A stretch of DNA of 63,337 nucleotides, filler included, from Atractiella rhizophila (lineage: Eukaryota), in assembly GCA_021432655.1 (NCBI GenBank). It is 34 parts of 34 records of this genome, joined end to end, with 100 filler letters (N's around TTAATTAATTAA, not from the genome) between each part and the next. Parts side by side here need not be neighbours in the genome. Positions count along the whole stretch, not along the records: positions 61,642 to 63,337 come from MU272882.1; 33 more parts are not named here. One strand, 5' to 3'. Below, one piece after another: positions 1-63,337 of the stretch (the stretch's first letter is position 1; each line of letters opens with the position of its first letter). A program made the translations under genes and the position numbers. The notes beneath the pieces were generated by a model. It did no database searches, was not told where the DNA came from, and saw nothing but the letters and a program-made list of their open reading frames with translations.

Positions 1-1529
1 TCACGCTCATCGTTTCCGCCAGAGAACTGAGAGTTCTTTCCCCTCGCGCGGCCGATCGCGTCGATCTCGTCGATAAAGATGATGGATGGAGAGTGTTTCT
101 TGGCGGTCGCGAATAGGTCACGAACTCTTGAGGCTCCAACACCAACAAACATCTCGATGAACTCAGAGCCAGACACAGTGAGGAAAGGAACGCCGGCCTC
201 TCCAGCAGTAGCCTTGGCAAGTAAGGTCTTACCTGTACCTGGTGGGCCGGAGAGGATGGCGCCTTTGGGAATCTTTGCGCCCAGCTTCTGATATTTCTCC
301 GGCTCTTTCAGGAAGGTGACGAACTCCAAGATCTCCGTTTTGGCTTCATCCATCCCTGCCACATCCTTAAACCTAGTCTTTACGCGATTATCTTGCGTAA
401 AGAGCTTCGCCTTGCTCTTCCCAACGTTGAATATCCCACCGGGTCCACCGCCAAACGAGCTGCCACGTTTAGAGGAGGAACCTCCAAAGGGACCCATGCC
501 ACTAGATACTTTTCGGATGGAGTAGATGAGGAAACCGGTGAGGAGGACAGAAGGTAGGAAGCTGACGAGGGAGCGCATGAGGCCTCCTTCTTCCGCATAG
601 ATGACCGGGACTCGAGCGGAGAGAGGGATGTTGAGTTCATTCTGCGCCTGATCGAGCTTCCGCTCGAAGGCTTCGACGGAGCCGATGGTGAAGTAATAGA
701 CCGTGTTGGGATTCGCAGAGCCTGAGGAGAATGCACCTGGGCGACTGGGAGATGAAGAAGTTGGATTCCCAGCTGCGTCGGTGAATGTCCCGGTGTCCGT
801 TGAGGAGGGGTACATGGTCCCGGTGGCGTTTGAGTGGAGATTGACGCGGACGATGGAGCGGTTAACAACGGTAAGCTTGTCGACTAGACCTTTGGCAAGG
901 AGGGCGGTGTAGAACTCCTGCCATGTTATCTCTCTCGTTTGGAAAGGAAGATTGGGCGACATCTGGAAGAAGAAGTAGAGACCAATTCCCATAAAGATGA
1001 GCTGCATCGCATCGAAAGCCGGTCGTTCTGGGCCTTTCTTCCCACCAGAACCTTTCGACCCTTCACTCTTGAAGAAATTCTGTATCATCGCCATGACGTC
1101 CTCCTCTTCCTCCTCGTCCTTTTTCTTCCTCTCCTTTTCCACCTTTTTCGTTCCCTCCTTCTTAACCTCTCCACTCTCACCCTCTTCCACCTCCTTTGCC
1201 TTCTTCGACTCACTAATTTTCTGCGTCCCAGACCCAGAACCAAAGAAACCCTTTAATGCCTCCTTAGACTCCTTCTCCAAATTCCTCTGTTTTTCCTCCA
1301 TCCCCTCAGGCGTCTGACTGGTCTTCCCATTTACGCCCTCCTCCGCTTTCTTGCCATTTCCTCCGTCAGGTTCCGAGGAGGTCGCATATCTCCTGACTCC
1401 ACGCACCGTTCTAGCTGCAGGCGGAAGGCGAGAAATAGAGAGTGTGCGCGAAAAACTCGAACTTGGTGTCGTGTGAGAAATGCGTGTTTGGGCGAGGCGA
1501 GAAGCGCGAGAAAGTGTCCGTGGGATCAT
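1..1529 (-). CDS. Mitochondrial m-AAA protease subunit (Yta12/Afg3, FtsH family), 3' truncated
   Basis: Manual translation from ATG 1529: Arg/Ser-rich presequence [49 protein letters not shown], Walker [24 protein letters not shown], Walker [18 protein letters not shown]. Confidence 0.95.
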
Positions 1530-1828
1530 GGCCTGAGAGTAAGGAGTCGTTTGAGGAAAAAGCAGAGGTGATGAATGTTTTTATGCAGTCTCTGAGTGCC
1601 GCGATTCGCGGATTGATGACGAGTTTGAGTCGCCACTTCCGGCCGCATTATTCCCCCGCGCATTTCACACTCTCACTGTGCCTTACTTGTTGCTGGTTCG
1701 AAGGACAGAATGCAAAGGATGGGTTTTATGATTTTATGATTGCACGATGCATAAAGAATTTAACGAGGGAAAGGGAAACAGAAAATCCACCAAAGCGACA
1801 GAATAGGAGAGAATTGCGCATGTCCATG

Positions 1829-1928
1829 NNNNNNNNNNNNNNNNNNNNNNNNNNNNNNNNNNNNNNNNNNNNTTAATTAATTAANNNNNNNNNNNNNNNN
1901 NNNNNNNNNNNNNNNNNNNNNNNNNNNN
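1829..1928. other. Artificial contig-joining linker N44-TTAATTAATTAA-N44 (first of 33)
   Basis: Identical 100-bp spacers start at 1829, 3756, 5682, 7606, 9528, 11448, 13368, 15280, 17192, 19103, 21006, 22900, 24791, 26680, 28550, 30410, 32267, 34121, 35974, 37827, 39679, 41528, 43374, 45219, 47060, 48893, 50723, 52536, 54344, 56147, 57947, 59745, 61542. The core gives stops in all six frames, and contig lengths never increase along the window. Confidence 0.99.
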
Positions 1929-2199
1929 GTATCGCTCCGACTGGAAGTGCGTTCGAAGGTGTGAGTCGAGGTCTATATGAAATTCGAACGCATTGTGTCT
2001 TTTGCCATCACTCTGGGCACTCAGGTGTCCAAACTGCTCCGTGGTTATGTTTGATTTCTAGGCTCACACGTTGAGGTTTGGCTTACGAGGGTTCTACGAG
2101 CCAACGAGAGCTTGTGAGCTTTGAAAGGACCCTAAACAAGGTGGTAAGCAAGACGAAAGGCTCACCCCAAAAGCAGTTCCGAAGTCCTTACAGGAGGGG

Positions 2200-3540
2200 G
2201 AACTAGCCATTTCGTCCTGATGCTGTACCGACCACCACACCACGACGAGGAGCGGCTTTGGCAACTGGTTTGCCTCTTTTCAGTTGGCTGAATTCGTGTT
2301 CATGGATGTCCGAGAGTTGGCCGTTATTTGTGGCTTCGAAGCCACGGTGGATTATCTCATTTATCATGGCCTCTGCCTTCATTCTGATGTAGAGTTCCTA
2401 GGAGATCGATTTCCATCTGCCCACCATCATTATGAATTATACGCCTACCCTTAGAGCCCATAGCCTCCTTGCACCGCCAATTCTGAAGCTATGACCAGAC
2501 ACGTTATCGATACCTCCTGATACTTCTGCATCCCGAGACCATATGTTCTTGCATCTATCCAAGAAGGCTCTTTTCGTGAGCGGGAGAATGGTGTGTTCCT
2601 TTTGGGACCTGTAGGCGAACAATGGGTCTGAGTCGTTAAGTGTGCAGTTAATGCAGAGGTGGTTGAGAATGGCTTCGAGCGAGATTGTGTTCCCTATTCT
2701 TGCTTGTGGGATACTGATGCTGACTAGTTTTCCTTTGGACACTTTGTCTTTCGGCAGGCGGAGGCGGAGGTAGGGGAGTCCTTCTATGTCGAATTCTGGG
2801 AAAATTTTGTCCCGCGTCATGTGTGTTTTGGGGGAGAACGAGGGTTTCGATTTGGGTAAGAGTTCGCCAAGTCTGCAGAGCCTGTACAGCCCTGTGACGG
2901 CAGCAGCCCAAACACAAGCATCCAAGGGGTCTGGGAGGTCCAGATTACGTTCTAGGGACACCATCATCTCGTTGGAAACGGGTGCTTGTGGTCAGCCAGG
3001 GATGTGAGTCGGTGACTTTGGGTTGGAGTTGCTTACTCTTTTTTGTGGTTTGTCCCATGATATTGCTTATTCCTCGTAGCCATTCCGTTAACACTACGGG
3101 CTTATCCTTCTCCCAGGGCCATGGAGTGGCGTGCAGGTCATGCCATGATCTGAGCGAACTGATGTAGTTCTCGAGAGTTTGGGTCCCGATGGTTGAGAGA
3201 GGATGGTATGCTCGGGGTAGAGGTCCGGAGAGCCCGTTGCCCAGAGGCAGAAGGATATGAAATGTTGTTGGGATTCAATGGGAAATCTGTCTTCGAAGGG
3301 TATACAAAACTTGTTGCAAAAGTCGTTCCATTTGGCCAGTGCTGAGCCGTATGAATTCCAGGTGGATTCGGCGAGGGAAGCCTCGTTTGCGGCGTACGTG
3401 ATGGCCTTGAACACGGGCATGTCGAGTAAGAGACGGGAGAAGTTGTCGACACCGTGCAATAAGTGTAGTCGGTCTCCTGCTCAGCAAGAGATGAACCTAT
3501 CCTCCATCTCTTGGTTGAATGAAGTGTTCTGTCTAACAAA
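2200..3540 (-). mobile_element. Degenerate tyrosine-recombinase ORF of a DIRS/Ngaro-type retrotransposon
   Basis: N-terminal LAESTWNSYGSALAKWNDFC, then CRLGELL, LRLPKDKV, GHSFRIGGA and MVGRWKS (YR catalytic boxes). Frameshifts and in-frame stops (e.g. TAA at 2437-2439). Confidence 0.85.
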
Positions 3541-3855
3541 GGTCTCGTAGGCTATGAGGTCTCTGTCTAGTTCTTCTCGCGTTCCTAAGGCCACGTTTCT
3601 TGGATTTGCGTTTGGAGTTGCTTGCCTTCCGTTTACTGTTCACAAGCGTGTCAGTGCCGTCGTCCCTTGGACATCCCCCCGCGCCAGGGGCTTAGCCCCT
3701 TGGACCCCAGCCTCCGGCTGCCACTGTGTGGAGCTCTTGCCTCTGCAGCCACTGCNNNNNNNNNNNNNNNNNNNNNNNNNNNNNNNNNNNNNNNNNNNNT
3801 TAATTAATTAANNNNNNNNNNNNNNNNNNNNNNNNNNNNNNNNNNNNNNNNNNNN

Positions 3856-4140
3856 AAGGAGGCGGAGGAGCTGTACATCTTGACGGGGAGTACACTTGGG
3901 AGGGCAGAATGTGTCCAAGCCATGGGGACGATCGATTTTCAATGCGGGAGGAACGAGGAAGCGCTGGAGCGATTCAAGGAGGCAGAGAAGATCTATCTTG
4001 AGGCAGGAGATGTATATAGCAGGTCTTATTGCCTTGATTGCATCGCAAAGGTTGACAGAAAGTCTGGGAGAACTGGATGGAGGCGCTGGAAACCACCGTT
4101 CAAGACGTGCGTTATTCTAAGTTTCTCCTACATTTCTTGA
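3856..4140 (+). CDS. C-terminal TPR repeats (40-aa unit), probably of an NB-ARC/NACHT-TPR NLR-like protein; 5' truncated
   Basis: KEAEELYILTGSTLGRAECVQAMGTIDFQCGRNEEALERF / KEAEKIYLEAGD with 120-nt periodicity (3856 and 3976). The nucleotide-binding domain is not on the contig. Confidence 0.7.
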   Translation, partial: KEAEELYILTGSTLGRAECVQAMGTIDFQCGRNEEALERFKEAEKIYLEAGDVYSRSYCLDCIAKVDRKSGRTGWRRWKPPFKTCVILSFSYIS

Positions 4141-4761
4141 GTATTCATTGACCCCGTACAGTTTCATAGCCCAAGTTAAAGGAACGCACGTTGCCCAGTG
4201 ATACAGGGAGACTTTCGAAGTTCAGTAATAATTTTTCATATTGGCGTATAGAAGCAGAGAAAGTTGTGGATGTCAATGAAATCCTAGCTCACTGGTGACT
4301 GGCCCACGGAGTCTGGTCGATGTTCCCAAATGCATGTACCCAACCCTGACTGGGGGACCTGGTGGAGAGTTACTTTCTGGATTTGGTGAAGATTAGTGGC
4401 AGACCGACATAGACGAAGATGGGGTATAACAGTTCTCAGCTTTCATTCTACGGTAATACATACAAGTTAGGTGCCAAACAAAATAAATTATGTGTCTGCT
4501 TCACATATTCGGCAACTTCTGGCTTCTGGGGGCTGACGACATTACTCACAAACAAGTATGACTTCAGCACAGCTCATTCAGACGATATCCAAACCCTCGA
4601 CCATCTACCAGCACGATCTCTCCCATGTCCGCCGTCTTTCTCTTCTCTTCGACCGTCTCTTTCCTCTCCGTCTCCTCAGAAGGTTTGTCGAACTACCTCA
4701 TCCCGTCCTTCAGTCTTGAAAGCACTTTAACCTCTTCCTTTCCACCGTTCATCTTCACCTT

Positions 4762-5374
4762 TCATCTTCCCCTGATTCCACAACCGCCCCAGCCGTCTTT
4801 TCCAGCTCTTCTCCCCTCCAACTCCTCTTCCAACTGCAACACCCTCGCCCTCAACCTTCCATTGGCGACCTCGAGCACATTAAAGCGCTCCTGCAACTTC
4901 CTTGGATCCAAGGTACCCATCAACCTCTCCGAGTGAGAATCCTGGTCCTGCTGCTGTCGCCGTGCCTCCTGCTGAGACCGCCTTGTCGCTTCAGGCCCTA
5001 CGTCTGGCATGTTCATCTGGTACTTCCTCCGAGCTTGATGGTGTGGAAGGTGTCGCAGACAGACCGCAGGAATTATTGTTGCTTGAAGTGGATTTGGGCG
5101 GAGGAGGACGTGGGACCGGTCCGCAGGGTTGCGTAGAGGACTTTCGCTTTTTTTGTGGTGGAGGCGCTGAATCTCTCACTCGTTCTTGTGGATGCGCTGG
5201 TGGGGCGTGAGGAATGGTGGGAGCTAGGGTGTACTTTTCTGGAGAAGTAGAGGGTGTGTAAGTAGACATAAAGCAGTGGATACGCCAGAAGGAGTGGTGG
5301 AGAGAGGTAGAGGAGAGATGGGACAAAATATCTGTGCGGAGGAGGTTGCTATGTCGATTTCTCCATCTATCCAT
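4762..5374 (-). pseudogene. Hypothetical Pro/Ser-rich protein with a C-terminal coiled coil (frameshifted or spliced)
   Basis: Overlapping ORFs 4991-5374 and 4762-5016 (LQERFNVLEVANGRLRARVLQLEEEL); no family recognised. Confidence 0.3.
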
Positions 5375-6050
5375 TGCCGCTCATTGAGTCAACATACACT
5401 AACAGAATGAAAGGGACGATGAACCCGTCATCTCTGACTCCCATGCCTTTCAATCAGACATCAATCCACCTCCACCGTGCCTTGCATTTTCTACATCGGT
5501 CCCCCATTTGCTCCAACAATCCCGTCAGCGTCGACATCGTCCGCCGTTCCTTTCCCTTCGTCGAATGCGTGCCCGCCTTTGATAGGGGAGCTCTCATTTA
5601 AGCGAGTATCGGGATCAAAATCGACACATCCACCAATCGCCATCTATGAATGAGTTGAGGTACTGATCGACGATGTACATGNNNNNNNNNNNNNNNNNNN
5701 NNNNNNNNNNNNNNNNNNNNNNNNNTTAATTAATTAANNNNNNNNNNNNNNNNNNNNNNNNNNNNNNNNNNNNNNNNNNNNGACGTATAAAGCTCCATCA
5801 CCACCCGTCACCTGCAAAAGTTCGTCCATCGTGCATCTTGACGTGAGAAAGCTAACGGCTACACTCCCTTTTCTTCTTTCAAACATTCATATCATCTGTG
5901 AAAGTAAAGGATCGTGACCATATTCTACCACTGTAAGAGAATGTCTCTCTACAAACTGTAAAGGCTGCGCTTTTCCAAATTGAGCGATCGCTTTGCGCTT
6001 CCTCAGGCGCTGACACACTGCTCAGCGCAACTTGTCCTGCAGGAACAGAC

Positions 6051-7605
6051 ATGGAGCAAGTGGAGCAAATGGAAGTAGCGGCGCCGTCAGGAACCTCTCA
6101 CTGACAATACTGGAAGTAGAGGCGGACTGGCGTAAAGCCGTGAGTGGGATGTAGATCACCCCGGGAAATTGGTCAGGATAAATGCCTTAACAACTCGCTA
6201 CCAGCCACTTCAGGTGGCGCGAGTCCAGAGAGAGATGGCCAGCTTGATTGGTCTTCTATTCCGCTGTGAACCTGACTCTAAACAACAATTACATTCCATC
6301 CAAGTTTCTTCCAGCAGGAGAGCGGCTATTTACCGCGACTCCAATTTCTTCAAAAATGTCTCCGTTGACAAATTTATGGGTGTAATGGATACATGTTTTG
6401 AGACGGACATCGACCAGTTTGACCGTTCGGCACCATTCGACGCCGCAAAACTCCATCTTCAGCCTCTTGATCACATTCCCGATGCCGAATCGATAGTCCA
6501 CAGTATGTTCCTCTTCGAAAAATGGGAGGATCGCCCTTTTTGTACTCTTCCCGACGAGCTTGTACACCTTTGCCTCAGCTTGACGATCACCTACGAAGAA
6601 TCTCGTCTCGGTCATCGTACGCTTTCCGGCTTTGTTCGCCTTCAAGGGATTCGACAAACATGCAGAAGGTTCTCAAGAATCGGTTTGGATATCCAATGCT
6701 CAATCCTTGGATCGGACATTACCGACTGGACGCTTGGTCCTTCCGGCTGTCGACTGATAATACAATGGAATCAGGCAGAAGTGAAACGATTCGACATTGC
6801 TATGTTCTTTCAAAGGCTAGCCTCACCATCCCTTCCGAAGAACAGACCTGTTTAATGACCCTCTCTACTCTAAACAGGTATCCTCGCATGGTGACCGCCC
6901 ATTTGCAAAAGTTATGCGTTGACGAACAGAATATTCGCCCCGGCAGTTGGTCAACTATCATTGACGTCCTTTCGCATGCCACCAGGCTCAATTTCCTCAG
7001 GATCGAGGCCGATCCCCCCAGAATCCCAAAGAGGAAACGAAAACTTTTGGACGCTATTGGAGCCTTGTCGCGGCTGAGCCGCCTCAATATTTTTGCTCCT
7101 ATCGCCTCTGGCCCTCGACTGCGCCCCAGATGGTGCCTTGAGGACCTCCTCTATCTCATGAAAAGGGCGCAGGCGGGATGGAATCCGGATATTCTGGCTC
7201 TTGAACGATGGGATTTCGAGGAGCAAATACCCTTAGATATCTTGGGTCAACAACGCCACAATATTGGGAAGCTTGTCCTTCATTCATGTCGTGGAGCGAG
7301 GGTGTCCACCTTGAACCAGTTACTCGAGAGCATATTCTCTCAGGACGGAACCGGGTTCGGTTTCTCAACTTTCAACGAAGGTACTGAGTACGACTCCGTC
7401 ATTTCAAGCGTCATCCGAAAACGATCACAGTCCCTACAATTCCTTTCTGTCGAAGTTCGTCCAATGTACAGGTTACAAAAAGAACCGCAGACGTACCGCT
7501 TTTCAAATCACTTGGACGACGCAGTAACTGCCTGTAATGCGCTCTCCGTCCTCGGACTTGACGGTGGTCACGAATGGTCTGGTCTGCTCAGTCCCAACTT
7601 TCTCG
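6051..7605 (+). CDS. F-box-like / LRR(RNI)-like protein, 3' truncated; start approximate
   Basis: EKWEDRPFCTLPDELVHLCL ... LQGIRQTCRRFSRI (F-box-like), followed by LxxLxL repeats. Two ORFs are joined by a predicted intron at 6816-6877. Aligns by eye with the 17417-19102 protein. Confidence 0.6.
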
Positions 7606-8531
7606 NNNNNNNNNNNNNNNNNNNNNNNNNNNNNNNNNNNNNNNNNNNNTTAATTAATTAANNNNNNNNNNNNNNNNNNNNNNNNNNNNNNNNNNNNNNN
7701 NNNNNTCCAGCCCATCCATATGCCATTGCCCAGCGAGGATACTCACCGTATTACTGGCCCATTCTCCACGAATTCAGCGGTGAACCCAGGTGAACGTCCT
7801 TTTGTTGGAGAAACGCGTACGAGAAGGAACAAAGGAATTCCGCGTGAACCAAAGACGCATTTCTTGACTGCACCTACACGTACTACCACAGATCAACAAC
7901 CTCTCTCAATCAATCGTTCATCAATCTTTCCCTCATCTTCCCCCCCTGAGCAGTGAGGCATCACCCTTGACACCTTTGTCCTTGGCAAGCTTGACACCTT
8001 TGTTCCATTCGATCAAATCCTGGTGCAAAGACTTCCACGATAGGGGTTTAGTTAGCTTGGCTCAGGAAGTTGAAGCAGCTTGTTACAGAACTGGCGGCCA
8101 GAGCAGCGTATTGCTCTCTTCCATCATCCCTCTGACCGAACCTTTTAAATCTTGAAAGGTGAGTCGGCAGCTCGTTAGACTGCTCTCCTTCCCGGCCTCT
8201 TGCGCAAGCTCGACCCTCTTCAGGTACGGCCAAAATATTACTACTCAAGTTGGTGTGAGCAACGGCTTGTTCTTATTGAATGTAACAATTCATCTGGGAC
8301 TGCAGCATCATATGGATGTAGAGAGGATACCGGTCAAAAGACGACAGGATGACATTTGTCTCATTTTCTCTATACAAGTGAACTTTGAATTAGTGTTACA
8401 AGAGCCATGCAAATCTCATGATACAAGTCAATACTCTTTAATTGCTTGCACATGCTTTATCTTTGGGTTATCTGCTGTTTCCAGACGACCACCTCAAACT
8501 CATATTGCTTCTTTTACATCCAGTTGCAAAG

Positions 8532-9527
8532 ATGTCTGTCCCACCTACTTCCCTACCGCCGGGATGGGAAGAAGAAGCGAATCATGTCCCAGTCATATCT
8601 TTAGGCAGCTCACGATCCGACGTAGAAAAAGTCCTTCATGGTATGGCCATTACATTTGCACAGTCCGCACCTAATCCCCTACCACAGAATACACTTCCCA
8701 ATCTCAAGAATATGGTCTAACGACTTTACCGCATCTGCTATCCAACCGATACTACACCACATTGCTTAATTTTGAGATCTTTGGATCTTTTGATGCAATC
8801 CTAAAGGCAGGAAAAGCATCCTCGCAAGCTCTCATATTGAGTGTGGCATTAGTAGGTCCCCACTCATCACCATGAAGTGAACATGATAGGATGTTTAGAG
8901 GTCTGAAGAATTGCCAGCACTCAAAGAGCTGCTGAGTGTCTTATCGGATTCCTCCAACAACTACGAAGTTCCCCTCGTCCTCGTCCTCTTCAGCTCGGCT
9001 TCCGCATCTGCGGCGCAAGACAAGCTGAAAGAAGAGTTTGAAGACACATGTGCCGATGCTGGGTTCGAGATGGTAGAGGTTCCACTTGGGGTTGAGGGAA
9101 AGCAGACAACGAGTGATGAGGAGAGGGAGGATGGGTTTGGAGAGATAAGTGGAATGAAGAGGGTGGAGGAGGCTTTGAGCGCCTGCCGTTGGGAGAAGAT
9201 GGTGCTAAAGAGTCAAGGCAAGGAGCGGAAGGGGAAAGAGCGACTCGAGGTACGCTTCTTCTCTCATCCAGTAATTATTTGAAAACTCATACTTGCTGGA
9301 AGGAGAGGGAAGTGCACAGTTCAGAAGACGAAGGACCGCACCGGGAAAGGGATGATTCCCTCCCGTCCATCTCTGCCGACGATGGAGGCTTCAACGACGA
9401 TTTCTCCAACTTCGTCTCCGCCGCCACACCGACGCTTTCTCGCTCCTCGCAATCCAAATCATCAACCGCGACATGGGACGAAGAAGGATTTGGAGCGTTC
9501 ACCCCAACTCTTCAGGCGTCTACATCT
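8532..9527 (+). CDS. Alpha/gamma-adaptin-binding protein p34 (Irc6/AAGAB family), 3' truncated
   Basis: NRYYTTLLNF, DTCADAGFEMVEV, EREDGFGEISGMKRVEEALSACRWEKM, acidic tail DDGGFNDDFSNFVSA; multi-exon. Confidence 0.75.
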
Positions 9528-9627
9528 NNNNNNNNNNNNNNNNNNNNNNNNNNNNNNNNNNNNNNNNNNNNTTAATTAATTAANNNNNNNNNNNNNNNNN
9601 NNNNNNNNNNNNNNNNNNNNNNNNNNN

Positions 9628-11447
9628 TCCGCACATCCTCCAGCTGGTTTGCCATGTCAGGCGAAGGGAGAGCCTTGTGTCGACGGCTCAGTTCCTTCCT
9701 GTCCTGGTCGAGTTCCTCTGCAATGACTCTTGCCCAGGCCTCCTCGTTCTCCTCGGTTACTGGAAGAAGGAATGTCTCAACAAGATTCGAGCCGTGCTGC
9801 ACCTTGAGGAGAGACAAAACGTATCGTTTCGTCTTGACGAATAGATTTTTCTCTTCAGAGTGCGGATCTCTAACCTCTGAGAACCGATTTGTCAAAGTCA
9901 ACGCAACTTCAGATGATCGAGCGGCATCAAGGTCGTCGGAAGCATGGGTTGAAGGAGCAGCCCCCAGTTCGATGAGACAGGAGCGAAGAGGATTGTCATT
10001 TCCAGGAGCCTGACCATCATGAGCGCCTAATAACGAGCGAGTAAGACTACTCACGACGTATTGCAGATGTTGCATGACTAGCGAGTGAGTGGCATAAATT
10101 TCATTCGGAGAGATGTAGATGACAGGTTTCGAAATAGTGTGGTCCAGATATTCGTCCGCATGGAAGTATTGATCAGCATCGACGACATCAATGACTACCT
10201 AGGAATGAGCCTTTGCTATCACAACAGAGAACTATACTCACCTTCTCTGAACCAAGTCGACATCTTGTTTGTGGCGAAAGTGACATATTCGTTCAAAGGT
10301 TGGAGGTAAGGATTCTCGTTTCCGAACAATCGGCCAATCGATATCTGGTTGAGCATTTTCGAAACTTCGGCTAAATTTGCCCTCTGTAAAGGATCGATCG
10401 TCTTATCCACAACACCAAGAGCCTCAGGTGCACTTCCAGAACAATTCAGCGGGCTTCACGGATCGAACGCAAACGACGTACACAATGGCAGGGTTGATAA
10501 AACGATAGTAAAGGAAGTAGCATGCAACTCGGACAAGGGTCTCCTCCACCTCTTCGGGAAACCTCGACTAGGAAATCTTAGTGAGCATTTACAGCAGATA
10601 CAGTAGTTGCACGCACCTTCAATGCAAAGAACACTTCCCGGGAAAAGAACCGCAACCCATAAGGCATCCGTCGTGTCGAGGCAGTTAACCCATTAAGGAA
10701 AGACTCAGTGGTAGCTCGAAGCAATTGAAGATCTGTCGACATAGTGAGGACACATTTATGACGAAGGTACAACATACGCTTGATGAACATGCGCTGGGTC
10801 TCCTCGTCTTGCAATGCTTGGTGAAAATTAACATCGATGGGTCGTCTACTCGCAAGACCAGTTCGAGACTCTTCAGACGTAATGCAAGCGCGATAAATCT
10901 TGAAATTACGATCAGCCATGAACAGGAGGAAGCACAGAAAATGCATAAAACAGCATACCTTCACTGGATCAGTCTCCAGGTCCAGGTCTTTGTGACTAAT
11001 GATGCTGTCCACGAGAGGGGCAAGAGTGTCGCGCAAGTATTTTCTCTCCTTAAGACCACGACCATATTGTACACAAAGGTTGATGAACATGAATTTTCCG
11101 TGGATAAAGTCTTCGACGGTTTGCAGCGACTGCATTTCTTCTTGGACGGCAGACTGATGAACAACGCATCAGTTTTCCTTTCATGGTGCATGTGGACGAT
11201 CACTTACCTGCAAAACGCGGAGGAGCAAGAACTCCTCCCTGGAATTCTGTGCATATCCAAAGAGAGTAAGGACGACTCCTTCAAAAACCTTGCGGTTCTT
11301 CTCTGCCATCCCGTTTTTGCCCAGGATGGCGAAGAGTCTCGCGAGGTATTCAGGTTTGGTCTGCAGGAGGTAGAACAATTGTTGGTACAGCTCCAGTTTC
11401 CGTTTCGAATCTCGATCCAGAGTGGAGGCGAAAGGATCCTTGTGGGC
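9628..11447 (-). CDS. IQGAP-family protein (Iqg1/Rng2), RasGAP and RasGAP_C region; internal fragment
   Basis: LFYLLQTKPEYLARL, LFGYAQNSREEFLLL, DLDLETDP, RRMPYGLRF, FINPAIVAPE, QRANLAEVSKML, LTLTNRF, LFVKTKRYVL; multi-exon. Confidence 0.93.
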
Positions 11448-11839
11448 NNNNNNNNNNNNNNNNNNNNNNNNNNNNNNNNNNNNNNNNNNNNTTAATTAAT
11501 TAANNNNNNNNNNNNNNNNNNNNNNNNNNNNNNNNNNNNNNNNNNNNGGGTTAAATAATCTTCTGGACGAATCTAAACTCAGCACCCTGGATTTCATTCA
11601 ATTCACCCACCCATCGACTTCGCATCAGTTCCGCATCAAAGTCTAATTGGCCCACTTACCCAGCAGCTTCATCCAATTCAGTTTCCCCAAAATTTCAGAC
11701 TGATCCTTTTTCGTGGACGCGGATGCCAGTGCTGGAGAGACAGGAGAAGGAGATTCACAAAAATGTAACATTCCAAGGATGCACCTGTTAAAAACGGATG
11801 GTTGATGTGTCATGTTATCAAAAATGTAGCTTACAGGCT

Positions 11840-12055
11840 GTAATTGAGTCTCCCTGGTCCCGAAAGGTGACGAAGCCATAGCCTCTGCTCTTGTTCGGAG
11901 TATCTTTTCCCATGATAATCACACAATCGTGATTGGCCCATACTGCATGAAGATCGTAGCTTGGTGTGGTCAAAGAACTTTTTGTTGGGGCTATCGTCCA
12001 GGTCAATGAGGACCATATGGTCGAATGGCACGAACATCAGTTTTGGGGTTTGAGA
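11840..12055 (-). pseudogene. Frameshifted RRM-domain relic
   Basis: Joining two frameshifts gives KLR-IFMQYGPIT-DCVIIMGKDTPNKSRGYGFVTFRD, which contains an RNP1 octamer (RGYGFVTF). Confidence 0.6.
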
Positions 12056-15000
12056 ATAGCAGTCGTGAGCAACAGAATATTTAAAGGACGAATGAGAACA
12101 GATGCTCCCCAAAGCCATCACGGGAAGGTCCAAAAATGATCGTATGCAAAGGAAGGAAGGAGTGTTAAGCTTATGTGGGAACACCTTAACACCATGTGGC
12201 CACAACCTTTTCTCATCGGAGTAGAAATAGCTTTCTAGAATACCAGTTCTGAAGTATATGCATCCTGTAAACTGAAGCAATATCATTCTCGTGCAAGGGG
12301 CTCCCTGCAACGACTAAAACTGTAATCCAATTCCACCCATTGCCTCTGCCTCTGCGCCAGCCTCTCCTCCTGAATCATGATATGAACTGCGCCACTTGCC
12401 AACTCTTTGATATTGTTCTTGGTACTGGTATCCAAAGTTCTAACAGGTATAACCAATTCCCTTCCGTACATTCATTAATCTGTTTGATTCGTGTCTCACT
12501 GATATCTATCGAATTATCAATAGATTATCACCTACTCGCACCGTCAACCACACTGTAAATCTGGGAAGGCCGGGTCAGATTGGAAGTACTGACCTTCACG
12601 ACACTTCGGAGGCTGTGACAGGTAGCTTACTCTTTATGTATTTGGCATTTAATGCTTAACCCCTGGATTGTGATAGAAAAATAACGCTGGTCTGTCTACA
12701 CTACTATGTGCTAGCCACTCATTAAACGAGGTCTGTGAATGTTAATGTCTTACCAACCCCGCTGACTGATCTTGATATCAAAGGAGATGCCTTTCAACAT
12801 GTAGACAAGAACAGTGGCCATTAGGAATGCGTTCATTCAACATAAGAAGGATGAGTGAACACGAACGCCGCGCTTCTTCAGCTTTAGAAATGATCTTGCC
12901 GTGCTTCACAGATGTGGTTGGCGAAAGCAAAAGCCACTGTGACGATCGGTTCCACCCAACCTGAACTATTCAAGTGTATCTAACTTCAATCATGTTGATT
13001 TTGCGAAATAATCGGCCAGTACTCAATAACTAAAACAAGCCAGCTCCCCACACCCTAATTTTCGCTTCGTATCCTGCTGAAGTTGACGTCCCTCCGATTC
13101 CGGATTCCCTTTCACTGGCTTAAGCTTCTCCGGAGAAGATTTAATTCCTGTGCAGGTCGCGGAGAGTATGACAGCGCGGCGGTAAAACTAATTCATGGGA
13201 TGTCTGAGCGGATCAAGAGGAAGACAAACGTAGGCTCTGGAACGTCCCCTTCAGAGGATTCAGAGTCATCCTCAGAGTCGTCTTCAGAGTCTCCAGCTGA
13301 TGACTCGCCCTCACGGGCGAGTGGAGCCGCCACCCGATGATTCCTGACGCCAAATCGCGACCATGACNNNNNNNNNNNNNNNNNNNNNNNNNNNNNNNNN
13401 NNNNNNNNNNNTTAATTAATTAANNNNNNNNNNNNNNNNNNNNNNNNNNNNNNNNNNNNNNNNNNNNAAAAACTAAGGACAAGCTTGCATGAACGAAGTG
13501 AAATCCAGAGAGTCCCTTCATACTTATGAACGACTGCCACCATACAGATCCAGGTCCACAGTAAGTTTAGGACTCTCCTTCAACCACTCCATGCAAGCAG
13601 ATAGCAAAAACTTACCTGATGCCTGCATTCCCTCGTCGACTCCCTCGCCAGTTAGACAACCTGCGAAAGGAGGCGGTCGGAGATATGATGTCACATTCAA
13701 ACGACGACGAACCGAACAAGGCGGAAACGACAAACTCAACAATTCCTCAGCTATCGCCTTTCCTACGCGTGTCAAACTTCTCCTGTTGCTTAAGGGATAT
13801 GGTGAGTAGGTTTACGGACGATTTTTTTCATTTTGAACGCGCTTTTCACTCCGGGTCACTAAATTTTCACTTTTAGGCCCCTGATTTTTCGACGCGTTTT
13901 TTCCGACAATTGTGAGTATTTCGACTCCGGTCCGACTTCTATGGGCAGAGGGATAATCCTTATGTTATGTGGGAATGTTTTGTTTTGGTTATTGGAGGTG
14001 GAATTGGGCAAAAAAGTGCGTTTTTCGGTCCTAAATTAGCGTGGCGTGCAGACTTCGACGGAGCATTGATTTGTGTCTAAGTGTCGCGTCAATTCACTGC
14101 GTTGAACAACATTGAATCCAGGAGAACTGTTCTGCTGCCAAAAACGTGCCACTTTCCAGTTAAGAGCTCGGAACTGTGGACTTACAATTTTTCGAACTAC
14201 TTCCAGCTCTCTGACCTCCTCAAGCTTCTGACTTTGCATTCTGTATGGTTAGTGACACGCATCAACTGTCCTTCTCAATGCTCATTTAATCTTGACGGAT
14301 CGTCTGGACGACACGCTCACCCAACGAACTTTCTTTCATAGATCTGCTAAGTCTTTCCACTTGTACCCGTTTGAAAATCTTGTTTATCAATGACTTAGGT
14401 TCAGTCCACACGACGACCTAGATCAATTTCTCAACCATTTCGCTCGCCTCTTTCTCGTTCAATGGGTTACCTGGTTTTCCAAGAAGAGAACCGGCCTTGA
14501 CTCCTTGAGCGAAGATTATCTGAGACTCGATCTGTAGAACGACTAACCATGTTGTATTTAGGCAGCGCAATGAGCAATGAGGAATACGAGATCAAGCGAC
14601 GAAAGACAGGAACTTCGTATGGTGCAACTTGAACGGGAGAGGAAGAACGAGGACGAGGGAAGGTGAGGAGTGAAGGCGAAGGCGAACAAGTGGGGAGAGG
14701 AGTAGGAGCGAGCGATCAGCGATTAGGATCAGGGGAAGGGGGTGGGAAGAATGAAGCTGGACGGCGAAGAAGGGGAAGAGATGCTGCTTGAAGGCTGTGG
14801 TACCTTATACTGTATGCAATGGTATGAGGGTTGCACAATGAGTTGCTTGTGAAGAACCATAGGAGTCTACTTTGAAGATGGTGTCGCAATTACACTCTAA
14901 TGCTTAACAAACACCAGACCGCTCGTTACACAATCATGACACAACGCGTCCACAACGCTTCCAAAACGACCACCACACCATTCACCAATCAATCCAAAAT

Positions 15001-17416
15001 AATTCTCCAATACTGCCCAAACGCTCCTCCCACGGCCGTCCAACGTCTCCCCAACGCGTCCACAAGCCTCCAGCAATCGTCCTCAGACGCTCCAACAACG
15101 AGCGCCGAATATCCCTCCAACGTCACGAAACCATTATCGCAGGGACATATTTTCGTGGTGCGAACATTGTTGAGATTGTGGACGGTTTGTACGTCCCCGA
15201 TACTTGCACGACGATTCCGAAAAAGGGGGGTGGTCTAGCTAGGTAAGGCTGAGGTTGCTCAAGGCCTCCACTACGCATTNNNNNNNNNNNNNNNNNNNNN
15301 NNNNNNNNNNNNNNNNNNNNNNNTTAATTAATTAANNNNNNNNNNNNNNNNNNNNNNNNNNNNNNNNNNNNNNNNNNNNCAGTTATTGACATCTGGGTCT
15401 TCAACAGCATGTCACGTCACAATCAAACACATCAGAAGGGGAAAACAAGGGCAACGTACTGCAAGGGCAGCGAGGCTGATTTGAAAAAGAAAATATATCA
15501 GCCCGACAAAAGTGAAGAAAGACGAAGTCTCACGAGGCGCTTTTCCATTGCCTGTTCCGTCGTCGCTCCAAACACTGCTCCGAAGAGAAGGAAGATGGAG
15601 GCCACTCTGATGAGGGAGAAGTTCATATCTGAGAGGTAAACGACGTTGAATAGTTGTATCGTCATTTGAGAAACACCTACTGCTTAGGAACCAAAAAGTA
15701 TTGCTCGTTTCGCAGACATCGTCTTCTGCTGGAAGGCTCTCATTTTATGAGTCGGCCTCCTCCCGACGAAAAGAGAGAGCAGTTACGAACAGAAGTACGA
15801 GACAATATGCGACCAAGAAAAGTGCCTTAGGATATCGAACTTGGCTTCACGTTAATGGCTGGAAGTTTCTCCCGACTTTTGGTGGAGATTTCATATAGCT
15901 GTACACGAACAGCAAGAGGTTCATGAATCTGTACTATTTACCGCCAAGGGCAGCAAGGGGAAAGGCAAAGCCCGAGTACGAGAGTCTAGGAATTAACATG
16001 ACATTCCGGGTATGTTGGACAGGAGTGAAGATTTTGAGCGAAATATTCGAGCATTGTCCAAATTCTTTTTTTCTATGAATCCGCCAGCAAACAAACATGG
16101 AATGCAGGACTCAGCAGTTCTTAAAAATCTGTTAGAATCCCGTCATACAGTCTCCATGAATGAGAACCAAGAGGCACAGTCAACAACAAGATGAAACCTG
16201 GTGCTTTCATGCACTTCTGATGAAAATCACAATGGAGGAGCAACAGCTTTGCTATCAAACCTTATTACCTCAGGTTCCTTGTCTGCTTCCCATCGGATCC
16301 GCCTGATTCTGTTCAAAACCAGAAAATTGAAAGTCATAATCAGCAGTAATCATGAGATGATGGATTCAAATCTCACGCTTGCATTCGTTTGTTGGAGGCG
16401 AAGGAAGTCTGATCTGAGACCAAAGAGGAAAGGGTGTTTGGTGAGAGGATATTAGAACATTGTGCTTTGTGCTTTTTATGGCGTCCCAGGCCAACACAGG
16501 CGCGTTATTTCTATCCATACCTTTGTCCCAATATAGTACAAGTCTGAGTGTTGTCGCACTTTCTGCAATTGGCCATGGGACTCCGTGGAAACGTTCTTAC
16601 AGTTCAGGTTCTCAGGGAACTCACGGGTCATTGTCCCCATCGATCCTGCCTCCATTCCTATTTTAACGAGTGACAACTATCCTCTTCTGTCTGACAGCAA
16701 GGATCACTGCTACTTTAGAAGAAACAATGATGACAGACCTACACACGTGATCATCTTCAGTCAGACCGAAGACGAGTCGCGAAGCCAGCCAAGAAATTGA
16801 GATGCTCACCGGTTTCACCCAAAAGTCACCAAAAAAAAGCGTTCCTTCTGGAGACCGTAACTGTATTGTCATTTGTCCGCACTGTAGCTGTGTACGTCGT
16901 GGCGACTGAACATTGCTCATTCCCTTGTCCTCGCACGCACAACTCGATGATCGCCTTCAAGGTTTTCGCGAACTCGGTTCGACCATATGAGCCAGGAGGG
17001 CTCGGCGTTGCGCTTGGGGCTTTCTCAATCAACGACCACTTTGCCTGGGCCATTTTCCTCTCCGTTTAATTCTCACGCACAATGTCCAGTTTGCCTCGAT
17101 GGCATCATGACCATGATCCAGCCTCTTCCAAGTGGGGAAAGCGCCGCCTTCGCCTTACTTCACTTGCCCTCCCTTTGACCTTCCTCCTCTTNNNNNNNNN
17201 NNNNNNNNNNNNNNNNNNNNNNNNNNNNNNNNNNNTTAATTAATTAANNNNNNNNNNNNNNNNNNNNNNNNNNNNNNNNNNNNNNNNNNNNGGGGACTTG
17301 GACTACAACCACAGCATCATGATCTTTCCTGAGGAACATGAACATGTGCCATAAAAAGGAGACATTCCAGAGGTAAATGCTTCGACAGGATCTCGCGGCA
17401 GGTTCTGATTCTCAAC

Positions 17417-19102
17417 ATGCTACTCTTTCTAGTGTCTGTATCACACCCCACCAATCCCGACACCTCCGAGTCCAATCTCAACATCACCTTCACGAATATC
17501 GCAAAAGAGCTTTGGTCTACACGCATCTGCAATGTGGAGTTTGAGTTACGGACAACATCACTCGCCGCAGAGGAAAAGGACGAATCGTTGTATCCCATCA
17601 CATTTGAGGTGGATATCAATGATCCACGCACCTATTCAGTCCTGATTCTTGCGAACAATGACCTGTCCACTGTGGTCGGGACTGTTTCTACGGATTCAAC
17701 GGCTTCAGAATTACGCAAGTCAGCTTTGAATGATCCGAGCATCCAACTCGAAGCAGGAGCGAATCCTGTCAGGCTCGATATCACTGTAATGGAGAGATGG
17801 GAGCACTCTCCATTCAACGATCTGCCTAACGAAATGATATACTTGATTTTCGAGTCCATGATCAAGGCTGAAGATTATGACGCAAAAACGAGGGTAAGGT
17901 CATTATCTCTCGCTCAAAGTGGTGCCCACTAACACTCAGTATTAAGGAAAATTCTGCCATTTTTCGACACCTTAAGCGCCTTCGATTAGTCAATCACCTG
18001 TTTTCTCGCATTTCTTTCTTTAAAATATGCCAGCTTTGTGGATATTACGATGTACCACGGGCAGTGACAATGGCCGATAATAAAACATACAAAGCGACCC
18101 CGATCGATCCAATTTTCTTGATGGAGCACTACCCTACCGACTTTCCTCCTCACCTTGAAATTCTCAAGAGCGAGTGGATCAAGCCCAGACACAGGCTTTC
18201 CAGGTTATGGTCCATTCTTCTTCGAGCTTTTCAAATCAGTTTAAGGCTTCGGAACATGAACCTAATGCTCGGCGCACCGCCAGAGACCAAACATCGAAAA
18301 CGGATTCTGCGTTCTCTGGCCCAGCTCCCTAGCCTGAAAATCTTGACCCTACAAAATTCGGTAACTACTGGGCGTACACGATGGAACGCGGCAGACCTCG
18401 CCTTCTATCTTCAACAAGATATTCGCGTCGAATGGATCCAACTCTCTGGCTGGGATCTATCCTCTCCTGCGGACTTCAGCACTTGCAGAAGGGCACAGAA
18501 TCTTATAGGTCTCAGCCTTACAGGATGTCGCATCACTCTTCCAATTCTAGAACAGGCTTTGCCTTTCCTTGTTCCTTTAGCAGGACGAGCAAGACATCGA
18601 GATGATTTCAATTCGGTATTCTTTAACACTTTCGCCCCAGGGAGACTTAATCCGGAGCACGCGGTCTCCTTACTGTCCTCCCTAACCACCTCCTTACATT
18701 GGTTGATAGTTACCAATTGGCTGCATGAAAGAGATGCATTCAAACGTCAAATTATCCTGAAAAATCCTCTGGACGAGCATCTGTACACTTTTCGAGGTTT
18801 GTTTGAGTTTGAAAATGACCCATGATTTCTAACGTGTTGCAGAGCTCCGACGATTGATCCTTGATGGAGCGCACTCTTCTACCAATCTGGTTTCTCCTCA
18901 TTTTTTACAACACCTGCACTGTCCCACTCTCCAGCTTTTGACCATCGCATGCTGTTATCTGGTCTATGAGGACGTCTTAAACTTCCTATCTTCACGCGCA
19001 CAGTTTGCAGCCCATCGAACAACCAAGTTTTGGTTCAGTTTTACCCCACTTTGGGGAGATTTGGACGTCGTAATGTTCGCTAAAGACATGATCGAGCTTG
19101 AC
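17417..19102 (+). CDS. F-box-like / LRR(RNI)-like protein, paralog of 6051-7605; partial
   Basis: ERWEHSPFNDLPNEMIYLIF ... HLKRLRLVNHLFSRI after a GTAAGG intron near 17894; LAQLPSLKILTL, WIQLSGWDL, LSLTGC, LILDGAHSSTNLVSPHFL. Confidence 0.62.
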
Positions 19103-19964
19103 NNNNNNNNNNNNNNNNNNNNNNNNNNNNNNNNNNNNNNNNNNNNTTAATTAATTAANNNNNNNNNNNNNNNNNNNNNNNNNNNNNNNNNNNNNNNNNN
19201 NNGGAGGATCGGTTTATGGAAGGGGCGGGAAGAGGTGGGAAGAGGATGATCTGATGGGGAGACACTTCTTTGTAGTCCGGGGCATGGGAGAGGGCGAAGA
19301 AGGCGAGAAGGCGAAAGACAAGATTGCCCAGGAGTGGTTCGCGACCGTCGAGGAGTGGGAGGCTTAGATTATTCCTAAGCGCCAAAATTTGTCGATTCGT
19401 GTACACTTGTAGAGTTGATGTGATGATAAACATGTTCCATATCCAGACTATATTCATATCCATGATACTACAACTTTGAGGGAACCTTCGAAGATTTTAG
19501 GGAAAGGAAGTAGCAAAACAAAGGATGATGTTAGTTGTCAATAACACAGTGCTTCGTCGAGGCATCAGAAGACTCAGAGGTCGATCGATCAGTCTGAAAG
19601 TCGAAACCAGCAAACATTTGAGAAAGGAGAAGGGATAAGCAAGGACTGACGTTTAAATTGTTGTATCTGGGAGAAAAAAAACAAAATAAAGGATATAAGT
19701 TCGAAATGAAAGGTCGACTTGAATTGTTCATAAAGGGCAGGCACCGACTTGGATTACGGATTGTGGGAGTCGACAATAGTTAGACGTCTTGATTGCATGC
19801 AACAATACACTGAAAACTTGGCATGGCGCGGCATGGCTGATTGTTTCGACAAGCTGGATGATCAAGATGAAGAGAAATAATAAAGAGAAATGGATGTCGG
19901 CGAAGAGGGATATCGTTTCCGTGTTTATGTTCGTAGAGACTGAGACTTTCCGTGAACATCCAAT

Positions 19965-21005
19965 CTACATCTCCAGACTGTCGCCTTTCTCAAGTTGAAA
20001 TCCATGGACCCTCAGTCGATAGAGGCAGGTGACGTCCTTATTGCCATGATTGCTCATAACCTTCAGCACGACGACTCCGACGGGAATCTGCAACCTTTCG
20101 GCCAACGAGTTGGCAGGGAAGGTTTGAATGTGGTTCTTCGCATCAACGTCGTAACTTCCCGAAGCGAGGAGAATGTGATTCGGACTCTGAGGAACAGATC
20201 CTTCTGGCTCCTCAAACTCTGTGCCATCCTCGCCTCTCGCCAGCGCCTCCGCCCTCTTCTTATTCCTCTCAATCCGATCCTGTCGCAAACGTTCCACATC
20301 TTTCTTGTCCTCAATCACACCCCAAACTTCAAAGTTTCGAGGTGCGAGGCTCATGTCGTAGTTGACCTCTTTCGCCGCATGCTCAATTGTCACATCCGTG
20401 ACCACGATCCGGCGGCTGAGAAGGACACCGAGATTGCCCTTCGATCCCTTGAAGGGCCAGCATGAACCAGGGGTGAGTTGGGGAGAGAGCGCGTGGACAG
20501 GTGAGAGACCGTAGATAATGCCACGACCGGTAGCTGATGCAATGATACGACGGAAGAAACCTTTAGGTCGAACAGAATATATTTCGGAAGTGAGCTCGGG
20601 TATGACTCTCCCTCCTGCGGAATAGAGCGCGTAGTCTGGCCGCGCAAGGGTATCCTTGGAGTATCGAAGGAGGGCTTCGTCGATGAGGGATTCGACCAGA
20701 GAGGCGATGTCGTCTCCTGTCTTCGTTGTATACCTGCTTTTTGGAGAAGCGGAGTCCTTGATGATTTGCTGAGTCTGAACTCGTGTTTTGTCCAAAATCT
20801 CCTGTCCCAGTTTGTTGAGGTTTTCATTGAACTTTTTGTCTGAATCCGTCTTCAAAGTCTGAATCTCCCTCTTCAAGATGTCCAAGAACGTCGCTCTCGA
20901 AACTACTACACCTGACCCAACCTTCTGCTGAACGTCGGCATCGATCCAAGTCTTCAGAGACGCCTCATTTGCCACCAGGAACTCTTGCCAAGTAGGCTGA
21001 CGAAC
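19965..21005 (-). CDS. SUN-domain (Sad1/UNC-84) nuclear envelope protein, 5' truncated
   Basis: RPDYALYSAGGRVIPELTS, PGSCWPFKGSKGNLGVLL, VTIEHAAKE, APRNFEVWG, SNHGNKDVTCLYRLRVHG. Confidence 0.95.
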   Translation of the reverse strand, partial: VRQPTWQEFLVANEASLKTWIDADVQQKVGSGVVVSRATFLDILKREIQTLKTDSDKKFNENLNKLGQEILDKTRVQTQQIIKDSASPKSRYTTKTGDDIASLVESLIDEALLRYSKDTLARPDYALYSAGGRVIPELTSEIYSVRPKGFFRRIIASATGRGIIYGLSPVHALSPQLTPGSCWPFKGSKGNLGVLLSRRIVVTDVTIEHAAKEVNYDMSLAPRNFEVWGVIEDKKDVERLRQDRIERNKKRAEALARGEDGTEFEEPEGSVPQSPNHILLASGSYDVDAKNHIQTFPANSLAERLQIPVGVVVLKVMSNHGNKDVTCLYRLRVHGFQLEKGDSLEM

Positions 21006-21770
21006 NNNNNNNNNNNNNNNNNNNNNNNNNNNNNNNNNNNNNNNNNNNNTTAATTAATTAANNNNNNNNNNNNNNNNNNNNNNNNNNNNNNNNNNNNNNN
21101 NNNNNAAACGAACCACAAATATTGACGTTCCCTTCAAGCTCAAGTAGCATGGGTTGGCTTAAGAATATCTCTCTAGCAGTCGCACAGAGCCATCGTATCT
21201 CTGATTCGCGCAAGAAGACTTCTCTCGGGGTTCGACGACCGCGTACTGGGAAAAAAGGATCAATAAAGATTTCTCCTTGGGCCGTGAACTTTGACGAAAC
21301 AGACCTGCAAGCAAGCGCGCTATTATGTCGTCCACGTCTACCTCTAGCTCTAAGTGGAATGAGGGCATTTTTAACGTGTAGATTACTGAGTAGTTTGGTA
21401 GTCGTAATGCCAGTAAAGTAGAAATAATGTGATGTTAAGCTGGCCGAGCAGACGTGACGTTAAAAGAGGCAGACCAGCAGTACGTTGTCGCCTGTAATAG
21501 CTCGAGTGCAAGGATATAGGAATGTTGGCGCAGCTGCAGGAATAAGACCGGTAGGGTGCGAGGAAAACTCGAAGAAGTGTTGGCGGAAGACGCTACTAGT
21601 AATCAGTACGAGTATTAGTGCAATGAATCGTGCCCAAGGCAATTACGCAACAATTTCAAATTCAGGATGGAAGGGCAAGGGCAAGAGATCAGGTGCAGGA
21701 TCAGGTGACACGACACAAACTGGCATTCTAATTCACAACACATCTATATTCCTTTTATAAACAAACGAAC

Positions 21771-22899
21771 TCAGATTAGTTTAGCCACGTCCATAAGACC
21801 TCCAATAAGATGCAAGCTGCCCGTAACAAGGACATCGACTGTTCCCTCCGTCTGTACCAACTGGATGGCATCTTCAATCGACGGGAGGACGGATACTGCC
21901 GTCTCTGAAGCTCTGAATGGCGTCAGATCGTCGCGTTGAACGAGGACCCTCCAAATATCCGCGAGCTCCTGTTGAACCGTCATCTGCTGTAGCGATTCGG
22001 GCGAGATGTTCGACGCCTGCAGATCTAGCATCAATTTGCAGCGGTCAGCATCGTCTCAGGGCACACGAAGGCGAGACGCACCTCCTTTGAACCCTCCATC
22101 TTTGTAGGTGACATTGGTGCAAAAGATGACATTGTCGAAGAATCGATCGAGCGTCTTTTTGCCGTCTTCAAACGCGACCCCAGCGGCGGTGGTGAGGAAG
22201 GAATCGAGGAGCGACTCCCCCGATCTTCCGGAGGTACAGTTGAAAATCAAGACGCGCTTCCTGTTCGGACTTCACGGTACACCGTCAGCAACCTCACCAC
22301 AGAAAGAGGAGACGAAACCCACTGTGTCTTTACTGTGTCTACCCACCATTCAGCACAGACCTTGAGACTTTCCACAGTGTGAGCGCCGTCCAACAACCAC
22401 CTGAGCCTCCCCCTCTCTGCAATCTGGCATCTCCCTGGCCATCGCACTTCTTCAAGCCCTTTGACGATGAGAGGAGGAAGGGGAGAAGGAGCGATGATGG
22501 ATGAATGGAGATGCGGAGGAGTTGTAGAGGTGGCGAGGTCCGCGGTGGGATTGAGGAAGGCTAGGACCATGGAGACGGCGAGGGAAGCATTAGAGAGCTG
22601 ATGTACTCCAGCTAGCCCAAGTGTTAGGTGTCGAAGCTCGGGATTGATGGTGACGACGTTGAAGGAGCGGACCTATTCATGTACTCATGAACAGGAATCG
22701 GTAAGCAAAGTCGAGAAAGGACCTACATTGGCTTCTGTGGCTTTCCGCTTGAGAACTTCGAATCCTTCTTGTGGCTGTTCCACAGTGAAGGCAGGCACGT
22801 CTTGCTACACCCAGCTTTAAAGCTCGTTCTACAGGACAAATGCAACAGAATAATACCTTGTAAATCCCTCCTTTCTGATCTGCGATCTCAGGTATAGTT
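21771..22899 (-). CDS. MET7: Folylpolyglutamate synthase (Met7-like), 5' truncated
   Basis: IADQKGGIYK, LGLAGVHQLSNASLAV, GLEEVRWPGRCQ, WLLDGAHTVESL, LIFNCTSGR, VLVTGSLHLIGG; multi-exon. Confidence 0.92.
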
Positions 22900-23595
22900 N
22901 NNNNNNNNNNNNNNNNNNNNNNNNNNNNNNNNNNNNNNNNNNNTTAATTAATTAANNNNNNNNNNNNNNNNNNNNNNNNNNNNNNNNNNNNNNNNNNNNC
23001 ATCAATTCATCATACCCCTCAAGCAGGTAAAGTGCGAACGGTCTCCTGCGCCTTCTGCAACTGCTGTGGACATGCTGGAGATATTCGACTGGGAGAGTCC
23101 AAGTGGCGAAGATGTCTCTGAGCGCTGTTGCCCCAACTTCCGTCGTTCGTTCAACTCACCTTCACGGAACCGAAGCAAAATTTTCGCTCACTCGAAATGC
23201 GGACATCAGATACCAGACGCGTTGAACGCAGGTGGATCACAAACAAGCAGGAAGAGGAAAGTGGATGCTAGTTAACCAGCGTCTCAGGTGGCAGCATTGG
23301 TGTGTTATAACGACACGGCCTGAGAACTTTTGGCTTCCGCATGGTGTACAGCAGAGGGAATACTGTGGGTGTGAGCGAGGTATTTGTTGTGAGGCATTTT
23401 TGAGTGATGCCGCGACGATGTCGGAAGCATGAGGTGGTGACATTAAAGCTATCAAAGCTGGTGACAGTCAAGACTGTGGGTTCAGCTAATGTGAAACGTG
23501 TTGAATTTCACATATGTTTCTGACGAGATCGATTGTGAATCTGAACGAACTACCACCTTTTCTATCACTATCCGAACGATGTCGTTGGAGGGTTG

Positions 23596-24790
23596 CTACT
23601 TTGCTGGAAGTATAGCCTGTCATTCAAGTTAGCCGAGGCTGACCATGAGCGATGGACTTACCGATTGAGGGCTGACAAAGTCATAATGACCAGAAGCCTT
23701 CATGAAGAAATTGTCGCCTGGTCGACGTCCAAAGTAGGTGTACTGAGAAGCAAGCGTCAGCGTGACCAAAGGACCAAGAACCCTTACAGGAAATCCCCAT
23801 CTGTGTTCCAAAACCTTCTCCAGACTTTCGAAATGTCGAGGTTCAAGTTGAATTTCTAGAGCTTTGAGGTTGTCGTGGAGATGGGCAACCTTCCGTCCTC
23901 CTGTGCAGGCGTTAGTTTGCTAGCTACTGGTTTTTTGTGACTTACCGATGATGGGGAAGACATATGGATACTTCTGGAGCGTGTATGCAAGAGCTACCGC
24001 TGTCACACTGGCACCACCTAGCTCATTTCCAATATTTTCCAAAACGTTGGACATTTCGATCTTATAGGATTATTAGCAAAGAGCTTTCGGACGTGTGACT
24101 GGCAAATCAGCTCACTTCTTTGGAATCCTGTTTGTTGCGACCTATCCAAGTCCTGAGTCCCTCCCCTTCCTTCTCGCGTTTCTCGAGAGCCTTAATCCTT
24201 ATCTAAATTACGGTATGCCTTAATTGTGAAGACTTACGGCTTTGGATTGGAACTTCCCAGAACCAAGCACACCATAGGCTGCCATTGATTGTGAGCTTCC
24301 TGTTGTTTCTTAGCTAAAACGTACGAGCAATGGCCATCCCCTCATCAAGAGACATGGGGATGCACTCAGTCTCCAAATCGCGTTCAAGAGTGGACCATTT
24401 TCCTACAAATCATTAATTCATTCAAAAGATTCACCATACTGCAAATGACACGGACCTTGGTACACCACGAATTGGGCCAGACCATGATCGCGAGCATACT
24501 GGTTGGCTAAGATGACCTTGAACACCTGCTAGTCGCTGGAAGGTTTGCCGACTGCCTACCTTTGCTCACGATCCATGCTGGTGCATCGCTTACTCCAAGG
24601 TATAGCACTTTACCTTGGGTTACCAACACATTAAGGCTCTGCATGACCTCCTCAATTGACGTGGTGTAGTCCCACCTACTCTTCTCATCAGCAGCGTTTA
24701 GCAGGCAGCACGATCCACCAACCAGTGGAGGTACAACACGTCAATATAATGCGTTTGGAGATTTTCTAACGACTTCTCCACACTGTCCTC
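23596..24790 (-). CDS. Aryl-alcohol dehydrogenase (aldo-keto reductase, AAD family), C-terminal part
   Basis: Spliced translation, missed by the ORF track: [100 protein letters not shown]; stop at 23596. Confidence 0.93.
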
Positions 24791-24890
24791 NNNNNNNNNN
24801 NNNNNNNNNNNNNNNNNNNNNNNNNNNNNNNNNNTTAATTAATTAANNNNNNNNNNNNNNNNNNNNNNNNNNNNNNNNNNNNNNNNNNNN

Positions 24891-25572
24891 CTTGGGGTTC
24901 GCATTAGGAGGGATAGAAAGCGAAGGATGATGTGGTTGGATCAAGAACAGTATGTTAAGGACCTCCTAGAACGCCAACAGATGGACGACTGCAACCCCGT
25001 CCTCACTCCACTCAACGTTGGACACGGTCTCAGCAAGCAGGACTGCCCTCATACAAAGGAAGAACAAGAAGAAATGCGCACCATCCCTTATAGCAACGTT
25101 GTTGGCTCCATGATGTACTTGGCCATCTTCACTCGTCCAGATATCGCTCACGCAGTCTCTGTACTTGGAAAGTACCTCTCTAATGCAGGAAACATCTTCT
25201 ACAATACCTCAAAGGCACTCAGAACTTAGGAATCGAGTATTCTGCAGCTGGTTTCGACCTCAAGCAACCTTTTCACGCCTTCTACGATGCAGATTTTGCT
25301 GGGTGCAAGGATACTGGACGTTCTACGGGAGGCTATCTCCTCAAGATAGGCAACGGAGCGGTCAGTTGGAGCAGCAAACTACAATCCCTTGTTCCTCTTT
25401 CTACTATGGAAGCGGAATATGTCTCAGGAGTCTCAGCAGGTCAAGAAGTTGTCTGGCTAAGGAATCTTTTAAAAGAGATTGGCTTCACTCCTCAAGGTCC
25501 TACTCCCCTCTTCACAGACAGCAGCAGCACTCTCCAGGTATCCAAGAACCCTGAGCACCGTAGTTCTGCCTA
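24891..25572 (+). mobile_element. Ty1/copia retrotransposon relic, RT C-terminus and RNase H
   Basis: LDQEQYVKDLL, PYSNVVGSMMYLAIFTRPDIAHAV, DADFAGCKDTGRSTGGY, VSWSSKLQSLVPLSTMEAEY, KNPEH. Frameshifting deletion near 25188; RNase H truncated. Confidence 0.93.
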
Positions 25573-25821
25573 GGAGTGTTGGTGCTCATTATTGACCACC
25601 AACCACTCCTAGCCTTAGATCCTTACACTGACAGCCTACCAGAGGGGCAAGCTGTCTGAGGACGGTGAGGAGAAGCTGATATCCGGAGTTGAGGGATTTG
25701 GAGGAGACCTAAATGAGTGACTATTATGCTTTCCAAGTGTTGGCATTGTATGGAAGTCAGGAGTACTGATTGAAGGTGAGTGTGGCTGAAGATGGCAGCA
25801 CTGTTGTATCAGAGAGAGCAT

Positions 25822-25850
25822 TGATCAAAAAGGAGTGTTGAAGTGTGTTG
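25822..25850 (+). mobile_element. Possible decayed polypurine tract and 3' LTR start (AAAAAGGAG-TGTTG)
   Basis: Purine run then TGTTG at 25836, downstream of the copia RNase H; resembles GGGGGAG-TGTTG with G>A changes. Confidence 0.45.
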
Positions 25851-26779
25851 GGCACGAAGGTGCTTCCCGCTCAAAGTTACACAACCACTTACTCCCCCTT
25901 TTAACTCTTTTCTATTTCTACTCCAATACACTCACTATTGAATTTCTGATTTCTCAGTCTCAGCGTTTTGAGCTCTTCAGTTATCTAAACCGTTTAATAT
26001 TTTATATATCATTTAATAACTTCGACCTCTCTACTCCCCAGCTATAATGCCCTTCATAACTCCTGACTTTAGCATTGAATGGAAGCGTGAATTAGGTTTC
26101 CTTCCACGAACTGACTACCGTCCCCTCCTCATACGACAGCCCAATCGCTCAGGTTACGATCTTGTCCCTAATACAAAGCGTTCTGAGCTCCTCCTCAACT
26201 CTACAGTCCTGTCTCATGATCCCAAACCGAATCCTCCTCCTCCTTCCTCCCAAGCGGCCATTCTTGTGCCAAAGACATGGTCAGAACTAAAAGGAATCAG
26301 GAAAAAAACAGCTCTCCTTTTAATCCTACTCGAGATCATGGGAGGAGACACCATCCCCCAGGCTTTCGTAAAGAAGACAAAGAAGATTGGGGAGTCCCAT
26401 GACTATATTGCCTTATGGTCAGCTTCAAAAGGATCCTTATACAAGGTACTAGGAACCAGGAACCTCCATCATTCCCAATGCCATCATATGAGGAACTGAT
26501 GGGCTGTGACGACGCTCACTGGAAAGATTTCATTGACAAGGTCAACATCATTACCACGACATGCAACTGACTGATATAAATAGGTCGATGCTTTTCAAAG
26601 GTTCCAAGGAGAAAGTCCTTTGCCAATGAGTGGAACCAAGGAGCAACGCTTAAATTGATTTGTCACCTTCTTAGAGCTCNNNNNNNNNNNNNNNNNNNNN
26701 NNNNNNNNNNNNNNNNNNNNNNNTTAATTAATTAANNNNNNNNNNNNNNNNNNNNNNNNNNNNNNNNNNNNNNNNNNNN

Positions 26780-27740
26780 GGCTGATGTTTCTTGGTCGAG
26801 CCGATGTGTGAGGATCGCAATTTCATCTCTTGCAGCAGAGAGGCCCTCTTGTAACTTTCCCACTTCCTCGGGGTCAGATAACGGTGGTGGTGTGACGACA
26901 GAAATAATTGATGGCTCTGGTGTAGAAGAGCTCATTCGGAGGGAGCTAGAGAATGAGCGGAGGAGAGCTGGGAGAGAAAGGTGAGACTGAGACGAATTGG
27001 ACAGCTGGTACTCCGTGCTCCTGATCGAATGTGTAGGTGACGACGGCAGGTCTTCTCCCGATACGCTCTTCTCAGTCTGCATGACTTCTTTCTGTTCCTC
27101 TTCCTCCTTCTCCTTCTCGCGATCCTTCACATCCTTCAACTTCTGCTCCAACGTTCTTACGAGCTTGGCATATTCCCCCACAACCTTCTCAAGCTCCTTT
27201 TTCTGCCTCTCTACAACCTCTTTCTCCTTCATCTCCTTCTTATGCTCCTCGAAAGTCAAACGGTAGTGCTCCTTCTCCCTCAGTGCATCATTCGCCTTCC
27301 TTTCGAGTGCATTCAGCTGCGTTTGGAAGTCTGCAGACGCATCCGTAAGGGTTGAGTGTTGCGCGGTCAATCGAGCGTGCACAAGTGTCAGTTCATTTAG
27401 AGACGTGAGGTTGTTAGCAGCATCTCGTTCAGCAAGCAGACAAATTTGCCTGCATGCGTCGCCAACACATTCCAAATGATCAGTTTTTACTTTATTTCAT
27501 GAAGTGAGAGTAATACTCATACCTTAGAGCGTCGACTTCATCCTCTACTATCTTCCTGAGGTCGGCTTCGCGCTGCAGCTCGTCTTGAAGCTGCTTTATT
27601 CGGTGCTGTTGCAAATCATCAGAGCTGAATGCCTCAGAGGCTTGAAGCTTTTCAACCGTCTGTTGGAGCGATAAAAGAGCTAGAGTGTATGGATGGTTTG
27701 ATATCGATGTGCCTGGCGAAGTGGAAGCCTCAGTCATGGC
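26780..27740 (-). CDS. Hypothetical coiled-coil protein, 3' truncated
   Basis: Two long E/K/Q/L-rich heptad ORFs separated by a GTATGA...GCAG intron near 27450-27522. Confidence 0.55.
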
Positions 27741-30509
27741 CGTTGACGAGTGTGTTGCATAGGGTTCGGACAAATAATGCATGTACGGAACCATATGCAC
27801 ACTAACATCAAAGACGTTTAAGATTGAATCATTATTCTCCCTTGATAAACCCATAAATTCATGTCTTGCTCTGGTCCTGTTACTCCTAATCTATGTTACA
27901 TGTGCCTGGCGCTGCCTCTCGTTCATGCCGGAAGCACATATTGAGTCTCTTCATTATTTCCATACTAAAGACGGAGTCACTGCGAGAAAGCTAGATTTTC
28001 AATGTTTCCACTTTGCTGGACTTTAACACAGAGTTAGAAACATCCAACGGAGCCTAGCTACTGAATCGACCTCAGACATTTTGCAGTGTCTTGACTGCAA
28101 GGACCCTTTGACGGGAAGCCATCCCTATTTTGACGCCATAAGGAACCCTTCCTGACGCAGATGGGTTGCCCTATACAGTTGCATGCTCCAGTCGCTCCAG
28201 TCATAGCACCTCTGGGATGTTTAGCTTGGCAATACTATGTCGAAGACGTTCCAGTTTTATCGAATATATTGACATGTATCCACTAGACATTTTACAACTA
28301 CATCTCACTGTCCCTCTCATTCGCTCTTCTCCAGTATCTGGGGCATTGGAGGAGGTATTAAGAACAATGCTCTTTTGCGTGACTTTGGTTTTAACTTCAA
28401 ACCTGGCTATGAATGGCTTCCACTTATGGACGAGTCGATTTTCTCTTTGAAAAACATCATGGTCTTACGGTGCACCGTGCGCCGGCTTTCTCACATATCA
28501 TGCTTCAGCCCCTCCCGAACCACCTTAGAGTGCTCGAACTAGCTTGTTTNNNNNNNNNNNNNNNNNNNNNNNNNNNNNNNNNNNNNNNNNNNNTTAATTA
28601 ATTAANNNNNNNNNNNNNNNNNNNNNNNNNNNNNNNNNNNNNNNNNNNNGTTGAAGTACTTATCTGATTCCGTGTCCAATTTCCAATCTGTCTCAGTCAT
28701 TTCTCCCTCACACACAACCACCATCTGTCTTTTACTCGTAGCATCTTTTTAATCGTTACACAGTGTTGTAGCGTGTGAGGTGAGTAGCCTTTTACTTTCT
28801 TACATCTTACTTATGCCAATGGGCACTCTTCAGGTTCCTTACCATTCCCCCTTTCGAGAGCCCCTGTTATCGTATAAGTGCACCCGGACTAGAAGGTAGG
28901 CTTAGGCCTTCTTAGTCCGCATTCTTGTCACTTATTTCTGTCACAGAGATACTGCTATTTGACTCTGTTCGCACCCGTTAGACGCGCCACTAGTTTTAGG
29001 TATGCTACCTTATGTTTTATGGTATTCCTAGTATCTTATGCAACTATGTGTTTTAGCATTATCACTTCACAGTCCGCTTGCCCCCTTATCGGCTCACTCC
29101 AAGTTTCGATTCGTGCCAGGTCCAAGCTCGGGTTATATCCAATCTGACTTATTCCAGAGGCTTGGAGCCGAGGGAACAAGAGATTGTGTTTTGATGGTGA
29201 ATGCCTCATCATTTACATCAGAGATGCTGGGCTTAAGTTCTTGTCACTGAAGCGCATTCACTGTCGGAAACAGTCCCAGAAAGTGTGTTGTCGCAGGCGT
29301 GGTGGTCAGATGGGCTTGAGTAGTACGGTGAATCATTGCCTGCTTCGTAGGGACCTGCTAGGATGTACAGGCTCCATCCCATCCAAGCACATTGATCAAG
29401 GTGTTCCTCTTGATCAAGGTGTTCCTCTTCTCATGATCAATTATAGAGCTTTTACGGCTAGAGCCATGAAGCTCTTCACCAAGACTGATCAAGGTCCAAC
29501 TTGCTGAAGTTGCTATTAGTGCTGCCAGTTCCAGACTCAGTTTGCTCGACTCCATCTTGATCCACGCCAGAATCAACCATGGCTCTTTGCAACACTAGCT
29601 GCAATTGCTGGTTCTCCATTCTTCCGCTAAGGCAGATGACTTCGACCCTGAGGGATTTATTGTCGACTTTGAGGAGGACGTCACCCTCGAGCACGCTCAT
29701 TCGTCCGTTAAGGGCAGTGTTTTCAGGACCCTGTTTTCGGACCATAAAGGATACATCGGTGTGGCGGAGGGGCGGCGGGCAAGGAGGAGCACAGATCGTA
29801 GAAAACTGATCTACAGGAGATGGCCGCAACATGACCCTGAGCAGGGTTAAAAGGAGTCTGATGGAACTGATCGATGGGTTGTGTCACAACAAATAAGTCA
29901 AACCCTATACGTTGGCTCAACTTCCCGTGCTTTTACAAAAGCTTTTAAGGACACTAACCTTGTTCGTTTCTTTCTTTCACGCCTTCGATTTGAACAGCTT
30001 TGTGGTTGGTCGAAATCACGACATGGACCCTGACCGGCCTCTGCGCTCATCCTTCCCGGCTGCTCCACGCTCCTCGCGAAAGAAAGCTTTCCACAAACGG
30101 CGCTTTTTCCTACAACTGAGGCGAATGGCGGCAGCGCATGTAAGGACGATGACGACACGAATCTTCATCTTCCGTTGATGGATCATGGACTGTGATCGTT
30201 GGATCAGAAAGCACACATCCTGAGGTCCATACCTCATTTTGGAGATACCAGATGGTTTGTTGGACTGAGCATTCGTTGCGACAGTCGATTACAAGACCCT
30301 GATTGCATTTCCTCTGCCAATTTCTTCCCTCCATACTTCCTTCCTCTTTTTCTGGGATGAGATGGTGATTGCTTCCATGTACACATCTCAGTATGTTCCC
30401 CATTAGACANNNNNNNNNNNNNNNNNNNNNNNNNNNNNNNNNNNNNNNNNNNNTTAATTAATTAANNNNNNNNNNNNNNNNNNNNNNNNNNNNNNNNNNN
30501 NNNNNNNNN

Positions 30510-31978
30510 TGAGTAGGGCCCAGAAGATGTCGTCGAGTCCGTTCCGGAGCAAGGTGTTCATGAACGGGGGGAAGATCATGGAGAGGGCGTAAATCCAGGA
30601 GGAAGTGACTAGGACAAATTTGGTTCCCCTGCGTATTTGGAACCAGGGGAAGAAAAGGAGTTGCCAGAGAGCTTGACAGATTCCTGTTAGCGATAACAGG
30701 ACCAAGATCTGAGCCGGAGAGAATCCGAAGCCTCCAAGCTAGTCCCGTCCGGATCCTGAGCTGCTTTGAACCCGTCTGAGAGGAAAAGGGGTGACGAACA
30801 GGCACGGAAGTGAACCAGAAGACGGAGATGATGGCAGTGAAACCGAATGCGACGATGAGGATGTTGACCTGCAATCCGACGACATGCACAACGCCTGGAA
30901 CCTTGAGGAGAGAAAGGACACTTGGATCTTTCTCCTTCATCTCTCCCTTATTGGGAGGCAGCGTCTGGCACTTCATCGCTCAGCAGGCACGACGGGGGAA
31001 TGACGAAGGGAAGGACGGACCTCTTTTAGGAAGAACAGACTTGCCAAAGTCGCCGCGTAGCCCATGCCGCCAGCGAAGAAGCAGGGCAGAGCATACGGAT
31101 GCTCACGGATGATGGAAATGCGCTGGAAGATGCCTCCAACGTTGGTGGGAGCGTCCGCCAGGGAACCTCCAATGAGAGGACCGAGAGTGATGCCGATGTT
31201 GCCTGCGTGATAATTGCATCAGTCGAGAGTGCGTTGTATGGACGGAGAGATCTGGATCGAGAAGAGACAACGAACGCGCAAACGCCCATAGGGAGAAAGC
31301 GCGGGCTTGAGTCTTCTTCGTGCTGTTTTCTCTCACCATTGTCCTTACCGTGCTGCACAATCGGCGTTACCATCAACTCGGTACACTGGAAGAGGAGGAA
31401 GAAAGTACACCGCGGTACCTGCGAAGATTCCGGCGAGACAACGGAATATGATCATGCTCTTGATATCATTTGCGAGTCCAAAAAAGAGCTGAGCGGTCGA
31501 CAGTCCGAGCATGGAGATTACGAGCACGGGTTTGCGTCCTATGCGATCGGAGAGGAGGCCCCATGGTATCATGACGAACACTTGTGTGAGGGAGAAGAGT
31601 GATTCCTGGAAGTATCAAACAACAATGACACATGAGAAGAAGAAAAGTCGCAAAGGAGGAACGTACAATCAACCCAGCCCAGAATCCAACCTTGGCCTCC
31701 TCAATTCCTCCCACCTTAACAATCATCTCGCTGATGAAGGGAAAGATGATGAAGAACGTGACGCTCTCGATAAACTTGCAAGCGGCGAGCAGACTGATCT
31801 GAACCTTTGGCAGGGGCTTGTCCTCTTCAGAAACGGGGGCTGAGGGACCTATTCCATCAACGCCCACGCTTTCTGCAGCGAAGGCAGAGGCGTCAGACAC
31901 CATAGGATCATGGGCATCGACTACTGTGGATGAGGACTCGCTGGAGCCTGAGAGGAGGGGGGTATGTTCGGTAGCCAT
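30510..31978 (-). CDS. MFS transporter (DHA1/TCR-like), 3' truncated
   Basis: MATEHTPLL, PLPKVQI, IFPFISEMI, VGFWAGLI, motif A WGLLSDRIGRKPVL, FRCLAGIFAG, several TM segments; multi-exon. Confidence 0.92.
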
Positions 31979-32366
31979 TGCGTTGCGGTCGTATGCCCAG
32001 GAAGATCGTGCTCAGGCTCCTTATAACACGAGAGACAGTAAGCTGTCCGCGGCCTAAATAGGGATGGCTGCCGAATCGGATCGAATCGGAATGGCCATCT
32101 CCGGTTCGTGGCGGCTACGAAACCCGACACAAATCGTATCGACACATTGGGCTTCCTTATCCTTTTCCTTTTTCCTTACCTCTAAAAGCCATCCGTTCTT
32201 GGCATGAGTCATAAAACGCACTTTTGAGCGTTCATACCACCTTCAGCAGGCACATTGAAACGAAATNNNNNNNNNNNNNNNNNNNNNNNNNNNNNNNNNN
32301 NNNNNNNNNNTTAATTAATTAANNNNNNNNNNNNNNNNNNNNNNNNNNNNNNNNNNNNNNNNNNNN

Positions 32367-34120
32367 GTAACGCCAGCATCTGGATGATCATCTGCTTCCG
32401 TCTGGATTTCGAAGACATGGACTGGTGCGATGTTGTTCGATTCCATATCCCAGACGCGAGCGGTACGATCTCCTGAACCAGAAACAAGACGGTGACCGCT
32501 GGGAGAGAACGCGAGAGCGTAGATTTCGGAGATGTGACCAACAAATGTGCGGACTGCCTGTCGAGTTTGCATATCCCACACCTAAAATCGGTGTATTGAG
32601 TAACCGCAAAAGAGTTTGATGAGGAAGGAGCGGATACCCTAATGGTGCGATCCTCAGATCCTGTAGCTAGCAACCGGCCGTCTGGTGAGAAGCAGATGCT
32701 TCGGACATAATTGTCACCATTTCTATCCGATGTCGGTTCATGGTTGAATATGCTGTTCTCCAATTTATTATCCTAGATCACATCTGAAGCGCTTATGAAC
32801 TCACTGTGTTCGGACACCAGTTTGCGTGTCATAAAGATAGACGGATTTATTACACCCGACGGCCAACAGTTTACCATCGGGCGAAAAATGAACACAGCAA
32901 ACCACACTGTCCAACACAAATCTCAGCCCGCATTACATTAAGAAAGTGGAGAAGGCGAACCTATCCATCGTGAAGTTGTGGAGGCTGTCGACATCTAAAG
33001 CCTTGACCACCTGTCGATTAAACTGGGCGAACCAGTTGTCCCCCTGCTGACTATAATCTTCCATCCCTACATGGTTCGCTGTCGCTTCTTCCGCAAGACC
33101 AGTGGATCCATTACTGGACCTCGTCGGATTAGGTTGTGAAGTGGGTGGTTGAACCATCTGACCGCTATACCTATGTCGATGGGAAGATTCTTCGTTCACC
33201 TGATAAGAATGAGGAGAGTGAGCTGTCGAGCTAGATGAGGGTCGGGCGGGTTGGATTTCCGGTGGGATCGGAGGCGGGGCAATGCTATTTACATGCATGG
33301 GGGGAAAATGGGAGTGAGGTTGGGATTGGGATTGGGTAGAACCATACATGGCGGGCTGACTACTCGATGGCCCGGTCAGGGATGACTGGCGGTTGGCGGC
33401 GTACGGTGTTGGCTGTGTGAGTTGGCCTAACAACGACAGGAAGGTGCAATTAGTGACGAAGTTCGGAATGGAGGTAGGGAAAGAGGAATGGAACGGAAGC
33501 AACGGAATCGAATGGAGTAAACAATAATTCCATGAGCTATCTCTCCTCGATCTTTACAAGAAGTGAAAGTAAGAAAAATGGACGGCTTGAATTCACTTTT
33601 GGATAGCGTGGGAGTGGTAAGCAATGGATTTGAAGTGGACATCTGAGAAGAAAAACATTTTACAAAAACTCCCGTTCCTGTCGAATGATGTCAGCAAGAC
33701 TTCATTTCTCTAACTGAGACGTTGGATAGACGATGGATAATGATACAAGGTAGTAATTTTCCAGCCAAAGAGACAAACAAAACCGTGGTGCAGAAAAAAG
33801 GTTCACCACTCTGCTCGAACATTACTATTTTGATGAACGCTGTGCGCACCGGGTTCTTTCTCTCTCCCACCTTTTCCTGAACTACTTCCACTCCCCTTTA
33901 TCATCGAGGACGAGGGAGGCAGAGGGTGATGGCTCGCAGAGCTGTGCGGACGGCCCATTGCGAGTCCAGGAGGCATACCGTTCGAATAAGGGGGAGCAGG
34001 CATCGCATCTCTACCAGGAAGGGCTGGGTCTGTCCGCATCCTCTTGTTCGGAAGGTCAGGTTCTTGCTCCCTCTCCCTCTCCCTTCTGTCGCGAGGGTGT
34101 GCGTCTTCTATTCGAGTGGC
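32367..34120 (-). CDS. TUP1: Tup1-like WD40 transcriptional co-repressor, internal fragment
   Basis: GDNWFAQFN...[75 protein letters not shown], preceded by a Pro/Ser/Gln-rich region. Confidence 0.82.
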
Positions 34121-34280
34121 NNNNNNNNNNNNNNNNNNNNNNNNNNNNNNNNNNNNNNNNNNNNTTAATTAATTAANNNNNNNNNNNNNNNNNNNNNNNN
34201 NNNNNNNNNNNNNNNNNNNNAAAGAGAGATCGAGATTGTTAGTCTTGATATGATAGTGTGAGAAGGAGAGAGAAGAGTAC

Positions 34281-34699
34281 CGCGAGCTTTCATCCATGCT
34301 CCAACATACTTTTCAGAATCGCCTGTCTGATACGATACGGCGGTGTCTATGAAATTTCCTGTCAAGTGAAGTTACTATTCGGTTCTCGACCGTGAAACAA
34401 ATGCATACTCACCTCCTTGAGTGTAATAATGGTCAAGATAGGCGAAAGCCTCCTCTAGCGTCACTTCTCCAAAACTAGTCCAGAGTTCTTAGGGAAGAAC
34501 ACGGCTGGAGCGAGAGGCAAACTCTTTTCCCATTTTGGCTCCAAGCGACATTGCTCCCAAGCATAAAGGAGAAACTTTCAAAGGGCATTTTGGAGATAAG
34601 ACTCTATACCTCGCGAGTGGGGGGATATCCGCTTCATCCCAATAATTACATCAGTAGAGGTGGTAGTATGGGCTATTTCAACAACATACCAGAAGCCAT
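34281..34699 (-). CDS. Aryl-alcohol dehydrogenase (AAD family), N-terminal part, 3' truncated
   Basis: Spliced: PLARYRVLSPKCPLKVSPLCLGAMSLG ... AFAYLDHYYTQGGNFIDTAVSYQTGDSEKYVGAWMKARG. Confidence 0.9.
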
Positions 34700-35274
34700 T
34701 TCTTTCTTCTTTCGCGCGCAAAGAGCTCGAGCACTTACATTTCTTCCATTAACAGCTCCCTTTTTATGTGCTCTCCCTTGTTTCCTCTCACGCACTGTGT
34801 CACCTCAGTCTCCACCTCGCCGCGCTAGCGAATTTTTCACCCGACGACGGAGACACTGATCATCCTCTCCAAATCAATGAGAGGTCCACCTCAACACCTT
34901 GGCCTACCCGAATTGGTGTTCAGTTCCATTCTTTCATTCGGAAGGCTCCAGTGACGGGGGTTCGTAAATTGATCAAGGAGCGGGGAACTTAGTGGACTCT
35001 TTCGAACCTCTGCGGGTTTGGTGTTTCCAGCATTTTACATAGACACACATGGAATCTGGAAACTATTTTCCTGAGCTTTTGAACCCGCAGGCTGTTCCTC
35101 CAACTCGCCATCCCACCAAGTATTGAAATCGTGACGGGAACAAGGTCAACTTTCACGGTGATAGTGTTGGGAAGACAACTCCTTTGGTCACTCCTAGTGA
35201 TCAGTAGATGTCAGAAAGATGCAACATACAACATTCCACTTCTATGAAGTCTAACCGAATGACACAAATGACAA

Positions 35275-35973
35275 TCAATGAGAATTTCCCCCCTCATTAT
35301 CAAGCAATCCTACACCAATGAAACCTCCCAGCACGAGTGCAGCGCCAAAGAAGAACATGGTTCCGCCGACAGGGATGCCCCTCGCGAGGTCTCCAATCAC
35401 TACTCCCAGGTACTGTCATTGAGTTTCAGGGGCTCTGAGCGGAGAGAGACGAACCAGCAAGTGGAATAGTAAGAGACAGGCCGAGAGTGACTCCAACAGG
35501 GCTAGTCAAGAGGAGCGCTTTGACGTAGACGAGATCGGAGACGAAAGTTATAGAGGAATTGATAGCGATCGAGGTCCAGAGCTTTGAACCTTGAGGGAGA
35601 ACAAAGCGTTCGATTTGGAGGTAGTGGAGAAGAGGGATGATGGGGAAGAGGAGGAGGATGTTGTATAGTCCTACAAAGCCGAAGAAGAGTGACATCTTGA
35701 TTTGAGATGGATGCGGGATTCGTACTTTGAGGAGGGTCACATAAACTAGGTAATATATTGCCTGAGTATGCTGTATGGGAAGGATGAAAACAGGACGCAC
35801 GTGCATAGATGAATGCTGAGAGCAGAGCGAGGAGGTCTCCAAGTAGGGGATGAGGTGCGGAAGGCGTTCCCTCACCTCGAGAAAGGATGTCATGATCTGC
35901 TTCAACTGGTGTTTCTATAAGAGGCGTGATCGAAGTATCTGATTTGGAGACGAGGATCACTCCCAGTACACTT
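35275..35973 (-). CDS. SLC35F/THI74-like (EamA/DMT) transporter, 5' truncated
   Basis: GVILVSKSD, LLGDLLALLSA, MSLFFGFVGLYNILLL, LLLTSPVGVTLGLSLTIPLA, GAALVLGGF. Confidence 0.88.
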
Positions 35974-37926
35974 NNNNNNNNNNNNNNNNNNNNNNNNNNN
36001 NNNNNNNNNNNNNNNNNTTAATTAATTAANNNNNNNNNNNNNNNNNNNNNNNNNNNNNNNNNNNNNNNNNNNNGGGTTATTGAGGTGGCTGGGAAGAACG
36101 AATATATCGCCTGGGGCTGCTTCAGCACCGCGAGGCAGCTCTTTATAAGAGTGAAACGCAGAATGAGAATCGGTGACCATCTCCTCGCGATTCCTGCTTC
36201 GATGAACTACAAAGAAAGTTCAGGACACTCTGACATGCGAAAGGACGTGGTATATCCAGATTGACGCGGTTCGAACTCCGAACTCAGACTATCCGGTGCG
36301 ACGGTAACCGGCTCCACCCCGACCAGGACATATCAAAACTCGATAGAAACATGCATATGAGAAACACAGCTCGAAAGTTGAGTCGAAGGAGGGTGGTCTC
36401 CTTTCTTCTTCATGTACATCACAGGGTAAATCAGAAGGGAGCGGGAAGAAAGGATCGCTTGAAACACCACCTTTCCCCGACACTTTTGACACAATTGTCC
36501 CCTAATCAGGATTGAACTAGTTGTTGGCTGCAAGAACATACGTGAAGATGAGGCGCTTTGCCACGAAAAGCCGGGGGAGAAGGCACTCTCGGAGGTTCAT
36601 TCTGCGATAACTCTAAAGCAAAAAGCAAAAGCAACACTTGGGAGCACTCCGGACTACTTGCCAAAACAAGTAAGCACCTGTTCATGGAAGAGGCTTGGAG
36701 ATCTGGTTGGACACTACGTGATGCCGGGAAATTCATACATAGTCACCTCCCACCTGTATCAATGGTCCATCTCGGTGCACCGTGCACCCTGAAATCTTGG
36801 AGTAACTCTTTCATCTTTTCAAGTGCATGCCGATCAGCACGATCTGGCTAAATCGAGCACACTGGAGGCTTCCAGCCTTAGACTCGGACCAAACCAGAAA
36901 AAAATAGCCGTGCACCTGGTGCACCTGCGGGACAAGTCAGCTCCTCCTTGTCAGCCCGTTGCTCCCTGCGCCGTTGGTATGATCATCCATAAAGCAAGCG
37001 AAGCTGGAAGACGTTTGCCCATCACAACTTCTCAATCTGATCGAATTCCGGAATCAAAACGGGAGGAGGATCTCGTCTAGCTTGGAAGAAGGCAGAATGT
37101 AGTAAATCTTGATAAGTTAACAATTACTAGAACGGCGTCGATTCAAGTTGATATCCCCATTTGTCGTCACTGCTCTCCATGTCAGCAGGGTCATCCATTG
37201 TGAGAGGCAAGAGTGGGAGACGGGAGACGGGAGCAGAAGAGACAATTGAATGCTTCCGTTCCTCTCGATACAGCCTGCCTTCGAAAATGCAAAGAAATTA
37301 GCAAGTTGCAACCGAAGTTTCAAAGATATACAAGGAGGGACTGGAAACATCAAGCCAATTTCGGGGAAGATTGGTGACGCCACTCTCAGCACAGAATCTA
37401 AAGGGACAAAGTATGTAGACATCGACTTGGACAGCTCCTTTTCGCAAACACCTGTAATGATTATACTAACAATCTCATTCTTTCATTACAGTTGAGCCCA
37501 AGATGTTGCTCTCGCTCATTTTACCACAGAAAAAAAAATCCTTCCTCGCTATATAGCTGCCCATCAGAAAGCAACGTTGCCGACCTAGGGTTCCCGAGAA
37601 AACTTTGCCTTCCTGCAAAGAATATAGTTTTCAGGAAGAGCGCACAGGCCATAATGGCCGAGTCGTGCAGACCAAAATTGACTCCTGTAACTGTCAAGAA
37701 GAAACGGAAGCAGGCGCTAACGCTGAATATCACGCACATGGATTCCCTCTCCTGAAGAACATCCAGGTCTTAATCCAGCTCAAGCAGGGCATACATTTAT
37801 CGCTCCAGTGAAAGAAGGACGGAAAGNNNNNNNNNNNNNNNNNNNNNNNNNNNNNNNNNNNNNNNNNNNNTTAATTAATTAANNNNNNNNNNNNNNNNNN
37901 NNNNNNNNNNNNNNNNNNNNNNNNNN

Positions 37927-39575
37927 AAATGTTTCAGTACCCTTCTGCTCGTAGTGACCGTGAATAAGAAAAGCATACCGGAAGAGTGGACACATGAACA
38001 TTCTTATGGATAACCACTCTGCTGTCATCCTTGTTCGTTGTGGAAGGGGAAGACTGGTGAAAAGGGTCGTCCACCAAGATCAGTTTCCGGTACAAAAGAT
38101 TAAAGAGGAGGCAAAGCCCGTCTAAAGCAGCGGGTTAGACAACCGTTAGAGAAAGAAAGCCGTCTTACAAAGCCGTCCCAGGGATTGTCCTACAGCAGTG
38201 GACGCGTTGGTGTTGTTATTGCGTACAAAGAGAACTGCGATCAAGTATAAGTCATTTTTGTGCAAAGTGAGGGCTCACTTACTGAAAGCTGCCAATGCTG
38301 TCATGGCAGAATAAAATTAGCGCTTGCTTGCAAAGAGCGTGCAAAACGAACAGGCAAGAGATGTAACAAAACCTAGTATACATTAGCCTTAGTTACATGC
38401 ACTGCGAGTAGACATACCTGTTTCAATAGCGTGCCCAGTTATCTGCACCGTTAGCGATCGTCGATCCTCAGAAATAACCCGTCTTTTACTTTGGATGAGG
38501 TACCAGATCAAGGCGCCGCAAATGGAAATGTCTAGTTCCAAAGTGAGCTTAGAAAGTATTGTTCCCCTCAGTGAGCGGATTGCTGACCTGTGGCTGCCTT
38601 CGTGCAAAACCAAACTCTGGCAGAAGAGGATAAGCCATTTCCTTCGAATGCTCTGGCAAGGGACGACGAACATGACCTGAGGAATAATTTTATTCCTGTC
38701 CAAGTAAGACGTATATCGGAGAACGGCAACGCAGACGGCTAGAGTAGGTATCAGAGACATTGCTTTCTTAAAAAATCGCCACAGACCAATGTTTCCTCCG
38801 AACTGTGAACAATGTCAGTATCCCATAAATCGCTCGAAGACAAACATACGGAGACTAGGGTCAGTAGAGCGAGAACGATGGACACAAAGTTGTTCGAGCT
38901 TAATTGCCAGTATCTATGGCACAGGTAGGTCTGGACGATCAGGGAAGTGACAGCGGTAGAAATGAGGTAAGCTGGCGCCAGCCAGATCAGAGGCATAACG
39001 CGTAAGAGTGGAGAACGAACTTGGGATGGGCCAATGCTGGACACACGATCAGCAACAGTGTGACCCATTCGAAAGGAATAAACACACTTGCGTCGCGAGG
39101 TATGCGTCCTCTGAAGAAATGTCAATTCCCAGCAGTGTACGAGAAACCAAAACTCACGACCCCAATGCGATATGGTGTACTGTATGTTTGGTCAGTTGCG
39201 CTCGGCTTCAATTTGGAAATGCAAACATCGTAAACACCTGTCTGTTACTCAGTTTAACGACAAGCTAGGTCAAGGAAAGCACACCAATCTGGCTGGCAAT
39301 AGTACAAAGTGTGTCCGACACACCCACCTGGCATTTTCTTAGTCCTTTTTCAGATGGGATATGAAAGACCGCACCAAGACTACAGCGATCTGGAGGACAA
39401 CAAAATCGCTAGTCCATTTCTTGAAATAAAGATAGGCAAGGGCCATCTCAAATGCCCAAAGCGCTGTATTGACCCATGATCCGATCACTATTATGCCCAC
39501 AATGTCAATGTAAAGCCATTCAATGGATATAAAGTACTCACAAAGAGTACCTGCAGTATCTTCAACAAGGGTCAT
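37927..39575 (-). CDS. DUF6534-like basidiomycete multi-pass membrane protein; 3' end approximate
   Basis: IVIGSWVNTALWAFEMALAYLYF, SLIVQTYLCHRYWQLS, VWF..AATDISICGALIWYL, AIETGMST; many short introns. Confidence 0.72.
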
Positions 39576-40682
39576 GATCTATGGTATCAACAATCTATTT
39601 AATGCTGGTATCTATCTCACTCTCCAACTAACGGTCTAGAAGAAGGGGTAGGTCGATTTCGTTGCTTATAAGGGCTGANNNNNNNNNNNNNNNNNNNNNN
39701 NNNNNNNNNNNNNNNNNNNNNNTTAATTAATTAANNNNNNNNNNNNNNNNNNNNNNNNNNNNNNNNNNNNNNNNNNNNATTTGGAGCATTTTCAGCAATG
39801 ACGAATGGAGGCTCTAATTTTCCCCAGCATTCAAGTTAGAACTACAGTCAGCTTTATAGATGGCAACAGACTTACTTATAATCTAAATGTTATGCAAACT
39901 TCATCATAGGTGCTTTCTGAGCTGTCTTGATTCGATTGAGGCAACGAGAATTTCCGCCGAAAAAGGCAGGTGCGCAGAATCATCATCATCATCATCAACT
40001 ACGCTGCGTCCAAAAAGAATTGAAAAGAGTCAAAAAAGAAGACCCCAGCTTCGGCACACTATAGCATTGCAGGTATGAGAGCGTTGTCTATCAAACTCTA
40101 TATTTACGTGGATGAGACCTTGTGTGAGGTTTACCAAGTGGTCCGGTGCTAATTAATGAGAGAATGAAAGAGAAATGACGCGCTGTTCAATATCTATGTG
40201 AAATTTTAGCAATGTTTGTTCAATTTCTACGTAACCCATAGTAGTAGCGAAAACAGGATCTAGCCAGTCTTGTCTTCTGGTGGAACCCCTCATCTCACAC
40301 CCTACTCTCGCTCCTCCCCCTCCTACTCCTAGTTATTCTGTTGGAAGTGTCTGAGAGAACATATCAAGAAGGGAGAAGCTACACTGTGAGTGTTTCATCT
40401 TTGGTTTGCTTTGGAGTCCCACTTTGTTGGACTCTGATGGTTCTGCCCTTTCCTGTTGATGTTGGTCCCACCTTCATCCCTAACCCTGACCGTGAATCCA
40501 CCATTGACACTTCTTCACAAAGCTCGAAAGGTCTCTTTGTAACGAGTCGCATGGTTCATTTCTAGTGCTTTGCCTATGAGACTGTACCATGTGAGTGAGG
40601 TCAATGTTTGCCCAAGCACATGAAACGAGGAATATCAGGCGTCACCCACGATGACGTCGTGAATGTTTCCCGACGCCTTGGT

Positions 40683-40880
40683 CTATCGGCAGCCTGCCAT
40701 GATATTTCCCATGGATCTGACAGAGTTTGCTCTCCCCTGTGGATCTCCCGTCGCAATGTACAGCTCCTCCACCTGCTTGAATCGCTCCAGCGCTTCGTCG
40801 TTCCTCCCGCATCGGAAATCGATCTTTGCAATGGCTTGGACACAGTCTGCTCGGTTTCTAATGTCTATACTGTTCTTCAT
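40683..40880 (-). pseudogene. Isolated TPR-repeat fragment homologous to 3856-4140
   Basis: RADCVQAIAKIDFRCGRNDEALERFKQVEELYIATGDPQGRANSVRSMG; strong nucleotide similarity to 3856-4000 (e.g. TGCGGGAGGAACGA.GAAGCGCTGGAGCGATTCAAG). Confidence 0.7.
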
Positions 40881-41015
40881 GGAGTCGCTTTTGACGATAG
40901 CTGGATGATCTTACCGTGTTGATCACCGAAGACCGTATGAGTATTTTTTGGGTAGAACTGAGCCGGATTGACGGGAGTGTGCAGGGTTACTGTTAGAGAG
41001 CTCCGAGCTGGGGGA

Positions 41016-41527
41016 TCAGTCAGTGGAGGTTGTGCCGCACTGGGTGCTGGAATGCTGGCTTGATGTTCGGATCGATGTAGGGGCAGGCGGAAGTGTAACA
41101 GGAGTAGGTGCTTGTTCATAGGGGAGCCAGGTTGTTGGGTCAATGAGATAGAATCCATGCTCAATTGTGGGAGGTTCCTCTGGATTGGATGGGTGATCAG
41201 AGTCGTCATTGTTGTTAGAATGGCTGGGTGAGCTGGTGAGGGCAAGTTCAAGGTCCGGAGGAATACAATCTGGCAACGGTGTTCTAGACGAGGTTTGACG
41301 GGCAGGAGCAAAGTCAGCTTCCGCAAAGTGATTTCGACTCACAAATTCCCTTCCGGAGTGGTCATGGACTAAGAGTCCGGTAGCTGCCCAAGCACTGACA
41401 ATGGTTGAAGCCTTCATTCCTTCATCATGCCATCATAAGTACCTCTCGATAAGATTTCTCTTGGAGACTTCATGACCATCCTCCAACATATCATCCGTTA
41501 CGTCGCTCCAAGCTTTTCCAATTGGCC
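41016..41527 (-). mobile_element. pogo/Fot1 (DDE_1) transposase C-terminal relic
   Basis: PIGKAWSDV...VSKRNLIERYL*WHDEGMKASTIVSAWAATGL...ADFAPA, resembling the region after the DDE_1 core; in-frame TGA. Confidence 0.6.
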
Positions 41528-41627
41528 NNNNNNNNNNNNNNNNNNNNNNNNNNNNNNNNNNNNNNNNNNNNTTAATTAATTAANNNNNNNNNNNNNNNNN
41601 NNNNNNNNNNNNNNNNNNNNNNNNNNN

Positions 41628-42062
41628 ACTTCGACCAACTCCTTCAGTCTTCACATTCATCTCCATCATAGTGTGTGGTCGTGGTTCCTCGCCGACAAGT
41701 GCACGCGACTGGACGTGGTGCTCGGGAATGTGATGGTGAGTGTGTGGTGCGGACGTAGCGTTGTCGAGACGACTTTGAGGAGAACCTGCGAAGTTGGAAG
41801 AGTGTGTATAGCTAAGAGGCCCGAGTGCAGCGGTGTTCTGGTGAGAAGATGGGTGTGGAGTGTTGCTCCCATTCGAAGGACGATGTGAGTTCTCTTGGGT
41901 GACACCAGCACTTAAGATGGACGCTTGTGAACCCTCCGGTTGAGCGGAGGGACCTTGAACCGCATCATTATAAGCGGGAGGTGCTTGAAGAGATGTTGTG
42001 AAGTCGTCGAGCCGTTCAACGGCCGCGTTGTATCTTTGCACCTTTGCATTGGACGCAACCAT
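41628..42062 (-). CDS. Hypothetical protein, N-terminal fragment
   Basis: Open from ATG 42062 to the contig end; Ser/Pro/His-rich; no family recognised. Confidence 0.4.
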
Positions 42063-43501
42063 GGACGTTACGCTCTCAGGCTCAGTCTGAGGAAGAAATT
42101 AGCCATATATCCATATATTAGGATAAGCGAGAACTTGCTGGAAACAAAGGATTGGTATCAGCAGCAACATCTTTGGTAATCATTTTGAAGTCAGTGGAGA
42201 AAAGGAAGAAAACTTGGGACGAGCTGTCCTTTTACGCTCGGGCTTGCGATGGGGGAGCAGAATAAACTGTGTATTGTAATTAGCAAGTAACGCTACTTCG
42301 CGGGTTTTCGCAATGGGGCAATTATGTATCGCTGACATTTGCCGACACTACCCATGTGTAGCCCTGTTTGGTCCTGTATCCCCTCCATGACCGCAAGGCA
42401 CCCGTCGGAACAAGGAGTATTTGTCAGAACGCCGATAGGTTGCGCCAGCTAAGCAAAGGGAGCACATGAGGAAAAGCAGAAGGAGGAGAGGATAAGAATT
42501 TAGGCAATTTAGGCATTTGTTACTCAACAGGAAGGTGTGGACAGCAAAGGCTCTCTTTTTCCTTTCCATTCCGCATATAGGGTTAGGGTTGTGTTCCTGT
42601 TCCACAAGCAAATTTGACCGCCATCGCGTTGTGAAGCAGGAACTGCACTGGTGAGTGACAGAAGTTTTTGGTTTCCTATCAACTTATGATGATGATGCCC
42701 TAATTTTCTTCCACCCATCTTGCTTTCTAATGTTAGGAAGTAAAGAATTTAATGTATGACAGGGCCTGAGCCTGAGGTGATGTTTCCAATTTCCTAATCA
42801 ACAAGGGAACTGGTAACCAGTCTCTACTGTAATATTTTAACTTGGTACCTGAGATACAGGCAACATTATTATCATTTCGCACCTGATTAAATCAACCAAA
42901 AGAAATGATCCTGTTAAAAGGTTATTTTGGTATAATCCACATCATCAGTTTATAAAACCTATGTAAACATTCTACTCTTCTATCTCTTCTATGGCGAATT
43001 AATAACACAACGATATGAGGCTCTAGCCACATCTAATAATAGTTAGATGATATTTTACTTGTTTCACTTTTGTTATAACTCTTACCGGAAAATTACCCGG
43101 TTATTATACTTATCAGATGGCACTACTCTTGAACTAGTAAATTAGTATGTTCATCTTCTCATGAATAAGATATAGCAAATGACAGTACCTCCTTGCTTCT
43201 GTATGATTACAATGGTGGCGCTGTAGATTTGACTATCCAAACCATATCAAGGTTAAACCACAACTTTACAGATTTACTCTTATCTAAAAAGAGAAGAAGT
43301 AGATAGTGTTACAGTATTATGATTAATGTTGATAGTATTGATTATAAATATATTATTATGACAAAATGTGGCTNNNNNNNNNNNNNNNNNNNNNNNNNNN
43401 NNNNNNNNNNNNNNNNNTTAATTAATTAANNNNNNNNNNNNNNNNNNNNNNNNNNNNNNNNNNNNNNNNNNNNGGGAATGGAGGATGGTGGTGCGGTGAA
43501 G

Positions 43502-43840
43502 TGAGGGGGAGTGTTGGAAATGGGTTATGAAAACAACGGGACGTAATCGGTGTTTGCCGTGTTTGCCGTGCGTTCCGAAGCAGAGGCAAACATGTGGCAC
43601 TTCACCGCAAGACCGGTACTATAAAGGAACACCTGCGAAGTCTCTTCCGTTTTTCCCCAATCACTTTATCATCTATTTCATTGTGCTCACGTTTGTGTGA
43701 TTGGGGACATTTTAGGTATGTTTGTATGCATTGCAATAAATCACTTTATCATCTATTTCATCGTGCTCACGTTTGTGTGATTGAGGACATTTTAGCCCAA
43801 GCCAAATTCTCATTCTGCCCTAGTTTTGCTTGTCCACAAC
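43502..43840 (+). mobile_element. Copia-type polypurine tract plus 3' LTR; right end approximate
   Basis: TGAGGGGGAG immediately followed by TGTTG at 43512; TATAAA at 43620; internal duplication; the terminal CA is not clearly resolved. Confidence 0.7.
43659..43795 (+). repeat. 57-bp direct repeat, two copies (period 80), inside the LTR
   Basis: AATCACTTTATCATCTATTTCAT(T/C)GTGCTCACGTTTGTGTGATTG(G/A)GGACATTTTAG at 43659-43715 and 43739-43795. Confidence 0.95.
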
Positions 43841-44211
43841 GATTGAGCAATGCTGAAGACACAGCAGTGCAAGAATATGATCACAGTTTGAACACGATGG
43901 TATGCCTTTCCAATCAACTTCCAGTACCTACAAGCATTTTACTGACATTGGACAAGAATCTTGAAAAGGGACACTGTTCCGGCTAGGTGCTCTCCCAAAA
44001 CGAACCAAAACTGTAATATCCAAGACGTTGTGATATTCATCTTCACGATCCATGGAGGGCTAGGTTCCAGAATGTCCTTCTATCAATCTACAGTGACATT
44101 TAATGGGAAATCGTTGTGCAGAAGATTAAAGAGATTTGATTTTAGGCAAAGCCTCAAAAAGCTGGATCCTGAGAGTATACGCCGGTGCGCTAGCGAATAC
44201 ACCTGTACGTC

Positions 44212-45218
44212 TCACTGCTTGGCTCCTATGAGACGGCTCATCCGCTCTTTGTCCATCTTCACAGCACGCCTCCAAAGTTCCTCAGTCAGATTCTTCTCTC
44301 CTAGTGAAAGAGTGAGGAGTCTACGCCAACCGGGAAATCGGATCAGTGAATGAAGGGAAGGGAAGGGAAAGGAGCAGTGAGATGAAGCAAACCGCATAAG
44401 TGTGATACGCCTCCCCAGATCTCCCTCCACCACCTGCACAACGTTCTCCTTCCTCCATGACGTGAAATCTGACGCAATTGTCTGACTCCCAGAAAACCGT
44501 CGACGTGTGTAGATGGTTTTCAGGTAGCTGACTTACTTCGCTTAGTGTTGGCGATAGTTCCACCACTTTATCATTCGCGCTGCTGGAGAGATGCTGAATA
44601 TAACCTCGAAGTCTGTCTAGGGACTCTCCACTTCTAACCTCATGTTGCATCGGTGAATCGGAAGGTGAGACAGAAACAACAGCGTCTGTCTGGGCTACCC
44701 ATTAATTTGCACTTGCATGAGGACAAGGTGACACCTACAACAACGATCGGTGTCCCGTGCGAGAGCACAATGAACCCAATATCTGTGGGGAAAGAAAAGG
44801 ATGAGAAAGGGAAGGTATAGTCCAGTTTCTGTTCTCTGACAGCAGTCTGAAGCGCGTGGAGATTCTTTAAACCTGTACCGTAACATGTCAACAAACCGTG
44901 TACGATTTCAGGAGAGGAAGGCGTGCCTCCTTCGTTCAGTGCCCCTTCAGACAAGTGCGTCATGTCCACGCCTACAATCTGGCCGTCTGGCACTTGCAAT
45001 AAACCTTTTGTTAAGGAATCACCGTCGGAGATGGGAGAAAGTTTGATTGATGGATTGTTAAGATACCCAAGGGAGGTATGTAGCGTAAAGAAGCGCGGAA
45101 GAAGCTGAGCCAACGACTCGAATATAGGCGGGACGTGTGTTGTTGCGGTAGGGAGGGACAGTGCAATAGAAAGACGGCCGAGGGGTGGTGATCGAGTGTG
45201 TCTGAATACTCTGTCAGA
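44212..45218 (-). CDS. Mini-chromosome maintenance complex-binding protein (MCM-BP/Mcb1), 5' truncated
   Basis: LTKGLLQVPDG, LSEGALNEGG-LKNLHAL, QKLDYTFPFSSFSFPTDIGFIVLS, DLGRRITLMR, EELWRRAVKMDKER. Confidence 0.85.
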
Positions 45219-45318
45219 NNNNNNNNNNNNNNNNNNNNNNNNNNNNNNNNNNNNNNNNNNNNTTAATTAATTAANNNNNNNNNNNNNNNNNNNNNNNNNN
45301 NNNNNNNNNNNNNNNNNN

Positions 45319-46208
45319 CAACAGGTCCCCTAATGACCTTGAGCGTAGCTCAGCGACAAGAGCGCGAGTGTAGGGGCTATATCTGAGCACTATGCACAAT
45401 CATATCAGATTTCACTACTCGCCCGAAGGAAGAGCAGGGACGACCGTGTCCTGTATTTAACTCCTCATTTATCACGATTCGAAGTATTGAATAGAATGGA
45501 CTAACCGACGCCAAAGATGATTCCCGCCTCTTTTACCCTTTCCCCCATCTCCACACATTCCTCCGCAGATGTGGCCAAAGGTTTCTCGCAGAGAATATGA
45601 TCTGATCTCCCTTTGTTGTCAGCCGAAAGTTTAAGCAAAATGAAAGAGTCGCACAACCACGTGCAGCAAAAGCAATCACGACCTCTCGATGCAAGTGATC
45701 TTGAACCGCAACCACCACAGCATCTGCAACTCTAGTAGGAGAGGATTGTAGGAGGTCTGCCCAACTGCTGAACTGAGCGGAAGATTCCAGGGAACAAGTT
45801 GCTGCGATGCGGGCGAGTCGTTCGGGGATTGGGTCAGCAACCGCCACCTGCATGCCCATCATTAATCAATGTCAAGGATTGAAGAGGAACAAAACTGCCA
45901 GAGTCGCTTCTTTCGGATGGTCAAGCACATATTTTGCGAAACCCTGTTGATGGATCAACTTTAGCTCACTTTGTGCAAGCGAGAACACAATGGAAAACTC
46001 ACCCATCCGCGCTGCCCACAACCCACAATCACAACCTAACACCAAATGAAAGATCAAATCTGTGAATCTCTGAAAGATCAGGGTGTACCGTCGCCGGAGG
46101 TTCCAAATCCTGGTCTTCATCCAGGGCTACCTCCGCATTCTGCAACTCGTCAGTAGTCGGCGCTACCATAGCTTCCGGACCTTTGTGGCGATAAAATGCC
46201 TGGCTCAT
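45319..46208 (-). CDS. Gfo/Idh/MocA family NAD(P)-dependent oxidoreductase, 3' truncated
   Basis: VVIVGCGQRG, VAVADP, ADAVVVAVQDHLH, HILCEKPLATS, VLRYSPY; multi-exon. Confidence 0.9.
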
Positions 46209-46478
46209 TCGATCTTTCAAAGTCATGATCAACTATTAGGTGGATGGGGAGATGATAGGACAACGGCGAAGTTATAAAGGGTCACTCTCGGTGGGTAGTC
46301 ACACTCTAGTCATCGCCTTTGAAATTTGAGGGTTGAACTAACGTGTCATGATGTTCCATTGTGGCTGCAGACATCTGGATTTTCGAAAAAGCGGAACGCC
46401 ACGCGAGGACCGAGACTTGGACTGAGGGGCGCTGTGGGACAGACGACTTGGACACCTTCGACGATTCTATAAATTCTG

Positions 46479-47059
46479 TTAATTGCCGATGTCTCTACCT
46501 CCTAACAACACGACGGTTTTATCGTAGACCATGAACACTATGCCGCCGCTCATCTGTTGCCCAACATCCAACAGCACATCAGCGTGAGAATACTCGACTC
46601 CATCTCAACAATCAGGTAAGGGAGATGTAACGAACCGCAACCCTCGCCAATCTTGGAGTGGCCCCTTTCCAAAATTTCAGCACTCCCTCTTCAGTCAATA
46701 TCCGCCAAGCACAATGAAACGAGTTTTTATAGTTCTTTTTCGCGTCCAGCGTCTGCATCCGCGTCTTCACCACATCCAGCGGCATGGTGGCGTAGACGGT
46801 TATCGTCCCTGAGAGTACCCCAATGCCAAATAGCACACTGGAAGGCATAGTTTGCCCAGGTCGCATGTTACCTTGGACCATTGACTAGTAATCAACTGTT
46901 AGAAGAAGGAATATGGGAGGACGCGAGAGAACCTTGAGACTACTGTATGTCGAGAATCGAACCTGGAAGTTCATGAACGACGAGGGTCTCGGCCTGTTAA
47001 GAAAGAACGTACAGCTGAATTGGCTGCTTGACGCGCCATCTAATCTCATCTGCAAGTCA
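46479..47059 (-). CDS. CTP1: Mitochondrial citrate carrier, 5' truncated
   Basis: RQAANSAVRFSTYSSLK, TVYATMPLDVVKTRMQ, FWKGATPRLAR, SGGIVFMVYD. Confidence 0.9.
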
Positions 47060-47159
47060 NNNNNNNNNNNNNNNNNNNNNNNNNNNNNNNNNNNNNNNNN
47101 NNNTTAATTAATTAANNNNNNNNNNNNNNNNNNNNNNNNNNNNNNNNNNNNNNNNNNNN

Positions 47160-48892
47160 TCCCTCTCCATCATGGTTTGGACTATACTGGCAGCGATCTC
47201 GTCATTACAGGAGCCCATGAATACGAATCCAAGAGCAAGGGTAGCCATTGACGCGACCTCCATTGACACGGTTGTATCCGAAGCGAACGGAGTCAGCAAT
47301 TCTGATACTGTCTCATTATTTGAGCCTGCATAAGCCACGCCTAGACTAAAATCAATTCAGCATGCTGGCAATATCTCTAGATAAAAGTCTACCCGACGAT
47401 TGCTGCGACTTTCGTTGGCACATGTTTGTCGTCGAGCTTATCGCCTAATAAAGCAAGGGCAGCCTCATTCTCATTCTTGACGCTTGCAGTAATAAGACCG
47501 TTCGCCAAAGTGGCCCCAGCCTGAAAAATCTCAATGGGACGCCAAAGAGTAAGGAGAAATTACCTTGATGTTGTCGTCTTCGACATAGGTATAGTTGTCG
47601 ATGTAACCCATACCGACATCGACATCCCAGAGGCACAAGAGTCCAAGGGATGCCGCCGCCGCCATCATACCTAACTCTAACGTGAGAAGAAAAATTGATT
47701 AAACGAGGTATGAACCAACCAGCATCTTTATTTTTATAGATCCAACTCTGTCCTTCGGGTGCTTCGACCATCAGTTTGTCATTACCAAATCCTGCGTTCA
47801 CGAAAGCGTTGACAAAAGTGTCAGCTAGATTTTGAAGCGCTGAATCAACTTTGGTGGTTGTGCCTGCTCGAATGGTGAGGGGACAAGGGTACGAGCTAGC
47901 TGACACCTACGCGAATTCTCCAGATGGCTCTTGTAAACATCTTCTGGTACTTTGGCATCCACGACATTCAGCTCTTTGGCGAAAGCCTTGAAATCTTCTG
48001 CAAGTTTTGCATTGTTCAAGATCTCTCCAACCTTCTCGTCGTTACTGGTCAAGGGCACGCCGTGCCGTGCCAGGACATATGCTAGTTGACGTTTCATGGT
48101 GCTGTAGAAGACTTGAAGTCATGGTTTTTCGTTTGAACGGGAACATACGAGCTTTTGGGAGATTCGAAATCCTCCTCAACAAGTGATCGATCACCTAACC
48201 GAATCGAAAGCACCAGGGCTTCCATGAAGCGGTCGTGCTTTCGGTAAATCTCGCGCGCAGTTTTCATGACTTCTGCATCTTCTGGCGGCGGGAGGTAGTT
48301 GACGCAACTGATGAGATATAATCCTACTCGAGCAAACGTGTCCTCCGTGACAAAGGGGATGATTGTGCCTATCGTTTCAAGCTCGAGGAGCAGGTCGCAG
48401 GCATCTGATTCAGCATTGTGGGAAAGGAGGAAGGGAAGGAGGCGCTTGCTGAGCTCCAGCAAATCTTGAGTGGAGACGTCCCTCTCTTCTTCACCTGAAC
48501 CTTCCTCCTGGCTCGCCCTCTCTTGCTGCCGGCTCACGTACTCTTCCCCAATCTCAGCTGCTAAATGCCGCACGTATTCATGTCCCCAAACTCCAGGATC
48601 TTCATCGCTCCCACCCTTCAAACGGTACTTGAGTGTTTCCCGGCGACCTTCGTCAGAATAAGTCATCGCGAGCACAGAAAGGATGTCAGCGAGAAGGTTT
48701 TTGTCTGCATTGGGGACTGGGGTTGAAGACGATGGCCACGAGTTATAAACGCTTTGTAAGGATGGATAGTGCGGTCGAAGGAACTTAAGAGGTTTGGGGA
48801 CTGAGGTCATGGAGGATGTCGAGGTGCGAATAAGGGTGCGGAGTGATTCCAGTGCAGGACGATGGAGGCTGCTATCGCTTTCCTGCAATTCT
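47160..48892 (-). CDS. RPN1: 26S proteasome regulatory subunit Rpn1 (PSMD2), internal fragment
   Basis: [75 protein letters not shown]. Confidence 0.97.
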
Positions 48893-48992
48893 NNNNNNNN
48901 NNNNNNNNNNNNNNNNNNNNNNNNNNNNNNNNNNNNTTAATTAATTAANNNNNNNNNNNNNNNNNNNNNNNNNNNNNNNNNNNNNNNNNNNN

Positions 48993-49235
48993 TGAACGAC
49001 AGGGAGCAGGGGAGACAACCAGAGGGTCACGTGGAACGTGTAGAGAGCGACGGGAGATATGACGAAGAGGGAGGCGACGTAGAACGAGAACTGGAAGAGC
49101 GACGGCTCGGAGCGTTTGAAGATTTGGTGTACCAACTGTTTCCCGCTTCTAGATCAGATGCTGTAATGAGGCAAGAAGCATTAGACGAACGAGGCCAGTG
49201 AGGGCTGCGTAAGCGAGCAATTGATTGACCTCCAT
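48993..49235 (-). CDS. Probable cytochrome P450 N-terminal membrane anchor, truncated
   Basis: Spliced MEVNQLLAYAALTGL|LVHQIFKRSEPSLFQFSFYV resembles the HxxFKRxEP N-terminus of basidiomycete P450s; the catalytic domain is not on the contig. Confidence 0.45.
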
Positions 49236-50038
49236 CGTTGGTCGTTAGAAGGTGTTCAGGAAACACGAAGAGGGCGAGAGAAACGAGGTACATTCTTTTG
49301 AGCTCGCTCCCTTTCAACGAGTGAATGTGGGTGTATTGATTGGGTTTGGAAGAACGTAATTCAACTAAACCTTACATAAAGTTACAATTACACGTTTTCT
49401 GTCTGATCTGCTCTAATGTTCCGTCGTGCTTCTTGTCTTCTCTGACTTCTTCTCTTTGTCTTCCTGATCTTCTTATGGGCCTTCTTCCGCTGCGTTGTTA
49501 TTTGTCATCATGATGTGCTTGACAGGCTGAAAGCATGGAAGCATGCACAAGAGTCACCTTAGGATGGGAGAGGGCAGCAAACTCAAAGTTTGCTGTCCCA
49601 GGCTAGGGTAACGCATTACTTTCTAAACCCAACTTTGTGCAAAATGATCTCTAAATTATCCTTCCTTTTCGCTCTTCTGCCTTAACCACTCCTGCAGCTC
49701 CAATGCGCAACCCAGGCGCTATTCATGTCAGTAATATCATAATAAGCTTCATACCGTTCGTGTTGCTGCCCAGCCTGGTCCATTCAACTTTACTTGATTT
49801 CCTTTACTAGTAACCGTCTTATGCGTTCGACGTTCCCTGCCCTCCCGTTGCAACCCAATCCAAGCAACCTTTTTCCCACCCTTAAATCCATCGAAACGGT
49901 CTCATTCATTTACCTCTGCGCCTATAAAGCCTTGACTGTTGACACCACCCCATTCAAGCCCATGAGGCGTGTCCCAGGCTCACTTTCATTGAAAGTCGTA
50001 TCTCCCTCCATTCTTCTATAGGGAAATAGTGACCCAAG

Positions 50039-50722
50039 ATGTCGACTACTGCTCCTCCTGATCCTGCCGCTCTAGAGGCCATCTTCAAAAAACTCGAGAA
50101 GGATTTAGACGTCTCCAGGTTCGTCCGTTCTTTCTTTCAGCGTTCGCACGCTCGAACAATTCCTCCCCTCATTCATTTGACTTCTGGTGGAACTGACATG
50201 CTCTTTGTGGGACAGGGTCTACTTCATTTGGTTCGTTTCCTTCCAGCTGTGGAATTTAGCAAGAGAATGACACCAAACGATGTTTCAGTTGCATGAGGTT
50301 CGTCCTCGTCCCTCTCCGTGACGAACTTGATTATTGACGAGCTTGTTGGAGAGCAGCGTCCTCATCTGGGATTGGATTGTCACTTTGTAGGCGCTTCGGC
50401 TCGTCCACGAAGATAGACACATTGACTGTGACACCAGCCCTAGCGAATACAAGTACATCTGGAGAACGCCTTGGTCCATTGCGAAAGTTCTGTTCCTTTT
50501 CAACCGCTATTACACTCTGGCTGTGGTCTGTCCTTTCCATTCATTTTACAATCAAGAGGCTGATTCCAGTTCTGGTCCCCAATAGATGACTTGGCTCCAG
50601 GTCCTCTGGTGGGCTCCTGTGCGTCTTCAGCTTATGCTCCTGTCTCCGTCCTCAATGGATGAGTTCCAGCTACCTCGATCCTTCTGCAACAAGGTGTTTC
50701 TCACGGAACCCTTCCTCACCAC
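50039..50722 (+). CDS. DUF6533-like basidiomycete membrane protein, 3' truncated
   Basis: Spliced: SRVYFICCMSVLIWDWIVTFPSEYKYIWRTPWSIAKVLFLFNRYYTL. Confidence 0.85.
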
Positions 50723-50822
50723 NNNNNNNNNNNNNNNNNNNNNNNNNNNNNNNNNNNNNNNNNNNNTTAATTAATTAANNNNNNNNNNNNNNNNNNNNNN
50801 NNNNNNNNNNNNNNNNNNNNNN

Positions 50823-52014
50823 CAAGAGGACTGAATGCACTGTTGCGGAGTCAGACAATGTAAATATAATGTGAGTTGATGCTCTGCTTTGTTAATATCC
50901 CCTCAATGCTAATAATCCTTATACATCGTGATAGCTAGCTCTCAGGCCTCGCATTCGATGTACTCACGCCTGAGATACAATGGATAATGACGAAGTAATA
51001 TGGAATCATATGTTTGACATATATAGGGTGTGTATTTTTTCCTTCGCTTTTTTTTGATGTTTGCTCACTCTTATTACGCATTATACGTAGTAATATCTAG
51101 CCCCCAAGCCCATCGCTCCTCGCCCTCACGTCTAACATACAATGGCAATGGATAATAGCGAAGCAATGAGGAATTGCGTTTTTGATGTATATGAAGTGCG
51201 TGTTTTGTCCTCTGCTTTTTTTAATATTCGCTCGTTCTCAATAGACATTATACGTCGTTGAAGCTACATCTTAGGCCTCCCATTCGCGCTACTCGCGTCT
51301 AAAATATGATGGATAATGGCGAAGCAATGAGGAGTTGCGGATGTATATGAGGTGCGTATTTTGTCCTCCGCTTTTTTAATATTCGCTCGGTCTCAATACA
51401 CATTATACGTCGTTGAAGATACATCTCAGGCCTCCCATTCGCGCTACTCACGTCTAAAATACGATAGATAATGGCGAAGCAATGCGGAATTGCATTTTTT
51501 GATGTATATGAGGTGTGTGTTTTGTCTTCCGCTTTTTTAATGTTCACTCATCGTTATTACATGTTATACAGGGCAACAACAGCATCACATACGTTGCGTT
51601 CAAGCGACTTAACAGGAAAACACATTGGGTATTGATGTCGGAAGGTGCGATCACATTTCAAGTTTCAACATACCCATACCTTTATTTATTTATTTTTTTG
51701 CTTCAGAGACAGACACATTCCTTTTCATAGACACTGGATCAGTCTAAATTATGTCCATGATGAAGCATTAATCATTACTACGTTTTTGCATTCCATAATA
51801 TTCGATGGCGACCAATTTTGTGCTTGCAGCCTGATGCGGTGCAAATCTCCATGAAATTGAGCGCAAAACCCTCGGGGCGACCAGTTTGCCGGGTCGTTCG
51901 TCGCCCCTCGGTTTGCGAAGGCGACCGAAGATTTGCGCACAAACAGGTAGACCAGTTTTGGAGCAGGTTTTAACGCCGACATCGCCGACCCTTGAAGCGA
52001 CGGGTCCTCTCTAG
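50823..52014 (+). mobile_element. Probable non-autonomous Helitron 3' end
   Basis: Hairpin GACCC-TTGAAGCGAC-GGGTC (51987-52006), then CTCT-CTAG (52011-52014) and T, downstream of the minisatellite. Confidence 0.6.
50941..51570 (+). repeat. Minisatellite of about 4 degenerate copies of a ~155-165 bp unit
   Basis: Units start near 50942, 51100, 51271 and 51426, sharing AGGCCTCCCATTCGCGCTACTC..ATGGATAATGGCGAAGCAATG..GATGTATATGAGGTG..CATTATACGT. Confidence 0.92.
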
Positions 52015-52635
52015 TGTCTTGAGTGACTAGTAGTTAGGCCTTGCCCTGGACCAGCCCTGCAAAGGAGCTTGATGTCTCTCTAGTCATTCCATTCCCAGTT
52101 GGTTGCTCCGTTTGCCCGGAACCGACGACTGTTCTAGGAACGAAATGACCGAGTCATCTGAACTGGTTGATGGCGACATCCATTCGTTCAGAGGAAGATA
52201 AGAGCAGCTTTGGTGGCATGTGTGATTGAAGCCGCCAACTGGGAACATGTCGTTGACGCAAATCGAAGTGCAGTCTGAGCCCCAGCACCACGTCCAGTCA
52301 TCAGTAGCGGCGACGGACAGTCCAAACGCCGTATGATTGCCGACCATACCCTACGGAGCCAGCGGACTGGCAGATTCAGCCTTTGGTTTCTGAGTATGCA
52401 CTTCTCACGACCTTGAACAGTGCTCTTCGCATCAACTGGTAAGCAAGCATGATTTTGGATTGCGACTTCTCACGATATCGCTATAGGCTTATTTCCCTTG
52501 CCTTCTACGCATATTCAATATGGTTGTCACTCGCCNNNNNNNNNNNNNNNNNNNNNNNNNNNNNNNNNNNNNNNNNNNNTTAATTAATTAANNNNNNNNN
52601 NNNNNNNNNNNNNNNNNNNNNNNNNNNNNNNNNNN

Positions 52636-53256
52636 GGCGTCTTCGTCGTCAGTCGTCGTTTCGATGTAACTCTTCAACACTGGATAATCCGTGACCTCTC
52701 CTTCTTTACTGCCACCAAGACGATTCTCGCCTTGCAGACATTTGCGCTCAGTATCTTCATGACAGCCAAAGTCAGGACGAGCACAACTGTTGGCTTGAAT
52801 TCCAAGTCTCTCGCCAAGTCGAACAACGATGTCCCCTTTGTCAATTCCAATGGCACGCAATGCTTCGTTCTTGCAACATCGCAAATAAAAATGCATAAAC
52901 TAGAGCACAAGGAAACTCACCACGGCGCCGTACCGCTTTGTCTCTATACTTTCCGAATTTGCACGCAGAACTTTCACAAACTCAAGTGCTTCCTCGTCTG
53001 TAGGTCGTAAATACTGGTACCTTTCACGAATTTGCGGCGTCCTAAAAAATATATCGACCAAATTCTTTAATTCAATGAGGACTAGTCCCGCGAAAGCATC
53101 TTTCGCCTCTTGGTTGTCGACAAGCGGCCCATCTTTGGCGTTGAATCAATGCTGGTGCTGTCGCTCTGATTGGGGCACAGGCACTGACTCGGTGAGCCAG
53201 TCTGTGAGCTGTTTCCTTGTCGGGATGAGTCCATGGTTGTTGTCGCGTCGGAACAT
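52636..53256 (-). CDS. Hypothetical multi-exon protein, divergent from SEC8
   Basis: Spliced reading MFRRDNNHGLIPTRKQ...DAFAGLVLIELKNLVDIFF...RYGAV|NEALRAIG with a GTGAGT donor near 52920; family not recognised. Confidence 0.5.
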
Positions 53257-53345
53257 GCGGCCCCGAAGTAATCCCTCCGCTCTACGATAGATGAAGCGAC
53301 AACCCTCTTGCACTTATATCCTTCCTACACCCACAACAAGGCAAG

Positions 53346-54343
53346 ATGTCGCGCACCCAGCTCCCCTACGCCTCCGCCCGTCGCCCGCCGTCCCAAGATC
53401 TGCGGTTACCAACGGGTCCGGGGACAGGTCGTGCCTCTCCAGCAAGGAATGGAAATAATCCCTCAGGCAGGTCCTCTCCGGGACCGATGAACAAGAGTAC
53501 GCAGCTGCTAAAGCGTTTGGGAGGCGTGGAGAATGGGTATGGAAGCGGGGGGAGGGAGAGCGTGCACGACGAGGCGGACTACTTCGATAATGAAGGCGAG
53601 GGAGAAACTATCTCCTTCGGCTCTTCGTCCCAGACTCAAGTCACAAGTCCGACATCTATGCTTTCTGATCCGATGAAGAAGGATCAGGAGCTGTATCTCG
53701 CATCGAAATCTATCGCTGCTTTCACGAAGAGCAGCAACGTTGGTGGTGGAAGGACGGGAAGGAAGAGGCAAGGAACGGGAAGCTCTACTGGTACCAATGG
53801 AACCGCTTTCACGACGGGTACATATGCGCGTAGCATCAAAGGGGATGAACCAGCTGTCCCCTCTCTCAAGCGCCGTCCTTCGAAAGCTACCACGATGGGT
53901 CTGGGTGGTGGAGATGGCGGGATGAAAGCAGGGAAGGATTATCCGGACACTCCTGTGTTTAGGGAGCTAGCGGAGACGCTACGGCGAGCAAAGGTCGGCT
54001 TTCCAGGACTGTTCGTCGGCGGGGTGAGAGGTGATGGAGAGGAAGAGGAGGATGGATTATTCAATCCCGTTCAAATCGCGCTTTCGTTATTGGAGAAAGA
54101 AGGCGGAGACGCTGAAGACGGAGGAGGTGGAGCGACGACATCGAAGGAGCTGAAGACATTCAATACTCTTCTCGCTTCTCTAAACACAGCCGTCTCGCGC
54201 ACCCTCGATCCTACCTATCGTCCCCTCCTCTCAAGTCTCAACACGCATTCATCCCTCCTCTCTTCCCTCGGTTCCGCACAAAAGCAGATATTAGACCTCA
54301 AGAGAAATTTAAGCGAAGTTAGAGAAATGGTCGTTGGCGTCGG
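53346..54343 (+). CDS. SEC8: Exocyst component Sec8, N-terminal part
   Basis: Low-complexity N-terminus, then FNPVQIALSLL...LNTAVSRTLDPTYRPLLSSLNTHSSLLSSLGSAQKQILDLKRNL (Sec8 N-terminal coiled-coil pattern). Confidence 0.75.
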
Positions 54344-54443
54344 NNNNNNNNNNNNNNNNNNNNNNNNNNNNNNNNNNNNNNNNNNNNTTAATTAATTAAN
54401 NNNNNNNNNNNNNNNNNNNNNNNNNNNNNNNNNNNNNNNNNNN

Positions 54444-56146
54444 TCCATTTTCGTCTGAACCCATGCCCTTAAGCTCCTTCCCCGCTCTCTGATCCTCTTC
54501 TTCACTCATGTCTTCCCTGCTTCCGGCAGTCTTCGCCCGACGGTTGTACTCCATCTTAACCTTCCCCTTTACAAAATCTTTGAACTCTTGACCGTAAACT
54601 TCTTCAAAGAAAGCCAGCCCATAACGAGGATCCATAGCTATGACAAAACCACATTTTAAACGCATCAGATTGCATTTGAGGCATGGTAAGAGGCCAAGTT
54701 GATCAGACGAACCTGTAGCAAGTTGGTAGTACCACTTGTCTTTCATAATATTGTAGTATTTGTCGAGCTTCTTGATGGATGCTTCGGCTGCTGGATGCCA
54801 CCCTGCCATTGTTGGGTCATTTTTGAGCTTGACCTGTGTGCACCGCAAGCGTTCGAATGTGGGGAGGACTTCGGACAGACATGCATCCTCTTTTTCCAGG
54901 AGGAGAGTTGTCTCCTTGAAGGGCTGATCATAAGCATGTTGTTGATGATAAGAAAGCACAAGTTCAGGATAAATGTAAGAAGACCCACCTTTAGGCTAGT
55001 AGCAACGACTTTTACTTCCTGCGACTCAGACTCTTTCATTGTATACCGTCCCTAGTTATCAATGAATTTATAGACAAATTTATGAAGTGCCTGTGCAGAT
55101 AGGACACATTAGTAATATATAAAGGTGTCAAGCAGAAGACATACCTGTTTCAAACAAGACCCTCTGGTTAAAACATTATACTCTGAGTTCCATCCGGTAG
55201 TATTGTTATGCTTTGGCATAACACCACGGTTGATGTGGCCGTCTGGGTAGGTTTCTTGTGAGACTTTCTTGAACTCCGAACGCTGATTCGATGTTGAACG
55301 GATGATGTGACAGAGTTTGAAGAGCTGGAGTTACAATCACAATGTTGAAACATAGAATCAGTGCTTACTCACCTTATTCCGTGTCTGCCATTTACTCTTC
55401 TTCACAAAAGGGCGTTGCTTTAGGCCATTCTCCCCATCTTCTTCTTCCACACCCTCCAACACATCCTCCCAGTCTGACTCTTCAATGTCAGAGAGCTGGT
55501 CACTACCAGTGCACAACTCCACCTCTTCTTCTTCAACCATCTCTGTTTCATCCGTTCCCCGTAGACCTAGGTTTTTATCCTTTAGGTAATGATCTTCAAC
55601 ATCAGGAGAGTTTCCAACCCCCATGATGGAAAGACTTGCCTGAGCGGAAAGGGCAATGGCATGAAGGGAGAAGCCATTGTGTCACTTGTCGGCTTCCCAA
55701 AGATCATCGTGATCGGAGGAGATAAGGCCTGCTTGTAGGAATGGCCATAGCAGTGACGATATTTGAAGTGTGATCCGATCCAATGTTTCCTAGCCATCCA
55801 TATGCCACATTAAAACTTGTACTCACGGAAGTTAAAAAAATAGTTATGGACGCACCTAACTTATTACTTATCCTCCGATCAATGATGGTTTGCTTCAGCC
55901 TTCTTGCGAGATTGAGAGATGTGTGCGATTCCTCTAAGACAGAGCAACGCAGCACTCGTTTAATACACCACCAGTCTTCATCAATCCAGTATCCGATCAT
56001 GGCGCTGACCGCATGCATCAACCCAAAGCTCATCCAGCAGTCCGTATTAACGTGGATTTCGCCGTTATGTGCCTTTGACCGTTGAGTTAAGAAACTTCTT
56101 TAACCACAAGCAAGGACTTACATCTATCTCTTGTTGCACCTGCACC
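54444..56146 (-). mobile_element. hAT-superfamily transposase relic with introns
   Basis: NTDCWMS, GYWIDEDW, ESHTSLNLA, TRWNS, KLDKYY, MDPRYG; frameshifts present. Confidence 0.85.
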
Positions 56147-56246
56147 NNNNNNNNNNNNNNNNNNNNNNNNNNNNNNNNNNNNNNNNNNNNTTAATTAATT
56201 AANNNNNNNNNNNNNNNNNNNNNNNNNNNNNNNNNNNNNNNNNNNN

Positions 56247-57946
56247 ATCGACTTCTTGCATGGCTTCGAACTCCGCTGCACTTGCCTCGAGATCGTCACG
56301 GTTGCCACAGTTGTCTTCGTCATTGAAAGCGTCAGTGAGATTGGATCCAGGGTATCCACAGACCCACTGGAGGTGTGTGCGGGTTGAACAGGGACGGTGC
56401 GGCCGTACTTCGGAAAGTATTTCGCTTTGAATAGTTTGATAAGATTGGCCTTATGCTCTTCAATTGCTGCTTGTTCGGATGGGCTGAAGATTGGGCGCCT
56501 GAAAAAATTCGGTCCAAGTCTGGGATCAAGAACTAACTGTCATTTGTTAGAACAAACCAACTGAATGAGAGAGATCGGAACTCAAAGAACTCACGGGCTG
56601 CATAGACGTAGTAAGGGGAGTCATCTGAACGATAGTGGTACTCAGCAAGCTTCATGTGGGCATCCACCAGACCGATTCGATACTCCTTTGAGAGGGCTGG
56701 AGGGAAGTCCTTAATCGTCTTTTTCAGGTGGTTGAGCAAGCCGTGATACTGAAGGAGTGTCGATGAGAGGCATGGAGCCGTTGTTGTTGACCTCAAAACC
56801 GTTGCATCATGAAAAGCGGTTAGCCACTTGCAGACAATGCTAATTCCTTCCCAATCCTCTTCTGATAACCGTTCCTCATCTGATACCTCGTAGTGGTCGG
56901 AATACCGATCAATAGCGGTCTGCATTTGTTGGCAAGATCCAACATTTAATGAGTGGAACCCCATCGAGTGCACACATCAAGAATAAGCATTCTTAGAGTT
57001 GCGTCACACATACTCTCCAGTTCTGTCAATGCCTTCTCTAATTCCAGGAGCCAGTTATTACGCTGATTAGGGGAGGAATTCCTTTTATGAAAGCGCGAAC
57101 CTTATGCACCAAGAACTACAGTTTTACAGTTTGCAGTTGAAAGGAATGAAAGACACACTTTGGGAATAGCACCCTTGAAAGTATTGACCTCATCTTCGAA
57201 ATATTCGTCCTCTGCCCTCGCCTCATCATCATGAACAGTTCCAAGCTTCTCCGTTACAGACTCTTGATAATTTATCTTTCCCTTCTTCTTCTTCTTCCTG
57301 TGTCCATCAGCCTTAGCCCACACACCTAGAGAATCGAGCAGTGCAAGGACGGCAAGGTGAATGATATGCGGGAAACAGTGTATGCGTTGTTCCTTTGGGT
57401 CAAATGGAATGCCTCGTGAAACAAATCTTCAAGCAAGGGCTGTCATCATGCTATCATTATTAGATGCATTATCTGAAGTGATACAGCCGATCTGTTCTAT
57501 CCATCAGTACATACGGTGTAAACTCAAGCTGTAACTGACCTTATGAGTGATGCCAAAGTTCGTAATACACCTCCACACTGCCTCTGCCATATTCTCCCCC
57601 GTGTGTGATCATTGAAGCTCTGTGAAATCAAGGCCAACTTCAACAACCTCCCAGTCCTTGTTGATGTAAGTAGCAGTGGTGCAGAGAAAGGGGAAGCCAT
57701 TTTCAGAGGTCCATGCATCGCGAGCAAGGTTGACAGTTGTGTCCGCTTCCTATGCCAGATATCAATAAAAATTGCTCAAACAACTGTGAACGGCAAACCT
57801 TCAATTCTTGCTTAAGTTCTTGCATCGTAGCTTCACCCTTCTTCATCACTTTTTCCCGCAACTTCTTCCTCATCGGCACTTTCATGGATTTTGCACCTGT
57901 ATCAACATGATTTATCTCCTGATCACTTGCTCCACCCTCATCGTCA
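56247..57946 (-). mobile_element. Second, distinct hAT-superfamily transposase relic
   Basis: DAWTSENG, SHTGENMAE, ITSDNASNNDSM, RIHCFPHIIHLAV, LSEEDW, KLAEY, LDPR; in-frame stops. Confidence 0.9.
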
Positions 57947-59554
57947 NNNNNNNNNNNNNNNNNNNNNNNNNNNNNNNNNNNNNNNNNNNNTTAATTAATT
58001 AANNNNNNNNNNNNNNNNNNNNNNNNNNNNNNNNNNNNNNNNNNNNGACAGTCAATTGAGAAGCAGATGTGATTGAGCATCATCCTATGTTAGGTTCACT
58101 GGCTTCTGCTTTTGATAGTTTGGTTGTCTTGATCTCGATCTTGATGGCTTTTGGACAGAGATGGGTTTGCCATTCTCTTAACCAATGTTTGAGACCTCCA
58201 GATTATAAGTGGGTAGAAGATTTTTGAGGCTGGCACAGTTGTTACTTCCAATGCCTTCTTTTCCTTCCCCCTCTATGTAACGTTCTTTCCTCCCAGAGCC
58301 TCAAGGAACCCTGCTGCCTTTTTCACAGACTCGGCCGTTGAGGCATTTGCTGCTTAAGTATGATTTATGTGAGCTGATCCCCAGTAAAATTAAGATGATA
58401 GAAAGATTATAATGCAATGAAGACTACATACCTGATTTCTAGTGAAATGAGATAGTAGAATTAAGTAATGAGTCTCACACTTGTAGGTCGATAGGCTTTA
58501 ATGGCAGAGAGATCCATGTGGCAAAAGTGTTGGCTACAATTTCCACAACTATGACTTACATCCTACTTTCCACTTATTTCAATTTCCTCCATAACTCCAT
58601 TTATTTTTAATCTTAAAACTCTCTTTATAAGCATGTCCTTTATGTCCTATAGTGTAGTTGAATTCTGTTGCTAACAATGCATGAATGGGCGTAATGGGAG
58701 ATCTGTCTCCACCTTAGGTACAAGTATCTGTGGGTGTACTGTTGTCACTGTATCGATCCCAGCCCCTAATTTTCAAGAACTAGTCTTACGAACGTTTTCT
58801 TGGTTATATTATCCGTCCGTTGGGAGGTTAACTCTATCCTCTAAACTCTGAAATTTGTCATCCACCACCTATAGGATCTTTATTTCCCTATATTGCTCAC
58901 CTGTTGTATCACATAATACAAGCCTTAAAAATCCCTGCCCTTTCGCTCTCATTACCTTAAAATCTGAAGTGGAATTTCAAGAGATTCAATTGTTGTACTT
59001 GAGCTGAGCTATGGATGGAAAAGTTACCTTGCTTTCTGCTCCTCTCTGGCTGACAGGCTTTACATAGACGTCTAGCATGGAATGACATATTCTATCTTAA
59101 TTATGCTCTTAGTCTGATGGATCTTTCATGAGCATCTGGACTCTAGAATGGTTGACTAATGTTTATTGTTGCTAATAGACTATTATTCTTATACATATGA
59201 AGTACCAATCCAAAGATGAGATCATATCATTTTTCCCTGTAGTAATAATACTGAAGTTAATTCTCACCATCAAGCCGCTTGTCCATCCCTCCAATATAAT
59301 TCAAACCCTTTTTCCAACTCCAACTGATAACTTGTATGCTCTATCCTAATCCATTCACTATACTTTGCTGCTGGCAGAAGATCCACAGGAAAATTTTGAG
59401 TTGAGGAGTAGAAGTTGAAGTAGGGATGGCGAGATGGTGGAACATCCAGGTATCTATTGCTGTCTACTTGATATTTATTGGCTGCATGTGGAAAGCGCAA
59501 AGGAAAAAGTACATGTGTAGACTCCTTGCCTTCACTAATTAGAGATGCAACAAA

Positions 59555-59690
59555 TAGTACTTACGAGTATGGGTACCCTTGCTCATGAGTATCGATCAGC
59601 TTAGAGCCTGATTTGTAACTTGTCGTGACCTTTGACACAGGTACCCTTATACTCATGAGTACTACTCACGGGTACCCTTGTATTAACTTA
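59555..59690. repeat. Cluster of short palindromes (GGTACC x3, CTCATGAG x2), possible DNA-transposon subterminal region
   Basis: GGGTACCCTTGCTCATGAGT ... GGTACCCTTATACTCATGAGTACTACTCACGGGTACCC at the end of an AT-rich, ORF-poor contig. Confidence 0.55.
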
Positions 59691-59844
59691 GACTCTACTC
59701 ATCGACATAATTTTACAGTTTAGGCACAATTAGTTTACATAGATNNNNNNNNNNNNNNNNNNNNNNNNNNNNNNNNNNNNNNNNNNNNTTAATTAATTAA
59801 NNNNNNNNNNNNNNNNNNNNNNNNNNNNNNNNNNNNNNNNNNNN

Positions 59845-61460
59845 AAGATTCCTGTGCCGCTTCACGTACGTCGCCATTTGAGTCTCCGATGTTGGAGACC
59901 ATCGCAGCAGCGAATGGGGAGAGGAGAGGTTTGGGAGGCGGGACGGTGGTGGTTGAGAGAGCGCGGGAGAGGAACTGCAAGGTGCTGATTTTGACGGCTG
60001 GTGTCTTGTGAGATAGATAAGGAATAGTCTCCTCTAGTATATCTGGGAGGGTCGTGCTGGCAAAGACCGCGTCTAGGGCTGCAGCTAAAGCTTCTACCAC
60101 ACTTGCCTTCTTCTCTTTCAACCTCTCCAACAACGACTTGTAACACCCATCTTTGTATCGTCCAAACGTCGATCGCAGACCTTTCGCGAGTCCGGTTAGA
60201 CATTGAGCAGCCAGAGTGACGCAAATGACGTTTGAGTCTTTCTCCACTCTTACCCCGAGCTCCTTCACCAATTGGCCATAATCATCACCCTCCGCAAGTT
60301 TTGGGGTATTATTCAGTATCTCAAGCAAAGGCTCGAGCGCTTCCTCTTTCCTTTCCTTCCACTTCGAGCTCGCAATCTTAGCCCAAAATTCGCCAGGCAG
60401 CTTATTCATAATCGGTTTCGCTTCCATCAAGTCCATCGGGTCCATTTCCGCTTCTGGTTCTTCCCCTCCAGCCGCTCCATCTCCACCACCGGACGAGCCC
60501 TCCAATTGTCCTTCAGCCTCGCGTACAATCTTATCCCTCGTCTGTGCGCGCGTCAATCTCTCCTGTTTCGCAGTCCCCGCTCCCGCGCCAGACGCGTCGA
60601 GTTCGGAAAATTTGGATTGCAGTTCAGTCAGCTGGATGGGCTTGAGAGGAGGATCGAGGGTGGACAGAGCGGATGTGAGGGTGGAGCCTAGGTACGCGTA
60701 TAAGTTGCAGACTAGGGTCGTGCCTTCGGCTCGAACAGACTTGTCGTTGTGTGCGAAGATGCGCGGAAGGGAGGAGAGGACGAGCTTGGGAGGAACGATT
60801 TTCGGACCGAATTGCCTGCATGCCATCCCAATGAATACCGCTGTAACAACCCACAACCCGCTACGAATGGACAGGAATAGGATGAGAACACGTACCGAAC
60901 AATGCTTCCCATTGCAGTCACACAACCAGCGACTACCTTGGGCCCTTTGTTCCCTATCCCAGCATCGCTTCCAAGTATTTCAAACACGGCTTTCGCTCCT
61001 TCTTCACCCTCACACTCAACCCATCCTTCCAGACACTCGATGGCTTTCTTCTTCGTACCGGCGCGGGTATTTCCCACTCCTTTCTCCACCAAACCCTCTA
61101 TTATTCCCCCGCTTTCCCTAACGGACTTGAGGCCGCGGGATCCAACGACAGATATAAAAGATGATAGGGAAGAGAGCGCAGATTCGTGTGCGACCGCATT
61201 TGCTTCGCGAGTCAGAAGGGAGAGCAGAGAAGGGTTGTTGATGTATGGCGTTAATGAGGGATCGGAAGCGGGCGTAAGAGATGGCTGAAGCGAGGAGAAT
61301 AAAGAGGAAAGTGCATGATATCCGGATAGACGTGCTTTCCAGTTCTACTCGACGCAATCAGCACCAATCTGGAGGAGGTGCGAAGACACACCTTGTGCTT
61401 TATACGGTCCTCGATGGTGAGTTTGTCAAAGTCCTCTTCTGCGGGTGGACCACCATCCAT
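59845..61460 (-). CDS. STU2: XMAP215/Dis1/Stu2 microtubule polymerase (TOG1-TOG2), 3' truncated
   Basis: EEDFDKLTIEDRIKHK, PKVVAGC, FAHNDKSVRAEG, SSKWKERKEEAL, LLERLKEKKASV. Confidence 0.95.
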
Positions 61461-61641
61461 GATGAGGCTGGTGCAGGAATCTACAAGCGGAGGAGATCGT
61501 CGTCAATATGCAGGCGTTTTCCAGGCGTGACTTAGTCCGAGNNNNNNNNNNNNNNNNNNNNNNNNNNNNNNNNNNNNNNNNNNNNTTAATTAATTAANNN
61601 NNNNNNNNNNNNNNNNNNNNNNNNNNNNNNNNNNNNNNNNN

Positions 61642-62252
61642 GCAAACTCGATATACGCGAATCTACATCACATTCAGAGTACTTCCTGCATGGCATAAGG
61701 CTGCTACCCTTTGGGATGTCCAGTAAATTTGTCACAAAGTATGGTCACGCGGTTAATCGTTCCACAGGATTGGAAGTGTGTCTGGATCTCTTCTGGAGTG
61801 GAGCCATAGTCTCTGTAGCTAGGTTAGTCGAGTTGAAGATGGCAGTCTGTGACCGTACACCTTAAACCATACTTAGTTCTATCACTGTAAGGCAAAGCAG
61901 CCTCACATTACCAACAAAAACACTGCGAGCATCCACAATTTCCTTCTCCTCCAATCCTGTGGAAGATTGAGCATCCACATCAGCGTTCATCTCCCTGTCG
62001 ACCTCTGCTTGCATCTCGCGCAACTTCGCAGCTTCCGCTTCCATTTCCTTCACACGTTTCTTCATGGCTAAAGGCCTCAGCTCAATGACTAGACAACAGG
62101 AACGACAAGGGTGACTTGGACAGACCTTCGAGTTCCTGAAACCACCTCAGTGTTGACAAATGTCATTTGGGACAAAACTAGCTTACCTTGTCACCATCTT
62201 CTCCGTCTGCGTTCTCGTGGCCCACTGGTGATGAAGGGCGGGAGTCTGGCAT
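61642..62252 (-). CDS. pab2: Nuclear poly(A)-binding protein PABPN1/Pab2, 3' truncated
   Basis: [71 protein letters not shown]; needs 10-nt and 2-nt exons. Confidence 0.95.
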
Positions 62253-63018
62253 TGAAGGGAAACAAGAGCTCTGCTCTCTGAAAAATCGAGGAAAATGCAG
62301 CTCAAGAATGAAGTGGGATGTGAACACGTGACTACTTTTCAACTTGCTAATTACTACACCTCATCTTCACGTTTCTGATGGACATTTCTTTGCACCTAGA
62401 TAGAGCTTCAATCTTCGCATGCGATAGTCCTTCTGCTCCCTAGTAATGAGCCACCTATGTCTCATTTCATGTGATGCTCTGCTTTACATTGAAGTTGTAT
62501 CTCTTCTTGACAGTTTGATTTCCTCCCTTCCGGTACCTCTCCGTTCTCTTTTAGCCATCGCGACATCAGCCAATCCTTCACCACAATCATGCTATTGTTA
62601 CCTTGTCCGCTTCATTAGGGGGAAGTAATGTTGACTTTTGGTGATGTAGTTTACATTGACTTACCAGAGCTACGTTGACGACGCTGACAGCTCTTTAATA
62701 TGATTACAACAACAACGACAATCATTCTGCGCAACTTCCGTCAACTGTCAGTACTGGATGTATTAATAAACATGGTTTTAAACTTTCCTATGCCCTTATT
62801 TTCACATAATCTGTTCACTGCACATAAGATTGAGGCTTGTGTGAGTGGCGGTAGCGACAAAGACACTGAGAAGATAATTTACTATAAAATCACAATGTGA
62901 TTGCAATTGTTGGGGACCACAGCTCAAGAGCGAGTCCACTGACTCGAGAGAGCATAATGCATGGAGGTACTTCTTTTTGCGGTCGCTCTTGCTCTTTGAA
63001 TGCTTGTGGTCGTGGTGC

Positions 63019-63337
63019 CTATGTCGGATTATCAGCATACACATCCTTGATGTTGGGAAATAACTCGCCCGATTGAGGTACGCGACTTGTCGCTCTGCGA
63101 GGGCGAATCTCTGTAACTAGCACTTTGCGAGCACGTTGATTGACCTGTACAGGTTCGTACGCTTGCCTCGCTCGTTTCCCAAAATTTTCCGCTTTCTCGC
63201 GCTCTGCTTCTTCCTTGGAGGAATAATATGCTCGCCATGATATTGAGCTTAGTCTCAATTCACTGGTTTCAGGCCACCGCGTTATCACGAGTTTGAACCA
63301 AATTTCTTCCGCTTCTTTCAGTATATGCTGAGGTAAC
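63019..63337 (-). CDS. Probable Elongin A-like protein, C-terminal fragment
   Basis: PQHILKEAEEIWFKLVITRWP...SWRAYYSSKEEAEREKAENFGKRARQAY resembles the Elongin A (SIII A3) domain. Confidence 0.5.
   Translation of the reverse strand, partial: LPQHILKEAEEIWFKLVITRWPETSELRLSSISWRAYYSSKEEAEREKAENFGKRARQAYEPVQVNQRARKVLVTEIRPRRATSRVPQSGELFPNIKDVYADNPT

Follow-up and report, generated by a model that had tools for sequence, protein, structure and literature searches.

A probable two-nucleotide exon between two 46-nucleotide introns in pab2 of Atractiella rhizophila

We find that the pab2 gene of Atractiella rhizophila most probably contains a real, expressed exon of two nucleotides, GT (61860–61859, minus strand), which lies between two canonical U2-type GT–AG introns of 46 nt each and completes the valine codon of the RNP2 motif; we put the probability of this reading at about 0.85. 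Exons of this length are not new for basidiomycetes, and what is new is one more RNA-supported case, from the Pucciniomycotina.

Locus, transcripts and gene structure

Atractiella rhizophila is a root-dwelling fungus of the Basidiomycota (Pucciniomycotina, Atractiellomycetes). The window, by which we mean the whole stretch of DNA that was analysed (63,337 bases), consists of 34 contigs of 1.7–1.8 kb each, ordered by falling length. They are joined by linkers made up of 44 N, TTAATTAATTAA and another 44 N (1829–1928, 3756–3855 and so on to 61542–61641), so that genes on either side of a linker are not genomic neighbours. The pab2 locus lies on the last contig, 61642–63337.

The gene encodes a nuclear poly(A)-binding protein of the PABPN1/Pab2 type, as a preliminary description of this DNA had proposed: its product matches Pfam RRM_1, its closest solved structures are of PABPN1 type and its named matches include ‘polyadenylate-binding protein 2’. 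The RRM_1 match reaches 23.1 bits in the deposited protein for this locus (P0003; cut-off, 20.7), and exon 5 alone scores 19.4 bits, just under the cut-off. Among solved structures, the matches are to 2m70 (E-value, 1.5e-25; query 2–100 against chain 28–116), 2jwn (1.8e-16), 3ucg (7.1e-15) and 3b4d (9.5e-15). These PABPN1/Pab2 proteins combine a coiled-coil segment with a single RRM that carries VGNVDYG, as is the case here: the spliced reading gives VFVGNVDYG (RNP2) within a single RRM, and the helical segment that precedes the RRM also falls within the alignment to the PABPN1-type structures. The contig ends at 61642 inside RNP1 (FAYIEF) and therefore the window lacks the 3′ half of the gene; the contig encodes the first 121 residues, and what remains of the RRM, like the Arg/Gly-rich C-terminal tail expected of this class, would lie beyond its end.

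To the region 61642–62330 we could relate 24 public sequencing runs that contain part of it. Two of these (X1 and X2) contain all sampled words; they are DNA and probably the reads from which this assembly was made. In the remaining 22, the share of the words is 0.22–0.48. Contigs of four of the 24 runs (X1, X3, X5 and X8), which are assembled contigs and not raw reads, were aligned to the locus. The three RNA-like runs among them, X3, X5 and X8, are three separate samples, and most pieces of the X3 and X5 exons match the window with at least 99% identity.

The gene runs on the minus strand. The coding part of exon 1 (62252–62187) begins with an ATG at 62252–62250, and RNA contigs of X3 and X5 cover 62186–62330. 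Intron A (62186–62136; 51 nt, GTAAGC..TTTCAG), whose CTGA branch motif lies 11 nt before the 3′ end, is absent from the X3 and X5 contigs, which have a joint 62069→62186 with seven letters of exon 2 in between. Exon 2 is only 10 nt long (GAACTCGAAG; 62135–62126) and is present in contigs of X3, X5 and X8. It is followed by intron B (62125–62068; 58 nt, GTCTGT..CTTTAG), which has a CTGA 9 nt from its 3′ end; in X8 a joint 62067→62126 skips these 58 bases, with GT..AG ends on the minus strand, and in X3 and X5 letters of exon 2 stand between the two joints. Exon 3 (62067–61907; 161 nt), seen in all three RNA-like runs, encodes the coiled-coil segment and the start of RNP2 and aligns with the PABPN1-type chains. 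Downstream of the site of the microexon, exon 5 (61812–61708; 105 nt) starts with A GAC TAT, encodes RRM sequence that matches Pfam RRM_1 and is covered by RNA contigs. Intron E (61707–61663; 45 nt, GTAGCA..GATGTAG) interrupts the Gly codon of PKG in phase 2 and has a CTGA 11 nt from its 3′ end; the corresponding joint, 61662→61708, is present in contigs of X3 and X5. The first 21 nt of exon 6 (61662–61642; ..FAYIEF, RNP1) are covered by an X5 contig, and there the gene leaves the contig.

The contig of X8, which is a metatranscriptome, still contains intron A in its stretch 62126–62205, although introns B, C and D have been spliced out. Two of its letters are not those of the window (62169, G>C; 62170, G>A), and the partial splicing and these differences together point to pre-mRNA from a slightly different strain.

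RNA evidence at the microexon

At the site of interest, the minus strand reads GGT AAT and then intron C (61906–61861; 46 nt, GTGAGG..TTTAAG), which has a CTAA 12 nt from its 3′ end and lies in phase 0 at the Asn/Val codon boundary. Next come the two bases GT at 61860–61859, and intron D (61858–61813; 46 nt, GTACGG..GACTAAC..CTACAG), which has its CTAAC 11 nt from the 3′ end and lies in phase 2 within the Val codon, and finally A GAC TAT GGC. The two branch motifs lie near 61873 and 61824, respectively. The coordinates and letters that the preliminary description gave for the GT exon and both introns all match the window.

In each of the three RNA-like runs that were aligned, one contig carries a joint 61812→61905 that skips 92 bases. 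The depth of this contig is 658 in X3, 6.9 in X5 and 2.9 in X8, the shorter side of the alignment is 36, 91 and 101 letters long, respectively, and the placement is unambiguous. The joint is absent from the DNA run X1. Because the coordinates of the record run on without a break at the joint, the mRNA reads ..GGTAAT GT followed by A GAC TAT.., which is the junction that had been predicted (GGT AAT GT/A GAC TAT). Its translation contains the motif VGNVDYG, with the Val restored by the GT exon (GT+A) as anticipated. Removal of all 94 nt shifts the frame, also as anticipated, and translation then reaches a stop 20 codons after GN. A skip of 94 bases is not listed among the contigs of X3, X5 and X8, a type of record that drops rare forms. 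Over 61826–61894, the span in which half-spliced forms would show, RNA-contig coverage in the three runs is nil.

One intron or two

The mature mRNA fits both a two-nucleotide exon and a single 92-nt intron with GA..AG ends, and we therefore enumerated all parsings that reproduce it. There is one with a single intron (61904–61813, GA..AG) and there are 70 with two introns of at least 10 nt. Only 1 of these 70 has canonical ends throughout: a GT..AG intron of 46 nt, the exon GT at 61860–61859 and a second GT..AG intron of 46 nt. The 92-nt skip and this unique canonical parsing together point to the exon, which would supply the first two bases of the Val codon in the VGNV of RNP2. The aligner represented the mRNA by a single skip of 92 nt (ends GA..AG), and for this reason we regard the two-nucleotide exon as a strong inference.

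The internal signals agree with two introns. Each of introns A–E contains exactly one CTRA motif, the A of which lies 11, 9, 12, 11 and 11 nt from the 3′ end, respectively, so that the spacing in introns C (12 nt) and D (11 nt) agrees with that in the RNA-confirmed introns A, B and E (9–11 nt). The internal AG is thus preceded, at the usual spacing, by a branch motif that belongs to intron C, a feature for which a single 92-nt intron would have no need. In length, too, introns C and D (46 nt each) are similar to the RNA-confirmed introns of 45, 51 and 58 nt.

We estimated how often such a layout, defined as a central AG|GT|GT with halves of at least 35 nt and a CTRA 9–12 nt before the internal AG, arises by chance. 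Over both strands of the window it occurs in 46 of 113,682 94-mers, all from two sites, one of which is pab2. Shuffles of the pab2 block produce it in 47 of 200,000 cases, or in 4 of 200,000 if the second donor is also required to have a G at +5. The random expectation of the AG|GT|GT layout with its branch motif is thus about 2–4 per 10,000, and the full two-intron layout is present at 2 of the 38 AGGTGT sites of the window.

The reading as one non-canonical GA..AG intron of 92 nt (61904–61813), in which the retained GT would be 61906–61905 and the internal AG|GT|GT a coincidence, is improbable on these grounds. In its favour, no other parsing of the mRNA uses a single intron, the aligner chose this form (with ends CT..TC on the plus strand), and the RNA contigs, which leave 61826–61894 uncovered, contain no half-spliced form. 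GA donors are also in rare use, for example in human FGFR genes. However, the donor required here, GAGGCT, barely matches the U1/U6 consensus and a good donor, GTGAGG, lies 2 nt upstream of it; an internal layout with its own branch motif would have to be present at the above frequency of random blocks; at 92 nt, the intron would be about twice as long as the others of the gene; and several evolutionary changes would be needed, as against one intron gain beside a position that is common to relatives.

An artefact of assembly or strain would explain the two bases differently: the expressed allele would have GTGT at the donor, the window would be two bases short and an ordinary 94-nt GT–AG intron would follow GGTAATGT. 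This explanation implies that the true DNA reads GGTAATGTGTGAGG at the site, whereas a real microexon implies GGTAATGTGAGG. It has in its favour that the window is made of contigs of 1.7–1.8 kb, from a fragmented assembly, and that the RNA runs come from other samples, with the X8 contig different at 62169 and 62170. Against it stands a Logan contig of X1, unspliced and 4177 nt long with a word depth of 379, which matches 61642–62330 with 0 differences and 0 gaps; because X1 is probably the same read set as the window, this amounts to a second assembler on the same data, which is not fully independent. GTGAGG is not a collapse-prone repeat, and the near identity of the X3 and X5 exons to the window argues in the same direction. 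We consider such an artefact very unlikely.

Window-wide intron profiles bear little on the choice between one intron and two. A signal-only scan of intron lengths gave a weak ratio of real to shuffled counts of about 1.06 at 40–59 nt (80 versus 75.3) and about 0.73 at 60–159 nt, and an ORF-aware intron finder returned 426 candidates on the window as compared with 206–277 in three shuffles, with a flat and noisy length profile. Both profiles are too noisy to make 92 nt stand out as an unusual length. The local RNA fold of 61790–61930 is −36.7 kcal/mol, a single value that carries no weight in this choice.

Relatives and the origin of the introns

A metagenome scan with exon 3 yielded at least 48 confirmed loci among at least 593 pattern matches, with identities of at most 64% for the full-length matches listed. 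Of the 48 loci listed, 46 allowed the placement of both flanking motifs; the other two (L034 and L048) each lack one motif and were left out. GN-VDY is uninterrupted in 43 of the 46. The remaining three (L044, L045 and L046) carry one intron there, precisely where the Asn codon meets the Val codon, which is the position of intron C; GTC or GTT comes next, and then GAC. In two of the three (L045 and L046), an intron also falls where intron E does, after the GG of the Gly codon in PKG. Neither a counterpart of intron D nor a microexon is present in any of the 46 loci listed, all of which are distant (at most 64% identity over exon 3). In its first exon, L046 is closest to named proteins of Sporobolomyces, Rhodotorula and Rhodosporidiobolus (73–55% identity), which are Microbotryomycetes and belong to the same subphylum as Atractiella, the Pucciniomycotina.

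The simplest history suggested by these comparisons is that intron C is old and common to other Pucciniomycotina, with intron D as a gain 2 nt further downstream. The gain would have occurred between the GT and the third base of the Val codon, at a point at which GT already followed intron C, as it does in the relatives.

We also considered whether intron D could have arisen as a duplicate of intron C. The two introns align with a score of −6, which 12% of 500 shuffles also attain (shuffled scores, −10.4 ± 3.5); a search of the window for other copies of introns C and D returned only chance matches of 9–15 nt. As the two introns detectably resemble neither each other nor the rest of the window, there is no sign of duplication or of a repeated intron element.

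In the pab2 homologue of L044, the intron at the Asn|Val boundary is 25 nt long (1654–1678), and a second intron of roughly equal size lies at about 1884–1900.

Splicing order and possible regulation

We suggest that introns C and D are recognized by intron definition, as the signals of each (its own donor, branch site and acceptor) would allow, and that they are removed in succession rather than together. U1 on the second donor and the factors at the 3′ end of the first intron would be 2 nt apart and could not both fit, which is why consecutive removal would be expected. Both this steric argument and the removal order come from general knowledge of the size of the spliceosome and not from data on pab2. 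The donor GTACGG would also have to prevail over the overlapping GTGTAC two bases upstream, because use of the latter would take out 94 nt and disrupt the frame; GTACGG is the donor used in the RNA contigs seen.

The exon could be real and, in addition, regulated, as the preliminary description suggested, with a switch between the two donors or skipping of the exon giving a frameshifted, decay-prone mRNA that tunes the level of Pab2. The stop 20 codons into the frame left by 94-nt removal would suit such a role. Human PABPN1 is reported to autoregulate by intron retention, reportedly in work by Bergeron and colleagues from 2015. That known autoregulation, however, uses another intron, the 3′-terminal one. 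In Trichoderma, a switch that works through a microexon has been reported (PMC11121469). In our data, removal of 92 nt is the only form in all three RNA runs and no 94-nt skip is listed, with the proviso that contigs drop rare forms. On balance we regard regulation of the exon as speculative and unlikely.

A specific version, which we consider quite unlikely, is that the overlapping donors AG|GTGTAC (no exon) and GT|GTACGG (2 nt) form a frame-setting switch in which abundant Pab2 would favour the upstream donor or skipping. If this were true, 94-nt removal, a stop after 20 codons and decay of the mRNA would follow, and a factor of poly(A) and RNA surveillance would set its own level through a two-nucleotide exon.

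The deposited gene model

The translation of exon 3 retrieves a deposited protein, P0003, of 100 amino acids from the 1696-base contig (‘hypothetical protein BT69DRAFT_1234709, partial [Atractiella rhizophila]’). Its sequence is reproduced if exon 3 is extended to 61873 and joined from a donor GTATGG at 61872 to an acceptor AG at 61812–61811. The model thus runs exon 3 into the first intron of the pair (intron C), which accounts for ten extra residues; these face a gap in all four solved PABPN1-type chains. P0003 also carries an Asp-to-Asn change in the first strand of the RNA-binding domain and lacks exons 1 and 2 (the latter of 10 nt), and its junction has no match in the aligned RNA contigs of X3, X5 and X8. 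The expectation that gene predictors would miss a two-nucleotide exon is borne out by this model, which mis-splices at the site.

The reading proposed here would correct a public gene model by removing a spurious stretch of ten residues and restoring Asp in place of Asn in the first strand of the domain. For annotation pipelines it adds one more case in which a phase mismatch within a conserved motif signals a missed microexon.

Comparison with known tiny exons

The statement in the preliminary description that the exon is near the minimum size known is correct, given that exons of 2 nt and 1 nt are already documented in fungi (PMC12230235 and PMC12940212). Exons of 1, 2 and 3 nt number 13, 57 (in 50 genes) and 27, respectively, in the long-read re-annotation of Coprinopsis cinerea (PMC12230235). 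That fungus is also a basidiomycete, and its exons of at most 3 nt likewise break the frame if omitted and were missed by earlier annotations (PMC12230235). However, it belongs to the Agaricomycotina and Atractiella to the Pucciniomycotina, and the available part of the report provides no link at the level of the gene (PMC12230235). None of the terms pab2, PABPN1 and polyadenylate occurs in the five of its supplementary files that were searched (PMC12230235). The RNA-supported case described here, from Pucciniomycotina, joins a small number of documented exons of this size and suggests that exons of at most 3 nt are not confined to mushroom-forming fungi.

A single-nucleotide exon is present in CYP621A genes of Fusarium (AG|G|GT; PMC12940212). 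Like that in pab2, it is ultra-short, lies in a strongly conserved motif, was inferred from a phase mismatch, is confirmed by public RNA and was missed by pipelines (PMC12940212). It differs in that it is 1 nt long and belongs to an ascomycete P450 gene, as opposed to 2 nt in a basidiomycete, and in its proposed origin: its authors describe a cryptic intronic exon that rescues a lost base (PMC12940212), whereas the relatives of pab2 suggest that a second intron was gained beside an old one. In Arabidopsis, APC11 has a constitutive single-nucleotide exon, for which the authors argue for intron definition and successive removal of introns (PMC4674806). This exon, like the GT exon of pab2, is far below the footprint of the spliceosome; APC11, however, is a plant gene with longer introns that was tested with reporter constructs (PMC4674806), and the evidence for the pab2 exon comes from sequence and RNA contigs. 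The 94-nt unit of pab2, with its two 46-nt introns, may offer a compact natural substrate for the study of how exons below the footprint are handled and in which order introns are removed.

Stwintrons and zero-length recursive splice sites also involve adjoining or nested U2 introns that are removed consecutively and meet at an internal AG|GT, but leave 0 nt in the mRNA (PMC5639578 and PMC5587772). In pab2, two bases remain (92 are removed, not 94), and the arrangement is therefore neither a stwintron nor a zero-length recursive splice site. We found no earlier report of the pab2 exon in the literature on tiny exons, stwintrons, PABPN1 autoregulation and basidiomycete microexons, and a search by title and abstract found no splicing papers on Atractiella rhizophila.

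Other sites in the window

On the contig adjacent to that of pab2 in the window (59845–61541, minus strand), a gene with several short introns starts at about 61460 (MDGGPPAEEDFDKLTIEDRIKHK..); it may resemble the N terminus of TOG-domain proteins of the XMAP215/Stu2 type.

The sole other site in the window with a donor, a CTRA, AG|GT|GT, a second CTRA and an AG in succession lies at 39237–39236 on the minus strand of contig 37927–39678, in a membrane-protein-like gene. By eye, neither reading, with or without the GT, joined the downstream frames. This site may be a second two-nucleotide exon, or it may be a coincidence within a 104-nt intron.
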